Shown here: piece by piece, positions 1 to 64,000 of the stretch
Numbering within the stretch: the stretch's first letter is position 1
Layout of the letters: each line of letters opens with the position of its first letter
The notes under the pieces: model-generated
What the model was told of the DNA's origin: nothing
Seen by the model: only the letters and a program-made list of their open reading frames with translations
The model's database searches: none
Position numbers and translations under genes: made by a program
Source of the DNA: Candidatus Latescibacterota bacterium
GTDB taxonomy: Bacteria; Latescibacterota; UBA2968; GCA-2709665
Assembly (NCBI GenBank): GCA_965237675.1
Contig: OZ250150.1
Location: 3,360,001-3,424,000, forward strand
Length of the DNA stretch: 64,000 nucleotides
Reading direction: 5' to 3'

Positions 1-1095
1 CAGGTGATGCGTGCGGTGCAAACCGCCGTAGACGGGCGGTTGAACGCGCTCCTGGTCCAGGTGCGCGGCAGAGGGGATTCCTTTTACCGCAGCCGTGTGG
101 CACCAAGGGCGGAGTCTCTTTCCGAAACTGAATTCGACCCTCTTGCGCTTATCGTGGAGGAGGGTCACCGCGCGGGGCTGGAAGTGCACGCCTGGGTAAA
201 TATGTACCTCGCGTGGCACCCGACAGAGCAGCGGCCGGAGTCGAAAGGACATATATTCCTGCGCCACCCCGAGTGGTTCATGCGGTCTGCCGACGGCATT
301 GACATGGGACGTGTCGAACTCGATGGCGTCGATCTTGTCAAACGCGGTGTAGAAGGGCGATATCTTTCACCTGGCAATCCGGAAGTCAGGACCCATCTGC
401 TCAAGGTTATCGAAGAGATCGTTGAGAATTACGATATTGACGGCATTCACATGGATTATGTCCGCTATCCCAATATCCACTATGACTACAATCCCGCAGT
501 GAGCGCCGAGTTTAGGAGGCGGTTCGGCTTCGACCCGGCTGAATGGACACGCAACAAAGAGGAGCCCCGCGGCGAGAAGGGCGCGAGTGATCGCATGGAG
601 GTATGGGAAAAATGGCGAAGTGAACAGGTCAGCGTGCTGGTTGGCCGAGTGCAGGAGCTGATTGCGCGGCTCAAGCCCGCCGTTAGGTTGTCCGCGGCCG
701 TCAAGCCGGACATCAAGTCCGCTTACACGCAACACGGCCAGGATTGGATCGGGTGGAGTAACCGCGGGCTGGTGGACTTTGTGGTGCCCATGTTCTACGT
801 CGGCTCCACGGAGGAGATCGAACTTCAGATGACAGAAGCCAGAAAGCGTGTGAAAAACGGGCGCCTGTATGCGGGAATCGGAATCTGGAATCAAGAAGCC
901 GACGACACCGTCACCCAGATCGACATCGCGCGACGCGCGGGATTCCAGGGGGTCGTGTTGTTTTCCGTGGATGGTTTCGCGCAGCAGCAGGGTCTGGTGG
1001 GCGAGTTGCGCGCCGGCCCGTTTCGAGGGCCGGCGGCCGGGCCCGAGCCGAATGTGAAGGAGGAGCCCAGAGGTGCTGAAACCCAGGCGCGGTGA
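1..1095 (+). CDS. Glycoside hydrolase-like family 10 (YddW/UPF0748) protein, 5'-truncated by window edge
   Basis: Motifs VQVRGRGD, GLEVHAW, YDIDGIHMDYVRYP, QDW..W, VPMFY; frame is open from position 1. Confidence 0.85.
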   Translation, partial: QVMRAVQTAVDGRLNALLVQVRGRGDSFYRSRVAPRAESLSETEFDPLALIVEEGHRAGLEVHAWVNMYLAWHPTEQRPESKGHIFLRHPEWFMRSADGIDMGRVELDGVDLVKRGVEGRYLSPGNPEVRTHLLKVIEEIVENYDIDGIHMDYVRYPNIHYDYNPAVSAEFRRRFGFDPAEWTRNKEEPRGEKGASDRMEVWEKWRSEQVSVLVGRVQELIARLKPAVRLSAAVKPDIKSAYTQHGQDWIGWSNRGLVDFVVPMFYVGSTEEIELQMTEARKRVKNGRLYAGIGIWNQEADDTVTQIDIARRAGFQGVVLFSVDGFAQQQGLVGELRAGPFRGPAAGPEPNVKEEPRGAETQAR

Positions 1096-2437
1096 TCAGA
1101 TTGAGATTGATATTGAGCGGCTGGACCGTAGGGGCAACGGTTTGGGTCGGATGGGCGCCTACACCGTGCAGGTGCGTGGCGCAGTGCCGGGAGACCGCGT
1201 CCGGGCGCGAGTGCGAAAGGTCAGAAATCGCTTGCGACGGGCCGAAGCCCGGCTGGTGGAACTCCTCTCCTCCGATATTCAGCGGGCCAGTGCAAGCTGT
1301 TCCCACTTTGGGCTTTGCGGGGGTTGTTTGTGGCAGGATATTCCTTATGAGGCGCAGGTTCAATTGAAGCAGAACATGGTGCGGACCTGCCTGGCGGAGG
1401 CCGGGATTGATGCGGAACCGGACGAACCGATACCTTCCGACGAGCCGTTTTTTTACCGGAACAAGATGGAGTTTTCGTTTGGCCGGTCGCCAGAAGGGCG
1501 GAACGAGGTGGGGCTGCACGTGGCGGGGCGTTTCGACCGAATATTCGACCTGGACGCCTGTTATCTTCAGTCGGAAACGTCCAACAGGATCGTTGAACGC
1601 GTGAGGAGCTTTAGCAGTGGGCTCTCCGTCTACCATCTGAAACGGCACGAAGGCCTGCTCAGATTCCTGACCATACGAGAGGGCAAACTGACGGGTGAAA
1701 CCATGGTTGTGCTGACCACGTCCGGGGAGGCGTTTCCCGAGGCGGAGAAGTTGGGAAAGATGCTGGAGGAGACGTTTCCTGGGGTGAAGAGTGTGATCCG
1801 CAGCGTCAACCTGCGCCGAGCGCAGGTGGCCACGGGCGACCGTGAAGAGGTGCTTGCGGGGATGGGCACCGTCAAAGAAAAATTGGGAGATTTCACGTTT
1901 GAGATATCACCGGGTTCATTTTTTCAAACCAACACGCGACAGGCCCAGCATCTTTACCGGCGGGTGGTTGCGCTGGCCGAACCTGGTCCTGACGACCGGA
2001 TTCTGGATGTGTATTGCGGAACGGGCGCGATTTCGTTGTTTCTATCGCAGAGGGCGGGCTACATTCTGGGCATTGACGTCGTTGAAGGGGCGGTACGCGA
2101 TGCGGTTCGCAACAGCGCCATAAACTGTGTATCCAACTGCCGGTTCATCGCGGGTGCGGCGGAAGATATTCTGTGGCAGGTCCGGGAGCAGGGCGAACGA
2201 TTTGAAACCGTGGTCACCGATCCCCCGCGGCCGGGTATGCATTTAAAGGCGTTAACCGCGATCTGTGATCTGCGTCCGGAGCGCATCGTGTATGTCTCGT
2301 GCAACCCGGAGGCGTTGGGTACGGACCTGAAGCGCCTGGAAGGCGCGGGTTACAAGACGGACTACGTGCAGCTTGTGGATATGTTCCCACATACGCCGCA
2401 CTGCGAGGTTGTGGCGCGGTTGATCAATAAAGCCTGA
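1073..2437 (+). CDS. rlmD: 23S rRNA (uracil-5)-methyltransferase RlmD/RumA
   Basis: N-terminal TRAM domain, Fe-S motif CSHFGLCGGC, SFFQTN, DVYCGTG, DPPRPG, YVSCNP, DMFPHTPHCE. Confidence 0.95.
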   Translation: MLKPRRGDQIEIDIERLDRRGNGLGRMGAYTVQVRGAVPGDRVRARVRKVRNRLRRAEARLVELLSSDIQRASASCSHFGLCGGCLWQDIPYEAQVQLKQNMVRTCLAEAGIDAEPDEPIPSDEPFFYRNKMEFSFGRSPEGRNEVGLHVAGRFDRIFDLDACYLQSETSNRIVERVRSFSSGLSVYHLKRHEGLLRFLTIREGKLTGETMVVLTTSGEAFPEAEKLGKMLEETFPGVKSVIRSVNLRRAQVATGDREEVLAGMGTVKEKLGDFTFEISPGSFFQTNTRQAQHLYRRVVALAEPGPDDRILDVYCGTGAISLFLSQRAGYILGIDVVEGAVRDAVRNSAINCVSNCRFIAGAAEDILWQVREQGERFETVVTDPPRPGMHLKALTAICDLRPERIVYVSCNPEALGTDLKRLEGAGYKTDYVQLVDMFPHTPHCEVVARLINKA

Positions 2438-2467
2438 GCTTCCGGTCCATCGCAGGCAATTGACAGA

Positions 2468-2498
2468 CAGAGCAGAGGGCGTTTACGCCGTCTGCTTT
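2468..2498. terminator. Hairpin between convergent rlmD and greA, probable terminator
   Basis: AGAGCAGAGGGCGT-TT-ACGCCGTCTGCTTT imperfect inverted repeat. Confidence 0.5.
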
Positions 2499-2520
2499 CT
2501 CCGGTTTTGCTTACCTCAGT

Positions 2521-2994
2521 TCAATCCCTGCTGATATCCAGAATCTCGTATGCGAGCGTGCCTACCGGTACCGTCGCTTCCACCCGATCGCCAACGCCTT
2601 TGCCCAGAAGGGCGCGGCCAACAGGGGATTGTGTCGAGATCTTGTTCTGTTCGAAATCGGCCTCGTCGGTCGATACCAGGGTATACCGGATCTGTGCGCC
2701 GGTACTGCGGTCCTTTAGCGTGACCGTGGCGCCCAGATAAGCCTTATCCTTGGCCATCAGACTTTCGTCAATGATTTCAGATCGAACCAGTTTGTCCTGG
2801 AATTCGGCGATCTTTTTCTCGACGAACATCTGTCGCTCTTTTGCGCTATGGTATTCCGCGTTCTCGCGCAGGTCTCCATGTTCCCGGGCTCTGGCGATGG
2901 CCTCGATAACCGCCGGCCGTTCCTGAGTTCGAAGCCGTTCCAGTTCAGTCCAGATTTTCTTGTAACCGTCTCTTGTGAGGTAAAGTCGATCCAT
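2521..2994 (-). CDS. greA: Transcription elongation factor GreA
   Basis: AREHGDLRENAEYHSAKE and ISTQSPVGRALLGK motifs, 157 aa, SD GGGAG. Confidence 0.97.
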   Translation of the reverse strand: MDRLYLTRDGYKKIWTELERLRTQERPAVIEAIARAREHGDLRENAEYHSAKERQMFVEKKIAEFQDKLVRSEIIDESLMAKDKAYLGATVTLKDRSTGAQIRYTLVSTDEADFEQNKISTQSPVGRALLGKGVGDRVEATVPVGTLAYEILDISRD

Positions 2995-3147
2995 TGTCGT
3001 GTCTCACTCCCTCGTTTGCGGATTACAGGGACTCACGGACCATGTTGTCTAGAGAAAAAACATCGGGGGGTCCTGATCTGCCGACAGCCCCGTCGGGTAA
3101 GTCGAAAACGACTGTGGAGAATCCGGAAATGGACGCTAAAGTGCTTA

Positions 3148-3176
3148 AAAATAAGGTCTTTTTTGAATAAAGTCAA
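3148..3176 (-). promoter_or_regulatory. Sigma70-like promoter for greA
   Basis: TTGACT-17 nt-TATTTT on minus strand. Confidence 0.55.
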
Positions 3177-3203
3177 GATCAAAAGGACCATGGCAGGATG
3201 GGT

Positions 3204-3232
3204 TTGACATCTTCGGCAAAGGTTCGTATACT
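3204..3232 (+). promoter_or_regulatory. Sigma70 promoter for dapA-like/adk-like genes
   Basis: TTGACA-17 nt-TATACT, near-consensus. Confidence 0.75.
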
Positions 3233-3292
3233 ATAGGTTTGTCGAAACCTGCCCCAGGACAACATTGCCGCGGGAACCTTGCGAGGGTGAGA

Positions 3293-4201
3293 ATGGATAC
3301 CACGTTTGTGCACGGTCTTATTCCGGCACTGATCACCCCAATGACCTGCGACGAAGCGCTGGATGAAGCTGGCCTTGAGCGTTTGTTGGATTACGTGATC
3401 GCCGCAGGCGTGCACGGCGTGTTTGCCGGAGGTACCGCCGGGGAGTCCTGGGCATTGAGCGTGGAGGAGAAGATACGCCTTTACCAGTGGACCGTGGGTT
3501 ATACGGCGGGACGGGTACCGGTTTATGTGGGAACGGCGGCCAATTGCACAGGTGAGGCCGTGCGGCTGGCCGAGGCGGCGCAGGAGGCGGGGGCGGATTG
3601 TCTTTCGGTGCTCACTCCTTTCTTTATCACGCCCAATCCCGGCGAGATGTACAACCACTTTGCCGCCATCGCCCGCGCAGTGGACCTGCCGGTGCTTTTG
3701 TACGATCTGCCTGCGAGAACCGCCAACAGCCTCTCTGTAGATCTGGTGATGCGGCTGGCAGGAACATTCGGCAATATCGTCGGCATCAAAGACAGTTCGG
3801 GGGATTTTACCAGGACGCTCGATTACCTGCGTCATGCTCCCGAGGGGTTTCGCGTTATCATGGGTCGCGACACGCTGATCTACGCCGCCCTCGTCCACGG
3901 CGCCGCAGGGGCAATTGCCGCCAGCGCAAATGTGGTGCCCGAACTGGGTGTCGGTGTTTACGAGCGGTACAGGGCCGGAGACACGGAAGGCGCCCTGGAT
4001 TTCCAGAAGCGGCTTGTCCCGTTGCGATCCGCGTTTTCGCTGGGAACGCATCCGGCAATGCTCAAGGCGGGGGCGGAGCTTGTGGGCGCCGCCGGAGGAC
4101 CGCCCCGGCGGCCCGTGAGCCGGCTGTCCGGTGTCGATCTGCAACAGTTGAAAGTTCTGCTTGCAAAGATGGGAAAGTTGCGAGCCGTCGACGCGGATTG
4201 A
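3293..4201 (+). CDS. Dihydrodipicolinate synthase (DapA)/class I aldolase family protein
   Basis: PALITP, GTAGES, LLYDLP, GIKDSSGD Schiff-base Lys; start chosen at ATG 3293 after GAGGG. Confidence 0.9.
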   Translation: MDTTFVHGLIPALITPMTCDEALDEAGLERLLDYVIAAGVHGVFAGGTAGESWALSVEEKIRLYQWTVGYTAGRVPVYVGTAANCTGEAVRLAEAAQEAGADCLSVLTPFFITPNPGEMYNHFAAIARAVDLPVLLYDLPARTANSLSVDLVMRLAGTFGNIVGIKDSSGDFTRTLDYLRHAPEGFRVIMGRDTLIYAALVHGAAGAIAASANVVPELGVGVYERYRAGDTEGALDFQKRLVPLRSAFSLGTHPAMLKAGAELVGAAGGPPRRPVSRLSGVDLQQLKVLLAKMGKLRAVDAD

Positions 4202-4246
4202 ATGACTTCCAAGGCCTGAGGCCTGAACGTATTGAGGAGCGACGGA

Positions 4247-4861
4247 ATGATCGATCAACCTGAAAGGCATCGCACAATTCTGGTCGTTGGGGCGCCCGGG
4301 TCGGGTAAGGGCACGCAGGGGAAAATACTGGGGAAGATTCCAGGATTCTACCACCAGGCCTGCGGCGACGTTTTTCGGGCCCTGGACCCGAGCAGCGAGT
4401 TGGGCAAGATCTTTCTTGCTTACTCGGGTAAAGGCCGACTGGTTCCGGACCAGTTTACCGTTCAACTGTGGCTGGACCATATTCGAGGCGCTATTCAGAA
4501 CGGCAGATTTCGACCGGATGAGGAAGTGCTTGTTCTCGACGGCATTCCACGCAATTTGCACCAGGCCGAAATGATGGCGGATTATATCGACCTCAATCTG
4601 CTCATCTGCCTGGATATAGCCGATGACAACGTTCTGGTCACACGTGCCCTGCGCCGCGCGCTCAGAGAGAACCGGCTCGACGATGCCAGCGAAGCGGTCA
4701 TCCGGCGGCGGCTGCGGGAATTCGAGCGGGAAACGGCGCCTCTACTGGATTATTATCCGGCCGAGGTGATACGCAATGTTGACGGGGAGCAGAAACCGGT
4801 CGACGTCTTGCACGATGTAATCGGAATCATCCAGGAAGTGGATACGGTCACCGGCATCTGA
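4247..4861 (+). CDS. Adenylate/nucleoside monophosphate kinase (short LID)
   Basis: GAPGSGKGTQ P-loop, LDGIPR, R.DD motif; SD GAGGAG. Confidence 0.9.
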   Translation: MIDQPERHRTILVVGAPGSGKGTQGKILGKIPGFYHQACGDVFRALDPSSELGKIFLAYSGKGRLVPDQFTVQLWLDHIRGAIQNGRFRPDEEVLVLDGIPRNLHQAEMMADYIDLNLLICLDIADDNVLVTRALRRALRENRLDDASEAVIRRRLREFERETAPLLDYYPAEVIRNVDGEQKPVDVLHDVIGIIQEVDTVTGI

Positions 4862-5040
4862 AACCCAAAGCTTTTTCGGGTGGGGTACGGTCGTCTGTTT
4901 TTTCAGGCGGCCGTCGTATTTTCAGCGGTAACGGACGTTGGAGTCCGGTGATTGAGGTCTCACGGGTGCCGCGTACCCAGACCGCATATCGGCAACGCGA
5001 CGCGGTTCGTTCAGATCCATAACGGGGAGCATCTGCAGGC

Positions 5041-8000
5041 ATGTTTAGAGTGTGTATCGGCATTATTCTCCTGTTTGTCTTCCCGCCGTGCGTGGAAGCA
5101 CGCCCGCGGATGGATTGGACGGTGTTCCGGCGCGAAGACGGTCTTGCCCACAACGTGGTGACGGCAGTCGTAGAGGCACAAGACGGCGCGCTCTGGTTTG
5201 CCACACGTGAGGGTATATCCCGCTATGACGGTCGGGCATGGCGCACCTATGGCGAAGAAGAGGGGTTGCCCGGCAGCAGTTTCCGCGGGCTCTTCGAAGC
5301 TGAGAACGGCACCCTGTGGGCCACCGGAGGTGTCGGGTTTCGCTGGCAGGCTGAAAACCACATCGCCCGTCTGGTGGGCGACCGGTGGGAGCCGGTCATA
5401 CTGCCCGGAAACCTTGCGGGTGTCGGCGTGGGGCCGATTGTCGGCGTCGCAGGAGGCGGCCTCTGTTTTGCAACGGCGGGTTTGGGTATACTCCACTATG
5501 CCGGTGACGAGTGGAAGACCATTGACGAAGAGGATGGGCTGGCGTCCAATAATGTGCAATGTCTTTTGCGGTTGAAGGACGGGGCCGTGTGGGCGGCGTA
5601 CGCAGGGGGACGGCCCGGAAGCAGGTCTTTCCTACGCCGTCCCAGACGCGGGCGGGGCGGGGGCGTTAGCCGATTCGATCCTTCGAAGAATGAATGGGTG
5701 GAGGTTGCCGCGCCCGGCGAACTGGCGGGTGGCGCGGTGACCGCGATGGCGCAGGCTGCGGACGGCGCCATCTGGCTGGGAACGGAGAACAGAGGGGTAC
5801 TGCGTTACGACGGGTTAAATTGGCAGGAGTTTACTGCGGCAGACGGGTTGCCCGCGAACCCGGTGCTGGCCGTCGCTGCGGCGCCTGATGGGTCAGTATG
5901 GGTGGGAACCGTCGGTGGCGTCGTTCGATTCATGGCGCCGGAAACGGAATTGTCGGCCGGGGATCACTGGCAGATAGTTCAGATTTTTACGGAAGAGAAC
6001 GGCCTGCCGAGCAATCTGGTCACATCCATCTGTGTCAGCAGGGCCGGCGCCGTGTGGGTGGGAACCGCATGGGGTGTCGCGCGGTACGGTGCAACAGGTT
6101 GGGACCAACACAGCCGGTGGGCCGGTGCGGCTGACCCCGGCGGCGTGGCCCTTGAACGTACGGCGGATGGCCGTTTGTGGGCAGCCACAGGAGAGCGAAT
6201 CTACGAATTTGACGGCGCCAACTGGCATGAGGCTTACCGGATCCGGACCCATGGCCGCCGTCGGCCCGGGCCTATTGTGGCGTTAAATAAAGGAAAGGGC
6301 GGTACGCTCTGGGCTGCCATCGATCGACGTGTGTTTCGTTTTGACGGTGCCTATTGGAAGGAATTCGGGTTGCCGATGTCTGGACCCGGATCCCGTATTC
6401 TATCGATTTTCCCCGCACGTGCGGGCGGGGTGTGGGCGGGCACGCGAGCCGGGCTATTTCGATTCGACGGCGAGGAATGGTCCGCGCATGCGCCTGCGGT
6501 GACAGGAGGGGTGCACGCCGTATACGAGTCCGGCGATGGCGCCCTCTGGCTTGGCGCCGACAGCGGCGTCGTTTTGGATAAAGACGGCGAACGCCGGGTT
6601 TTCACCTCGGCCGACGGGTTGTCTGGGGAGCCTGTCGTCGCGCTGGCCGAGGCGCACGGCGCGATCTGGGCCGCAACGCGCTTCAAGGGGATGTTTCGAT
6701 ACAATCGGGGCGTGTGGGAAGCCGTGCCAAGGGGCGATGAGACCGTTTTCGCGGGAGCGCACCGTTTTTTTGTGGATGACGATGGCATACTCTGGTTGGC
6801 CTCCCTTGCGATCGGCGCGGTTCATACCGATGGCGAGGTCTGGACGCGCTACACGACGCGCAGCGGCCTTCCGGGCGCCCGGGTGTGGGATATCGCGCAG
6901 GACAGGGATGGACGGTTCTGGTTTGCCACAGATAAGGGACTGGGATGTTATTCGCGGGACACCGATGCGCCTGAAACCGTGCTGTCGATGCCTTCCAACG
7001 AGGTGGCGCCCTACCAGAGTGTCCTGGTAAAATTCTCCGGTCAGGACGCGTGGAAACAGACACCGACACACGAGTTGAAATACGCGTGGAGGCTCAGTGG
7101 AGAGGTTTGGATGCCGTTTGTTCGGGTCAGAACGCCTGGAATCTGGACGCCGTTTACAGCTGAAGATCATACGCTTTTAAGCGGGCTTGAACCCGGCCGT
7201 CATACCTTTGAAGTTCGTGCGATGGATCGGGAATTCAATATCGATCCGACACCAGCCCGGCATTTTTTCATGGTTCTGGCCCCCGTGTGGCAGCGGCCGT
7301 GGTTCGTGGCGCTCAGCGTATTCTCGATCGTGGCTCTTGGCGTGTCGTCCGGAGTTGCGCTGCAACGGCACCGGCGGTGGCGCGAGGCCCAAGCCCGCCA
7401 GATCCAAGAATTGGAATCCGAGTTACAGCAGGCGCACAGGATGCAGATGGGTCTGCTGCCTACGGCCACGATACGAGACGAATTTTTTGAAATTGCAGGA
7501 GTCTGCGCGCCCGCGAACCACGTCGGTGGCGACTATTTCAACTATTTCTGGCTGGACGAGGCACGGAGGGTTCTTGGCTTTGGCGCGGCAGATGTCTCGG
7601 GAAAGGCGATGGAGGCGGCCGTGCGGGCGATGCAGTTGAGCGGGATCTTCAGGTACGAGTTTCGAGGTGAAAAGCCGCTGACCGAGGTTGCGAAGCGGCT
7701 GGATGAGGATTTGAAGGAACAGATGGATGAGGCCAGTTTCATTACCTGTTGTCTGGGCAAGCTGAATCCGGTAGCGGGGCGCGTCGACCTGGTCAACGCC
7801 GGCCATCCCTTCCCATATCATTATTGCGCAGCGGCGGGGGAGTTGCGGGCCCTTCATCTGCCGTCCATTCCGCTGGGTTTGGTTTTGCCCCCGGGAAGCC
7901 CCGGCGGGCATGCCGAGGCCGCCATCGATGTGGCACCGGACGACCTGCTGGTGTTCTACAGCGATGGCGTGACCGACATGCGGAATGGGGCCGGGGAGTT

Positions 8001-8181
8001 TTATGAGACAGACCGGCTGGAAAAAACGATCAAGGCGCATGTTCGGGCAAGCGCCGCGGACCTGGTCTCTGTGATTCTCGAGGACGTTTACCGTTTCAAG
8101 GGAGATGCGCCTCAGCCGGACGATATGACGCTTCTGGTGATTCGAATGCTGGATGGGGGGCGTGCGGACGCAAGCGGATGA
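5041..8181 (+). CDS. Beta-propeller sensor + Y_Y_Y + TM + SpoIIE/PP2C phosphatase
   Basis: Signal peptide, repeated DGL/GxLWxxT blades, LSGLEPGRHTFEVRAMD, PVWQRPWF-TM, VGGDYF, ADVSGK, YSDGVTD, DDMTLL. Confidence 0.9.
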   Translation: MFRVCIGIILLFVFPPCVEARPRMDWTVFRREDGLAHNVVTAVVEAQDGALWFATREGISRYDGRAWRTYGEEEGLPGSSFRGLFEAENGTLWATGGVGFRWQAENHIARLVGDRWEPVILPGNLAGVGVGPIVGVAGGGLCFATAGLGILHYAGDEWKTIDEEDGLASNNVQCLLRLKDGAVWAAYAGGRPGSRSFLRRPRRGRGGGVSRFDPSKNEWVEVAAPGELAGGAVTAMAQAADGAIWLGTENRGVLRYDGLNWQEFTAADGLPANPVLAVAAAPDGSVWVGTVGGVVRFMAPETELSAGDHWQIVQIFTEENGLPSNLVTSICVSRAGAVWVGTAWGVARYGATGWDQHSRWAGAADPGGVALERTADGRLWAATGERIYEFDGANWHEAYRIRTHGRRRPGPIVALNKGKGGTLWAAIDRRVFRFDGAYWKEFGLPMSGPGSRILSIFPARAGGVWAGTRAGLFRFDGEEWSAHAPAVTGGVHAVYESGDGALWLGADSGVVLDKDGERRVFTSADGLSGEPVVALAEAHGAIWAATRFKGMFRYNRGVWEAVPRGDETVFAGAHRFFVDDDGILWLASLAIGAVHTDGEVWTRYTTRSGLPGARVWDIAQDRDGRFWFATDKGLGCYSRDTDAPETVLSMPSNEVAPYQSVLVKFSGQDAWKQTPTHELKYAWRLSGEVWMPFVRVRTPGIWTPFTAEDHTLLSGLEPGRHTFEVRAMDREFNIDPTPARHFFMVLAPVWQRPWFVALSVFSIVALGVSSGVALQRHRRWREAQARQIQELESELQQAHRMQMGLLPTATIRDEFFEIAGVCAPANHVGGDYFNYFWLDEARRVLGFGAADVSGKAMEAAVRAMQLSGIFRYEFRGEKPLTEVAKRLDEDLKEQMDEASFITCCLGKLNPVAGRVDLVNAGHPFPYHYCAAAGELRALHLPSIPLGLVLPPGSPGGHAEAAIDVAPDDLLVFYSDGVTDMRNGAGEFYETDRLEKTIKAHVRASAADLVSVILEDVYRFKGDAPQPDDMTLLVIRMLDGGRADASG

Positions 8182-8789
8182 AGTGTGAGACCTCACACGG
8201 ATAAAGAGGGAAACTACCTGACCTTGGCACCTCCCGAAAAATTGCAGATCAATTCTGCGTCAAGACCCGCATTTTTTCGCATTGTCCCTTCGACCCTTAA
8301 CATCTCTCCCGTCAAGGCTCTTCTCCAGAATTCAAAGCTCATTAACGACCCCAATGGCTAATCCCCCTTCTCCAGATCCCAAACCATCGCCAAGATCGCC
8401 GTCTTACATTGAATAATTGAAAGCAAGAAACACAAGACATAGCGAGATTTACAGTTACACGTTCTCGGATCGATTCTACTCATCTAATTCACAGCTAGAC
8501 TCGATCGATGTCGACATGCCGCTTATCGTGTCATCCTTCATGGACAGAGCTATCGCTCACCACGACCCCAACAAACGAGACATAAAATCACCATTGGAGC
8601 TGAGATCCACAAATTTCAATCATAAATCCCTACAGAGACTGCCCAATATTCCTCCCCCACTGGCGCTATTGAGCCGATCGTATGGGTTGGCCCCTTTCAC
8701 CAATCATTGACAAGCTGTGAATCTCATTGCGTCTCTGAAGACGCTCAGAGCTTTGGTGGCCAAGGTCTACTAGAAGAGGACGTTTACTG

Positions 8790-9167
8790 ATGGATGCAGA
8801 CCAAACCTGCCGCCCAATGGAACCAATGAAGGATGCCATAACTAGCATGGCAATTGAATCTTGGCGGTTTACAAAGGTATTCGACCGTTTGCTCAACAAG
8901 CTAGATGCTGGCGAACAGAAACGATACAGGAGCCAAGTTCGATGGTTCACCAAAAGGTTCGAAGAGGCTCTGAAGCTGGCTGATTTGCGAATCGTCGACG
9001 TTGAGGGGCATCCCTTTGATCCAGGCATGGCCGCTACACCTCTGAACATCGATGAATTCGACGCTGAAGATTTCTTGATAGTCGATCAGATGATTGAGCC
9101 TATCATTATGACGAACGATCGTTTGGTTAAGACAGGAACTGTCACGTTGAGGAGGGTGAAACAATGA
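8790..9167 (+). CDS. Short GrpE-like protein (helical part plus beta-domain only)
   Basis: GHPFDP ... IEPIIM ... LVKTGTVTL resembles GrpE C-terminal G.FDP...GY...L.R.A.V; ATGA overlap with Hsp70 gene. Confidence 0.65.
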   Translation: MDADQTCRPMEPMKDAITSMAIESWRFTKVFDRLLNKLDAGEQKRYRSQVRWFTKRFEEALKLADLRIVDVEGHPFDPGMAATPLNIDEFDAEDFLIVDQMIEPIIMTNDRLVKTGTVTLRRVKQ

Positions 9168-11662
9168 GAAATTTCGTAGGTATCGACTTGGGGACAACAA
9201 ACAGCGCGATCTGCTCCTTTAACGGTTCCGAAACTTGCATTTGGAAGAGCCCCGAACAGAACGATGTAACACCCTCTGTCATCCATATAGATCGAAGGGG
9301 CAATAAGTATGTCGGTAAAAGGGCTTGCGATTCAGCCCGATACAGTCCCGATAATTCTGCAATGTTATTCAAGCGACTTATGGGAACAAGCACGCCAATT
9401 CGACTAGCGGCAGTCAATCTCACTAAAACGCCGGAAGAATGCTCTGCGGAGGTATTGAAGGTGCTGTTTGGCTATCTCTCTGAGGAGATCAGAAACGACC
9501 CGGATACAGGTACCGTGATCACTGTACCCGCGGCATTTAACCAAATGCAGAAAGACGCGACCATGCAAGCGGCCAGCATGGCAGGTATAGGAAAGGTTGC
9601 ACTCATGCAGGAGCCGGTTGCTGCGGTGATGAGAGTCATGCGATCAAGTAGCACTGATGGTATGTTTCTGATCTACGACCTTGGCGGAGGCACGCTAGAT
9701 ATAGCTATCGCCGAAAGCATCAGTGGAAGGGTTAACCTTCTTGCACACGGCGGGATTGCCATGTGTGGTGGACGGGATTTCGACCGCGTTCTATTTGACA
9801 ATGTTGTTCGTAGTTGGCTGCTTGAGAATTTCGATTTGCCCGAAGATTTGCCGGCGAACCCGACGTTTAAATCGCTCATCCGTCTAGCCATCTGGGCGAC
9901 CGAACGGGCGAAGATCGAACTCTCCGCACGCGAAGAGGCAGTTATAAGCCTTTCCGAAATAGAGACACGGGTCAGGGATCTCAAAGATAACGAAATCTAC
10001 CTCGACATTTCCTTGCAGCGCGGCACCTATGACAATCTGATAGCCGAGCGCGTAGGTGAATCGATAGATTCCGCTCGTGAGACAATGGCAAAGGTAGGAA
10101 TCCCCCCACACGATTTAGAGCGCATCGTGTTTGTCGGTGGCCCAACCATTTACAAGCCATTGCGGGACAAAGTCGCCTTCGAGTTAGGAATCCCCGGAAG
10201 CACAGATGTTAATCCGATGACAGCCGTGGCCGAAGGGGCCAGTATATTTTCTGAATCCATCGACTGGGGCTCCCACAATCGCTCAAGGAAGAAATCCCGA
10301 GGGCAGATTTCCCCGGTGGGTGGGCTGGCTCTGACTTTCAACTATATCGCCCGTACACCTGACTCAAGAGCCAAGATTGCCGTTGAGATGGCAGGCCAAA
10401 ACGCCTCTGGTTTTGAAATCCAAATCGACAGTATCGATACCGGCTGGACCTCGGGTCTTATTCCACTCAAGCATGGTGCAATAATTGAAGTAACCCTGAC
10501 AAAGACCGGCGATAACACATTCAAGGTTTTCGTGTTTGATTCTGTGGGCGGCCCTATAGCCCTCGAGCAGGACAAGATCATAATCACGAAGACTGCTGTT
10601 ACCGTTGACGCCATTCCGGCCTCGCATTCAGTTGGCATTGAGGTTTTGGAGAAGCTAGGTGGGCATCCGGTACTCGAATACCTGGTTCGGTCAGGTGAAA
10701 CGCTACCCCAAAAGGGCAAGAGGGTACTAAGAGCTGCCGAATCGCTTAAGGCAGGAGCATCTCACTCACTCAATTTTAAGCTTTGGGAAGGAGAAATCGA
10801 AGAGCCCATCAGCGACAATCGTCCCATCGGCGTTTTGAAGATTTCCGGCTCCGATTTCGATGATGGTGTGATTCCCATAGGCGCTGACCTTGAATGTGAT
10901 TATGAGATCTTGGATTCGGGGAACATCGTCATAGAAGTTTCCGTTCCATGCATCGGCGGTACATTCTATTCGGGTAAGAACTTCTATTCTCGGCAGGAAG
11001 GCCAGCTTGACTACACTTCAGATTCAGTTCGGATCGTCGAAGAAGGAGAACGAACACTCAGGCGCATTGATGAAATCAACCAAGTCGTTGACAACGCGAA
11101 ACTTGACCAAGCAAAGCAGAAACTTGAACCTGCAATTTCGCTCGATCCCAACGAAGCAGAAACCGAAAAAGCCCAAGAGGCCATGGAAAAAGTCTTCGAA
11201 GCGAAACAACTCCTTGCTCAGATTAGGAAGGCTCATCTCAAGGAGATCCGTCAAATTGATCTGGACGGGGTGGTCTCCTTTTTTGATGAGTATGTCCGCC
11301 AGCACTCACGCCCATCAGAGGCGACCTCATTCGATAACTTGGCGAAAACAGCGCAACGCTCCATTGACAGAAACGACAATGATTTTGAATATCACTTGGA
11401 TGAACTTAAAGGAAAAAACTTCGAAATCCTGTGGCGTCAGGATTGGTTCGTTGTCGAACAATTTAAAAGGATGATTGAGCTGCCTCACCTATTTGCAGAT
11501 AAGCTTCTCTCTCAGGAACTTACCAACGTTGGCATGCAACTAATGCGTTCCAATGATATTGAGAAACTCCGCGATGTTGCCGCCCAGCTAATGATGATCC
11601 GGATTGACAAAGGTCCCGACAACGAGATGTTCGGTGTTACAACCAATATTATCAGGGGATGA
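9164..11662 (+). CDS. Atypical Hsp70/DnaK-family protein, 832 aa
   Basis: GIDLGTTNS, ITVPAAF, EPVAA, YDLGGGTLD, GGRDFD, VFVGG; non-canonical C-terminal half; SD GGAGG. Confidence 0.92.
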   Translation: MRNFVGIDLGTTNSAICSFNGSETCIWKSPEQNDVTPSVIHIDRRGNKYVGKRACDSARYSPDNSAMLFKRLMGTSTPIRLAAVNLTKTPEECSAEVLKVLFGYLSEEIRNDPDTGTVITVPAAFNQMQKDATMQAASMAGIGKVALMQEPVAAVMRVMRSSSTDGMFLIYDLGGGTLDIAIAESISGRVNLLAHGGIAMCGGRDFDRVLFDNVVRSWLLENFDLPEDLPANPTFKSLIRLAIWATERAKIELSAREEAVISLSEIETRVRDLKDNEIYLDISLQRGTYDNLIAERVGESIDSARETMAKVGIPPHDLERIVFVGGPTIYKPLRDKVAFELGIPGSTDVNPMTAVAEGASIFSESIDWGSHNRSRKKSRGQISPVGGLALTFNYIARTPDSRAKIAVEMAGQNASGFEIQIDSIDTGWTSGLIPLKHGAIIEVTLTKTGDNTFKVFVFDSVGGPIALEQDKIIITKTAVTVDAIPASHSVGIEVLEKLGGHPVLEYLVRSGETLPQKGKRVLRAAESLKAGASHSLNFKLWEGEIEEPISDNRPIGVLKISGSDFDDGVIPIGADLECDYEILDSGNIVIEVSVPCIGGTFYSGKNFYSRQEGQLDYTSDSVRIVEEGERTLRRIDEINQVVDNAKLDQAKQKLEPAISLDPNEAETEKAQEAMEKVFEAKQLLAQIRKAHLKEIRQIDLDGVVSFFDEYVRQHSRPSEATSFDNLAKTAQRSIDRNDNDFEYHLDELKGKNFEILWRQDWFVVEQFKRMIELPHLFADKLLSQELTNVGMQLMRSNDIEKLRDVAAQLMMIRIDKGPDNEMFGVTTNIIRG

Positions 11663-11715
11663 TTTGTGACAAATTGAAGTGGACCCCAAAAACTGGACCG
11701 GCATCAATGACCGAA

Positions 11716-12975
11716 TGGACTTAACCTGATTTGGTGGACGCTCATCTTCTGGTTATCTTGATGAGACATAAGGAGGTTCATCGTGCCCGATACACATCCT
11801 CCGTATCCGCTTGAGGATCGTCAGCAGATGGTAGAATTGGTACGAGCGGGGCGCTCACCAGAATGAACTGGCGATGGTTAACGAGTCCACCGGCCAGTCG
11901 ATCCGTGACGAAGTGGCTCAGGTGGCTCGAGATTGCGGCCGCCGGGACGACGATCTAACGACATAGGCGTGTGAAGAACTTGCGCGGTTGCACAGCGGGA
12001 ACAAGCAACCACGTATTAAACGTGAGATCCTCTCAAAAGCCGCCGCCTGATTCGCACGGGAGACCGACTCCATTCCTCAAAAGCCTTCGCGTTTGAAATG
12101 GCGCACCGGGCCGTGTACGTTGTGGCCACGGAATGGCGCGTGATGGGGAACTCCACCAGCGAGTATATTGCGGGGCTGAAGCGTCAGATCTCAAGACGTG
12201 CGGTAGCTGATTTGGTCCTCAAGGATCACATTGCGGTACTTCACACGCGATCTTTTGGGACCTATGGCGCACGCCGAAACACACCCAACTGGCATTTGAG
12301 GGCACTAAAACGGGCCCCAAGCGGTTTGTCCGGCTACTGCGGAAAATCGTCACTATGGGGTTAGCCAACACAAAGGCGTGCTCGCTACCTCGAAGGGCCA
12401 GCAGGAAAGCACTGTCGCCGATTTGGCTAATCGGGAATTTAGGGTCGTAGCACCCGATTGTTTCTAGGAGCCTGCGCTCCAGAACGGATTTGAGCACTGA
12501 ACTACACTATATATAGTATTGTAAGTTTTCTGCGGCGCAGACTCCTAGGAGGCCGATATCACGTACTTCCCCATCTGGGCGGGCTTCCTTTGCTTTTCCG
12601 TGGCTCTGGATGCCGTCTAAAGGCGCATCGTAAGATGGGCGATCGACTCGCATTTACACACCAAGGTGGCGCTGTATGCCATGGATACAGCCTTGCGGCA
12701 TCGTCGTCCCATGGACGTGATCGATCATTCCATTGAGGGATCGCGGTATACCTGCCTCGCCTTCGGTCTGCGCTACAAGAATGCTGGTGTCCGTCCCTAC
12801 AGTGGATCGGTCGGAGACTGCTTGGCGAACGCGATGTGCGAGAGTTTCTTCGCTACGGTAGAATGCGAACTGCTCGATCGCCACTGGTTTCGCACGTTCC
12901 TGGCCGCGCAACGGGCCGTCTTCGAGTACATTGAGGTGTGCAATAGTCAGCATCGTATGTATTCAGCTTTGGAAA
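11716..12975 (+). mobile_element. Decayed IS3-family insertion sequence (orfA/orfB pseudogenes); right end not recognisable
   Basis: IRL-like TGGACTTAACCTGATTTGGTGGAC; orfA remnant from GTG 11783 (PPYP..RQQMVELVRAGRSPE..REILSKAAA*FARETD); orfB remnant (ADITY..W.GF; GSVGDCLANAMCESFFATVECELL); multiple stops and frameshifts. Confidence 0.9.
12468..12544. mobile_element. 77-bp MITE (IS5-like ends) inserted in the IS3 orfB remnant
   Basis: 17-bp terminal inverted repeats GAGCCTGCGCTCCAGAA / GAGTCTGCGCCGCAGAA (14/17 match), flanked by CTAG at 12464-12467 and 12545-12548; removing it restores the P-D-x-x-(W)-x-A-D-I-T-Y frame. Confidence 0.8.
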
Positions 12976-13064
12976 TAGGACTCACTCACATCCCATGAGG
13001 AAATACATTAGTCACTTGGTTGATACCTAGGCCGATAACCGCCCACGAATCCGGTAAACTCAAA

Positions 13065-14741
13065 ATGGACCTTCTAAAAAATCCCTTCCATATTCTAACC
13101 GCTACTCCCCGAGACAATCGACGAAGGATTATGGAACTGGCAGATGAACGTGATCTGCTACTAGATTCGAGTGCATGTATACAAGCGCGTTCTGATTTGA
13201 CAAATCCCCGAAAGAGACTCTTTGCCGAAATCGCGTGGTTGCCAGGATTGAGCCCAAAACGCTCTACCGAAGTGTTGCAGTTGTTGGAATCAACGGGAGA
13301 GGATCTCGACATGAACAATTGTGCGTTCTTTTCGGATACTCTCGGATTGGGAAAAACGACCCCCACCGCTCGTACCAACTTGCTTGCCGCCTGGCTATCC
13401 CGTTTGCCTGATTACTCGCCAGACGAAGTTGCGGAAAGGATTCTCGAAATTGCCTGGGCCTTTGAGGATATCAACTCAGAAGCGCTTCGCACAACCATCA
13501 ACGACGAACGCATTGTGTCCAGTTTCCCCGAAATAACAGATCTGTCGGCGGTAGAAGTGGAAATACAGAATCTGCGTCGATATTATCTTCAGGTCATCGA
13601 ATCGGCCTTGGACAATCTACCGACTAACGAGCTTGTCGAAGCGGTGGCCGACGTGGTTGAATCGGCAACAGACAATGGAGACGATCACGGGCCAATGTTG
13701 ATTGATGACCTAGTCGGATGGTATGAGCTAAGTGTTCAGGAGCCACTTAACAAGGAAGAAGGAAATATCAAGGCATTGGTCGAGAAGCTCCGAATGTCGG
13801 CTGACGGAGAACTCCCAGACTCTACGTTGGCCCCCATTATCAACGAACTCATTCGGGTCGTCAAAAACTGGGACAAGGTTGCGCAGCCGATCCAAGTCAA
13901 CACAAAGAGCCGGGGATTGGACCATAATGCAAGTCATCAGGTGGCCGATCTTGTGCGAGGATTGGCAATCCACCTTTCCAACGAACACGGCAAGCTCGGT
14001 TTCTCACGACAGCTTATGGGGATGCTGCAAGAAGTGTTCGCAGAGGTTGTTGAAGTTGCCGAGCGCACCGCTGAAGACATAAGTGCACTGGATGATATCG
14101 CCGAGAAAATTGACGACGAAAAAAAACGGGCAGAAGAATGGCGCAAAGAAATCACCTATGAGGCCGACATAGGCACACTCTTTAAACAAAAGCTCCGAAT
14201 TTCACCTGAAGGTATCGAATGGAAAGGATGTCAATGGGATCTTGATTCCATTACACGGGTTCGTTGGGGAGGAACACGACATTCAGTAAACGGCATTCCC
14301 ACCGGAACAATCTACAGCGTTATTTTCGGTGACGACTCTGACTACGCTTCCATTAGGTTGAAAAAGGAGGCCATCTACAGCGATTTCATAGACTGTTTGT
14401 GGCGGGCTGTTTGTGTGAGGTTGTTAACCGAGTACCTCAATTACCTGCGTGACGGCGGGAAAATTACATTCGGCTCCGCCGTAGTGACGGACCACGGGTT
14501 GGAGTTGGAGCGCAAGCGGCTATTTTCAAGCAATGAGCTAGTTTTTTGCCGATGGTGTGAACTCGTAATGTGGAACCACGCTGGCGTCTTCTACACAGGA
14601 AAAAAAGGTGACAAGAAGCTGGCTTCTGCTTTCTCATATCAGGAAGATGACAATATACACATACTTGAAGCCATGATTCGTATGTTGCAAAAACAGGGTG
14701 GCAACAGATTGAGTAGCATCTTGGGGAATAACAGCGAATGA
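13065..14741 (+). CDS. Hypothetical protein associated with Hsp70; J-domain-like N-terminus without HPD, helical middle, PH-like C-terminal repeats
   Basis: Long ORF with island composition; NPFHILTATPRDNRRRI start; beta-rich C-terminus (LRISPEGIEW..., VVTDHGLEL...). Domain calls are inference. Confidence 0.75.
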   Translation: MDLLKNPFHILTATPRDNRRRIMELADERDLLLDSSACIQARSDLTNPRKRLFAEIAWLPGLSPKRSTEVLQLLESTGEDLDMNNCAFFSDTLGLGKTTPTARTNLLAAWLSRLPDYSPDEVAERILEIAWAFEDINSEALRTTINDERIVSSFPEITDLSAVEVEIQNLRRYYLQVIESALDNLPTNELVEAVADVVESATDNGDDHGPMLIDDLVGWYELSVQEPLNKEEGNIKALVEKLRMSADGELPDSTLAPIINELIRVVKNWDKVAQPIQVNTKSRGLDHNASHQVADLVRGLAIHLSNEHGKLGFSRQLMGMLQEVFAEVVEVAERTAEDISALDDIAEKIDDEKKRAEEWRKEITYEADIGTLFKQKLRISPEGIEWKGCQWDLDSITRVRWGGTRHSVNGIPTGTIYSVIFGDDSDYASIRLKKEAIYSDFIDCLWRAVCVRLLTEYLNYLRDGGKITFGSAVVTDHGLELERKRLFSSNELVFCRWCELVMWNHAGVFYTGKKGDKKLASAFSYQEDDNIHILEAMIRMLQKQGGNRLSSILGNNSE

Positions 14742-15056
14742 GAATCAGAAATACCAAACTTGGATTTTCCAGTCTAATCAGTTTGACATCGAATTCGAGA
14801 GATTTCGTTCAGCCTGAAACTTATAAAGCGTCCTACATTTCTTGGGCAGCAGTCGCACTAAATACAGTGTTCGCGTTACTGTATTTGACAATATCTCCAC
14901 CACCAGTTCGGTTGTAGAATGTTGATTAGGGTGAAGTCTGTGTATGGGGTGATTGCCTTCTTGCATTTCAGAAGCAACCGGAGATGGTTCTTGAAGTCGC
15001 CGCACAAATGCAAGGGAAAAATTAAAGTGCCGTGGCTGCGATTTCTTGACTTCCAA

Positions 15057-15911
15057 CTAAGCAGCATCGCCGATTCTTTTCTCCGCGGATTCCACGGTCT
15101 GGGTGATTAGCGTGGCGATAGTCATGGGTCCAACGCCACCGGGCACCGGGGTGTATGCCGCGCATCTGTGGACGACTGCCGAGAGTTCCACATCTCCGAC
15201 AGGGCCCGGATGGAAACCGGCATCGATGACGACGGCGTTATCTGCGATCCAGTCGGCTTTGATGAATTCCGGTTGCCCCACGGCGCCAACGACAATATCG
15301 GCAGCGAGGACAATTCGGGGAAGATTTCGGGTTCTGGAATGGCAGATGGTCACGGTGGCATTGGCATTCAGCAGCATCATAGCCAGTGGTTTACCCAGAA
15401 TAGGGCTTCGACCGACGACAACGGCGTTTCTGCCTTCCACCGGGATATCGAAATGCAGAAGAAGCTTCATGATGCCTGCGGGTGTTGCCGCGCCGTAGGC
15501 TGACGCTCCCATAGCCATCAGACCGAAACCGTGTGCCGTGACACCGTCCACGTCCTTTTCGGTCGAGATCCGGTCGAAGCACGCGCGTTCGTGGACGTAG
15601 GCGGGAACCGGGTGCTGCAGAAGAATTCCGTGCACGTCGGGATCGGCGTTGAGCTTGTCGATCTCGGCCAGGAGTTCGCGTGTGGTCGTTTCTTGCGGCA
15701 GCAGGACTTTCAATGAGTCCATGCCCACCCGTTTGCAAGCGTTGCCCTTCATTCGCACGTAAGTGGCTGATGCGGGGTCGTCTCCAACCAGGATGGTGCC
15801 CAGAACGGGAACCTGACCGCCCGCCCTTCCCTTAATACGTGCCACGCGGCCTTTCAGTTCAGTTTCAATCTGTCTGGCAAGCGATTTGCCATCCAGGACT
15901 GTTGCTGCCAT
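15057..15911 (-). CDS. folD: Bifunctional methylene-THF dehydrogenase/cyclohydrolase
   Basis: [47 protein letters not shown]; SD GGAGG. Confidence 0.97.
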
Positions 15912-16031
15912 CGCGCCTCCCTTTGCGACCATACATTCTGGCACGGATTCGGTGGCCTCACCGCGTCGAAGTCTGCTCATCGGGTAACGGGCGGCGGCCC
16001 CCTCGCTCCGAAATCCACCCTCAGCGAATCC

Positions 16032-19000
16032 CTAAGTTTCCTCGCACCATGCTCGGGCGTTCTGGAAGATCTGCAGCCAGGGCGAAGCGCTCAGGCAATT
16101 CTTCCAGGATTCCGGCATCCAGCCCCATTGCCATTTCAAAAACGCTCGTTCTGGATGCGGCATCATCGCCAGGTGGCGTCCGTCAGGGGAACAAAGGGCG
16201 GCGATGCCGTGCGGAGAGCCGTTGGGATTGAACGGATAGGATTCGGTTATGCAATTGCCGTCGTCGATGTACCTGACGGGGGCCAGGTTGTTCCGGATGA
16301 CACGGTCGAGCGTTTCCGGTCTGGGAAAATGGATCCGGCCCTCTCCGTGGGCAACCCAGATGCCCAGGGAAGCGCCGGCCATGTGCTTGAACATCACAGC
16401 CGGGCTTTCCTGGATCTGTGCGGTGACGAAGCGTGATTCAAAACGCCCCGATGTATTCTGGATAAAGCGCGGTTGAAACTCGGTCTTGGTTCCCGCCCAG
16501 GGCACCCACCCGAGCAGGGCCATCAACTGGCAGCCATTACAGACTCCCAGACTGAATGTGTCAGTTCGTTCGTGGAACGCTTGAAACTGATCCCGGAGAC
16601 GCGGACTGAACCGGATGACCCCGGCCCAGCCCTTGGCGGAGTCCAGGACGTCGGCATAACTGAATCCACCCACAAAGGCAACGCCTCGAAAGCCGTCAAG
16701 TCGGATCCGATCGGCCTGAAGATCGGACATCGTCACGTCCCAGGGTTCCAGGCCCGCGGCGTGGAACGCAGAGGCCATCTCACGGTCACCGTTGCTGCCT
16801 TCCTCGCGAACGATGGCAACAGGAATCTTTGTTCCGGATTTCAGAATTTCTGGCGCTGTCGGCGCAGGCGTAAACGGAAGGGTGTATCGGGGCCCGGTGC
16901 GCTGTCTCAGCGTCAGCCGTTCCTGATCTACGCACTGCGGGTTCGCCTGCAGCCGTTCGAGACGGTAGCTCGTTTCCTCCCACAGGTCGCGCAGAGTCTC
17001 CATGTCGTCGTCGAGTACGGTCATGCCGTTCAGGGCGATACGGACCGAAGTGTCCGCCGTGGTTTTTCCAATGGGAATACATGGCACGTCCGCGGCATTG
17101 AGGGTTTCGAGAACGTGGCGTACTTTGTTGGCGTGCACCTCGAAGACCAGGCCCATCTCCTCGGAAAAGAGAGACGAGATCGGATCTGAGGATGTCGGGA
17201 GATCGATCCGGATGCCGCAGTTCCCGGCGAAAGCCATTTCGAGCATAGCAGTGAGGATGCCGCCGTCGCTCCGGTCGTGGCCCGCGGCCACGCTGTTTTC
17301 GGCAATGAGTTGTTGCAAGGCGTTGAAGGCGCGTTTCAGCAGACCGGGGTCCTCCACGTCGGGCGGCGTATCGCCGATCTGGCTATAGACCTGGGCAAGG
17401 GCCGAGCCTCCCAGGCGGGTTTTACCGTCGGCAAGGTCGATGTAGAGCAGGCGCCCCGCTTCGGGGAGTTTCAGGTCCGGAGTCACGACTTTGGTCACAT
17501 CCGGACAGGTTACATAGGCCGAAATGACAAGGGCCCCAGGCGCGGTCACGGTCTCTCCGGTCCCGCCCGGGCCGGGTGCCAGCGCGGCCATTGAGAGACT
17601 GTCTTTCCCGCCGTCTATAGCGATACCCAATTCAAGCAGGAAATTCACCAGCGACCTGGCCGCATCGTAGAGCGCGGCGCCCTCGCCGGGTAGTTTCGCC
17701 GCCCACATCCAGTTTCCTGAGCATTTCACGTCTTCCAGCGCGCTGACCTGGGCCCATACCAGATTGGTTAGCGCTTCCCCGACACTCATCCGAGCCATCG
17801 CGGCGGGGTCCAGGAGTCCGATGACGGGTTGTTCCCCGATGGCAGTGGCGGCACCTGTTATGCCGAAGTGGCTCTGCGCGATCACGGCCACGTCCGAAAC
17901 CGTGAGTTGGAGAGGACCGGCGCACTGCTGCCGGGCAACCAGGCCGGTGACGCTTCGGTCGACCTTGTTGGTAAGAAAACGCTTGGAGCCAACCGACACA
18001 AGGCGCAGCACTCTCTCCAATGCGGACTTTACGGTAATGTCCTCGGGAAGAACCAGAGGCGCCAATTCGGTTGGCCTGCGGTACAGTTCAAAGTTTTTGC
18101 GAGGCATGTCGCCCAGCACTTTTTCCAGTTCCAGGTCGACGGGGGTGGTGTCGTCGGTTTCGTCGTAGAGGACGATTCTTCCGTTTCCGGTTACGTGGCC
18201 GACGAAGGCCGCCTTTATCTTTTCCCGCCTGCACAGGTTCTTGAACGCGTCCGCGTGTCGGGGATGCAGAAGCAGGGCGTCGTTTTCCTGGTATTCGGCG
18301 CCCCAGATCTCCAGGACAGAAAGCGACCGGTCACCGACGGGCAGGGCACGAACGTGTATGCGGGCGCCTTCGGGCGCTACGATTTCCTTGAGAACGTTAC
18401 AGTTACCGCCGGCCCCCTGGTCGTGGATGCTGACGATGGGGTTCTCCGCGCCCATTTCCACGCAGGCACGAATGACCCGGTTCACTTTCTGCTCCATTTC
18501 GGCATCGCCCCGCTGCACGGCGTTAAAGTCCAGTTCCGCTGTGTTCTCACCCTGGACCATCGACGAAGCCGCCCCGCCCCCCATCCCGATGCGGTATGCA
18601 GGGCCACCGAGTTTGACCACCCACATCTTCTCTTCAGGGGTTCCTTTCCGCGTGTGCCGGGCGTCAATCTGGCCGATACCACCGGTGAACATGATGGGTT
18701 TGATCCATTCGCGGCGCTGGCCGTCAGGCAGTCGAAGACCGAAGGCGCGGGTATAGCCCTGGATGAGTGGTTCGCCGAATTTGTTACCGTAGTCGGACGC
18801 GCCGTTACTGGCTTCAATCTCGATCCGGAGGGGGGAGGCGAAATTGTCGGAATATTGAAACGAGGGGTCCTCCCAGGGCATTTCATAGTCCGGGATACGC
18901 AGATTGCCCACGCAGTAGGCTGCGGTACCTGCAACGACAAGGGCGCCGCGCCCGGCGGCATGTACGTCCCGGATGCGGCCTCCCGTACCGGTTTCGGCAC

Positions 19001-19988
19001 CCGGGAAGGGCGCCACCCCGGTGGGAAAGTTATGAGTTTCCGCGGTGAAAATGATGTGATAGTTCGGTTCTGAAGCGGCGAATGGACCGGGTTCACCGGG
19101 CCTGGCGGGCATGATGGTTCTTGTGGGATAACCTCTGATACCGCTTGCATTGTCCCGGAACGCGATGGTGCTGTTGCCGGGACTGGCCTTCAGGGGTTGT
19201 TGAATCATACCCAGGAGATGTTCCGGCATTTCCTCACCGTCGATCGTCAGCCGACCCTGGAAGAACCAGTGCCGGGAGTGTTCGCTGTTGGACTGTGCAA
19301 TGTCGAAACACTCCACGTTGGTGGGATTTCGCCGAAGGTGGTCCAGAAAGAGGTCGGTATAATAGTCCAGATCCCAGTCGTCAAATGCCAGCCCCCACGC
19401 TTTGTTGATGCGTTCCAGCGCCGGCCTGCCTTCCTGAATGAGCGGAACTTCGAAGACGGGCTCCGGTTTTACGCCGGTCTCGAACGTGGCCAGCGGCGAG
19501 GCGAATTCGCATTCGGTCATGCGGTCGTGGATTGTTTCCAGAAACGCGGATTGTCGTTCCCGCGTCAGGCGAGGCCTCAGTAGATAACGCCTCGACCTTT
19601 CAATGCGTGTGATCTTCGTCAGGTCGCAGGCATGGCAAATGGAAACGGCATTCGTAGACCAGGCCGTGCTGAAGGTCAATCGTGGTCCCACTTCGAGAAC
19701 CGTACCGTCGGTGCCCAAAAATGGCGTCGTGTTGAGTTTTTCGGGCTCAAAGGTCTCGCTCAGGAGCCAGGCGAGTCGCTCCCGTTCTTCGGACGTCAAC
19801 GTGCCATCCAGTTCGACATAGATACATGCTTCGGTTTCGAGCCCCTCAATACGGGGCCAGATGCTCTGCCTGACCTGGCGGAGCAGGTCGCCCGTTTGCG
19901 TCCGGGAGAGGTACGGCCAGCGGTATAGATGAAGAAGGCCCACGGGCAGTTTCAATTCCTTTCCGGCGTTGACAATTGGGACGAACAC
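16032..19988 (-). CDS. purL: Phosphoribosylformylglycinamidine synthase, large fused form (alternative GTG start near 19943)
   Basis: QSNSEHSRH, ETHNFPT, HDQGAGG, GGKDSLS, HDRSDGG, GGFSYAD, LGVCNGCQ, MMPHPER. Confidence 0.97.
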   Translation of the reverse strand: MFVPIVNAGKELKLPVGLLHLYRWPYLSRTQTGDLLRQVRQSIWPRIEGLETEACIYVELDGTLTSEERERLAWLLSETFEPEKLNTTPFLGTDGTVLEVGPRLTFSTAWSTNAVSICHACDLTKITRIERSRRYLLRPRLTRERQSAFLETIHDRMTECEFASPLATFETGVKPEPVFEVPLIQEGRPALERINKAWGLAFDDWDLDYYTDLFLDHLRRNPTNVECFDIAQSNSEHSRHWFFQGRLTIDGEEMPEHLLGMIQQPLKASPGNSTIAFRDNASGIRGYPTRTIMPARPGEPGPFAASEPNYHIIFTAETHNFPTGVAPFPGAETGTGGRIRDVHAAGRGALVVAGTAAYCVGNLRIPDYEMPWEDPSFQYSDNFASPLRIEIEASNGASDYGNKFGEPLIQGYTRAFGLRLPDGQRREWIKPIMFTGGIGQIDARHTRKGTPEEKMWVVKLGGPAYRIGMGGGAASSMVQGENTAELDFNAVQRGDAEMEQKVNRVIRACVEMGAENPIVSIHDQGAGGNCNVLKEIVAPEGARIHVRALPVGDRSLSVLEIWGAEYQENDALLLHPRHADAFKNLCRREKIKAAFVGHVTGNGRIVLYDETDDTTPVDLELEKVLGDMPRKNFELYRRPTELAPLVLPEDITVKSALERVLRLVSVGSKRFLTNKVDRSVTGLVARQQCAGPLQLTVSDVAVIAQSHFGITGAATAIGEQPVIGLLDPAAMARMSVGEALTNLVWAQVSALEDVKCSGNWMWAAKLPGEGAALYDAARSLVNFLLELGIAIDGGKDSLSMAALAPGPGGTGETVTAPGALVISAYVTCPDVTKVVTPDLKLPEAGRLLYIDLADGKTRLGGSALAQVYSQIGDTPPDVEDPGLLKRAFNALQQLIAENSVAAGHDRSDGGILTAMLEMAFAGNCGIRIDLPTSSDPISSLFSEEMGLVFEVHANKVRHVLETLNAADVPCIPIGKTTADTSVRIALNGMTVLDDDMETLRDLWEETSYRLERLQANPQCVDQERLTLRQRTGPRYTLPFTPAPTAPEILKSGTKIPVAIVREEGSNGDREMASAFHAAGLEPWDVTMSDLQADRIRLDGFRGVAFVGGFSYADVLDSAKGWAGVIRFSPRLRDQFQAFHERTDTFSLGVCNGCQLMALLGWVPWAGTKTEFQPRFIQNTSGRFESRFVTAQIQESPAVMFKHMAGASLGIWVAHGEGRIHFPRPETLDRVIRNNLAPVRYIDDGNCITESYPFNPNGSPHGIAALCSPDGRHLAMMPHPERAFLKWQWGWMPESWKNCLSASPWLQIFQNARAWCEET

Positions 19989-20782
19989 TAGGTTTGCAGT
20001 AGTTCCGGTAAGGATCTGATGGTCCGATCCGGACGAATCTCACCGTCTTCAGGCAGTCCCGTTCCCCGGGCGTCGTACCAGATGCAGTAGATGCCCAATT
20101 TCTGCGGAACGGCGACCTCCCACTCCAGGTTGTCGCCGACCATCCACGCATCCTTGGGGGTGGCGTTTAGCAGGTGCAGCGCATCCCTATAGATGCGAAT
20201 ATCGGGTTTACCGTATCCACATTCTCCTTCGATGAGGATAGCGTCAAAGAAGGGCTCCAGATTGAATCTGCGTATCTTTTCCCTCTGGGGCTTGGCACCA
20301 CCGTTGGTCACGAGGGCCATCCGCACGCTGCCGTCCCGAAGAACGCGAAGGGTTTCGAGGGCGCCGGGAAAAGGCTGGATCGTCTTCCTGCGCTCACGGT
20401 CGTAAGATTCGCCAATGGTGCCCGCCAATTCCCAGTCGTCTATGGCAAGTCGGCGCAGGGCATGGTGGGCGACACGCTGATACGCAAGGGGCATATTCTG
20501 GCGGTTCGCCCGGTGCCGTTCGGGATCGCCCCAAAACCACGTACGGGCTTCGTTGAGCGTCCTGTACAGCTCCTCTGCGCTCGTCCCGTCAATCTGGCTG
20601 GCCGCCTGGTCAGAGACCCGTTTCCAGCACGGTTCCGCATACGTGGAATAGGAGATGATGGTATCATCTAGGTCGATAAGCATCGCGCCGGGCAGGCGCA
20701 AAACAGAGACCCTTGCAATGGTCGAACCCGGGGTTGAATCTAACGTTGAGCCGCCTCTGGAGGCCGAGCGATGAGATCGCAC
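19988..20782 (-). CDS. HAD-superfamily hydrolase (start uncertain)
   Basis: DLDDT motif I, VTNG, GKPD, MVGDNLEWE. Confidence 0.85.
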   Translation of the reverse strand: MRSHRSASRGGSTLDSTPGSTIARVSVLRLPGAMLIDLDDTIISYSTYAEPCWKRVSDQAASQIDGTSAEELYRTLNEARTWFWGDPERHRANRQNMPLAYQRVAHHALRRLAIDDWELAGTIGESYDRERRKTIQPFPGALETLRVLRDGSVRMALVTNGGAKPQREKIRRFNLEPFFDAILIEGECGYGKPDIRIYRDALHLLNATPKDAWMVGDNLEWEVAVPQKLGIYCIWYDARGTGLPEDGEIRPDRTIRSLPELLQT

Positions 20783-21060
20783 CGACGCGCGGGCGTCCGA
20801 TGTAAAATTAAGGCGTTGCCGAGTATATTGCTAATTTATTATTTTGATATAATCAATAAAAATGTTTTATCAATCCATCATCCTGTCGTATCTGGATGAG
20901 AGGATTCCTTCCAATTCATCGAATCGTAATACTTGAAACGACGCGTCGATGAGAATGTGGTGTCTGCCGCGGTCGCTCGCGTCGAAACCCCGCTGCCGGG
21001 TGCATCCATACCGGCGTCTATTTTCCACGACGACCCAATATGCACCGATACCAATTCTGG

Positions 21061-21089
21061 TTGACAACCTGGCTTGGCGGTCATATTTT
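21061..21089 (+). promoter_or_regulatory. Sigma70-like promoter upstream of leader/aldo-keto reductase
   Basis: TTGACA-17 nt-TATTTT. Confidence 0.6.
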
Positions 21090-21117
21090 CTGTGCGGTAT
21101 CCGAGCGATACCATTTT

Positions 21118-21168
21118 CGGCCTTCGAAGGAGTCGCCGGGAGGGAGCCTTCGAGGGCCGTTTTTTTTT
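21118..21168 (+). terminator. Intrinsic terminator 28 nt upstream of the AKR start codon
   Basis: 13-bp stem CGGCCTTCGAAGG/CCTTCGAGGGCCG (one G-U) followed by T9. Confidence 0.75.
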
Positions 21169-21196
21169 CGCGGCGTTGGACAGGTGCGAGGTGGCC

Positions 21197-22150
21197 ATGG
21201 AGCATCGGGCGCTTTTCAGGGGCGGTCCCCTGATTTCGGAGGTTGGATTCGGCGGTGGGCCGCTCCGGGGACTGGACTGGGGGCCCGTGAACGACGAAAC
21301 GTCGGTCCGTGCCGTTCACAGGGCTCTGGATGTTGGGGTGACATTTTTCGATACCGCGGACGCATACGGGAACGGCCGCAGCGAGCGGGTGCTTGGAAGG
21401 GCGCTGGCGGGTAGACGAAACCAGGTTGTGCTGGCAACAAAGGGCGGCTGGTGGTACGTGGACGGTGCGCCTTATTGTAATTTTTCTCTGATCTACCTCT
21501 TCCGGTCCCTAGAGGCCAGTCTGAGGTGTTTGCGCACGGATTTTGTCGATTTATATCAGATCCACGATCCGGATATTGAGACCATTCGGCAGGGTCGTAT
21601 TTTCGAATTCCTGTTTCGTATGAAACGAGCGGGTCAAATCCGATTCGCAGGGGTGTCTATAAATACCGTTGAAGAGGGACGGCTTTGCATCGAATCCGGT
21701 TGTGTGGATGTGATCCAGGTCTATTACAATATTCTGGACCAGCGTCCCGACCCCGAGTTGTTTGAAGCGGCTCGGCAGGCCGGGGTCGGGACAGTGATTA
21801 AGGCGCCGCTGGCAAGGGGTCTGCTAAGCGGGAAATACCGTGCGGATTCCGATTTTCCGGACGTGGATTTCCGAGCATGTTGGCAGAAGGACGGGCGATT
21901 GCAGCGAGCCATACGGCAGGTGGCCAGGGTGGAGGCGCTGGTGGGCGACCGTAGCCCGGCGCTGGCGCAGACAGCACTGCGATTCGTGTTGAGTCATCCG
22001 GCCGTGTCGTGTGTGATTCCCGGCGCCAAAACACCGGAGCAGGCCGAGGCTAACGCAGCGGCATCGGAAATGGGTTCGTTGGATGAAGCGGATGTAGCCG
22101 CTTTGAAGGCGCTCTACGGAGAGATGGACGGACCGGTTGACGCATGGTAG
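21197..22150 (+). CDS. Aldo/keto reductase
   Basis: FFDTADAYGNGRSE, LATKGG, SLRCLRTDFVDLYQIH, PLARGLLSGKY, VIPGAKT; SD GAGGTG. Confidence 0.93.
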   Translation: MEHRALFRGGPLISEVGFGGGPLRGLDWGPVNDETSVRAVHRALDVGVTFFDTADAYGNGRSERVLGRALAGRRNQVVLATKGGWWYVDGAPYCNFSLIYLFRSLEASLRCLRTDFVDLYQIHDPDIETIRQGRIFEFLFRMKRAGQIRFAGVSINTVEEGRLCIESGCVDVIQVYYNILDQRPDPELFEAARQAGVGTVIKAPLARGLLSGKYRADSDFPDVDFRACWQKDGRLQRAIRQVARVEALVGDRSPALAQTALRFVLSHPAVSCVIPGAKTPEQAEANAAASEMGSLDEADVAALKALYGEMDGPVDAW

Positions 22151-22222
22151 AACCCCAAGAATGGATTGGGTATGAGCCCACGCTCGCCCGGAGCCTGAGG
22201 ACGACAAACAACGATGAGAAAC

Positions 22223-22283
22223 GGCATCCACAAAAGAACACAGGCGGGGTCTTGCACCCCGCCTGTGTTCTTTTGTGGATGCC
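22223..22283. terminator. 28-bp perfect inverted repeat, likely bidirectional terminator
   Basis: GGCATCCACAAAAGAACACAGGCGGGGT-CTTGC-ACCCCGCCTGTGTTCTTTTGTGGATGCC between convergent genes. Confidence 0.8.
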
Positions 22284-22293
22284 ACGTGCAGAT

Positions 22294-22479
22294 TCAGTCG
22301 GCGGCGATACCCATGTGTTCCACACCCGAACCCGTTTCGCCCGCCAGCGTCTGCCTGGCATTCTCCATAAACTGCGCGATTCGCACCTGAAGGTCTTTGG
22401 CTTCCGATTCAAACCGATCCAACTCGTCCACTAGATCCTCATAGTCGAGACGTGGCTCAACGTCCGTGCGGTTCGCCAT
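22294..22479 (-). CDS. Small acidic coiled-coil hypothetical protein (61 aa)
   Basis: Own consensus promoter, SD AAGGGAG, downstream hairpin; heptad-like LVDELDRFESEAKDLQVRIAQF. Confidence 0.7.
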   Translation of the reverse strand: MANRTDVEPRLDYEDLVDELDRFESEAKDLQVRIAQFMENARQTLAGETGSGVEHMGIAAD

Positions 22480-22567
22480 ACAACACGCTCCCTTCGTGCA
22501 AGGGGAAATAGGGAGAGGGGGGAGGTTGAATGCCAATTAAGCTCGCGATATTTGAGTGAGGAACCAA

Positions 22568-22596
22568 ATTATAGGACAGGGTGGAAGATGGGTCAA
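22568..22596 (-). promoter_or_regulatory. Consensus sigma70 promoter for the 61-aa protein
   Basis: TTGACC-17 nt-TATAAT. Confidence 0.8.
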
Positions 22597-22629
22597 GAGA
22601 AAAGGTAAAAAAGTGGGGAATAAATACGG

Positions 22630-23580
22630 TCAGGGTGGCGATTGACGCTGCGGCTGTGCGTCCATCAGGGCCCGAATCTCCCGTTCTCGCGGCAGCGAAG
22701 CCTGTGCGCCGATTCGGGTAACCGCGAGGGCGCCCGCGCAATTGGCGAACGCGACCGCGTCCGCAAGGGACTGCGATACGCCGAGTGCGGCCGCGAGAGC
22801 GCCGTTGAAGGCGTCTCCCGCGCCCGTGGTGTCGCGTACGTCGACCCTGGGCGCGGGGATGAGGAGTTCGGTTTGCCGGCCCGTTGCCAGAAGCGCCCCC
22901 CGTGCGCCAAGCGTGATAATGACGTTGATTACACCGCGGTCCATCAGGATGTCTGCGGCTTGGCGTGCCGCTCTTTCGGTATCCGGACGAATGCCGGTTA
23001 GTGTCTCGGTTTCAGGTTCGTTCGGCGTCAGGAGAAAAAGATCGGAGAGAAGCTCCGCCGGAAGGTCACGCGCGGGGGCGGGGTTGAGAATAACCGGCAC
23101 GTTGTGTTCCCTTGCCAGACCCGCCGCGTGGAGAACCGTGGGCATTGGTGTCTCAAGCTGAAGCAGGCAAGTTGAAGCGCCGTTGAAAACAGAACCCGCA
23201 GCGTCGATCTGAACGGGGGATAGGGCCGCGTTGGCGCCGGGAACCACGGCAATGGCGTTCTCACCCTTTCCGTCGACCAGAATCGAGGCGACCCCAGAAG
23301 GTAAATACGGATCTTTCAACACGAAGGTGGTGTCGATTCCCTCCGCCTCGAGGCAGCGCAGGGCCTCGCCACCGAAGGCGTCGCTGCCTACTCTTGCAAC
23401 AAAGGAAACACGCGCCCCGGACCGCGCCGCGGCGACCGCCTGATTGGCGCCCTTGCCGCCCGGTAATGTGGTAAACGTATCCGCCATAATGGTTTGGCCA
23501 GGTCTTGGCAGACGCTTCGATTGAACGATCAGATCCGTGTTGGAGCTGCCAATGACCAGAACGTGAGCGTGTGACGCCAT
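22630..23580 (-). CDS. rbsK: Ribokinase
   Basis: GSSNTD, PGGKGANQAVA, LLQLE, NPAPA, TPNE.E, DTTGAGDAF. Confidence 0.93.
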   Translation of the reverse strand: MASHAHVLVIGSSNTDLIVQSKRLPRPGQTIMADTFTTLPGGKGANQAVAAARSGARVSFVARVGSDAFGGEALRCLEAEGIDTTFVLKDPYLPSGVASILVDGKGENAIAVVPGANAALSPVQIDAAGSVFNGASTCLLQLETPMPTVLHAAGLAREHNVPVILNPAPARDLPAELLSDLFLLTPNEPETETLTGIRPDTERAARQAADILMDRGVINVIITLGARGALLATGRQTELLIPAPRVDVRDTTGAGDAFNGALAAALGVSQSLADAVAFANCAGALAVTRIGAQASLPREREIRALMDAQPQRQSPP

Positions 23581-23798
23581 GGGGATCTCCGGAAGAATCG
23601 GGGAGCCGCGAATTGGACGGCGCAAATGGTCCGCTTCGTGCGGGAAGTAGCCCGTATCTCGATCCGTCACCTCTCAAGCGGCTCTGAGGCAATTCAAGAA
23701 CGGGATTCAAGGTAACAAGATTCGGGCTCCACCGCCAAGGTGAACCTGACTGAATCCTCGCGGAATTATCCGAAACATGCGGACCTCATTGTATTTCC

Positions 23799-23827
23799 TT
23801 GACTTGCCTGTGGGGTTTGCTTAAGTT
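23799..23827 (+). promoter_or_regulatory. Sigma70-like promoter upstream of bamD
   Basis: TTGACT-17 nt-TAAGTT. Confidence 0.5.
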
Positions 23828-24096
23828 TTTTTTATCTACGTACGAAAGCGGAATGGAAACCGAATGCCATCCTGTTCACGACAGGCAGGATGGCCGAGTT
23901 TCCCGTCGGTTTTGTCCGGAACCATCCGTGTGTCTCCAGAGTCAAAGGTGAGAGTGGCCTGGCGTCGGCTGTATTGTTGTTTCCAGGGACTGTGCGACAA
24001 ACAGACGTCCGGTTTTCGGGTCGTCGATAGCACCGACCGTTCGGGGTTGGGAAAAAACAGGGCCCCGATTTTCTGTCTTAGCGGGGTACGAAGGGT

Positions 24097-24918
24097 ATGT
24101 TGAAGCGGATTACGTTTATTCTATGTTCAATCGGTCTGCTGGTATTGGGCGGATGTGCGCAAAACAGATACCGCCACCCGAGTGCTGACCGGTACCTTGA
24201 AACAGCGAATGAGGAACTCGAGAAAAAGAACTGCTGGGAGGCTCAGAAGTTGCTCCGCAATCTGCTTTCGGATTTTCCCGGGTCCCATCTGGTAGATCGT
24301 GCACAATATAAACTGGGCTTCGCCTATATGTGCGATAAGGACTACGTGACGGCCGTTTTTGAATTCGAGCGCGTGCTGAATGAATTTCCGACCAGTCCGT
24401 TTGTTGACCAGGCGCGGTATCAGATCGGGGTGTGTTATTATCGGCAGTCCAGGGGTATCCACCACGACCAGGACGAAACCCACAAGGCCATCCGGGAGTT
24501 TGAACGGTTTATCGAGGATTTTCCCGAAAGCGAACTCGTCCCGCGCACGCGTACCAGAATTCAGGAGCTTCGGGCCAAATTGGCTCGGAAAAAACTGATG
24601 GTCGCGGAGAACTATATTCAGTGGCAAATGTACGAATCCGCCGGGCGTTACTGCGAGATTGTCCTGAAGGAATTCGAGGATACCCCGCTCGCGACAAGAG
24701 CCCGGTTTCTCCTCGCCCGGACAAAACATCGCCTGGGTGCGCTGGACGAAGCGCTCGAGATGTTGAGACTTCTGGCCTCGGATGGTGTTCAGAACGACCT
24801 CAAACAGGATATTGCGGAAGAGATACGTCAGATCGAAAAAACCATGGCCGCGCAGAAAACCGAAACTCAGAAACCGGCGGAAAAGACAAACGGATCCAGC
24901 GCTGCAAACACCAGGTGA
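24097..24918 (+). CDS. bamD: Outer membrane protein assembly factor BamD (TPR lipoprotein)
   Basis: Lipobox LVLGGC, TPR repeats (FPGS..VDRAQY, FPTS.FVDQARY), DQDETHKAIREFE.F...FPES. Confidence 0.85.
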   Translation: MLKRITFILCSIGLLVLGGCAQNRYRHPSADRYLETANEELEKKNCWEAQKLLRNLLSDFPGSHLVDRAQYKLGFAYMCDKDYVTAVFEFERVLNEFPTSPFVDQARYQIGVCYYRQSRGIHHDQDETHKAIREFERFIEDFPESELVPRTRTRIQELRAKLARKKLMVAENYIQWQMYESAGRYCEIVLKEFEDTPLATRARFLLARTKHRLGALDEALEMLRLLASDGVQNDLKQDIAEEIRQIEKTMAAQKTETQKPAEKTNGSSAANTR

Positions 24919-24924
24919 GGCGGC

Positions 24925-25512
24925 ATGGGCGGCAGGATCGGCATTCTCGGTGGAACGTTCGATCCGATCCATCTCGGCCATCTGATAATCGCGCAGGAGG
25001 CGCTGGCGCAATGTTGTCTGGATCGGGTCCTGTTTGTTCCCTCGGCGGACCCTCCTCACAAACGGGTTGCGGAAATGGCGCCCGCCGAATCGCGCGCAAG
25101 GATGGTGACCCTGGCCCTGGACAGCCAGCCCCGTTTTGAACTGTGCCGGATCGAAATGGAGCGAACCGGAAAGTCCTATACCGTCGAAACCCTGAGGCAA
25201 CTCCGCAGGAAACTTGGAACCAGGACTGAGTTTTATCTGATTATCGGCGCGGACAACGCTGTGGAGATGTCGACATGGTGCGATCCTCAGGGCGTACTCG
25301 GCCTTGCCCATGTGACGGTGGCGGGTCGGCCCGGGTTTCTTCCCGCGGATGTGGATGACAGAATCGCCGCACAGATGCGGTTCCTGGATACGCCGCTTCT
25401 CGAGATTTCTTCCACCCAGATCCGTTCGCGAATTCGTACAGGTCGGCCCATTCGATACTGGGTGCCCGAGAACGTCGCCCGGTTTATCGAAACGCACCAC
25501 CTCTACCGATAA
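24925..25512 (+). CDS. nadD: Nicotinate-nucleotide adenylyltransferase
   Basis: GGTFDPIHLGH, PPHK, SYTVETL, IIGAD, ISSTQIR. Confidence 0.96.
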   Translation: MGGRIGILGGTFDPIHLGHLIIAQEALAQCCLDRVLFVPSADPPHKRVAEMAPAESRARMVTLALDSQPRFELCRIEMERTGKSYTVETLRQLRRKLGTRTEFYLIIGADNAVEMSTWCDPQGVLGLAHVTVAGRPGFLPADVDDRIAAQMRFLDTPLLEISSTQIRSRIRTGRPIRYWVPENVARFIETHHLYR

Positions 25513-25527
25513 AAGAGCGAGCAAACG

Positions 25528-25794
25528 ATGGTCGAATCATCGGACCGCCCCAAACAGAGCCGCGCACAACTGGGCGGGAAACCCGAGGGGCGAATCCAGC
25601 GTTATTTTTGTGTGGACGACGAAAAATACCATGCATTCGCCATGGTTTCCAAAGACGCGACGGTATTGCGTCGGATGCCCAAGCGGATTCGGGTAATGGG
25701 CAAGGACGTGGACGGATGGATCGTGGAAGTGATGGTGCCGGCGACGGACGGCGTGGTGCGGGTGGATCCGCTTGAAAGTGTGAATAAGATTTGA
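25528..25794 (+). CDS. Hypothetical protein (88 aa)
   Basis: Co-oriented, 15 nt after nadD stop; protein-like composition; no recognisable motif. Confidence 0.5.
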   Translation: MVESSDRPKQSRAQLGGKPEGRIQRYFCVDDEKYHAFAMVSKDATVLRRMPKRIRVMGKDVDGWIVEVMVPATDGVVRVDPLESVNKI

Positions 25795-25975
25795 ATTCGA
25801 CGCCACCTGCACAGGGGTCGGCGCATCCGTGCGGGCGACGCAGATAACACCCCGAACGACATATCCCGAACACCGGGATTCGGGGATGTATCCACTGCTT
25901 GGCGGGCGAAACAAGTGCATTCCAAGGGCGATTGATCGGCGGCACCGATGTTCCGTGGACAGCTCAGAGGGTAGA

Positions 25976-26308
25976 ATGACACTGCCGGACGGCCTCAACC
26001 GGGGTGAGACTACCGACGTTACGATTTTCGGGCGCCAATATCCCGTTCAAAGTCGGGAGTCATCGGAGTATACCCAGCGGGTTGCAAGCCTTGTCGATCA
26101 TCGAATGTCGGAGATCGCATCGCAGCAGAAACTGGCGGATCCAACAAAAATAGCGATTATCGCCGCATTGGATTTAACCGACAGGCTGTTAAAGTACCGG
26201 TTCGGACGCGAAGCGGCTGGCCGCCAGGCCGAGCAGGTGGCCGCGCGCCTGACGATGATGTTGGACGATAACGATCGGGGTGATCGCGGGAGATCCCGTA
26301 CAATATGA
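25976..26308 (+). CDS. zapA: Cell division protein ZapA family
   Basis: VTIFGRQY, VASLVD.RM.EI, KIAIIAALDL pattern; SD GAGGG. Confidence 0.8.
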   Translation: MTLPDGLNRGETTDVTIFGRQYPVQSRESSEYTQRVASLVDHRMSEIASQQKLADPTKIAIIAALDLTDRLLKYRFGREAAGRQAEQVAARLTMMLDDNDRGDRGRSRTI

Positions 26309-26354
26309 CCTCCTGGGTCTTCAATAAAATTGACAAGTGTGGGGCCAGGGCATC

Positions 26355-27068
26355 TCAAACCGGGGCGCGGCGTGGCGTGTTGATGAATCTGTATTTGAAG
26401 ATGATATAAAGAATTCTCCAACCCGCCTTGATCGTGCCGCTTATGGTTCCGGTAATCTTGGAAACGCCGATCCGACGCCGATAACTGACCGGAACTTCCA
26501 GGAATCGGAAATCCATCAGTGCAGCTTTTATCTGCATCTCGACCGTCCAACCAAAGGTTCTGTCCTGCATATCGAGTTTTACGAGCGCAGGGTATGTAAG
26601 GGCGCGGAATGGGCCGAGATCGGTGAAGTTGGCGCCAAACAGACGGCGGATGAGCCACGTGGCCAGCCAGTTGCCGAAACGGGCCTGTGGAAGCAGCGCG
26701 CCGGCCTCCCGGGTCCCCAGTGTGCGCGAACCGATCACAAGATCCGCGCGTCCCTCAACGATGGGCTCCACAAGTCGCGTCATTTCGTCCGGATAGTCAC
26801 TGTAATCGCCGTCCAGGAAAACGACAATATCGGGTTTGTCCAGGGCGTCGATACCCGCCAGGCATGCCCAGCCGTATCCCCTGCGATGTTCGTGAACAAT
26901 ACGGGGCCCCATCCGCCTGGCCAGGTCAACCGTTCGGTCCGTGGAGCCGTTGTCCACCACCACGACGTCGGCGTCGAGATGACGCGGAATGTCGGACAAT
27001 ACGTTCTGAATGGCTTCCTGCTCGTTGAAAACCGGAATGACCACGGCGATTTCGGGAAAGGTGTGCAT
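26355..27068 (-). CDS. Glycosyltransferase family 2
   Basis: VIPVFNE, VVDNGSTD, GYG.AC, DGDYSD, DLVIGSR, TDLGPFR. Confidence 0.92.
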   Translation of the reverse strand: MHTFPEIAVVIPVFNEQEAIQNVLSDIPRHLDADVVVVDNGSTDRTVDLARRMGPRIVHEHRRGYGWACLAGIDALDKPDIVVFLDGDYSDYPDEMTRLVEPIVEGRADLVIGSRTLGTREAGALLPQARFGNWLATWLIRRLFGANFTDLGPFRALTYPALVKLDMQDRTFGWTVEMQIKAALMDFRFLEVPVSYRRRIGVSKITGTISGTIKAGWRILYIIFKYRFINTPRRAPV

Positions 27069-27104
27069 CGGAGGAATGGCTTTCAGGGGCGTGCTGAAAG
27101 GCGT

Positions 27105-27305
27105 TTATTTTCGGGCCGGAGGCTTTCGTATCATCCGGCTCGTTCTCGAGTTGCTTCGCCCCTTCAGGCGAGCAACCAGAACGAACACGCAGAAAACAAC
27201 ACCCAGGAGAACGCTTCCCCCTATTTTGTTGGGATGATCCGCCAGCCACATCAGACCCAGGGTGACCAGCAGGCAGACGCTCGCCATGATGCTCTCTCTA
27301 CTCAT
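27105..27305 (-). CDS. Small membrane protein (two hydrophobic stretches, basic tail)
   Basis: SD AGAGG, upstream promoter TTGACA-17-TAGATT (27356-27384), hydrophobic segments VCLLVTLGLMWLA and SVLLGVVFCVFVLVA. Confidence 0.55.
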   Translation of the reverse strand: MSRESIMASVCLLVTLGLMWLADHPNKIGGSVLLGVVFCVFVLVARLKGRSNSRTSRMIRKPPARK

Positions 27306-27494
27306 CGGATCCGCCTCTTTTGTCGGGTAGAGGTTCGAGGGAGTTCGTCTCCGAGAATCTAGCGGACGTCGGAAGCGTTGTCAATTGATTCAACCCGCAG
27401 GCAACGGCCCATTACATACCGAGCAGGTCGGGAGATTCGGTTCGTGGCTCTGAGTTTGTAATTAAAGTTAAGCGGCTTTCGGAGCCGCCATGAG

Positions 27495-27525
27495 AACCTG
27501 TGCCCTGAAGGGCGCGGGTTTTTTT
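27495..27525 (+). terminator. Plus-strand intrinsic terminator with no plus-strand gene upstream
   Basis: AACCTGTGCCC-TGAA-GGGCGCGGGTT followed by a T run; two G-U pairs form only on the + strand. Confidence 0.65.
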
Positions 27526-27537
27526 CAACAAGTACGG

Positions 27538-28761
27538 TCAATCTTGCCGGCCGTCACCCGGGGAAGTGTCGGGAGACGGGCCGTCGGTGAGGGTTTCCGG
27601 CACGAGGAAGGCAAAGGTGGCCGCTGCGAGCAGGCCGAATCCCGCGATTGCGAAGGTGGCGGGGGAGAGGCCGAGCAGATCGGCGATGCCCCCGAACACG
27701 AGAGGCGCTCCCATATGGCCTGTATCGCCAACCAGCCGCCAGGCCCCCAGGAACTCACCGATGGAATGCCGTGGCGCAAGGTCCGCCCCAAGGGTCATCA
27801 TCGAGCCGGAGCCGATGCCGTTTCCCAGGCCCAGGAGCGCCGTGGCCAGCAACAACCCGGTAAAGCTGTGGGTGAAGGGAATGGCCGCCATTGCGACGGC
27901 CTGAGTCAGGAAGCAGGGTACCATCGCGAATTTTCTTCCGTACCGGTCCATAATATAACCTGCCGGATAGAAGAGAGACATGTCGACCAGCGCAGAAATG
28001 GTGATGATCCACCCGATCGCCTGAACGTCCAGACCGATTACGTCGGCGGCATACAGGGGTACAACGACGGGTCGACCGGCTCGAATGGTCTGGGCAAAGA
28101 GCTGTCCTGAACCGGCAGTGGCAAGTTCTCGAACATGCGATTTGAAGATGGCCAGTAGCCGTCTGATATGACCCGCACCGATCATGGGTGTGGCGCGCGC
28201 CGTTTCGGTTTCAAACGTGACCAGGGCAACAATGACGACGACCGCCGCCAGGGCAGCAAACACCAGGAACGGGGTCTCCAGACTGTAGAAGGCGCCGAGC
28301 GCGCCGCCCGCCGCGGGCCCCGCAAAGCTGCCGAACCGGTGAATGCCGCCGAAGATCGAGAGCGCCCTTCCTCGATGAAAAACAGCGGTAGCGTCCGCCA
28401 GATAGGCGTGACAAGCGATGTTCCAGAGCGAACTGCCGACGCCTGCGGCAACACGATAGAACATGACTTCGTGAACGTCGCGCGCCCAGAACAACATGAG
28501 GGTGGCGACGGCAACACAGCTCACGCCAAGAACCATGGCGGGTTTCCGCCCGACTCTGCCAAGCAGTATGCCAGCGGGTAAAGCGCCGATCAGCCTGCCC
28601 ACGCCTTCGGCGGCAAGTACAACGCCTACAAGACCGTACGAAGCGCTGAAGGTCATTGCGTAGAGCGGTAGAATGGGGATTAGCATCCCATTGCCAAACA
28701 TCAGCATCAGCGACGGAACGTAAACGGGCAGGACGAGTGGATTGCGGGTGGGTCTGTTCAT
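27538..28761 (-). CDS. MFS transporter
   Basis: About 12 hydrophobic segments; motif A (G.LLGRVGRK, GYIMDRYGRK); promoter TTGACA-17-TACCAT at 28800-28828. Confidence 0.92.
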   Translation of the reverse strand: MNRPTRNPLVLPVYVPSLMLMFGNGMLIPILPLYAMTFSASYGLVGVVLAAEGVGRLIGALPAGILLGRVGRKPAMVLGVSCVAVATLMLFWARDVHEVMFYRVAAGVGSSLWNIACHAYLADATAVFHRGRALSIFGGIHRFGSFAGPAAGGALGAFYSLETPFLVFAALAAVVVIVALVTFETETARATPMIGAGHIRRLLAIFKSHVRELATAGSGQLFAQTIRAGRPVVVPLYAADVIGLDVQAIGWIITISALVDMSLFYPAGYIMDRYGRKFAMVPCFLTQAVAMAAIPFTHSFTGLLLATALLGLGNGIGSGSMMTLGADLAPRHSIGEFLGAWRLVGDTGHMGAPLVFGGIADLLGLSPATFAIAGFGLLAAATFAFLVPETLTDGPSPDTSPGDGRQD

Positions 28762-29097
28762 GGGGTCTGTGGGCGGTTGTACCGGCTTGAAAGGTGGGTA
28801 TGGTAAGCAGGGAATACGGTTTTGTCAAGCAATGCGGTTCTGACCGATGTGCGGGGGCCAATCGGAACCGGCTTTGCAACACATCCAGGATCGCGTCCTA
28901 AAAAAAACGGGTCGTCCGACGCCCGAAATGTCCCGGTACGGGGATGGTAAATCCGATCGGACCGCTGAATCCGGCCGACGAATTCAACCATACCGTGAAA
29001 TCCCGGAATGGAGCGTGATACACGCGCCAGAGGGCGGGATATGGACCGTTGAATACGGGGATGGAGCCGAGTTCATCTCAGAAAGGAAGGTTTACCC

Positions 29098-30060
29098 ATG
29101 AAGATTGTTCTGTGCCCGCCGGTGAGCGAGGTTTTATGTGACCAGGTCCGTCGGGCCGTGCCCGGGGCTGAGGTGGTGATGGCGGCAATGGACGAAGCGC
29201 ATGCGGTGGTTGGGGATGCGGACGTGATATTCGGAATGTACAACCAGAAGATCATCAGCGCAGCCAGGCGGGTCAGGTGGATTCAGACCACCAGCGCTGG
29301 CATGGATATGTTGATGGACATTCCGGGCGTTCGTGAGGGCCGATTCAGACTGAGCAACGCCAGCGGGCTTCACGCCCTGCAGGTGGCGGAGCACGCCTGG
29401 GCATTGACGTCGGCCCTCTTTCGTGGACTGCACGTCTACATCAGGAATCAGGTTGCACGTGAATGGAAGGGTGCGCCGATTTTGGATCTGTACGGGGCGA
29501 CGGTCGGCATTGTCGGATTCGGAGGAATTGGAAGGCGGTATGCCAGGCTGGCGGCTGGGTTTGAAGTGAAAATTCTCGCCGTGGACGTACAGCAGTCGGA
29601 CAGGCCGGATCATGTGGAGGCGCTGTGGGGAATCGATCGTCTGGATGACTTGCTGACGACATCCGACGCGGTGTTTATTGCCTGCCCCTTTACGCCGCAG
29701 ACGGACAAGCTGATCGATGCCCGCGCGTTCCGTCTGATGAAGAATTCTGCCTTCCTGATCAATACGGCACGGGGTCCGATTGTGGACGAGGCGGCGCTGG
29801 TTGACGCGCTTGAGTCCGGTGAAATCGCCGGGGCGGGGCTGGACGTCTTCGAAACGGAGCCCTTGCCGGAGACCAGTCCGCTCTGGCAGATGGAAAACGT
29901 GATCATTACCACCCATGCGGCGGGCTCGTCGAACTACCGCCCTCAACGCACGGTTGATTTTTTTTGCGAGAATCTGAATCGTTTTCTGGGGGGGTTGCCG
30001 CTGTTGAACGAGACGGATCGGAATCTGGGATACCCCACGCTGGAACGGCGCGTTGGGTGA
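29098..30060 (+). CDS. D-2-hydroxyacid dehydrogenase
   Basis: VAEHA, GFGGIG, LINTARGPIVDE, AGLDVFETEPL, TTHAAG. Confidence 0.93.
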   Translation: MKIVLCPPVSEVLCDQVRRAVPGAEVVMAAMDEAHAVVGDADVIFGMYNQKIISAARRVRWIQTTSAGMDMLMDIPGVREGRFRLSNASGLHALQVAEHAWALTSALFRGLHVYIRNQVAREWKGAPILDLYGATVGIVGFGGIGRRYARLAAGFEVKILAVDVQQSDRPDHVEALWGIDRLDDLLTTSDAVFIACPFTPQTDKLIDARAFRLMKNSAFLINTARGPIVDEAALVDALESGEIAGAGLDVFETEPLPETSPLWQMENVIITTHAAGSSNYRPQRTVDFFCENLNRFLGGLPLLNETDRNLGYPTLERRVG

Positions 30061-30242
30061 CCGTCAACGGGCAACCGCGGCAAATTCAGTACCTTGCCCA
30101 GATTCGCAGCCCGTTCCGCGCCGCGGCGGCAAGACAAGGGGGTCGGGTCCACGGTCAACCCTGACGTGAATGCGTGCGGGTGGTCGTTGGTCCAACAGGG
30201 ATCGGATCCGATGGCTGCGGGTAATTTTCGGAGAGATGGCAA

Positions 30243-31574
30243 ATGGCGGAGATCAGGGCTTTTCGTGGGATTCGTTACGCGATTGAGAGAATAGACAACG
30301 TCGGGGACGTCGTCGCGCCGCCGTACGATGTGATTGACGGGTCGATGCAGCGGGCCCTGTACGACTCACATCCCAACAACATTGTTCGAATTATTCAGGG
30401 CGTGGAGAAAGCAGGGGATTCGAACGGCGAGAATCGATACACCCGTGCCGCGGCGGCATATCGAAGCTGGCTTGAAGAAGGTGTTCTGGTGCGGGACCGG
30501 GAAGAAGCGATCTATCTGTACGCACAGGATTTCGATATAACGACGTCCGAGGGGATACAAAATAAAACGCGGCTGGGGATTGTGGCGCTGGTACGTGCGG
30601 ACGCATTGGGTGAAGGCCCCATATTGCCGCACGAGAATACGATGCCGGGTCCGAAGGCGGACCGGTTGGCGCTCATGCGGTGCACCCGGGCGGCCTTTGG
30701 GCAGATTTTCTCGCTATACTCCGACCCGGGAGGCCACGTGCGGAATATCGTCACTCCCGTCCTGGATGATGCCCCGTTATTTGCGTTCAAAAGTCGGGAC
30801 GGCGTCGGACACCGGTTGTGGCGAATAGCGGACCGCGCTCTGATAGACAGTGTGGCCACTACGCTGCAAGACAAGCCGTTCTTCATCGCGGACGGCCATC
30901 ACCGATATGAAACTGCGGTGGTCTACCGGGACGAATGCGCGGTGGCCAATCGTGAGGATTGGCAGGGCAAGCCCTACGGATACCGGATGCAGACGCTCGT
31001 AAACATGGATGACACGGAGGGGATGGCCATCAATGCGATTCACCGCGTGGTCCTGGATCTGGGGGAGAACGGGGTCGTCAGACTCATCGATGGACTGGCG
31101 GACCTGTGCGAGGTTGAACGAGCGCCCCTCAAGGATACTCAAACCGTATTGCGGGAATTAAAACGGCGCGGCGGCGGCCGAACCGCATTCGGATTCTGCC
31201 ACGGAGCGTGTTCCGAAGTGCACTATTTGACGTTGAAGAGAGGTGTGGAGCCGTCGGACCTGGATTGCGGGGAGCACTCGGAGGCGTGGCGGATGCTGGA
31301 TCCGGGATTGTTGCAACTGATTCTGGGCACGGTGCTGGATCTGGATTCGGAGACATTGACCAGGGGGGAGAATGTGAAGTTTGTAAAGGTCGAGCATGAG
31401 GTGTTGGACCTGGTGAAAGCGGCGCCCGATCGGGCGGGTTTCTTTCTGAATCCCGTGGGCATGGATCAGTTGCGCGACGTTGTGCTGGCCGGGGAGCGGA
31501 TGCCGCCAAAGTCCACGTTTTTTTATCCGAAAGTGTTTTCGGGACTGGTTATTCAGGATCTGCAGTCGTTCTAG
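30243..31574 (+). CDS. DUF1015 family protein (ParB/SerK-like fold)
   Basis: PPYDVI, PHENT, IADGHHRYETA, MPPKSTFFYPK. Confidence 0.9.
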   Translation: MAEIRAFRGIRYAIERIDNVGDVVAPPYDVIDGSMQRALYDSHPNNIVRIIQGVEKAGDSNGENRYTRAAAAYRSWLEEGVLVRDREEAIYLYAQDFDITTSEGIQNKTRLGIVALVRADALGEGPILPHENTMPGPKADRLALMRCTRAAFGQIFSLYSDPGGHVRNIVTPVLDDAPLFAFKSRDGVGHRLWRIADRALIDSVATTLQDKPFFIADGHHRYETAVVYRDECAVANREDWQGKPYGYRMQTLVNMDDTEGMAINAIHRVVLDLGENGVVRLIDGLADLCEVERAPLKDTQTVLRELKRRGGGRTAFGFCHGACSEVHYLTLKRGVEPSDLDCGEHSEAWRMLDPGLLQLILGTVLDLDSETLTRGENVKFVKVEHEVLDLVKAAPDRAGFFLNPVGMDQLRDVVLAGERMPPKSTFFYPKVFSGLVIQDLQSF

Positions 31575-31732
31575 CCGAAACAGACGGCCCGTGAACACAC
31601 GGGAATTCACACCGAGAACCGGGGCGCTATGCGCCCCTTTTTCAAATCGGTTCGAGCGTGGATGCCAATGCGGCAGCACGTTTACCGCGTACCGCAGCCG
31701 GCGCTCGGGAATCGGAGGCATCCGGCCGGTGA

Positions 31733-32917
31733 CTACAGAACCGGCAATTCCCCGCGAGCGGATTCCGATAGGATTTCGCAACCGGTATCGGTCACAACAA
31801 CATCTTCTTCGAGCATGAAGTACGCGCCGTCTGTATACAGTGAAGGTTCCACGGTGAGTACCATGCCTTCCTCCAGGAGACTGTCGTCTTCAAGTTCGAT
31901 AAAGGGGGGCTCGATGATATCAAGGCCTATGGAATGTCCGATTCCGGTGACGCGCCGCGCCTGGTCAACATAGCCCGCAGCCGCCAGCGTCTCGATCGAG
32001 ACGCGAACCAGGTTCGATATCGGAATCCCGGGCCGGATCGCATCGATTGCCGCTTGCAGACACTCGTAGACCGCCCTGTAGGCGTCCCTGTGTTTCTGTT
32101 CGGCCTGACCCAGGGCGAACATGCGGGTATAGTCCGACCAATATCCGCGGTACACGCCGCCGGCGTCGTGGGCGATGAGTTCGCCGTGGGTCAGCGCACG
32201 GTCGGTGTGCCGGCGCAGGCTACGGTTGCTGCTCCGGGCGTCGCCGGGGATGCAAGAGGCCATCGTGATCGAACCGGGTGCGTCCATTCCCCGTTTCAGA
32301 TGCTCTACGCAGAGCAGGCTGTAGAGATCCCGCTCGGTCATACCGGGTCTGACGGTGTCGAAGAGGGTGCGATAGGCCTGGTCGGTGATCCGGACAGCTT
32401 TGCGAATATAGGCGATCTCCGCGCGGGACTTGGAGAACCGGGTTTTCCAGAACAACTTCGCGGCATCCGTGAATTGCACGCCGGGAAGATTGGCTTTTAA
32501 CTGGCCGAAGTCGTCGTAGGGCATGCGCGACCAGAGTACGCCACCCAGTTCGGCGCCGATGCGGGCACCTCCCAGGCCAAGTTCGCGAATGACTTGGGTC
32601 AGGAGTGAGACCCCTGCCCGGATGCGGATGGGCGGCTGATAGGTGCGCAGATCCTCGATCCATGCATCCTCCTCACACATTCCGGTTTCCAGGGGTGGGA
32701 CGACGAGCACAGGGTCGTGTTCGAGTGGAAGCAGTGCGAATAGAGAGGTGAACTTGTGCCCCCAGCGATGGGTCCAGTGCCCGCTGAAGTAGCGATGGTT
32801 CGTGTCCGTGGTAATCAGGACCGCGTCCAGACGGTTGTGCGACATGAGATCGCGAAGTCTGGCCAGGCGTCGTTCATATTCGTCGGCGTCGAAATCGGCG
32901 TATTCTCTGGTCAGCAT
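31733..32917 (-). CDS. Xaa-Pro peptidase/creatinase (M24) family protein
   Basis: DAG..YRGYWSDYTR, GIGHSIGL, VLTVEP, LEEDVVVT. Confidence 0.9.
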   Translation of the reverse strand: MLTREYADFDADEYERRLARLRDLMSHNRLDAVLITTDTNHRYFSGHWTHRWGHKFTSLFALLPLEHDPVLVVPPLETGMCEEDAWIEDLRTYQPPIRIRAGVSLLTQVIRELGLGGARIGAELGGVLWSRMPYDDFGQLKANLPGVQFTDAAKLFWKTRFSKSRAEIAYIRKAVRITDQAYRTLFDTVRPGMTERDLYSLLCVEHLKRGMDAPGSITMASCIPGDARSSNRSLRRHTDRALTHGELIAHDAGGVYRGYWSDYTRMFALGQAEQKHRDAYRAVYECLQAAIDAIRPGIPISNLVRVSIETLAAAGYVDQARRVTGIGHSIGLDIIEPPFIELEDDSLLEEGMVLTVEPSLYTDGAYFMLEEDVVVTDTGCEILSESARGELPVL

Positions 32918-33055
32918 GATGGGAGTCCTCTACTGGTGGTTGCAAGAAAGTCCGTTGGCGACCAAAGGTGGGTCGCATGGTTGCGTACACTGGCGGGGGT
33001 GGGACGAAGGTATTGAACCCCTTCGAGCCGGTACTTGACGAACTGAGGTGACGCG

Positions 33056-33904
33056 ATGCCGTTGCAGGTCTTCATTCTGGTGATGGTTTCCACCGTCCTG
33101 CACGCCGCCTGGAATTTTGCGGTACGGAAGGCATCCGGAAGTCTCGCGGTGCTGTGGGTGGGGATGTGGTTCGCGGTTGCCGCAAGCCTACCGGTGGTAT
33201 TTTTTCTTCCACTCCGGTCGGACGCGGTTGTGGCGGCATGGCCCTTTATGGCGGCGACCGGTTTGGCCCATTCCGTGTATTTCCTGATGCTGGCCAAAGC
33301 ATACGAAGAGGGCGAGATTTCGGTGGTCTATCCGCTGGCCCGTGGTACCGGTGTGGGGGGAACGGCAGTAGCCGCGTGGATTCTGATCGATGAGCGGCTG
33401 ACGAATCTGGGTGTTGTGGGAATCGTGACCGTCCTGCTTGGTATATTCGTGCTGGGTGTCGTTGATGTCCGTACGCGGAAGCGCTCCCGGTCCATTCCGT
33501 ACGCGCTCCTCGTAGGCGCAACGATCGCTGTCTATTCCGTAGTAGACAAGCTGGGAGTATCGCATATCCATCCCGTACACTACGTCATCTCCCTGTTCAT
33601 GATTCCGGGTGTGCTCCTGGCCCCGTATGTCCTGTTGCGGCACCGGACGGAGGTTGTCCGGACATGGCGCGAACTGAAAGGATATGCGCTGTTTATAGGG
33701 CCCGGTTCTATGGCGACGTACCTGATTGTCCTGTTCGCCATGCGCCTCGGTAAGGTCAGCTATATTCTGGCCGTTAGAGAGTTTTCGGTGGTCATCGGTG
33801 TCGTTCTGGGTGTGCTTTTTCTGGGCGAGCGACCTGGTTGGCACAAAGGCGTGGGGGTTGGCGCCATTGTGTTGGGCCTGTTATTTGTAAAGTTGGGGGG
33901 GTAG
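33056..33904 (+). CDS. EamA/DMT-family transporter
   Basis: LHAAWN, SVVYPLARG, YSVVDK, REFSVV; about 10 TM segments. Confidence 0.9.
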   Translation: MPLQVFILVMVSTVLHAAWNFAVRKASGSLAVLWVGMWFAVAASLPVVFFLPLRSDAVVAAWPFMAATGLAHSVYFLMLAKAYEEGEISVVYPLARGTGVGGTAVAAWILIDERLTNLGVVGIVTVLLGIFVLGVVDVRTRKRSRSIPYALLVGATIAVYSVVDKLGVSHIHPVHYVISLFMIPGVLLAPYVLLRHRTEVVRTWRELKGYALFIGPGSMATYLIVLFAMRLGKVSYILAVREFSVVIGVVLGVLFLGERPGWHKGVGVGAIVLGLLFVKLGG

Positions 33905-34172
33905 GCGGCCGCACGGCCCCACCAGGCGTGGAGCAACGATTGGCGGGTGCAGGGCGGACGATTCGCCGGTGAGCCGGATTCGCCGTCCAGGGGAATCGGC
34001 TCCAAGATAGCCGGGGGGAAGGGGGGCGTCAAGCGTTTAAACCCGCTTCGCGGATGCCGTGAGAACGGGAGATTTCTCTTTACAGGCTATTGGCCGTTCC
34101 GTATCATGTGGCGGCTGATTATGGCGATCCGACAACGCACGGCGGCCGGTCTGACCGATGGTCGAATCCTTC

Positions 34173-36713
34173 ATGTCGAAAGAGGCAATATACGTCGTTC
34201 CGTTTTCAAGGTTGACGCTCTTCGGGTTGGGCGATAAAGAGGCGTGCCTGTCTCGCGGAGCGGAGATTATCGCCCAGGTCATGCGCTTGTTGGAGGCCCG
34301 CGACGACTTCAGGTTCCTGATCGAGGACATGGTCTGTCTTGGCGCTTATCTTGAGGCGCATCCCGAGGCGGCGGAGTGGATCCGTTCCGCGGTTTCTGAT
34401 AGGCGCCTGGAGGTGGGGGCTGCCTGGACCCAGATGGATCACAGATTGTCCGTGGGCGAGGACCTGGTCCGAAACCTGCTCTACGGAAAAATCTTCGCTC
34501 GCAAGGTGCTGGGCGTGGATCCAACGGTCGTGAATCTGGGCGACGGAAGGGGTACGACTTCGCAATACGTACAGGTTGCCGCCAAGTTCGGAATCGAGCA
34601 TCTGGTGGTGACCGGAAGGGGGTGGAGTCAGGCCGCATTGTTCCGCTGGCGAGGGCCCGACGGATCACAACTGGTCTGTTGGAACGCCAATGAGGGAAGC
34701 CAGTTGCTCTGGGAAGCCGTACGTGGATCGACTCGATTCCGGCGGGAGCGAAGTGCGGCGATTGCCAGGCAGCGCGAGAGCCAGGGCGGGATGCTGCCGC
34801 TGCACTGGGGAGGGTTGATGGTCCAGCCGCGCGAAGCGGATCTGGTGGAATTGGCGGCGTGGGCGGAAGCCGAAGCGCTCGATCTCAAACTGCGGACGCC
34901 GTCGGGTATTCTCCCGCGATCTCGGGCTATGGAACAGCTCCAGGAGATGCGCGAGCCAGGCTCGCCGGCCGGATCCAATATCGAGCCGGTGTTTCCCGGA
35001 ACGGCGCCTCTGAACGATCCTGCCGTCTGTGGGCTTTTGCGGGCTGAACAGATGTCGGCAATGGCGGAAACACTCTTCCCGTTTGCGTATCCCGCGACGG
35101 CCTTGAAGGCGGCGTGGTTGCGCCAACTCGAGGCAACGTCGTACCGCTACGACGGCGCGGCGGCAAAGGAAGGGCTGGAGCGAAGGCGGAGCGACCAGCA
35201 GAACGTCATCTTCACGGCGGCGAGGATTGTGCGAGAAGCGGAAAGGATGATTGCGGAACGGGTGACTCTCCGCGACGGGCCGGCAGGCAGGTTGCCTATC
35301 GTGGTATTCAATCCGCTCTCATGGCCGCGCACCGACCTGGTGGAAGTGCATGTCACGTTTTACGGGGAGGTCGAAGCAACCGATTTTTCCCGGTACGAGA
35401 TTTACAGGCTTGTGGACGCGTCCGGGCGGACAGTGCCGTTCCAGGAACTGGCGGGCAGGCAGACGGAAACGGCCGAGGTCCGTCTGGTCTTCGCGGCGCG
35501 CGAGGTGCCGGCCAACGGATACGCCACCTACTATCTTGTTCCCGGCGTTTCGGAAACCCAACGGTTGGTGGGCATCCAGCCACCGGCAATGATGGCGCCG
35601 GGGACGATGACCCCCGATTTCCCGGAGCCCTCCTTTGTTCTGGAGGATGTCGAAGACCAGTTGTCAGAGGCATTTCGAAATGTGCGGATCGGCCGCCGCT
35701 TCAGGACGCCATTTAACGACCTCAACGTAAACGAAATTACCGGCCGGGTGCGGGTGTCGGACAGAAGCACGGGCGTTTCGCTGGTTGACGGCATTCAACT
35801 TATCGGAACCGAGGACACACTGGACGACGGATCGGCCGCCACCGGCAGGCGGTTCGAGATGGCGGTGGATCGGGTTGACCTTGAAGAAAGTGGCGAGGTG
35901 CGGGCAACGTTGCTGGTGGCCGGGAAACTGTTGTCTTCGCCCTGCGAGATCCGGTACCGGCTCTACGGAGATTTGGACCGGGTTGATGTGGACCTGCGGC
36001 TTCAATGGCGCGACCGGAAGCCGGTTCGGGTACAGATGGTTTTTCCGGTCGTAGGCGAGTCAATCTGTTATGGAATCCCGCACGGATACCAGAAACTCGA
36101 AGCAGACGGGCGTGGCCGCGGTCCTTTTGAAGAAGAGCGGGTCTGCCAGGGATGGGTGGCCGTGGAAGGATCGGATGGCGGCTTTGTGCTCGCCTCGGAC
36201 CGGAAGGCGTTCCAGTTCGGCTCCGGCGAAGTGCGCGGTGATGTCTTGCATTCCGGTCTTGATCCGGCATCGTATTCCTACAACGTCATCTGGCGTTCGT
36301 TTCCGGACGTGGTGACATGCAGGTACTCCATCCGGGGATACCGCGGCGATTTCGCACGGGGAAACGCTTTCGAGGATGGATGGAACCTGCGCCAGGCGCT
36401 GAACGCCCAGGTCGTGTATGATTCGGTTTCGGGGAAGTCATTGCCGGATCGAATGCAGTTTATCTCCCTCGACGGACCCGGAATTATATGTACGACGATC
36501 AAAAAGGCCGAAGACGGAAAAGGCCTGATTCTGCGTGCGTACGAGACCGTGGGTAAATCCTGTGAGGCCCGGCTGGTTGCCTGCCGCGACGTCGTCTCCG
36601 TTTACGAGGCGGATCTGATGGAGTGCAGCCTGCGGGGCCTGGATGGGGATACCATCGGGTTTGCACCCTTTGAAATCAAGACGCTCCGGGTGTTGCTGGA
36701 CAGCGGCACGTAG
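34173..36713 (+). CDS. GH38 alpha-mannosidase-like protein (degenerate metal site)
   Basis: GEDLVRNLLYG, LFRWRGPDGS, VFNPLSWPR, VPANGYATY, KKAEDG..LILRAYE, PFEIKTL. Confidence 0.8.
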   Translation: MSKEAIYVVPFSRLTLFGLGDKEACLSRGAEIIAQVMRLLEARDDFRFLIEDMVCLGAYLEAHPEAAEWIRSAVSDRRLEVGAAWTQMDHRLSVGEDLVRNLLYGKIFARKVLGVDPTVVNLGDGRGTTSQYVQVAAKFGIEHLVVTGRGWSQAALFRWRGPDGSQLVCWNANEGSQLLWEAVRGSTRFRRERSAAIARQRESQGGMLPLHWGGLMVQPREADLVELAAWAEAEALDLKLRTPSGILPRSRAMEQLQEMREPGSPAGSNIEPVFPGTAPLNDPAVCGLLRAEQMSAMAETLFPFAYPATALKAAWLRQLEATSYRYDGAAAKEGLERRRSDQQNVIFTAARIVREAERMIAERVTLRDGPAGRLPIVVFNPLSWPRTDLVEVHVTFYGEVEATDFSRYEIYRLVDASGRTVPFQELAGRQTETAEVRLVFAAREVPANGYATYYLVPGVSETQRLVGIQPPAMMAPGTMTPDFPEPSFVLEDVEDQLSEAFRNVRIGRRFRTPFNDLNVNEITGRVRVSDRSTGVSLVDGIQLIGTEDTLDDGSAATGRRFEMAVDRVDLEESGEVRATLLVAGKLLSSPCEIRYRLYGDLDRVDVDLRLQWRDRKPVRVQMVFPVVGESICYGIPHGYQKLEADGRGRGPFEEERVCQGWVAVEGSDGGFVLASDRKAFQFGSGEVRGDVLHSGLDPASYSYNVIWRSFPDVVTCRYSIRGYRGDFARGNAFEDGWNLRQALNAQVVYDSVSGKSLPDRMQFISLDGPGIICTTIKKAEDGKGLILRAYETVGKSCEARLVACRDVVSVYEADLMECSLRGLDGDTIGFAPFEIKTLRVLLDSGT

Positions 36714-36834
36714 CAACGGCCGGACAGGTGGCCGCCATTCGAGCAATCCCGGCTGGGTGTGCGGCATGACTGCTCGCTTAATCCGTTTAGAACCCCGAAG
36801 GAGCGCGCGAAAACGGGGAGGAGGTGTCAGACAA

Positions 36835-37563
36835 ATGGCGAACATTGAGGTTCCGGTACGGTATTACAAGGATTACCCCGGCGGCTATGATTACGGGTAC
36901 GAGGATTTGACGTTGCCGTTTGAGCGCTGTTGTTTCCTGCTCGTGGATGTGGATGGAGCCTATTCGTTCAAGGGTGAAAGCATGCCTCATCCGACAACCC
37001 GGCACTACATCGCGCCGGCCCTCGAGGCGGCCCGGGCCGTGAGAATGAAGGTGGCCTATGTCCACAACGATCTGAGGCTGGTGGCCGACCCCGGCAATAT
37101 AGCGGGCCAGTTCTGGAGCAGGACCAAGGTACCCAACGGTGACGTGATGGAGAATTGGACCAGGAAACCGGATTATGAGCCGGTTTACGTGGATTGTGTG
37201 GCGCCACGCCCTGGCGAGCCGAATTTTCCCAAGTGGATGTGGAGCGGGTTCCGGGATACGTTTCTCAACCAGAGGCTGCGTTCCTGGGGCATAGAGAATC
37301 TGTTTGTGGTGGGCTACAGCCGACGGGCATGTCTGCACTATACATGCGCGGAGGCGATGGGCCACAACTATCGGGTGATCCTCTTGCGTGACTGTTCCAA
37401 TCCGCCCGGGGAGATCGAATTTCCCGATACCCTGGACGACAGCCTCCCCGAAGGGGGATGGGTGAATCGGATGATGCTTCGCCAGTTTGAGCACCTGATC
37501 GGGTTCACCTCGACGTCCGCCGAATTCGTGGCCTCCTGCAAACAATGGGAGAGATCGGCATGA
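36835..37563 (+). CDS. Isochorismatase/cysteine hydrolase family
   Basis: FLLVD, PK..WSGFRDT, VGYSRRAC (D-K-C triad); SD GGAGG. Confidence 0.85.
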   Translation: MANIEVPVRYYKDYPGGYDYGYEDLTLPFERCCFLLVDVDGAYSFKGESMPHPTTRHYIAPALEAARAVRMKVAYVHNDLRLVADPGNIAGQFWSRTKVPNGDVMENWTRKPDYEPVYVDCVAPRPGEPNFPKWMWSGFRDTFLNQRLRSWGIENLFVVGYSRRACLHYTCAEAMGHNYRVILLRDCSNPPGEIEFPDTLDDSLPEGGWVNRMMLRQFEHLIGFTSTSAEFVASCKQWERSA

Positions 37564-38681
37564 AGATCCGGGATATCGATTCAATATTGATCAACTCACC
37601 GGGGCGGAAGTGGACAATCGTGCGAGTGCATACGGATGAAGGGCCGGTGGGGCTGGGCGAGGCCACCTACTCAAAAAAAGAGCCTGTGGTGGTTGCAGCA
37701 CTTGAACATATGAAACAGGAACTGGTCGGTGAGGATGTTTCACGGATCGAGTACCTCTGGCATAAGATCTACAGGATATCGTCGCTCAGCGGAATCTGGC
37801 GGATGGTGGGCCCCGTCTGGATGAGCGCCTTGAGCGGAATCGATCAGGCATTGTGGGACCTGAAGGGTAAGGCGGCCAACCTGCCTCTCGTGGAGTTGCT
37901 CGGAGGAAAGTTTCGGGACCGTGTCCGCGTTTACACCCATTTCAGCGGTTCCACACCTGAAGAATCGGCGGAGGGCGCCAGGTTCTGGGTCGAAATGGGT
38001 TACAGGGCCCTGAAGACCGGTGCGCGTTCCAACACGAGGCGCCCGTTCGACTTCTACCTGGATGACGGCGCACCGGGCGAAACGGCGGCCCACTTCGCGG
38101 CCGCGAGGGAAGCGGTCGGCCCGGACGTGGACCTGCTGGTGGACTGCCACGGGCGATTCACCGTCGGCGGCGCCGTGCGGCTGGCGCGTGCGCTGGAACC
38201 CTACGACCTGTACTGTTTTGAAGACCCGGTGCCACCGGAGGATTTGTCCGCCTATCCGAAGGTGAGAAGTCAGACGTCCATCCCGATTATGGGCAGCGAG
38301 CGGTTGAACACCAAGACCCAGTACCGGCAGCTTCTGGAACTGGACGGTATCGATATCGCACAACCGGATCTCATTTACGCGGGTGGGATCACCGAGGTGA
38401 AGAAGATTGCGGCGATAGCCGATACCTATCACGTACCGATTTCCTTTCACAATACGAAAGGCCCCGTGGGTATTCTGGCGGCGGCGCATCTGCTGGCTTC
38501 CATTCCGAACGAAGCGCCCATGGAGTTTGTCACTGGAATCGAATGGCGGGATGAGATTCTGGTCGAACCGCTTAAGATCGAAGCGGGTTGCCTGGTGGTT
38601 CCGGAAGGGCCGGGCCTCGGGGTGGAATTAAACATGGAGGGCGTGGAGAAACATCGGTGGCGCGTGGGAGAACCGTATTGA
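37560..38681 (+). CDS. Mandelate racemase/galactonate dehydratase-like enolase superfamily protein
   Basis: GIDQALWDLKGK, VDCHGR, FEDP, GSER, QPD...GGITE, HN. Confidence 0.9.
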   Translation: MKIRDIDSILINSPGRKWTIVRVHTDEGPVGLGEATYSKKEPVVVAALEHMKQELVGEDVSRIEYLWHKIYRISSLSGIWRMVGPVWMSALSGIDQALWDLKGKAANLPLVELLGGKFRDRVRVYTHFSGSTPEESAEGARFWVEMGYRALKTGARSNTRRPFDFYLDDGAPGETAAHFAAAREAVGPDVDLLVDCHGRFTVGGAVRLARALEPYDLYCFEDPVPPEDLSAYPKVRSQTSIPIMGSERLNTKTQYRQLLELDGIDIAQPDLIYAGGITEVKKIAAIADTYHVPISFHNTKGPVGILAAAHLLASIPNEAPMEFVTGIEWRDEILVEPLKIEAGCLVVPEGPGLGVELNMEGVEKHRWRVGEPY

Positions 38682-38762
38682 CGGTGACGCGAGCCGTCGG
38701 CATTCCGCCGGTTGTCCGCTTTCGGTCCTTTCTTTCAATCAATTTCCGGTAACGTTCCGACA

Positions 38763-40394
38763 ATGTTAGACGTTCTGATCCGAAATGCCAGTATCGTCGA
38801 TGGAACGGGTGCGGCCTCCTATGGTGGCGACGTGGGTATTGAGGGGGACATGATTGCCGCCGTTGGCAGTGTGTCCGGCCCGGCCAGGTTGGAGATCGAC
38901 GCGGCCGGGCTGACGGCGGCCCCCGGATTTATAGACATCCACACCCATTCGGACTACAGCCTTCTGATCGACGGGCGGGGCGAGAGTGCGCTCTACCAGG
39001 GCGTGACGACCCATGTATGTGGAAACTGTGGGATATCGGCATTCCCGGTGGGTGGTAACGGGTTCTATTTCGGACCGTTCGAGTCCGCCCGGTTGCGGTC
39101 TGAGGTCAGGGCGGACTGGGCGTCCGCGGCCGCATATTTCGACGCGCTGGAGCGGCAGGGCGTCGCCATCAATGCCACGTTTTTTGTGGGCCATGGTGCG
39201 GTAAGGCACGCGGTGATGGGACAATCGACGCAGGCACCCGGGCGGGATGAGATGGCGGAGATGAAGGGGCTGGTCGACGCCCAGATGGCCGAGGGCGCGT
39301 TGGGCCTGTCCACTGGGCTCACCTACGTACCGGGCAGCAGTGCGAGTACAGACGAAATCATCGAGCTGACGGCCGTGACCGCCCCATACGGCGGAATATA
39401 CGCGACGCATATGCGCAACTATACGGCGTCCATTATGGAAGCTCTGGAGGAGGCGATTGCGATAGGAAGGGAGGCGGGCGTTCCCGTTCATGCCTCCCAT
39501 ATCACGCCCTGTCCGCCGGCTACGGGCAGTGCGTCGCGTTTGCTCGACCGGATTGAGCGTGCTCGGTCGGAAGGACAGGATGTGACGGCGGAAACGGAGT
39601 TTTATGCGACCGGGTCCACGTCGCTCAAGTCTCTCCTGCCGCCCTGGGCGCTGGAGGGCGGAAACGGGATGATGGGCAAACGATTGAAAGCGCCGTTACA
39701 GCGACAGCGAATGTGGCGAGAAATACAGCAAAGCGGATCGGAACTTGGAGGCAGCACAAAGACGGTATTGATGCAGCACGGTCACTGGAACAAGCTCTGG
39801 CTGGGCAACTGCGACGTTAACGCAAGGCTGACAGGCAAGACCTTCGCAGAAATTGGCCGGATGCGAAATGCGCACCCATTTGAGGCAATTTGCGATGTTC
39901 TGATTGAAGAAGACGGCGCCGCCAGCTTTTACGGAGAGGACAAAGCCGACGAAGACATCAACCGTCTCGCACAGGGGGCGAATTGCGGGGTCGGTTCGGA
40001 TGGACTGGCAATGGCCAATACGGGTCCGTTGGCTGGCGAGCGGGAACATCCCCGCTGCTACGGAGGTATGGCCTATCTGATTCGCACGCTTGTGCGTGAA
40101 CGGGGTGTGCTGCCTCTTGAAATTCTCGTAAAGAAGCTGACCCGATTTCCGGCCGAGCGGCTGGGGTTCACGGAACGAGGTCTTCTGCAGGAAGGCAAAC
40201 AGGCGGATCTGGTCGTATTCGATCCGGATGGGATGCTGGACCGGGCGACAATCCGGAATCCCTGTCTGTATTCCGAAGGAGTCCGTTGGCTTTTCGTCAA
40301 TGGAGTCGCCGCAATTGAGCACGGTAAAGCGACGGGTAGGAGAGGCGGGAGGGTGTTGCGGCGCGGTTTTCCCCGGAACGGTGGCCGTGGTTAG
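38763..40394 (+). CDS. N-acyl-D-amino-acid deacylase (D-aminoacylase)
   Basis: APGFIDIHTHSD, GNCG, THMR, GSDG, HPRCYG, ADLVVFD. Confidence 0.9.
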   Translation: MLDVLIRNASIVDGTGAASYGGDVGIEGDMIAAVGSVSGPARLEIDAAGLTAAPGFIDIHTHSDYSLLIDGRGESALYQGVTTHVCGNCGISAFPVGGNGFYFGPFESARLRSEVRADWASAAAYFDALERQGVAINATFFVGHGAVRHAVMGQSTQAPGRDEMAEMKGLVDAQMAEGALGLSTGLTYVPGSSASTDEIIELTAVTAPYGGIYATHMRNYTASIMEALEEAIAIGREAGVPVHASHITPCPPATGSASRLLDRIERARSEGQDVTAETEFYATGSTSLKSLLPPWALEGGNGMMGKRLKAPLQRQRMWREIQQSGSELGGSTKTVLMQHGHWNKLWLGNCDVNARLTGKTFAEIGRMRNAHPFEAICDVLIEEDGAASFYGEDKADEDINRLAQGANCGVGSDGLAMANTGPLAGEREHPRCYGGMAYLIRTLVRERGVLPLEILVKKLTRFPAERLGFTERGLLQEGKQADLVVFDPDGMLDRATIRNPCLYSEGVRWLFVNGVAAIEHGKATGRRGGRVLRRGFPRNGGRG

Positions 40395-40473
40395 CGTAAG
40401 ACAAGCGGACGCCTTGAAACCCGCGCACCGCGGGTTGCCGACGGGCCGTTTGTCGCAGGAGTTAACGTTGTTA

Positions 40474-42873
40474 ATGGGTTATCCAGTGACACAATCAGGT
40501 TCGCCCGCATCACCGGAACGGAAGCCAGTCTCGTCATCCGGCGTGCGCCGTACGGACTCGAAGCGGTATCGCGGGGGTTTTATTTCAAGACATAGCCCGG
40601 GGTGGATGTTGGTTCTTGTTGGCGCCATGCTGGTTTGTACCGTACGGACCGGCGCCGTCGAAACAGATCCTCCGTCCACATTCCAGGATAGTGTGGATAT
40701 CCTGCTGGCAGACATCCCTCTCGAATCGCTTATGGCCAAATATGGCGATTCACTGTACAGGCCGCCTGAAGGCCGCGCGCGGATTCTGAGGGATCGTTAT
40801 GGGGTGCCTCATATTTACGGTCAGCGGGACGTCGACGTGGCGTTCGGATTCGGCTACGCGCAAGCCCAGGATCACCTGGTATCCATGTTGCTGAACTACC
40901 GGGCGGCGGCGGGAACGGCGTCGGAAGTGTTGGGGCCCGGCCACCTGGAGAGCGACGCGCGGGCGTTGCTCTGGCGAATCCGGAGTGTGGCCGTAGAACG
41001 ATACGGTGCACTGCCCCCCGAGACTCGGGATCTGATCGGCGCATTCGCGGACGGCGTAAACCACTACATCGACGTCTACAGGAAGGGGTTGCCGGATTGG
41101 GTGGCGCATGTGGGCGGCACCGACGTCGTGGCGCTGTCCCGGTGGCTGGTGATGTTGTTTGCGGAGCAGACGGGGCGCCCCGAACTGGCACAGAAGGGGC
41201 TGATGCCATTCCTGCGTACCGAGGCGACCGCAAATATGTGGGTTGTCGGAGGCTCTCGGACCGACGAGGGAAACCCGGTGTTTGTGATGGATCTGCACTT
41301 GCCGTGGCAAGCGCCCTTTCGGACGTATGAGGCCCATCTGGAGAGCCGCGAGGGACTGAGTGTCGGCGGCGCCACCTTTTTTGGTCTGCCTGTAATTCTG
41401 GTCGGACATAACCGGCACATCGCATGGTCGCTGGCGGTAAACGAGGCCGATATATTCGACCTGTATGAATTGAAGCTGGATCCGGCCAATCGGAAGCGGT
41501 ATGTGTATGAAAAGGAAAAAAGGCGTATGGCCACGCATCGCGTCCGGATCCGGGTCAAGGAGCCGCAGGGAATCCGAGAGGTGGAGCGCGAAATGCTCTA
41601 TTCACACCACGGGCCGATCTACAAGGCCGTGGAGGGATGGGCGTATGCGGGACGGTGCAGCGCCGAGGAGGTCGTCAATACGATAGGGCAGTTTTATATG
41701 ATCAATCGGGCCGTGGATCTGGAGGCGTTCCAGGGCGCGTTACGGATGCTCGAGCTACCGATGTTCCACGTCATTTATGGCGATGTGGAGGGGCGCCTGT
41801 TATATGTCTTCAATGCGCGCAGCCCGGTCCGGGCGGAAGAATTCGACTGGAAAAGTCCGGTCCCTGGCTGGGTGCCGGACACGGCTTGGAGGGGTGTAAA
41901 GGGGTACGAGGAACTCCCGCGGATCGTGAATCCGGAGGCAGATTTCCTGCAGAATTGCAATGTCGCGCCCGAATTCGTTACCACCGGCAGCGGCCTCCTG
42001 CCAATGGACTTTGCACCTTACCTGGGCTGGGGCGGGTACAACGACCGGGGGCAGCGCCTGATGACCTGGCTGTCCACGAATCAGACGGCATCGGTGCACC
42101 AGCTGAAAGAACTGGCACGAGACACCTATCTGATTGCGGCAGAGGAAACGAAGGGTTTCGTCTTGCGAGCGTACAATCGAACGTGGCACGAAATATACGA
42201 TCCGGACGGACGGGTCGCCCGGGCCGTGGAGCTTCTGCGCGGGTGGGACAACCGGGCGTCGGTCGCGAGCCGTGCAACATTGTTGTTCTCGATCTGGAAA
42301 TCAAGATTTGGTCTGCTTCTTGCCGGTGTCTTGCCAGAGCAACTGGGTCATGTACCGGTTTTGGAGAAACTGGCGCTCGAGGCATTGAGAATGGCCGTCG
42401 AGCATATGATGGCGACGTATGGACGGTTGGACGTACCCTGGGGAGAGGTGCACGTGATTGAACGGGGTGAGCGTCTATTCCCGGTGGGCGGTTCGCCGCC
42501 CAGGATCCAGGCGTTGCATACAACCTGGTCAATGCCGGATGAGGACGGCCGGTTTCGCGTCCGCGGCGGATCAGCGTATACGATGGTGGTGGAACTTGCG
42601 GATTCCGTTCGATCCTGGAGCCTTCAGGCTCTCGGCAACAGTGAGGATCCGGAGTCTGCCCATTTTCACGATCAGGCGGCGATGCAGGCAGCCGGGGAAC
42701 TGAAGCGGTTTCAATTTAACACGGAAGAAATCAATACGGACCTGCAGTCGGTGGTCACCGTGCCGCTGGAGCAGGCGGAGGTGGACCGGGAGCGGTTTCG
42801 TGTTCGGTGGAAGCAGGAGGTCTCTGCGTCCGGCGAGATGATGGATCAGGAGCCTGGAGACGGAGGCAGGTGA
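40474..42873 (+). CDS. Penicillin acylase/Ntn-hydrolase S45 family protein (start uncertain; nucleophile apparently Ala)
   Basis: RDRYGVPHIYG, GFGYAQAQD, ANMWVV, HLPW, GHNRHIAW, HHGP, QNCN, HFHDQA. Confidence 0.85.
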   Translation: MGYPVTQSGSPASPERKPVSSSGVRRTDSKRYRGGFISRHSPGWMLVLVGAMLVCTVRTGAVETDPPSTFQDSVDILLADIPLESLMAKYGDSLYRPPEGRARILRDRYGVPHIYGQRDVDVAFGFGYAQAQDHLVSMLLNYRAAAGTASEVLGPGHLESDARALLWRIRSVAVERYGALPPETRDLIGAFADGVNHYIDVYRKGLPDWVAHVGGTDVVALSRWLVMLFAEQTGRPELAQKGLMPFLRTEATANMWVVGGSRTDEGNPVFVMDLHLPWQAPFRTYEAHLESREGLSVGGATFFGLPVILVGHNRHIAWSLAVNEADIFDLYELKLDPANRKRYVYEKEKRRMATHRVRIRVKEPQGIREVEREMLYSHHGPIYKAVEGWAYAGRCSAEEVVNTIGQFYMINRAVDLEAFQGALRMLELPMFHVIYGDVEGRLLYVFNARSPVRAEEFDWKSPVPGWVPDTAWRGVKGYEELPRIVNPEADFLQNCNVAPEFVTTGSGLLPMDFAPYLGWGGYNDRGQRLMTWLSTNQTASVHQLKELARDTYLIAAEETKGFVLRAYNRTWHEIYDPDGRVARAVELLRGWDNRASVASRATLLFSIWKSRFGLLLAGVLPEQLGHVPVLEKLALEALRMAVEHMMATYGRLDVPWGEVHVIERGERLFPVGGSPPRIQALHTTWSMPDEDGRFRVRGGSAYTMVVELADSVRSWSLQALGNSEDPESAHFHDQAAMQAAGELKRFQFNTEEINTDLQSVVTVPLEQAEVDRERFRVRWKQEVSASGEMMDQEPGDGGR

Positions 42874-42876
42874 ATC

Positions 42877-43644
42877 GTGTTGCCCAGCATGAGGTTGGAG
42901 GACAAGGTCGTGATGGTCACCGGTGCGGGCTCCGGCATCGGCAGGGCCGTGGCCATAGCCGTGGCCGAGGCGGGCGCGCACTGTGTGCCCTGTGAATTGC
43001 CTGAAAGGATCGATGAACTGGACGGCGTTTGCGCCGATATCGAACATCTGGAGCGGCGTGCGCTGCCCGTATCCTTGCGCCTGCCGGATATGGACAGTAT
43101 CGAACTTGCGGTTGAGAGGGCCGTGACGGAGATGGGGCGGATTGACGTGCTGGTGAACAATGCCGGCGTCAATATACCCAGAGACGCGCTCGACGTCGAT
43201 GAGGCGGACTGGGACGACGTCATGGATGTGAATCTGAAAGGGCTGTTCTTCATGTCCCAGCGCGTTGGCCGGCGGATGGTGAACGCCGGCGCTGGAAAGA
43301 TTGTAAATATCGCCTCGCAGAACGGGGTGATCGGGTACTATCGCCGCGCGGCCTACTGTTCGAGCAAAGCCGGTGTGGTGAATCTGACCCGCGTGCTGGC
43401 GCTGGAGTGGGCGCCACACGGCATTACCGTGAATGCAGTGGGTCCCACGTTTATCCTGACGCCTCTGACGCAGTCCACATTTGACGATCCGGCACTGCGT
43501 GAGGACCTGTTAAAGCGGATTCCGCTCGGTCGGGTGGGGCGGCCTGAGGACGTTGTGGGGGCGGTGGTTTTCCTCGCGAGCCCGGCCGCGGATCTGATAA
43601 CGGGCCATACGTTGCTTGTGGACGGTGGCTGGACGGCGGTATAG
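42877..43644 (+). CDS. Short-chain dehydrogenase (KduD/gluconate 5-dehydrogenase-like)
   Basis: TGAGSGIG, NNAG, YCSSK, VDGGW. Confidence 0.93.
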   Translation: MLPSMRLEDKVVMVTGAGSGIGRAVAIAVAEAGAHCVPCELPERIDELDGVCADIEHLERRALPVSLRLPDMDSIELAVERAVTEMGRIDVLVNNAGVNIPRDALDVDEADWDDVMDVNLKGLFFMSQRVGRRMVNAGAGKIVNIASQNGVIGYYRRAAYCSSKAGVVNLTRVLALEWAPHGITVNAVGPTFILTPLTQSTFDDPALREDLLKRIPLGRVGRPEDVVGAVVFLASPAADLITGHTLLVDGGWTAV

Positions 43645-43718
43645 GACCGAATATCGGCGGGCCGTTTCCGGGGTGTGTTACCTGTCGTGCCGAACGCCTG
43701 CCGGCACGGGATGGGCGA

Positions 43719-44675
43719 ATGGATTCGCAAGAGATCGCCGAAGTCGCCGTGATCGGGGCCGGAACAATGGGGCCCGGAATCGCCGACCTGTTCGCCAGGG
43801 CGGGATGCCGCGTGCGCCTGGTAGACGTGAGCGATGCATTGTTGGATCAGGCAATGGCGCGCCTGCGGCTGAGTCAGCAGGCACTGATTGAAGCGGGCAT
43901 GCTGCTTCCCCGCGACGCCGATGCGGCCGCATCGCGGGTGACGACGACAACGGATCTGGACAAAGCGTGTGACGGGTCCGGGTTTCTGTTGGAGGCCGTG
44001 ACCGAAGACCTGGCGTTGAAGCAGGAGTTGTTCGCAAGATGCGCCAGGCTGTGCCCGCGAGAAACCGTTCTGGCCACCAATACGTCCGGGCTGTCCGTAA
44101 CCGCCATTGCCGGCGCGACCGGTCGCCCCGACAGGGTGGGGGGGATGCATTTCTGGAATCCGCCGCATTTGATTCCCCTGGTGGAAGTGATACGCGGCGA
44201 TCAGACCTCCGACGATACGGCCGGACTGTTGAAATCGGTTGCACTGAGGCTGGACAAGAAGCCGATCATGGTGCGGAGGGATATCCCCGGGTTCGTGGGC
44301 AACCGGCTTCAGTTTGCCGTGGTACGGGAGGCGCTCCATCTGCTGGCGTCGGGTGTGGCGTCGGCGGAAGATATTGATACGGCGATGACCGCGGGCCCCG
44401 GGCTCCGGTACAGCTTTATGGGGCCGCTGCGGACGGCCGATCTGGGCGGATTGGACGTGTTTCGAGCCATCAGCAGCTATCTGTTCGCCCAGCTGGGCGC
44501 GGAACGGGAGGCGCCCGAGCTGTTGAACGCGCTTGTTGGACATGGAAAACTGGGTGCGAAGTCGGGATCGGGGTTTTACAGTTATTCCGGTGCCGACGTG
44601 GAGCGGATTATACGACACCGGGACCGGATCTTGTTGAGGTTGATGGAGGTCCTCAAAGCGGACGAGGATGTGTGA
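43719..44675 (+). CDS. 3-hydroxyacyl-CoA dehydrogenase family
   Basis: GAGTMG, EAVTEDL..K, TNTSG, HFWNPP, PGFVGNRL. Confidence 0.93.
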   Translation: MDSQEIAEVAVIGAGTMGPGIADLFARAGCRVRLVDVSDALLDQAMARLRLSQQALIEAGMLLPRDADAAASRVTTTTDLDKACDGSGFLLEAVTEDLALKQELFARCARLCPRETVLATNTSGLSVTAIAGATGRPDRVGGMHFWNPPHLIPLVEVIRGDQTSDDTAGLLKSVALRLDKKPIMVRRDIPGFVGNRLQFAVVREALHLLASGVASAEDIDTAMTAGPGLRYSFMGPLRTADLGGLDVFRAISSYLFAQLGAEREAPELLNALVGHGKLGAKSGSGFYSYSGADVERIIRHRDRILLRLMEVLKADEDV

Positions 44676-44676
44676 T

Positions 44677-45675
44677 ATGACGGAGTTGGCAACCGGCAGG
44701 GGGCCGTTGTTTACAGACCCCGATCCCGAGGCGGCGCGCATTTTCTTCCGCAAGAAGCGCGCCGCGTTCGAAGATAAAGTGACGTCCGTCCGCGATGCGG
44801 TGTCCCGATTCGTAAAGGACGGGGACTATGTCGCTTCGGGCGGGTTCGGCACGAACCGGATTTCGACCGCGTGCATGCACGAGATCCTGCGGCAGGGCAA
44901 GCAGGATCTGGGTTTTGCGGGGCATACGACCACCCACGACTTCGAGATTCTGGCTGCCGGAAATCGGAATGGTCGGAAGCTGCTATCGCGGGTTGACGCG
45001 GCGTATATCGTCGGATTGGAGGCGAGGGGGTTGTCGCCGCAAGCCCGGCGGACGATGGAAAGTGGCGAAGTCACCGTGTGTGAGTGGTCGAACTTTACCC
45101 TGGCGGCGCGTTTCCGGGCCGCGGCCGCGGGGGTTCCGTTTATGCCGATGCGGAGTCTGCTGGGCACCGACACCTTCGAGCGCAGTGCAGCCAGGGAGAT
45201 CATCTGTCCGTTTACGGGGCACAGACTTCTGGCCGTGCCGGCTCTGTATCCCGACGTTTCGTTTATCCACGTGCACGAAAGTGATCCATGCGGAAATTGT
45301 CGGATCCAGGGAATTGTCGTGGCCGATTTCGACCTCGCGCGCGCGTCCAAACGGCTGGTCGTTACAACGGAACGACTCGTGAGTACCGATGAGATTCGGC
45401 GGACGCCGGAGGCGACGGCGATTCCGGCGTTTTGCGTGGACGCCGTCTGCGAGGTGCCGTTCGGTTCGTATCCGGGAAATATGTCGGGCGAGTATTTCTC
45501 GGACGAGGACCATCTGAAGGAATGGCTGGAAGTTGAACGGGATGAGGAAAGGTTTGAAGCCTTTCTTCAGAAGTATATCTATGGAGTGGAACACTTTGAG
45601 CAGTACGTGCACCTGTGCGGCGGGACGGAGCGCATAGACGAACTGCGTGAACTGGAGTTGCATCCGGGGTCGTAG
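44677..45675 (+). CDS. CoA-transferase subunit A (glutaconate CoA-transferase type)
   Basis: GGFG, EWSN..L, GVPFMP.RSLLGTD, PALYPD..FIHV, PFGSYP. Confidence 0.88.
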   Translation: MTELATGRGPLFTDPDPEAARIFFRKKRAAFEDKVTSVRDAVSRFVKDGDYVASGGFGTNRISTACMHEILRQGKQDLGFAGHTTTHDFEILAAGNRNGRKLLSRVDAAYIVGLEARGLSPQARRTMESGEVTVCEWSNFTLAARFRAAAAGVPFMPMRSLLGTDTFERSAAREIICPFTGHRLLAVPALYPDVSFIHVHESDPCGNCRIQGIVVADFDLARASKRLVVTTERLVSTDEIRRTPEATAIPAFCVDAVCEVPFGSYPGNMSGEYFSDEDHLKEWLEVERDEERFEAFLQKYIYGVEHFEQYVHLCGGTERIDELRELELHPGS

Positions 45676-45750
45676 CAAGTCCACTGGTAAAGAGGACCGG
45701 TTGTTTTCCGGCATATTTGCAGGCGGCAACGCGGCTGGAAGGAGAAGCGC

Positions 45751-46518
45751 ATGCCTGAATACAGCGCCACTGAACTGGCGATTTGCACGGCATCCAGAAT
45801 GCTGGAAGACGGTGCGACGGTGGGTGTCGGAACCGGGGCGCCGTGTGCCACGACGATGCTTGCCCAGAAACATCATGCCCCACATTTGCTGGTGGCCTTT
45901 GAAGCGGGTGGTCTTGCGCCGCTGCTGCCGTCCATGCCCATATCGGTTGGGGATTCGAGGACGTTCTTTCGAGCGCAGATGGCTACCAGTATGGGCGACG
46001 TCATGGAGGCGTGTCAGCGCGGGATGATGGATTACGCTTTTTTGGGCGGGGCTCAGATCGATCCGTTCGGTAATTTGAACTCAACGGTTATTGGGGATCA
46101 CGCACATCCAACCGTACGGTTTCCTGGAAGTGGTGGCGGGAACGACTTCGCCAGTCTGTGCTGGCATACGCTGGTCATGACGCAGCACGACCGAAGGAGA
46201 TTTGTGGAACGGCTGGATTTTCTGACCACACCGGGCTTCCTGTCGGGACCGGGCGCCCGCGAAGCGGCAGGGTTGCCGCGTGGCGGTGGACCCCTCAAGG
46301 TAATCACGGATCTGGCGGTGATGGGGTACCATCCTGACACGTGTCGGATGCAGGTGGAGAGTCTGCATCCGGGAGTTACGTTCGAAACGGTTCAGGGAAA
46401 CACCGGATTCGAGTTGTCGCTGGCGCCGGAGGCGGGCGAGACGGCGCCGCCCGACGAGGACGAATTGCGCATCCTGAGGGAAGAGGTGGATCCCTACCGG
46501 TACATTATTGGCAGATGA
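45751..46518 (+). CDS. CoA-transferase subunit B
   Basis: VGTG.P, FEAG, FLGGAQIDPFGNLNST, GSGGGND. Confidence 0.9.
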   Translation: MPEYSATELAICTASRMLEDGATVGVGTGAPCATTMLAQKHHAPHLLVAFEAGGLAPLLPSMPISVGDSRTFFRAQMATSMGDVMEACQRGMMDYAFLGGAQIDPFGNLNSTVIGDHAHPTVRFPGSGGGNDFASLCWHTLVMTQHDRRRFVERLDFLTTPGFLSGPGAREAAGLPRGGGPLKVITDLAVMGYHPDTCRMQVESLHPGVTFETVQGNTGFELSLAPEAGETAPPDEDELRILREEVDPYRYIIGR

Positions 46519-46534
46519 AAGGCGGAGGTGTCCG

Positions 46535-47398
46535 ATGGCATCCGTAAGCGAGATATATCGGTTCGACGAACTGACCTGGCCGGAAGTGAATGAAGCTGTA
46601 CGGATGGGCAAGATACCCATTATTCCAACGGGATCCGTGGAACAGCACGGGCATCATCTGCCGCTCAAGGTGGACCATCTCTGCGCCAATGCGGTGGCAA
46701 CCGAGGCTGCCAGGCGGAAGCCGGAGTTGAGCCTCGTGTTGCCGCCGGTCAGCTATGGCTACGTCCACCACGTCATGGACTTTCCGGGTTCATTGAACAT
46801 CCATTTTGAGCATTTTATACAGTATGTGCTGGATATCTGCAAGAGTCTGGCCTATCATGGGTTCAAGAAGATGATTCTCGTGAATGGCCACGGTTCCAAC
46901 CACAATCTCGTGGATATCGTGGCCAGGCGCGTGATTGTGGAGACGGACGCGAGCTGCGTGTTCTGTTCCTGGTGGCAGTTGTTGAACGTGAATCCGGATT
47001 TCGACAAGAAGTGGCGCGAAAGCGTTTTTCCCGGCGGCTGCGCCCACGCGGGCGAACTGGAGACGTCGATGATGCTGTATCTGGCGCCCGAGAGCGTGCG
47101 TACGGATCGGATCAGGAGTGAGATCGCGAAGACGAATAAACTAGGGTCGAAATTCGTCTGGACGGATCTGTTCGCCAAGGGAGCGATGGGGTTGATTGAG
47201 TGGACAAGCCAGTATACGGACAGCGGCGTGATGGGCGAGGCGGAAAAGGCGACGGCGGCTAAGGGAAAAATCGTATTCGAGGAGGCCAGCAGGAATCTGG
47301 CGGAGTTTATCGAGGAATACCACGCGATGAAAATTGCCGAACGTACACCGCACCAGAAAGATGCGCCCACGTCTCCATTGTCGTTTCCCACGGATTAG
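46535..47398 (+). CDS. Creatininase family amidohydrolase
   Basis: GSVEQHGHHLPLKVD, NGHGSN, HAGELETS; SD GGAGG. Confidence 0.92.
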   Translation: MASVSEIYRFDELTWPEVNEAVRMGKIPIIPTGSVEQHGHHLPLKVDHLCANAVATEAARRKPELSLVLPPVSYGYVHHVMDFPGSLNIHFEHFIQYVLDICKSLAYHGFKKMILVNGHGSNHNLVDIVARRVIVETDASCVFCSWWQLLNVNPDFDKKWRESVFPGGCAHAGELETSMMLYLAPESVRTDRIRSEIAKTNKLGSKFVWTDLFAKGAMGLIEWTSQYTDSGVMGEAEKATAAKGKIVFEEASRNLAEFIEEYHAMKIAERTPHQKDAPTSPLSFPTD

Positions 47399-47515
47399 TT
47401 TCTTATCTCCGAAGCCGCGCGAGCAATGGGTCGATGACGACCGGTCTGCAATCGAGCCGGGGAAGCGCTCGGCCGAGGGTGATCCTTCGGGGTTGTTTCC
47501 TAAAGGGGGTTCAGA

Positions 47516-48484
47516 ATGAAGCTTGTTACATATGGGATTGGAAGAGACCGGTATGTGGGGTCCGTAGTGGCCGATGGCAGAATCGTCGTGGATCTCGCGG
47601 CCGCTGAAAGGGAGTTGGCCAGCAGCCAGGGTCGGGAGGCGCGTGGATTCTTTGACAATATGCTTGTGTTGCTCGATGTCGGGAGGGCGGGCCTGCGCAC
47701 GGCGAAGCAGGTATCGCGAATGGCTGAGGAGCAGATGGGAGGCACGCCGGACGGCCGGCTTGGCCATCCGATCGGAAAAGTTCGGCTCAAAGCGCCCGTG
47801 CCTGACCCGCGCAAGGTGTTCTGCCTGGCCGGCAACTACCAGGACCACATTGAAGAAGGCGGGGGAAAACTGGCGATTCAGGACATGGAAACCCCGCGGG
47901 TGTTCATGAAGCCGCCGTCTACGACGGTGATCGGCCCCGGAGACAGCATTCTGATACCGCCGGTGGCCAGGTCGGTCGACTGGGAGGGGGAGTTGGCCGT
48001 GGTGATGGGGCGAAGGGCCAAGGGTGTGAGTGCTGACGATGCGCTCAAATACGTAGCCGGATACACCATTATGAACGACGTGTCAGAAAGGGACCTGCTG
48101 ATTAAGGATCGTACGGAAAGCCGGGACCGCGACAAGTGGTTCGATTGGCTGAACGGAAAATGGCTGGATACGTTCGGACCGCAGGGGCCATGGATTGTGA
48201 CGTCCGACGAGATTCCGAATCCTCAGGCTCTGGAAATAAGCACCTACGTGAATGGCGAGAGAAAGCAGAACAACAATACGGGGCAGATGTTGTATCCGGT
48301 CAACAAGATTATCGAGTATATTTCCACCATAATCACCCTCGAGCCGGGTGATCTGATCAGTACCGGAACCATTTCAGGAGTGGGCGCGACCACCGGAACC
48401 TTCATGAAGCCGGGTGACCGTGTGGAGATCGAGATCTCCGGTATCGGGGTGTTGCGGAATCGCGTGGCGGCAAGCAAGCGCTGA
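47516..48484 (+). CDS. Fumarylacetoacetate hydrolase family protein
   Basis: GNYQDH, DWEGEL, NDVSER, GK..DTFGP, PGDLISTGT. Confidence 0.93.
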   Translation: MKLVTYGIGRDRYVGSVVADGRIVVDLAAAERELASSQGREARGFFDNMLVLLDVGRAGLRTAKQVSRMAEEQMGGTPDGRLGHPIGKVRLKAPVPDPRKVFCLAGNYQDHIEEGGGKLAIQDMETPRVFMKPPSTTVIGPGDSILIPPVARSVDWEGELAVVMGRRAKGVSADDALKYVAGYTIMNDVSERDLLIKDRTESRDRDKWFDWLNGKWLDTFGPQGPWIVTSDEIPNPQALEISTYVNGERKQNNNTGQMLYPVNKIIEYISTIITLEPGDLISTGTISGVGATTGTFMKPGDRVEIEISGIGVLRNRVAASKR

Positions 48485-48558
48485 GGGGGTGAGGCGCGGG
48501 GCGGAAGTTGGCGTCGCTGGTGAGCGTCGGCGTGTTTCGGAATTGAACGGATGGTGAT

Positions 48559-49590
48559 ATGGACGCAAGGAGCAAACGCAAAATCAATTGGTACAGGTAT
48601 ACCCTGGACCGGGAAACGCTGAACGCCTTGAATCGACGCAGCGACTTCAAGGGGTTTTTACAGACCCTGGGTCACCTCGGCGTGCTCGCCCTCACGGGCG
48701 CCTTTGCCTGGTATGCATCGGAAAATCTCGCGCTGCCGTTCCTGATCGTGGCCCTGTTCCTGCATGGAACCGGCTACGCGTTCCTGCTGAACGGATTCCA
48801 CGAGTTCTGTCACGGCACGGTGTTCAAATCGAAATGGTTGAACGTGGTGTTTCTGAAGGTCTTCAGTTTTATGGGCTGGTACAATCCCGTTTTCTTCTGG
48901 ACAAGCCACTCGAAGCACCACCGTTATACTCTCCATCCGCCCGATGATATGGAAGTTGTGCTTCCGGTGGAGATAACGCTTGGGAGTTTTCTCAAGGCCG
49001 CGGTCGTCAATCCCTGGGGGTTGTACAACAGATTGAAGGGGGTCGTTCGCCTGAGTTTCGGTAATTTGGAGGGTCCATGGGAACGCACGCTGTTCCCCGA
49101 GTCGGATCGCGCTCTGCGGCGGCGCCTGTTCAACTGGGCCCGTATCCTGCTGGCGGGGCACACGGTGCTTGTGGGCTTGTCGCTATATCTGGGTCTGTGG
49201 ACGCTTCCGGTATTGATCACGCTGGCCCCGTTCTACGGTGGGTGGTTGCTATTCCTTTGCAACAATACGCAACACGTGGGCCTTCAGGACAACGTGCCGG
49301 ATTTCCGGTTGAATAGCCGGACGGTGATATTGAACCCCCTGTTTCGGTTTCTCTATTGGCATATGAATTACCACATCGAACATCATATGTTCGCCGCTGT
49401 TCCCTGCTATCATCTGGGAAAACTGCACAAGTTGATCAAGGCCGAAATGCCCGGGTGTCCGGTCGGCCTCGTAGCGTGCTGGACCGAGATTGTCGGCATT
49501 TTGAAAAAGCAGAAGGCGGACTCCCATTACCAGTTTGTACCGGATCTGCCAAGGCCGGTCGATAACTACGAGCCAAAGCCTGCTGATTGA
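48559..49590 (+). CDS. Membrane di-iron desaturase/oxygenase (MocD-like)
   Basis: His boxes HEFCH, HSKHH, HIEHH plus TM segments. Confidence 0.88.
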   Translation: MDARSKRKINWYRYTLDRETLNALNRRSDFKGFLQTLGHLGVLALTGAFAWYASENLALPFLIVALFLHGTGYAFLLNGFHEFCHGTVFKSKWLNVVFLKVFSFMGWYNPVFFWTSHSKHHRYTLHPPDDMEVVLPVEITLGSFLKAAVVNPWGLYNRLKGVVRLSFGNLEGPWERTLFPESDRALRRRLFNWARILLAGHTVLVGLSLYLGLWTLPVLITLAPFYGGWLLFLCNNTQHVGLQDNVPDFRLNSRTVILNPLFRFLYWHMNYHIEHHMFAAVPCYHLGKLHKLIKAEMPGCPVGLVACWTEIVGILKKQKADSHYQFVPDLPRPVDNYEPKPAD

Positions 49591-50828
49591 CCTCCTCTTT
49601 CAAAACCCCATTCCTCGAAGGACCTATTGCCACCGTGGCCGACCGCCCGAAGATCGCCGCCATTGTTACCGAGTACCGCAAGTACTCCCACGCCCAGCAC
49701 ATCTGCGACCGCTTTCTCGAAGGTTACGGATGGAACGGCCGGCATCACCGCGCGCCCATGGACCTGGTTTCGCTGTACGTAGACCAGCGCCCCGAAGGCG
49801 ACCTGAGCCGCGAACGGGCTGCCCGGTTTCCCGGCATGGTTATCTATCCCACCGTGGGCGACGCCCTGACTCTGGGCGGCAGTGAACTGGCCGTAGACGG
49901 GGTCCTGCTCGTGGGCGAACACGGCCAGTACGGCACCAACGAAAAGGGACAGCACCTCTATCCGCGTTACGAGTTGTTCAAGCAGATCGCGGCGGTGTAC
50001 CGCACCTCGGGCAGGTGCGCGCCGGTTTTCAACGACAAGCATCTGTCGTGGCGCTGGGAGTGGGCTAGGGAGATGTACGATATATCTCTGGAGATGGGGT
50101 TCGCCTTTATGGCCGGTTCGTCGCTCCCGGTGACGTGGCGCACGCCCTCCATCGACATGCCGCTGGACGCCCGCGTGACGGAAGCCATGTGTATCGGCTA
50201 CGGCGGGGTGGACAGCTACGATTTCCACGCTCTGGAGACCCTGCAGTGTATGGTCGAGCGACGCAGGGGCGGCGAAAGCGGCGTGCGCTGGATCGACACC
50301 TACCGCGGCGAGCGCTTCTGGCAAGCGCACCACGACTGCGTCTGGTCTCGGGAGTTGTTCGGGGCCTGCCTGGCGCGCAGTCATACGCTCACGCCGGCCC
50401 GCGCCGGGTTCAACCACGTGTTTCCGACCCTGGACGAGATGAAAACGCTCGAGGAGGATCCCATTGCCTATCGGTACGAGCACCACGACGGCCTGCTATC
50501 AACCATGATTCTGCTCAACGGTCTGGTGCGGGACTTCAATTTCGCGGCGTACCTGCCAGGGCGGGGTGAACCCCTGTCCACACAGATGTACCTGCCCATG
50601 CCGCCGGCGCACACGACGCTGGCGAATTTCTTCTCGCCTCAGGTTAACAACGTGGAGAAGATGTTCCTCACCGGAAAGGCCACGTACCCCGTCGAGCGCA
50701 CCCTGCTTACAACGGGACTCGTGGCCGCCGCCGTGGACAGTCTGAACCAGGACCAGGTCCGTATTTCCACACCGCATCTCCGCGTACCGTACAGGCCCAA
50801 CCCCGAATCGACCTTCTGGAGAACATAA
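49587..50828 (+). CDS. Uncharacterised Gfo/Idh/MocA-like protein, paralogue 1
   Basis: SHAQHI, DGVLLVGEHG, NDKHLS, AGSSLPV, YDFHALE. Confidence 0.8.
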   Translation: MTSSFKTPFLEGPIATVADRPKIAAIVTEYRKYSHAQHICDRFLEGYGWNGRHHRAPMDLVSLYVDQRPEGDLSRERAARFPGMVIYPTVGDALTLGGSELAVDGVLLVGEHGQYGTNEKGQHLYPRYELFKQIAAVYRTSGRCAPVFNDKHLSWRWEWAREMYDISLEMGFAFMAGSSLPVTWRTPSIDMPLDARVTEAMCIGYGGVDSYDFHALETLQCMVERRRGGESGVRWIDTYRGERFWQAHHDCVWSRELFGACLARSHTLTPARAGFNHVFPTLDEMKTLEEDPIAYRYEHHDGLLSTMILLNGLVRDFNFAAYLPGRGEPLSTQMYLPMPPAHTTLANFFSPQVNNVEKMFLTGKATYPVERTLLTTGLVAAAVDSLNQDQVRISTPHLRVPYRPNPESTFWRT

Positions 50829-52043
50829 GTGGCCCGTCCCGGAGAACAGGCCGCGCCGGGCGCCGCGCCCAGGCGTCTTGCCGTAGTCACCACCATCTAT
50901 CGTTATCTCTCTCACGCGCAACACATCGCGGACCGTTTTCTGGTCGGGTATCCGTATGAAGGGCGGTGGCGGCGGCCAAATATGCGTATCGCATCGCTCC
51001 ACGTCGACCAGAAGCCCGAGGGCGATCAGAGCGGAGACCGCGCAAGAGAGTTCGGGTTTGACGTGCACGACACCGTAGCCGGGGCGCTGCGCTGCGGCAC
51101 CGACCGGTTGGCCGTGGATGCGGTGCTGATCATCGGAGAGCACGGCGAGTACCCGAAGAATGACAAAGGGCAGATCCTGTACCCAAGACATGAATTTTTC
51201 AAAGAATGCGTGGAAGTCTTTGAACAGGACGGCGTTGCCGTGCCGGTATTTAACGATAAGCATCTCTCCTATAGCTTTGAGAAAGCCAGCGAAATGGTGG
51301 CGGATTCCCGCCGTCTCGGCTTCCCCCTTCTGGCCGGGTCGTCCCTGCCGGTGACCTATCGGCTCCCCGACGTGGAGTTGCCGCTGGATTGCCGGATTGA
51401 CGAGGCCCTGATGGTAGGGGTGGGCGGCTCGGACGCCATGGACTATCACGCGCTGGAGGGCATGCAGTGCATGGTCGAACGCAGGCGGGGAGGGGAAACC
51501 GGCGTCATGGCCGTGCAAATGCTAGAAGGCGACGCGGTCTGGCGGGCCGGCGAGGAGGGCCGCTGGTCCCGGGAACTGCTGGAGGCGGCCCTTTCGCGAA
51601 GCGATACGCCCTGCGGCCTGCCCGAAGAGGACGGCCGAACACTGGATTTGCTGGGCAACGGCGAGTTGCCGCGTCTCGCAAAGAATCCGGCGGCCTATTT
51701 CATCGAGTACCGCGACGGTTTGCGGGGTACCCTGCTCATGCTCAACGGTGCGCTGCGCGACTATTGTTTTGCGGCGCGGGTGGAAGGGTATGACGCGCCG
51801 GTATCCACACAGTTTTTCCTTTCACCCACGCCAAACGTCACCTATTCGGCCTGCCTGGTCGCCAAGATTGTGGAGATGATCGAAAACGGACGGGCCCCCT
51901 TCCCGCCCGAACGCACGCTGATCGTCTGCGGCATTCTGGAAAGCTGCCTCGACTCCAGAGTTCAGGGTCACCGACGCCTGGAGACACCCCATATCGACGT
52001 GGCGTACCGTCCTCCCGAGGAGTCGCATCACGCGCGGGCCTGA
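50829..52043 (+). CDS. Uncharacterised Gfo/Idh/MocA-like protein, paralogue 2
   Basis: Same motifs as the upstream gene (SHAQHI, NDKHLS, AGSSLPV, DYHALE); abuts its stop codon. Confidence 0.8.
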   Translation: MARPGEQAAPGAAPRRLAVVTTIYRYLSHAQHIADRFLVGYPYEGRWRRPNMRIASLHVDQKPEGDQSGDRAREFGFDVHDTVAGALRCGTDRLAVDAVLIIGEHGEYPKNDKGQILYPRHEFFKECVEVFEQDGVAVPVFNDKHLSYSFEKASEMVADSRRLGFPLLAGSSLPVTYRLPDVELPLDCRIDEALMVGVGGSDAMDYHALEGMQCMVERRRGGETGVMAVQMLEGDAVWRAGEEGRWSRELLEAALSRSDTPCGLPEEDGRTLDLLGNGELPRLAKNPAAYFIEYRDGLRGTLLMLNGALRDYCFAARVEGYDAPVSTQFFLSPTPNVTYSACLVAKIVEMIENGRAPFPPERTLIVCGILESCLDSRVQGHRRLETPHIDVAYRPPEESHHARA

Positions 52044-52192
52044 TCCTACCGATCACTCCGTACCCGCATGGTTTTCTGAGGGCGAGACGTAAGACGCAAT
52101 ACAGCGGCGTGCGGGGTGGTTCTCTCACGTCTTCCCTCTTGCTTCTAACCGAATAGTCGAATTTTTTGTCCCTACTACAAAGGAGGTGTGCT

Positions 52193-53290
52193 ATGAAAAT
52201 GCAGGCGTCGGTGTTGTTGGAGCCGCTTAAGCCGCTGGTGGTAGAGGATCTGGATCTGGAGGGGCCGAGGCAGGATGAGGTGATGGTGCGGATGGTGGCC
52301 AGCGGGGTGTGTCACAGTTGTCTGCACGTTGTGGATGGGGGCTGGAAGGGGTTCCCGATGCCCATGGTGCTGGGCGATGAAGGGGCCGGTGTGGTGGAGG
52401 AGGTGGGGCCGGGCGTGACGCACGTGAAACCGGGCGATCACGTGATCCTCTCGTGGTCGCCGACCTGCGGACGCTGTCACTACTGTGTCACCGGGCTTTC
52501 GCACCTGTGCGAACGCGGCGTTCCATCCAACGGTGTGTTGATGGATGGTACCTCGAGAATGAAATTGAGGGGCGAAACGGTCTACCACTATGGACCGGCG
52601 TGCAGCTTTTCGTCCTATTCGGTGATGCCGGCTTCGTGCGCGGTGCCCATACGCGAGGATATGCCGCTGGATGTGGCCGCGCTGATCGGGTGTTCGGTGA
52701 TGACGGGCGTGGGTTCGGTCATCAATACTGCTGCGGTGACACCGGGGGCGAGCATGGCGGTCTTCGGCGTGGGTGGAATCGGGCTGAACGTGGTTCAGGG
52801 CGGAACGCTCGTGCAGGCCCACCCCATTATCGCCGTGGACATCAATCCGGCGAAGCTCGAATATGCGAAGTCGTTCGGCGCGACCCACACGATCAATGCG
52901 GCGGAGGACAATCCCGTGGATGCGATCAGGGATCTGACGGGCCGGGGGTCCGATTACTCGTTCGTGGCCGTGGGTGAGCCGCGGGTAATCAACCAGGCGT
53001 GGGACTGCCTGGCGCCCAGGGGCCAGTGCGTGCTGATCGGTCTGCCTCCGACCGGTTCAACGGTGACGTTCGATACGGGAAACCTCCAGGCGAACGAGCG
53101 AATCCTGCGGGGTTCCAAATACGGAAGCGCGAGGACGTGGGACGATTTTCCCCGGATGGTGGAGCTCTATCTGGCCGGAAAACTCAAAATCGACGAACTG
53201 GTGACCAAAAAATATGGCGTCGATGAAGCGAACGAGGCCTTCGATGCACTCACGGCCGGGGAGGTGGCACGGGGTCTGATCGTCTTTTGA
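52193..53290 (+). CDS. Zn-dependent alcohol dehydrogenase (MDR, class III-like)
   Basis: GVCHSC, GDEGAG, CGRCHYC......C, GC.V.TG.G, GVGGIG; SD AGGAGG. Confidence 0.93.
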   Translation: MKMQASVLLEPLKPLVVEDLDLEGPRQDEVMVRMVASGVCHSCLHVVDGGWKGFPMPMVLGDEGAGVVEEVGPGVTHVKPGDHVILSWSPTCGRCHYCVTGLSHLCERGVPSNGVLMDGTSRMKLRGETVYHYGPACSFSSYSVMPASCAVPIREDMPLDVAALIGCSVMTGVGSVINTAAVTPGASMAVFGVGGIGLNVVQGGTLVQAHPIIAVDINPAKLEYAKSFGATHTINAAEDNPVDAIRDLTGRGSDYSFVAVGEPRVINQAWDCLAPRGQCVLIGLPPTGSTVTFDTGNLQANERILRGSKYGSARTWDDFPRMVELYLAGKLKIDELVTKKYGVDEANEAFDALTAGEVARGLIVF

Positions 53291-53383
53291 TGGAGGCCGA
53301 CTGCGGCAGGCGGCCGGGCGGCGGGCAATGCGGTCACGGTAAGGGTTCGCGCCACAAGAAAGTCGACGTCTGGCTCGGCATTC

Positions 53384-54301
53384 CTATTCATTCGATCTGT
53401 CGTTCCGCCAGGACGGTGTCGTCCACGTGTTGAACCAGTTCCATTTCCATAGGACCCGCTTCGAGGGCAGTTCGATTTCGTATTCCACGCCTGCGGTGAA
53501 CGGCAATACTCGGGTTCTGGATCCAACGGCTTCTCGAATCCATTCGATGAACGCGCCGGCATCCGTGACGTTGGGTGGCCAGGTGCCGTGTGGGATCGGG
53601 TCCGACGCGCGGTCGGTGCGGTAGTGGATGGGGATGAAGAACTCCGGCTGGATGGCGTCGACGCATTGAAGGAGTTTGTCGGTGCGGTCCTCGCCTCCCC
53701 ATTCCGAGAGGCCCATCTTCATGTGGATAAGGTACGTGACCCGTCCACGCAGCTCCGCGAGCGCACGGTAGGGTTCGGTGAGATCGCCGGTATGTAGAAA
53801 AGAGACGCCGAGATCCCGGACGGTAACGAGGTATCCGCAGTTGGGCAGGTCCGGTCTCTGATTTTCACCGCTTTCGATAATGTCCACGTGGATGGGGCCT
53901 AGGTCCAGTTCACAGGGGCCGGGAAACGTGCGGGATTCCCCGCCGATGTGGCTCAGGTGCCGGGGAAAGAGAACCTGGACGCGGTTTGGATCCAGGTACT
54001 TGGTGATGGGCAGGTCCCGGTCGAAAGCGGCGTCGCCGTATTTTTCGTCCACGGGCTGGTCGGGGTCGCAGCACCCCGGGCTTACGTAGAGCTTCTTGAA
54101 CCGTTCACCACGGCAGAGCCTGCGCAGGGTGGCGGGGTGGCAGTGGTCGAAGTGTTCGTGGCTGATGAAGATGTAGTCGAGGTCCGGCGAAGCACCGGTC
54201 AGATGTTCTCCGAACAGGTATGGGTCAAAGGCAAAGTTGATCGCGTCGGTACGGACCTCGAAACCGCCGCAACCGGTCCATTTCAGAAAGATCGGGTTCA
54301 T
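53384..54301 (-). CDS. MBL-fold metallo-hydrolase (UlaG/UPF0173-like)
   Basis: FDPY, SHEHFDH, HTGD, IPIHY. Confidence 0.85.
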   Translation of the reverse strand: MNPIFLKWTGCGGFEVRTDAINFAFDPYLFGEHLTGASPDLDYIFISHEHFDHCHPATLRRLCRGERFKKLYVSPGCCDPDQPVDEKYGDAAFDRDLPITKYLDPNRVQVLFPRHLSHIGGESRTFPGPCELDLGPIHVDIIESGENQRPDLPNCGYLVTVRDLGVSFLHTGDLTEPYRALAELRGRVTYLIHMKMGLSEWGGEDRTDKLLQCVDAIQPEFFIPIHYRTDRASDPIPHGTWPPNVTDAGAFIEWIREAVGSRTRVLPFTAGVEYEIELPSKRVLWKWNWFNTWTTPSWRNDRSNE

Positions 54302-54495
54302 GGTGGACTCGTGACGGAGAAAGGGTGAAGAAGTACCCGGGCGCGCTTCCCGTTAACGATCACATACGGCCGCACGCCGGCGTTGGCAGAGACAGAAGGG
54401 CCCCTGTCCAGACAACATATCGATAGCGAATTGTAAAGCAAAGCGGATAATAGGGTGCATACGTGGCACAAAGCGCAGACACTCGCGCTGAACCG

Positions 54496-55098
54496 ATGCG
54501 CGGGCCCATCCATCCGTCCTGTTCGGACCACGAAAGAAGGCATAACTCTTCGATCCGTGCGACGAGGTGTTCGGCGCGCTCGAATGAGACCCATGCCGGT
54601 ACGTCGATCAGCCTCTTCGTCTACGGCACGCTCAAACGCGGGTACTCGAACCACGACAGTTATTGTCGGGGCGTGCGGGCGATTGAAAAGGCGCTGGTCC
54701 GCGGACACCTCTACATCAGGCCCGATCGCATCCCTTTTCTCGAGGTGCCGGAGCAGGATATCCTCGCGGAAGGAACCGCAGACCCCATCGCCGACGCGGC
54801 CGCGCAGGAACGCCTTTCCAGTCACATCGGACCTCCACAATTGGCCGAAAGCCCGCCCGGAAAGCCCGCGAGCGGCCGGGGCGTCGTGCACGGAGAATTG
54901 CTCGTATTCGACGATCCCGAAACCCGCCTGCCCGCCATCGACCGCCTGGAAGGCTTCCGGCCCGGCGGTCGAAGTCTTTACCGCCGGGTGCTGGTGCCGG
55001 TTCTTGTAAAGGAAACCTGGCGGGCGGCGTGGGTCTACGCGGTCGATACAAAGCCCCTCGAATGGCCCAGGCTGAACTCCGGGCGCTGGATGGGGTGA
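54496..55098 (+). CDS. Gamma-glutamylcyclotransferase (AIG2-like); start uncertain
   Basis: LFVYGTLKRG.SNH, VHGEL, IDRLEG, AWVY; best SD+ATG (54584) is out of frame. Confidence 0.8.
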   Translation: MRGPIHPSCSDHERRHNSSIRATRCSARSNETHAGTSISLFVYGTLKRGYSNHDSYCRGVRAIEKALVRGHLYIRPDRIPFLEVPEQDILAEGTADPIADAAAQERLSSHIGPPQLAESPPGKPASGRGVVHGELLVFDDPETRLPAIDRLEGFRPGGRSLYRRVLVPVLVKETWRAAWVYAVDTKPLEWPRLNSGRWMG

Positions 55099-55410
55099 TA
55101 GCACGACAACCGAAAGAAAGCGCCAATATTGATCCATGACAGGTACGATGCACGACGCCTTAGACGCAGGTGGCAATGGGATTTATTGACAACAAACCTT
55201 ATGGTCCCATTGCTGTATGCATGGGACTTCTCCTCTGCACGAGATGGGACGATGCAACCTCCATGCACACGGCGAAATCGGTTAATTGCGGATCGTCGGC
55301 CCGGTCGGACTGTTTTTGGTCGCATCGGCCGTTGGGCCGGACGTAACCCAAGCAGCGTTTAGCCAAACGATCAGCTAATACTTCGCTAGGGCTGGTATTG
55401 ACGGAGTCAA

Positions 55411-55647
55411 GTGATGCCATTCGTAAACCTGAATGAGGCCAAGACAAAACTCTCCCGCCTATTGGCACGAGTTGAAGCGGGTGAAGAGGTCGTGATTACC
55501 CAAGACGGTAACCCGATTGCGCGGCTCGTCCCCTATGAGACCCGTCCCGGAATCCGGCGGTTCGGCGCCATGAAGGGCCGGGTTGTGGTCGACGACAGAT
55601 TCTTGAAGCCACCCCCGGAGAAAGAGTTGGACGCCTGGGAGGCGTGA
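55411..55647 (+). CDS. Phd/YefM-family antitoxin
   Basis: VNLNEAKTKLSRLLARVEAGEEVVIT..G.PIARLVP; RRFGAMKG; F.KPPP..EL.AWE. Confidence 0.9.
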   Translation: MMPFVNLNEAKTKLSRLLARVEAGEEVVITQDGNPIARLVPYETRPGIRRFGAMKGRVVVDDRFLKPPPEKELDAWEA

Positions 55648-55651
55648 TTGC

Positions 55652-55699
55652 GTGCGCATTCGACTCGAAACGCATGCTTTTCTCTGTTGGCCTACCTGA
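55652..55699 (+). pseudogene. Truncated VapC/PIN toxin N-terminus
   Basis: GTG-RIRLETHAFLCWPT-stop resembles PIN start MRLLLDTHAFLW; directly after the antitoxin, SD GGAGG. Confidence 0.7.
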
Positions 55700-55738
55700 A
55701 AACAGGCTGCTGTCGAATCTGATCTAGTGAGTCGATTT

Positions 55739-55959
55739 GGGGCGTCCATTTCGGAGAGAACGTCGCTATCGACGATCCGGAAGCCCGCCTGTCCGGCGTC
55801 GGCCGCTTGGAAGGCTCCTGTCCCGGCGGTCGAAGTCTTTGTCGACGTGTACTCGTGCCGGTTTTTGTAAACGAAACCTGTGAGGTCGCCTGGGCCTACG
55901 TGGTCAAGAAAACGTCCACCGAATGGCCGAGACTGAATTCCGGTTGCTGGATGGGGTGG
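55739..55959 (+). pseudogene. Diverged duplicate of the GGCT 3' third (copy of 54878-55098)
   Basis: Colinear 221-bp copy at offset 861 bp; translates DDPEARL...RLEG..PGGRSL.RRVLVPV...AWAY...EWPRLNSG.WMG; no start codon. Confidence 0.85.
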
Positions 55960-56217
55960 AAAACGCCGTGAGTTAGATTCGTATCGCGACGGGATCAAAC
56001 CTGGATAAATTCCTCGTCACTGCGGACACCGAGCATAAGAAAGTTCGTGGAAACATAAGAAATCTTGTGGTCTCCTGGATTTGGAACGAAATTTCAACTC
56101 AAATATCCGGAACGGCGGCCGTCCTGAGCGGGAGATTGGAGATGTTTCGGGGCATATTTCGCGTGCAATTGGCAAGAGTGGACAATGGTAAGCTGTTTGC
56201 CTATATTAACTTCCCCG

Positions 56218-56415
56218 ATGGAACACGAATTACAAATGAAACGGTCTGGAAGCGAGGCAGGCGCCCGCATTGCGATTGACGAATTGCTACGGCAAGCCGA
56301 CTGGGACCCGGCGGACAAGTCGATGGTCCAATGTGACTTATTCGGTTGTCCACCTGCCTCTCCTTGGGAGTCGATTACAGCGTTTATCTCGAAGGATGTC
56401 CTTTATAGATGCTAA
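56218..56415 (+). pseudogene. Type I restriction HsdR N-terminal remnant
   Basis: SEAGARIAIDELLRQADWD matches the EcoKI/EcoAI-type HsdR start (E..AR..ID..L...GW), then diverges; upstream promoter TGGACA-17-TATATT (56179-56207). Confidence 0.6.
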
Positions 56416-58151
56416 CCAAACTTACCATCCGCAATTTTAAGCGCTTCGGCGAGGTGGAGATCGAACTGGGAAGTCCAGTCGTCTTCATCGGGCCCAACAA
56501 CTCGGGCAAAACCTCGGCGATGCAGGCGCTGGCGCTCTGGGACATCGGTCTCAAGTGCTGGAACGAAAAACGGTCCGGAAAGAGTACACCCGAAAAACGC
56601 CCGGGAGTGACGATCAACCGGCGAGACCTCGTTTCGATTCCGATTCCTGAGGCGAACCTTCTCTGGCGCGATCTTCACGTGAGGGACGTGCGAACCGTGG
56701 ATGGGAGGCAACGTACCAGCAACATTCGAATAGACATCATTGTCGAGGGAGTTACAGAGGACAGGCACTGGAAATGCGGCCTTGAGTTCGACTACGCAAA
56801 CGACGAGTCCTTCTACTGCAGGCCGCTACGCCTATCAGATTGTAAAACACCAGATCGTATGCCCGTTCCTGACGAAGCCGGAAGCACGCGAATTGCCTTC
56901 CTGCCGCCGATGTCGGGCTTGGCAGCGACGGAAACGCGCCTCGATGAGGGGGCCGTCAACGTACGAATTGGCGAGGGTCGTACGGCAGAAGTTCTGCGAA
57001 ACCTGTGCTTTCAAGTCCATCAGACACAACCCGAACAGTGGAATATCCTTGTTGAGCATATACTGACCCTGTTCGGATCACGGCTCGATCCGCCCCGTTA
57101 CATCACCGAGCGGGGGGAGATCGCGATGACCTACACCGAAGAGAACGTCCGTCTTGACCTGTCGTCATCTGGACAAGGTCTGCAACAGACACTGCTCCTT
57201 CTGGCGTACATTTACGCTAATCCTGGTTCGGTTCTGCTCCTGGAGGAGCCGGACGCGCATTTAGAGATTCTTCGTCAGCGCCAGATCTACGGGCTGCTCA
57301 CCGACGTCGCGAGAGAAAGTGGTAGTCAGATCATTGCCGCCAGCCACTCCGAAGTGCTGCTCAACGAGGTCGCAGGTCGGGAAGTGGTCATCTCGTTCGA
57401 TGGAGGGCCGCATCCGATTGACGACAGTGGATGCCAGGTTCTGAAGGCGCTCAATGGAATCAGTTTCGACCAGTACTATCAGGCCCAACATACCGGCTGG
57501 GTGCTCTACGTGAAGAGCTCGACGGACCTATCGATACTGCAGGCGTTCGCCAGGAGACTGGGACACGAACGCTCGATCCGGGCGCTCGAGCGGCCCTTTG
57601 TGAAATACGTGCAAAATCAGCCGACGACCGCTCAGCACCATTACCACGGCCTGCGCGAGGCTCTCCCCGCGCTTCGGGGCGTTGCCCTCTTCGATCGCCT
57701 CGAAGCGGTGAGTTCCGATATCGCCCAAATCGAGTGTTTGACGTGGACGCGTAGAGAGATTGAGAACTACGTCTGCTCGCGGGCGACACTCGAAGCATAC
57801 GCGACGGGTACCGCAAAGGACGCCTCGGCAGGACCCCTGTTCGCTGCGTCTGAAGTAAGCAGGCGCCAGAACGCCATGCGCGAAGCTATTGCGGAAGTAG
57901 AAGCGGCGCTGATGACGCTGGGTAAGGAATCTCCCTGGAGTGCAGACGCCAAGGTAAGTGACGATTTCCTGGCTCCGCTCTTCGAAGCATACTTTTACAA
58001 GCTCGGACTACCGAACCTGATGGCCAAGAAAAACTCCTGTCAGTTGGTCGAATACGTGCCGGATAGCGAAATCGATCCGGAAATCTGTGCCAAACTGGAC
58101 GCAATTGCGAACGTCGCTGAGAATGCGACGCCGGAGGGAGAACGAACGTGA
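56409..58151 (+). CDS. ABC-type AAA ATPase with C-terminal TOPRIM-like domain (OLD/ATP-dependent endonuclease-like)
   Basis: IRNFKRF, Walker A GPNNSGKT, signature SSGQG, Walker B LLLEEPDAHL, ASHS, VLYVKSSTD, FD, REIENY. Confidence 0.85.
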   Translation: MLTKLTIRNFKRFGEVEIELGSPVVFIGPNNSGKTSAMQALALWDIGLKCWNEKRSGKSTPEKRPGVTINRRDLVSIPIPEANLLWRDLHVRDVRTVDGRQRTSNIRIDIIVEGVTEDRHWKCGLEFDYANDESFYCRPLRLSDCKTPDRMPVPDEAGSTRIAFLPPMSGLAATETRLDEGAVNVRIGEGRTAEVLRNLCFQVHQTQPEQWNILVEHILTLFGSRLDPPRYITERGEIAMTYTEENVRLDLSSSGQGLQQTLLLLAYIYANPGSVLLLEEPDAHLEILRQRQIYGLLTDVARESGSQIIAASHSEVLLNEVAGREVVISFDGGPHPIDDSGCQVLKALNGISFDQYYQAQHTGWVLYVKSSTDLSILQAFARRLGHERSIRALERPFVKYVQNQPTTAQHHYHGLREALPALRGVALFDRLEAVSSDIAQIECLTWTRREIENYVCSRATLEAYATGTAKDASAGPLFAASEVSRRQNAMREAIAEVEAALMTLGKESPWSADAKVSDDFLAPLFEAYFYKLGLPNLMAKKNSCQLVEYVPDSEIDPEICAKLDAIANVAENATPEGERT

Positions 58152-58188
58152 ACCTGACTGCCTATAGATTCTCCATGGATAGGAAATA

Positions 58189-59349
58189 ATGCTAACCTTT
58201 AACGCGGTCGATGTGGAAACAGCCAACGCTGATCGCGCGAGTATCTGCCAGATCGGCATCGTTCATGTCCGGGACGGTGAAATCGAAGACCAATGGCAGA
58301 CATTGGTAAACCCGGAGGAGTGGTTCGATCCTTACAATGTCTCAATTCATGGCATTGACGAGGATGCAGTCAGGTATAGCCCGACTTTCTCCGAGCTGCG
58401 TGGCAAGTTGCGTTCTCTGCTTCGTGGCTCGGTTTTGGTAAGCCACACTTCATTTGATCGCGTTGCATTTGAGCGTAGTATGACTCGATACAACCTCGAA
58501 CAGCTTCAGGTTACGTGGCTGGACAGTGCCAGAATCGCTCGGCGCGCGTGGCCACGAGAATACGGACAAAGTGGCTATGGTCTCAAGAATATCGCGAAGG
58601 ATCTTGACATTTCATTCAAGCATCATGATGCCTTGGAAGATGCCAGGGCAACCGCTGAGGTCGTGCTCAGCGCGTGTGCGACCACAAGGTCATTGCCAAT
58701 ACGGCCATCTCTAGCAAACGGAAGGCGATCGACGGTGTTTTCGGGATTTGACGAGGCGGTGGTCGTCGATGTAGAAACAACAGGTCTCGATCCAACGAGT
58801 GACAGAATTATCTCGGTAGCGATGGTACGCGCACGCTTCTCAGACCTGAGGCAGGACCCCAATGGATTACATGGCGACACCATCGACGCTATCGTTAACC
58901 CGCAATGCCGTATACCCCGACAAGCGTCCCGTATTCACGGCATACGAGACAAAGACGTAAAACACAAAGGTCCCTTTTCCGAAATCGCGCAGCAGCTTCG
59001 GAATTTCATCGGCGACCGTCCGATAGTTGCCCACAACGCCTCATTCGACAAGAATTTTCTTAACGCTGAATTCAAAAGGGCAGGGGTCAAAACCCTCTCT
59101 CGCAACAAGAGCTTTTGTACGATGCGGCGATTTCAGGATTTTAATCATGGCTTCCGACGGGGGAGCAATCTTGAGAATGTAGCTATCGTCATGGGGATGA
59201 AGGGCCGAAAAAGCTCAAAACATGAAGCCACCCAGGATGTCAGGATGGTGTGGGAGGTGGCTGGTTCGACCCCACCATGTCCGGCGGGCGACCTGAGAAC
59301 GACGTACAATGGGCCAGAAATTGACGCGAACGCTGGATTGGATCACTGA
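58189..59349 (+). CDS. Protein with two tandem DEDDh 3'-5' exonuclease domains
   Basis: Domain 1 DVETAN/HTSFD/HHDALEDA; domain 2 DVETTG/HNASFD/HEATQD. Confidence 0.85.
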   Translation: MLTFNAVDVETANADRASICQIGIVHVRDGEIEDQWQTLVNPEEWFDPYNVSIHGIDEDAVRYSPTFSELRGKLRSLLRGSVLVSHTSFDRVAFERSMTRYNLEQLQVTWLDSARIARRAWPREYGQSGYGLKNIAKDLDISFKHHDALEDARATAEVVLSACATTRSLPIRPSLANGRRSTVFSGFDEAVVVDVETTGLDPTSDRIISVAMVRARFSDLRQDPNGLHGDTIDAIVNPQCRIPRQASRIHGIRDKDVKHKGPFSEIAQQLRNFIGDRPIVAHNASFDKNFLNAEFKRAGVKTLSRNKSFCTMRRFQDFNHGFRRGSNLENVAIVMGMKGRKSSKHEATQDVRMVWEVAGSTPPCPAGDLRTTYNGPEIDANAGLDH

Positions 59350-59507
59350 AAAACTGTGGGTGGTCTGCTGTGTCAACGACCCCGCTGCATAACACGATCC
59401 GGCCCGGTATTTCAAGCCATTTTACGTCGCCGGACCGGGCGCCGGAAGGGATACTCAATGTCCTGGCGTGGTGAGTGTTTTCTGGGTCACGGCAAAGGCG
59501 TAGATGA

Positions 59508-59843
59508 ATGACACACGTCACCGACACTCTCATAGACCGGATGGTACGGGCAATCGTTGACGAAGTCGATCCGGAGCAGGTGATCCTCTTCGGCTCCCGC
59601 GGCAGGGGCGATGAAAGGCAGGATTCGGATGTCGATCTGGTCGTCGTTGAATCCAAGCCCTTTGGTCAGGAACGAAGCCGTCATAAGGAAATGGTCAGAC
59701 TCTACCACGCGTTGGCGGGCTTTCCGGTCGCGGCGGACGTCCTTGTCTACTCTCGTGACGACGTTGACTACTGGCGCGATTCCTTAAACCACGTGCTGGC
59801 GAGGGCACTACGGGAGGGTAAGGTTCTCTATGAGCGACGTTAA
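59508..59843 (+). CDS. Minimal nucleotidyltransferase (MNT)
   Basis: ILFGSRGRGDERQDSDVDL (GS-x10-DxD), EGKVLYE. Confidence 0.92.
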   Translation: MTHVTDTLIDRMVRAIVDEVDPEQVILFGSRGRGDERQDSDVDLVVVESKPFGQERSRHKEMVRLYHALAGFPVAADVLVYSRDDVDYWRDSLNHVLARALREGKVLYERR

Positions 59844-60228
59844 GTGCGCGAAGATACTTATTCGTGCGGCGGAGCGCGATATCGAAGCGCTCAGATTCAT
59901 GCGCGATCCGGACGAAATCCCTGATGAGGTTTTCGGCTTTCACGTGCAGCAGGCCGCCGAGAAATCGCTCAAAGCGCACCTCGCCCTGCTGGGTGAGACG
60001 TACCCGCTCACCCACAATCTCGAAGCACTCCTTGACATTCTCGCCAGGCGTGGAGTCGCTAAGGACTCGTTCCGGGAGCTGATCAGTTACACACCCTACG
60101 CCGTCGAGTTTCGCTACCAGGGTGTCGGTCCTGATGCCGAGCCGATCTATCGGGAGGACGCTCTGAGGCTCGTAGAAACGCTGCTGCAACAGGTCACGCG
60201 GCAGTTGGCAAGAGCGGAAGGCGAATGA
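59830..60228 (+). CDS. HEPN domain protein
   Basis: FHVQQAAEKSLKA, THNL, YAVEFRY; overlaps MNT gene. Confidence 0.9.
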   Translation: MSDVKCAKILIRAAERDIEALRFMRDPDEIPDEVFGFHVQQAAEKSLKAHLALLGETYPLTHNLEALLDILARRGVAKDSFRELISYTPYAVEFRYQGVGPDAEPIYREDALRLVETLLQQVTRQLARAEGE

Positions 60229-60372
60229 GGAAGGTCGAGGAGGCAGCTCTGGCCTCGTTTGCAGGCCTTCACGAACAGTGATCGCGCGGCGTCGGCGTGG
60301 AGCTTCGCGCGTTCGTGATACCCCAAACGGTTGTCAATACTTACACGATCCAATTGGAGCCGATAGCACTAT

Positions 60373-61647
60373 ATGCCCCGTCTTCGCTTTGTACATGCCG
60401 CTGATCTGCATCTTGATAGTCCTTTTGTCGGGATAAAGGCCGTGGCTCCCGACAACGTGGCCGACGCACTTCAGGATGCGACCTTCGGCGCCTACGAGAA
60501 CATCATCAACCTGTGCATCGACGAGGGTGTAGACGCGCTGCTCGTCGCGGGTGACGTGTACGATTCGACCGACCGGAGCCTGCGCGCGCAACTCAAGTTC
60601 GCAGATGGCCTGAAACGGCTGGACGAGGCCGGCATACGTTCTTTCGTCTGCCACGGCAATCACGATCCGCTAAGCGGTTGGGAAGCGCGGCTGGACTATC
60701 CGCCAGGCTGTACGCGCTTTGGTTCGGAGTCTGAAGCCGTGCCGGTATTCGAGGACAATCCCGAACGCGCGGTCGTGCACGGCATCAGCTATCCGACACG
60801 AGACGTCTACGACAACCTGGCGCCGCGTCTCGGCAAAGGCGATCCCGAAGCGTTCTCTATCGGTCTGATGCACGCCAATGTAGGTAGCGACACTACCCAT
60901 GTGAACTACGCGCCCTGCTCGCTCGAAGATCTTGAACGGTCGGGGATAGACTACTGGGCGCTCGGACACGTGCATGGGAGGCATGTTATCAGCGAGCGGT
61001 CCCCGACCGTGGTCTATCCGGGCAACCCCCAGGGCAGGCATCCCAACGAGCCCGGTGCGCGCGGCGTGTATCTCGTCGAGGTGGACGATGACGGCGACGT
61101 CCGCCTGGACTTCAGGGCCGTGGACACCGTGCGGTGGGAGCGGCTCGTCCTGGACATCTCCCCTATGGAGACGGAGCAGGACCTGATTGACGGGATCCAC
61201 CAGAGCATTGATGACACTTTGAATGCCACGAACGGCGCGTCAGTCGTGCTGAGGATCGCGTTGGCTGGTAGGGGTGGTCTGCATAACGGACTTCGACAGA
61301 CCGGCTTCATAGAAGATATTATGGAAAGCATAAACCGCGAATGGGCGAAACGTGCCCCCTTCGCGTGGTGTGAGCGCATCGAAGACGAGACCGCGGCCCA
61401 GTTCAACCGGGAGGAGCGCGTCGAAGGCTCCGACTTTTTGGCCGAGGTGCTCAAGACCGCGGATCGCGCGAAGAAAGACCCCGACCTGCTAGCCCGTCTG
61501 CAGGATGGACTTTCCGATCTCTACCAGCACCACCGTTATCGCCAGCATCTATCCGACCACGCCCCCAGCAACGATGACCTTTCCACGTTGATCGATGAGG
61601 CTGAGGCAATCGTCGTAAACCTGCTGGCAGGGGATGACGACGCATGA
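60373..61647 (+). CDS. YhaO/SbcD/Mre11-like metallophosphoesterase
   Basis: ADLHLDSPF, AGDVYD, GNHD, DYWALGHVH, YPGNPQGRH. Confidence 0.93.
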   Translation: MPRLRFVHAADLHLDSPFVGIKAVAPDNVADALQDATFGAYENIINLCIDEGVDALLVAGDVYDSTDRSLRAQLKFADGLKRLDEAGIRSFVCHGNHDPLSGWEARLDYPPGCTRFGSESEAVPVFEDNPERAVVHGISYPTRDVYDNLAPRLGKGDPEAFSIGLMHANVGSDTTHVNYAPCSLEDLERSGIDYWALGHVHGRHVISERSPTVVYPGNPQGRHPNEPGARGVYLVEVDDDGDVRLDFRAVDTVRWERLVLDISPMETEQDLIDGIHQSIDDTLNATNGASVVLRIALAGRGGLHNGLRQTGFIEDIMESINREWAKRAPFAWCERIEDETAAQFNREERVEGSDFLAEVLKTADRAKKDPDLLARLQDGLSDLYQHHRYRQHLSDHAPSNDDLSTLIDEAEAIVVNLLAGDDDA

Positions 61648-64000
61648 AGATCCGAGACATTCGCATCGACGGGTTCGGTCAGTTCGCAGGTACGCAATTT
61701 GGCCCGCTGGAGCGATCCGTGACCGTCCTCTACGGTCCCAACGAGGCGGGCAAGAGCACGCTGTTGGCGTTCGTCCGGAGGGTGCTTTTCGGATTTCCCC
61801 GCAAGAGCGGGAAGGTCAACGCCTATCCGGCGTTGGCCGGGGGGAGCTATGGAGGACACATCACCATCGAAGGCTCGGACGGTGGTGTGTACGACGTGCG
61901 CAGAACGACGGGAAAGAGTTATGGCGGAGACGTTGTCCTGAGTTTGGCAACAGGCGACACGCTCCCCGAATCTGAACTGGCGAAGTTGCTGGGGCACCAC
62001 TCACGGGACGTCTTTGAGCGGGTATTCGCGTTTACTCTTGACGATCTCTACAGCGAAGACTTGCTGAGGGACGCGAACGTCAACAGCCAAATATATAGTG
62101 CAGGCATGGGCGTAACTTCACTTCCGAACGCCGCGAGGTCGATCGAGTCCTCCCGCGTAGGAATTTTTCTAAAAGGTGGGAGCAGCCAAAAGACATACGA
62201 GGTCTACAGTAATATCGAAAAGATAGACGACAGGCTGCGGGATGTCGCAAATATCGCGACAAATTACGGGGAACTTGCCGATCGCCTTCAACAGGTCGAG
62301 GTCGAGCTCGAAAGTCTGGCTGTCCGGCGGCGAGAGATTCAATCTCGGTATAACCGTCAGATAGCGCTTCAGAATGCCTGGGACGGTTGGAATGACCTGA
62401 AATCCGCCGAGCAAGAATTGGCTGGCATACCGGCTATCGACACCTTCCCCGCGGATGGTGTGAATCGGCTGGAAGCATTACAGGAGCGCGTCAGGGCCGC
62501 TCGGCGGGAGTACGAGTCAGCGGAACAACGAGTGTCTGAGGCCGAACGCGCAGCGGACGTCCGGGTAGAGCACGAGGCTATTCTGGAGTACTCGGCCGAC
62601 GTCCGCCGTCTGCAAAATGGCCGAACCGCTTTCCATGGCTCTGTCAACGACCTCCCGGAACGTGAGACCGAGCTTGAAGGCCATATGAGAACCCTGGCCG
62701 TAACCATGAAAGGCCTGGGACCCGACTGGGACGATGCCCGGTTGGAAGAATTCGACCTCTCATTAGCCGTCCGCCAGGAGATCTCCGAGCATGGTGAGCG
62801 ATTGCGCGACGCTTCCGCGGAGTATTCGAGCCGCAGGTCGAGACTCGGTCAGGACAGGGCCGCATTGGTGGAGGCCATAGACGCGGAGAGCAAGGCGCAA
62901 CTAGAATTCGAGGTGTCCATGACGCCGGGCCTGGATGCAGAGCAGATATTACAGCAACGCAACCTGGCGCGCGCCACAAAAGCGCAACTCGATGAAATCG
63001 GCCGGCAGCGACAGAACGTGCGGAATCTGCAGACTCAACTCGATGGCTTGGAGAGTGCAGCAACCTCGGACGGAGCGGCAGGCGGTGCCAGGACCGTCGC
63101 GGCGATCAGCCTCGTTTTCGGGTTTGGGCTCCTGATCGCAGGAGGGGTTCTCGGCGGAACGACTCTATATATCGGCGCCGCGGCTGGCATTGCGCTTGTC
63201 AGCGTGGGCATATACCTGTTTGTGTCTCGAAAGTCCGGACCAATGGTTGCCGGGGAATCGCCGCTCGCAGGCCCTATTCGCGAGTCCCTTCGCCGCGCCG
63301 AAGCGGACATCGAGGATCTCCAGTCCAGGATGACGCAGGACGCAATGGCCCTCGGCCTCGAAGTGATAGATGAATCGTCCCTCCTCGCCGCCGAGGCGTT
63401 CAATGACGGACAGGAGGGCAAGCTCAGGGAACGGACTCGGCTCAATGATGCGCTCGAGGGCGTGAAGGACCTGGTAAACCAGAGACAGACCCGTGCCGAA
63501 GAGTCCGCTGCCGGCGTCGAGGATGCGGAGCGGCAGTTGGACGCGGCGCAGCGTGAATGGAACGAATGGTTATCGGCGCGTGGTCTGTTGGAAACCTTCA
63601 CACCAGAGACGGCCGATGTGCTGCAAAGTCAGGTCGAGCTTGGACGCAGCCACCTTGAAGATGTGCGAAGCTGGCAGCAGCGCATCGAGGCCATCCAGAA
63701 GGACATCGACGAATACGTTGAGGCTGTTGAACCGCTTGCTACGGCCTTCGATGTCACATTTGAACGGAACGACTCGCGCACCGTTGCCGATGCCGCGGAC
63801 AGGCTCGTCGAGTTGCTGGTAGAGGTCACGGAGAGCATCAGGCAACGGGCCGCTGCGGAAGCGGAGTTAGAGGAAGTGAAACTCCAATTGGAAGAGCGCA
63901 GGAGCGACCTCCAAAAGGCAGAAGAGGAGCTTGACCACCTACTCCAATCAGGCGGCGCCGAGGACGCCGAAGCGTTCCGCGTGCTCGCAGGTCTTTCCGA
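61644..64000 (+). CDS. YhaN/Rad50-like coiled-coil ATPase (AAA_27), runs off window end; absent from ORF track
   Basis: ATG overlapping yhaO-like stop (ATGA); MKIRDIRIDGFGQF, YGPNEAGKSTLLAF..VLFGFP, long coiled coil, TM hairpin near 63093-63230. Confidence 0.9.
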   Translation, partial: MKIRDIRIDGFGQFAGTQFGPLERSVTVLYGPNEAGKSTLLAFVRRVLFGFPRKSGKVNAYPALAGGSYGGHITIEGSDGGVYDVRRTTGKSYGGDVVLSLATGDTLPESELAKLLGHHSRDVFERVFAFTLDDLYSEDLLRDANVNSQIYSAGMGVTSLPNAARSIESSRVGIFLKGGSSQKTYEVYSNIEKIDDRLRDVANIATNYGELADRLQQVEVELESLAVRRREIQSRYNRQIALQNAWDGWNDLKSAEQELAGIPAIDTFPADGVNRLEALQERVRAARREYESAEQRVSEAERAADVRVEHEAILEYSADVRRLQNGRTAFHGSVNDLPERETELEGHMRTLAVTMKGLGPDWDDARLEEFDLSLAVRQEISEHGERLRDASAEYSSRRSRLGQDRAALVEAIDAESKAQLEFEVSMTPGLDAEQILQQRNLARATKAQLDEIGRQRQNVRNLQTQLDGLESAATSDGAAGGARTVAAISLVFGFGLLIAGGVLGGTTLYIGAAAGIALVSVGIYLFVSRKSGPMVAGESPLAGPIRESLRRAEADIEDLQSRMTQDAMALGLEVIDESSLLAAEAFNDGQEGKLRERTRLNDALEGVKDLVNQRQTRAEESAAGVEDAERQLDAAQREWNEWLSARGLLETFTPETADVLQSQVELGRSHLEDVRSWQQRIEAIQKDIDEYVEAVEPLATAFDVTFERNDSRTVADAADRLVELLVEVTESIRQRAAAEAELEEVKLQLEERRSDLQKAEEELDHLLQSGGAEDAEAFRVLAGLS

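Follow-up and report, generated by a model that had tools for sequence, protein, structure and literature searches.

Composition and Boundaries of the Acquired Island

The window, a stretch of 64,000 nucleotides from the genome of a Candidatus Latescibacterota bacterium, carries an island of 6,895 bases (positions 8177–15071, without strand) that contains three open reading frames, all on the forward strand: a mini GrpE-like protein (8790–9167), a non-canonical Hsp70 (9164–11662), and a 558-aa protein, hereafter p3 (13065–14741). The GC content of the island is 0.496, below that of the left flank (0.597), the right flank (0.591), and the genome (0.582). To the left lies a Reg_prop/SpoIIE (PP2C) sensor phosphatase gene on the forward strand (5041–8181; Pfam Reg_prop E = 5.9e-45, SpoIIE E = 1.3e-40), and to the right folD on the reverse strand (15057–15980; Pfam THF_DHG_CYH_C E = 6.4e-55, THF_DHG_CYH E = 2.5e-37); the three co-oriented genes, their low GC, and the convergent host neighbors had been described in the initial annotation, and all of these were recovered here.

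Both flanking genes are syntenic in genomes of the same genus, three of which (G008, G009, and G010) have an empty site, with a gap of ~85–120 bases between the sensor gene and folD. Contigs from public runs (X7, X8, and X12) connect position 8176 to 15072, and, because the shorter side of this joint spans just 22 bases at 90% likeness, they are consistent with an empty site whose evidence comes from the same-genus genomes. The p3 gene was found in none of 60 relatives, and a sample of 168 genomes from the phylum contained it only once, in the source genome itself; the horizontal acquisition proposed earlier is therefore upheld, and 8177–15071 is a real insertion of foreign origin. No direct repeats were found at the island boundaries, and the upstream region (8150–8800) shares no DNA similarity with the sequences that precede the related cassettes described below.

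The GrpE-Like Protein and the Hsp70

The first gene encodes a protein of 125 aa, as had been claimed, and shares the bases ATGA at 9164–9167 with the Hsp70 gene, in accordance with the translational coupling suggested previously; its counterpart always opens the cassette in related loci. The match to Pfam GrpE (PF01025; E = 0.0045, covering profile positions 57–161) reaches 17.1 bits, below the cut-off of 25.8, and a GrpE match at E ≤ 0.1 is obtained for 10 of the 12 family members, none of them above the cut-off. Alignment by hhalign to the GrpE encoded by the same genome gives E = 5.8e-4 over 56 columns that span the G..FDP motif, and the comparison of the family profile with PDB sequences returned nothing at E ≤ 1. 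Since this resemblance is real but weak, the protein is classed as GrpE-like and not as a member of the GrpE family. GrpE is built from a long N-terminal helix, a four-helix bundle, and a beta domain, and the sequence of the 125-aa protein points to a probable nucleotide-exchange factor that would be devoid of the long N-terminal helix.

The second gene product, of 832 aa, belongs to the Hsp70 superfamily (Pfam HSP70, PF00012, E = 4.6e-49 over residues 5–362; 167.6 bits against a cut-off of 20.6) and is 193 aa longer than the DnaK of the same genome (639 aa), close to the difference of about 200 aa noted before; the source genome also encodes its own GrpE and DnaJ. The protein scores below every NCBIfam cut-off for DnaK (192 against 822.55 bits and 190 against 648) and below that for HscA (178 against 708.55 bits; models TIGR02350, NF001413, and TIGR01991), which sets it apart from DnaK, HscA, and other named equivalogs, in line with the divergence proposed earlier. 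Its layout comprises an ATPase domain (residues 1–365), an insert of ~115 aa, and a conserved helical C-terminus (620–815), and the whole length is conserved in the family, with a mean column identity of 87–90%. In the alignment to DnaK 2v7y, the motifs GIDLGTTNS, FKRLMG (which holds the K70 equivalent), MQEPVAA, and DLGGGTLD are retained. Residues ~485–600 are probably the substrate-binding beta domain, as suggested by the hhalign comparison of the C-terminal profile with the DnaK of the genome, in which 489–586 align on 391–475 with 36% identity, E = 9e-4, and a probability of 23%; the same profile gave matches at chance level only against PDB sequences. The AF2 model of the Hsp70, built from 25 close sequences, has a mean pLDDT of 59, and it was for this reason left out of the fold searches.

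Architecture and Family of p3

The start of p3 is set at the ATG at 13065, also used in relatives, although the program that lists reading frames begins at a TTG at 13020. Its AF2 model, with a mean pLDDT of 95.6, predicts a helical N-terminal module (residues 1–363), conserved in the family, followed by tandem PH-like domains (365–462 and 467–544), with residues 365–452 resembling the PH-GRAM domain of 2yf0 (Z 8.9, rmsd 2.6, 77 aligned) and residues 361–551 the PH-PTB region of IRS-1 in 1qqg (Z 8.3). A Foldseek search of the PDB gave no match at E ≤ 0.001, and VIA-align gave nothing but generic helical-bundle matches for residues 1–363, in a search with the whole 558-residue query that left the N-terminal 60 residues effectively uncovered. 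Neither a relation to the 250-aa membrane protein of the cassette (hhalign) nor a match among 50,697 phage records (tblastn) was detected.

The third protein had been regarded as J-like. J domains consist of four helices, with an HPD motif between helices II and III; the p3 model has four short helices in residues 7–56. There is no Pfam match to PF00226, HPD is absent at the corresponding loop in all 31 aligned members, and a 79-sequence profile aligned by hhalign to the DnaJ of the genome gave no J-domain alignment, its match (E = 0.62) falling at an unrelated place, so that the J-domain assignment finds no support at the sequence level. A protein-atlas search with residues 1–80 returned a single cluster, at 0.75, which is under any useful score.

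The p3 family comprises at least 1,758 clusters at 50% identity, and its members conserve the N-terminal 345 residues and exchange the C-terminus. This combination suggests a conserved adaptor whose C-terminal module is exchangeable, and not a client, contrary to the earlier view of the 558-aa protein as the client or effector; p3 is probably an adaptor of the Hsp70. The predicted complex of p3 residues 1–130 with the Hsp70 reached a median ipSAE of 0.50, against 0.00 for the best control, with at least 89% of contacts shared by three runs and a partner pLDDT of at least 70. In the calibration of the tool, the mark was passed by 116 of the 157 solved complexes and by 2 of the 215 mismatched pairs, and scores of 0.60 or less included just 18 of the solved complexes, yet both passing mismatches; the prediction thus lends weak support to a contact between the p3 N-terminus and the Hsp70.

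The Complete Cassette in Relatives

The trio occurs together elsewhere, as had been anticipated, but as part of a larger cassette. In relatives, the gene order is GrpE-like protein, Hsp70 (831 aa), Cdc48-type AAA+ ATPase, p3, and usually one to three membrane proteins, an order also present in an annotated copy from E. coli. The neighborhood counts refer to 22 fetched loci, two of which (L035 and L002) are one contig, plus the E. coli record, and are not a census, a scan of the genome collection with a single protein having given only six loci: the AAA+ gene adjoins p3 in 18 of the 22, the other four being not informative, and in the 17 loci where the sequence from the Hsp70 gene to p3 is visible, the AAA+ gene is inside it in every case, whereas in one locus (L028) the 3′ part of the AAA+ gene stands directly before p3. 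The AAA+ domain matches Cdc48/p97/VAT at E ~1e-48 and is of the single-ring type. The membrane proteins share a basic-hydrophobic N-terminal tag of the KKGFSGLSDL type, located within ~35 residues of the start and detected in 21 ORFs from 13 of the 16 loci scanned; the product of the fifth gene is a tagged, tail-anchored membrane protein of ~250 aa, and some of the tagged proteins bear periplasmic peptidoglycan-binding domains (PG_binding_1).

The window genes keep this order, and their products share 66–73% (GrpE-like), 79–83% (Hsp70), and about 57–71% (p3) identity with the main group of relatives; the AAA+ gene and an intact gene for a tagged membrane protein are lacking in the window. The Hsp70 family includes at least 3,237 clusters at 90% identity, distributed sporadically and with ~70–80% identity across phyla. 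A full-text search, confined to open papers and for which not found does not mean unpublished, yielded no description of a cassette of Hsp70, GrpE-like protein, AAA+ ATPase, and p3. The cassette is, in sum, widespread, mobile, and undescribed in PADLOC or the searchable literature.

Remnants of the Missing Components

In the place occupied by the AAA+ gene in relatives, the window holds a degraded IS3-family element on the forward strand (11663–13064). Positions 11716–12967 are collinear with an intact IS3 copy in the same-genus genome G009, with 73–75% nucleotide identity over 745 and 423 bases; the G009 copy has open frames of 110 and 305 aa, and in the remnant of ~1.25 kb the transposase frames are interrupted by at least 10 stops and the sequence by several single-base indels. 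The interval is thus assigned to the IS3 family by collinear homology, the window copy being broken. No intact copy of the element was found in the source genome. Within the remnant lies a palindromic, MITE-like insertion of 81 bases without strand (12464–12544), which is omitted from the contig of a sister strain, with 7 bases at the joint that fit either side; similar copies occur at several other sites in the source genome and also in G008.

Directly after p3, a pseudogene of the fifth cassette gene lies on the forward strand at 14738–15022, identified by tblastn with the 250-aa tagged, tail-anchored membrane protein of a related locus (L001; residues 1–94, 40% identity, E = 1.4e-13). This 0.3 kb remnant has three in-frame stops, is cut off near 15022, and retains a degenerate N-terminal tag, KLGFSSLISLTS, the sole case of the tag motif near the start of a reading frame in the whole source genome. 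Neither the IS3 remnant, in the 1.4 kb interval between the Hsp70 gene and p3, nor the pseudogene after p3 had been recorded in the initial annotation. A tblastn search of the window with the cassette AAA+ protein gave no match, and the search for homologues in the genome gave just two generic AAA+ matches elsewhere, with 27% and 35% identity. The AAA+ gene was therefore replaced by an IS3 element, the only tagged gene is a pseudogene, and the genome has no substitute for either.

These observations bear on the proposal that the three genes form a complete, self-contained Hsp70 switch, in which the 558-aa protein would be the client or effector. The intact and co-oriented state of the three ORFs, the coupling of the first two, the prediction that places the p3 N-terminus weakly on the Hsp70, and the persistence of purifying selection on the Hsp70 without the AAA+ partner (see below) all agree with such a switch. 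Nevertheless, p3 comes immediately after the Hsp70 gene in none of the 22 related loci, 18 of which have the AAA+ gene beside p3, the interval is here a decayed IS3 element, the fifth gene survives only as a pseudogene, and the modular pattern of p3 fits an adaptor and not a client. In every relative that can be judged, an AAA+ ATPase gene separates p3 from the Hsp70 gene, and most have tagged membrane proteins, and, since both were lost in the window, the triad is not self-contained; the proposal is contradicted by the neighborhood data, is largely refuted, and is considered very improbable.

Selection on the Remaining Genes

A sister strain, 2–3% diverged, has the same broken island with the IS remnant, as observed in contigs from four runs of four studies. 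Over the Hsp70 part, the two strains differ at 23 of 1,843 bases, 14 of the differences being synonymous and 9 non-synonymous, and the resulting pN/pS is about 0.19 (binomial P = 1e-4), a value that assumes a complete difference table, with the 16 of 55 contig differences that are unlisted placed beyond 12124. Over 801 bases of the IS remnant, 32 differences and two indels were counted, a divergence ~3 times faster than that of the Hsp70 part (Fisher P = 2e-5), which has no indels. From the low pN/pS and the faster divergence of the IS remnant, it follows that selection on the Hsp70 persisted after the losses: the Hsp70 is under purifying selection since the AAA+ gene and the tagged partner were lost. 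The situation of p3 is different, with 32 differences in 1,291 bases (2.5%, against ~4% in the IS remnant, P = 0.05), and, as this divergence exceeds that of the Hsp70, p3 may be under relaxed constraint.

Such data also allow weighing the view of the island as a dead relic, whose three genes would be functionless and merely unbroken so far. The loss of two conserved cassette components is in line with this view, as are the weak constraint on p3 indicated by its divergence, the surplus of private changes at columns that are invariant in all other members (15 in the window Hsp70 against 0–7 in relatives, and 6 against 0–1 in the GrpE-like protein), and the fact that no sigma-70-like promoter was found in the upstream region (8150–8800). 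It is, nevertheless, difficult to reconcile with 4.5 kb of coding sequence that stays open beside an IS remnant with at least 10 stops and indels and a fifth-gene remnant with three stops, with the excess of synonymous differences in the Hsp70, at one third of the IS divergence, or with the lack of indels in the Hsp70 part of the sister strain against two in the IS part. A dead relic is accordingly judged unlikely.

The three genes are a reduced copy of a mobile cassette, in which the motor and the tagged partners were lost and the Hsp70 was kept by selection; the preferred reading, to which a probability of about 0.55 is given, combines this with a mechanism inferred for the full cassette. 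According to this mechanism, the Hsp70 of the full cassette, recycled by the mini-GrpE, would bind the N-terminal tags of the cassette membrane proteins, p3 would act as an HPD-less adaptor taking the Hsp70 to the tagged proteins or to the membrane, and the AAA+ ring would unfold or extract the tagged membrane proteins, the outcome being a chaperone-gated change of the cell envelope that would come into play in conflicts with phages or mobile DNA of other kinds. With the AAA+ motor and the tagged partners gone, the window copy would be unable to run this pathway, and most likely survives as a trio of Hsp70, exchange factor, and adaptor, whose chaperone role in the host would be residual or new.

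Genomic Context and Possible Function of the Cassette

Known defense genes are found beside the cassette in 9 of the 13 loci with flanks, often on both sides, as a plain count over the fetched flanks; the neighboring systems include McrBC, Hachiman, CBASS, type I RM, Zorya, BREX-2, DISARM DrmD, RADAR, and others. Two further copies, one carried by a Tn7-like element and one beside conjugation genes, belong to the same conflict context. The defense neighborhood that had been suggested thus applies to the family but not to the window, where the island is set among housekeeping genes and not in a defense island. None of the three window proteins matches PADLOC-DB 2.0.0 at E ≤ 0.01; in the cassette of L001, matches to PADLOC models were limited to the AAA+ domain (IetA and TRIP13) and to one marginal match of the Hsp70 (PDC-M61B, E = 0.0087). 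A role of the cassette in conflict or defense is inferred from its neighborhood.

Alternatively, the cassette may be a mobile proteostasis or envelope-biogenesis module, which would fold, insert, or extract its own membrane and peptidoglycan-binding proteins, benefiting the mobile element or helping under envelope stress, with no part in immunity. The composition of the cassette is compatible with this possibility, as all its parts are of the chaperone type (Hsp70, GrpE-like protein, and Cdc48-type unfoldase), no nuclease or known toxin domain is recognizable in it, it has no PADLOC models, and its partners are membrane proteins with PG_binding_1 domains; moreover, one copy lies beside the TraC/TrbI conjugation genes and another is the cargo of a Tn7-like element, next to metal-resistance genes. 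The defense genes in the vicinity, the sporadic spread at ~70–80% identity across phyla, and the exchange of the C-terminal module of the adaptor between members point in the other direction, being typical traits of conflict systems. A proteostasis module is viewed as a tentative alternative, and a similarly tentative standing is accorded to the more specific notion of a new class of chaperone-driven immune systems, in which the Hsp70 would read the tags on the membrane effectors of the cassette, HPD-less adaptors with swappable sensor modules would direct it, and the Cdc48-type motor would fire or reset the effectors, the window copy then being a trio kept under selection and domesticated for a host function.

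Comparison with Known Chaperone and Defense Systems

The bacterial Hsp70/Hsp100 bi-chaperone consists of DnaK-DnaJ-GrpE and the AAA+ disaggregase ClpB, and the cassette resembles it in the logic of an Hsp70 combined with an exchange factor, a targeting factor, and an AAA+ motor. The individual components differ, however: the Hsp70 lies below the DnaK cut-offs and has, besides the insert of ~115 aa, a long helical C-terminus that is conserved, the 125-aa protein is devoid of the long helix of GrpE, the third protein has neither the HPD motif nor a detectable J domain as found in DnaJ, and the AAA+ protein is a single ring of the Cdc48/p97 type, in contrast to the two-ring ClpB. Furthermore, the cassette is mobile and sporadic and not a housekeeping system like DnaK-DnaJ-GrpE. 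A second parallel is E. coli HscC, which works with the membrane-anchored J-proteins DjlB and DjlC, both with true HPD J domains, and which is not known to have a GrpE-like or AAA+ partner; the two cases are alike in having a specialized second Hsp70 beside dedicated, partly membrane-anchored co-factors, and unlike in that the cassette lacks HPD and has a GrpE-like factor and an AAA+ ATPase.

Hsp70-family ATPases are also predicted, by comparative genomics, in mobile, defense-linked operons. Predicted GAP1-N2 GTPase conflict systems include HSP70, GrpE, and FNIII proteins fused to DnaJ (Kaur et al. 2020, PMC7159879), and the CnuD protein of the CoCoNuT systems is Hsp70-like, with poor ATPase activity and RNA binding predicted for it (Bell et al. 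2024, PMC11090510). The cassette shares with them an Hsp70-family ATPase in such operons, and with the GTPase systems also GrpE, but it lacks their TRAFAC GTPases or McrBC-type pairs of GTPase and nuclease, its Hsp70 retains the catalytic motifs, unlike CnuD, and the Cdc48-type AAA+, the p3 family, and the tagged membrane proteins do not appear in the passages on these systems in either paper (PMC7159879 and PMC11090510). Regarding the Gao Iet system, formed by the AAA+ protein IetA and the protease IetS, the cassette AAA+ matches the IetA models with E = 4e-26 over the ATPase domain; nevertheless, the cassette has no IetS, the likeness does not go beyond the generic AAA+ domain of the classic clade, and the AAA+ gene is missing in the window.

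Biological Significance

Hsp70 machines are among the best-studied, yet this very large cassette family has neither a name nor a described function. The cassette departs from two textbook rules, since it has no J-domain partner with HPD and only a truncated GrpE, and it pairs the Hsp70 with a Cdc48-type ring instead of ClpB. Should it prove to act in immunity or conflict, bacterial defense would gain a chaperone-based mechanism. The tagged membrane proteins supply a client hypothesis that is directly testable. The window represents a natural dissection of the cassette, in which the motor and the clients are gone and the Hsp70 is still under purifying selection, and this persistence of selection without motor or clients argues that the Hsp70 core has an activity of its own.

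Insertion site and composition of the island

The GrpE-like gene (8790-9167, + strand; an ORF of 125 aa), the Hsp70 gene (9164-11662, +; 832 aa, overlapping the former by ATGA) and the p3 gene (13065-14741, +; 558 aa, with the ATG at 13065 common to all relatives, MDLL(Q/K)NPF...) lie in a block of GC content 0.496 (8177-15071), against 0.597 and 0.591 in the flanks and 0.582 in the genome. By their domains, the flanking genes are a Reg_prop/SpoIIE phosphatase (5041-8181, +) and folD (15057-15980, -), which converge; ORFs, GC and domains thus bear out the initial annotation of three co-oriented, low-GC genes, the first two coupled by ATGA, between convergent SpoIIE and folD genes. When window 5000-18000 was compared with five same-genus genomes, three of them (G008, G009 and G010) were found to carry the sensor gene and the folD region back to back, with ~85-120 bases between, homology ending at ~8182 and restarting at ~15071. 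In three public runs, contigs pass directly from 8176 to 15072 and leave out 6,895 bases, though one side of the joint has only 22 bases. The block is an insertion. The p3 gene was found in none of 60 relatives (14 sharing the genus, 7 the family, 31 the order and 8 the class), and a 79-sequence profile detected it in one of 168 phylum genomes sampled, the sole positive being the present genome; the empty sites and this distribution uphold the proposed horizontal acquisition. Same-genus homology resumes ~15 bases inside the folD 3' end (15057-15071), and the last few folD codons may come from inserted DNA or be variable.

Gene order of the cassette in relatives

Close homologues of p3, with ~70% identity, occur in bacteria as different as Vibrio cholerae, V. 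parahaemolyticus, Shewanella, Proteus mirabilis, Oligella, Thiohalobacter, Desulfatitalea and an Acidobacteria MAG, and the family comprises 1,758 clusters at 50% identity (E<=0.001), 629 of them with E<=1e-30. With the C-terminal half of the Hsp70 as sole query, 3,237 or more clusters (90% identity) are retrieved, nearly all of 831 aa and with no source name more specific than "Hsp70 family protein" or "molecular chaperone DnaK". Six query proteins were mapped onto 22 fetched loci (6 genomes, 14 metagenomes, 2 plasmids). In all 17 loci that cover the interval from the Hsp70 3' end to the start of p3 (L002 and L035 being the same contig), a 479-490-aa gene with a PF00004 AAA domain stands between them, accompanied in L007 and L038 by a gene for a peptidoglycan-binding protein; in L028 the 3' part of the AAA+ gene is immediately upstream of p3, and four of the 22 were left out of the count, L032-L034 lacking upstream sequence and L003 beginning inside an IS3-type transposase gene. 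The encoded ATPase is of Cdc48/p97/VAT type, its domain matching several such proteins at E ~1e-48. The homologue and neighbourhood search thus shows a conserved order of GrpE-like, Hsp70 and p3 genes with the AAA+ gene interposed, and in none of the 22 loci does p3 directly follow the Hsp70 gene.

In most loci, p3 is followed by genes for a tail-anchored protein of ~250 aa and a protein of ~480 aa that combines a PG_binding_1 domain and Cys-rich repeats with a single transmembrane helix. These downstream proteins, otherwise unrelated, begin with a common motif, (K/R)(K/R)GFSGLSDL(A/T/V)S; of the 16 loci scanned, 13 have the pattern GFS.L..L within ~35 residues of an ORF start, in 21 ORFs in all (for example L001:11654-12406 and L001:12449-13909), and in L008, L037 and L038 this pattern was not found. 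Peptides favoured by DnaK-type substrate-binding domains have a Leu/Phe-rich core preceded by a run of basic residues. The tag is a candidate recognition peptide for the cassette Hsp70 or its adaptor, and since it resembles the peptides preferred by DnaK-type domains, the tagged membrane proteins would be better client candidates than the 558-aa protein to which that role had been assigned.

A complete cassette is present on a chromosomal island of E. coli HeN100 (L042; NZ_CP044443.1 4106280-4133947), annotated in the order hypothetical protein of 124 aa, Hsp70 family protein, ATP-binding protein and two hypothetical proteins, and adjoining an IS3 element, RADAR rdrB, a DptF fragment and an integrase remnant. 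A DNA query found matches in only 2 of 5,426 complete E. coli genomes, and the HeN100 cassette offers a convenient natural copy for experiments. In the metagenome locus L037, a second, divergent p3-like N-terminal module is encoded on the opposite strand upstream of the cassette (L037:292-1269, -, and L037:5772-7922), so p3-like adaptors can be duplicated. At the contig edge of a scaffold of Oligella urethralis, a fragment of an IS3-family transposase gene (L003:1-573) lies directly upstream of p3, which is where the window has its IS remnant; in L008 and L042, IS3 elements follow closely on the cassette. Such elements seem repeatedly to target or trim it.

Losses in the window

No match to the AAA+ protein was obtained by tblastn in the window, and the whole genome gave two generic AAA+ matches only (identities of 27% and 35% across the ATPase domain). 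The AAA+ position is occupied by a decayed IS3-family element, collinear over 11716-12967 with an intact IS3 copy of G009 at 73-75% identity. It has several single-base indels, and its transposase frames contain at least 10 stops; an intact copy is absent from the genome. Within this remnant lies a palindromic, MITE-like insertion of 81 bases (12464-12544; 7 bases fit either side of the joint), similar copies of which occur at several further sites in the genome and in a same-genus genome. Downstream, overlapping the p3 stop by ATGA, is a remnant of the 250-aa gene (14738-15022; 40% identity over residues 1-94, E=1.4e-13) with three in-frame stops, truncated at the island edge and bearing a degenerate tag, KLGFSSLISLTS; in a genome-wide pattern scan it was the only N-terminal tag context, the 15 other matches being, by eye, internal or in short frames. 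The peptidoglycan-binding gene was not found in the window. With the AAA+, tagged and peptidoglycan-binding genes lost, the window holds a reduced copy in which, of five or six cassette genes, the first, second and fourth remain. The self-contained triad of the initial annotation, a complete three-gene switch with a 558-aa client, is therefore not what the window holds: an AAA+ gene stands between the Hsp70 and p3 genes in all 17 loci that show this interval, its place here is taken by the IS3 remnant and the tagged gene is a pseudogene, so that this is a decayed copy lacking the AAA+ motor and any tagged partner.

Features of the retained proteins

Residues 5-362 of the Hsp70 form a clear Hsp70 ATPase domain (E=4.6e-49), with the catalytic motifs retained in alignment to DnaK (2v7y); the score is far under the NCBIfam cut-offs for DnaK and HscA, in keeping with the non-canonical character first ascribed to it. 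Past residue 362 neither plain nor profile sequence search gave a match. The hhalign comparison with the genome's DnaK places residues 489-586 on DnaK 391-475, the substrate-binding beta domain (36% identity, E=9e-4, probability only 23%), which would put a ~115-aa insert behind the ATPase domain; residues 620-815 are a helical domain, the sole well-predicted part of a poor model. Among relatives the protein is conserved over its whole length. The GrpE-like protein lacks the long helix and is equivalent to the C-terminal two-thirds of GrpE; its similarity to GrpE, though weak, is consistent: Pfam GrpE matches at E=0.0045, under the cut-off, 10 of 12 members match at E<=0.1, and hhalign with the genome's GrpE gives E=5.8e-4 across the G..FDP region; a profile search of the PDB gave no match.

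The AF2 model of p3 (pLDDT 95.6) consists of an all-helical module (1-363) and two domains of PH-like beta-sandwich-plus-helix form (365-462 and 467-544), which resemble the MTMR6 PH-GRAM domain (2yf0; Z 8.9, rmsd 2.6 over 77 aligned residues), the PH-PTB pair of IRS-1 (1qqg; Z 8.3) and a FERM lobe (3qij; Z 8.6); a PH-like fold is plausible on these Z values, which lie near the tool's background for unrelated models. Across the family the first ~345 residues are conserved and the C-terminus is swapped for transmembrane or other modules. Of the J-like character attributed to p3, the topology stands, residues 1-56 forming four short helices as in a J domain, but no member has an HPD motif, and neither a Pfam match nor a profile alignment with DnaJ was obtained; the likeness is topological only. 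Complex prediction of full Hsp70 with p3 1-130 gave a median ipSAE of 0.50 (best control 0.00), in a range (<=0.60) where the calibration of the tool shows a pass to be wrong more often than right if the pairing was not already likely; the runs agree in at least 89% of contacts with partner pLDDT of at least 70, and lend weak support to a predicted contact. In one protein (P0278, 1,078 aa), a full canonical HSP70 (Pfam E=2e-197) precedes a p3-like region (539-1077); either a fusion of genes or an artefact of gene calling may account for this.

Association with defence genes

Flanks were usable in 13 loci, and in 9 of these known defence genes occur within the fetched sequence: Hachiman in L001 (with McrBC) and in L006 (with PDC-S02 and a type I restriction enzyme); another type I restriction enzyme in L026; CBASS with CapH/CapP, plus a restriction-like gene, in L002; a type IV-like restriction ATPase in L030; Orf5/HEC-06 and ZacA in L036; DrmD in L038; and, as annotated, Zorya and BREX-2 (L008) and RADAR RdrB and a DptF fragment (L042). 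L007 is carried as cargo by a Tn7-like element and L005 has TraC/TrbI genes next to it; the flanks of L037 gave only weak ATPase matches, and those of L029 none. Across these 13 loci the association is strong in qualitative terms. The defence neighbourhood initially suspected thus applies to most of these relatives but not to the window, where the island lies among housekeeping genes (GreA, RNA methyltransferase, purL, folD, HAD hydrolase, aldo-keto reductase, PfkB kinase, MFS transporter) and PADLOC gave only one match in the surrounding genes, to a generic methyltransferase domain. PADLOC matched no cassette protein, the generic AAA+ domain excepted, and p3 had no match in 50,697 phage records.

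HSP70 and GrpE are reported inside GTPase-centred systems (Kaur et al. 2020, PMC7159879), the Hsp70-like CnuD in CoCoNuT McrBC systems (Bell et al. 2024, PMC11090510), HSP70-like NTPases as replacements for STAND NTPases as switches (2026 preprint, 10.64898/2026.10.19.760177), and HSP70 only in animal domain architectures (PMC8195603); none of the four, in the passages available, describes this gene set. The cassette family is large, mobile and defence-linked, and no description of a GrpE-like/Hsp70/AAA+/p3 cassette was found in the full-text literature searched.

Selection on the reduced copy

Four runs from four studies (X7, X8, X10 and X12) contain contigs of a sister strain 2-3% different from the window, at a depth of only 4-8 but with identical differences in all four. 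This strain has the same island at the same site, with the IS remnant and without the 81-base MITE (joint 12463 to 12545, 255 bases each side, 7 shared bases), so the AAA+ gene loss predates the split of the two strains and the MITE-like element moved recently. The Hsp70 part (9820-11662) has 23 differences in 1,843 bases (1.25%) and no indels, against 32 in 801 bases (4.0%) and two indels in the IS remnant (11663-12463; the ordered differences run to 12124, 16 further ones being assumed beyond), Fisher P=2e-5. Among the differences listed, 14 in the Hsp70 are synonymous and 9 non-synonymous (pS 3.3%, pN 0.64%, ratio 0.19), against a neutral expectation of 77% non-synonymous (binomial P=1e-4). 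The p3 pieces (X12) have 32 differences in 1,291 bases (2.5%) and no indels, and since they differ from the IS remnant at P ~0.05, p3 may be under weaker constraint.

Independently of these counts, 4.5 kb of ORFs are intact next to an IS of 1.25 kb that contains 10 or more stops. Pointing the other way, private substitutions in columns that are otherwise invariant number 15 in the window Hsp70 (0-7 in relatives) and 6 in the GrpE-like protein (0-1), and the identities of both to two outgroups are ~2 points lower than those of relatives, which is read as a lineage constrained but somewhat accelerated. In summary, the most interesting result specific to the window is that the Hsp70, and probably its GrpE-like partner as well, stayed under purifying selection after the AAA+ gene and the tagged partners had been lost.
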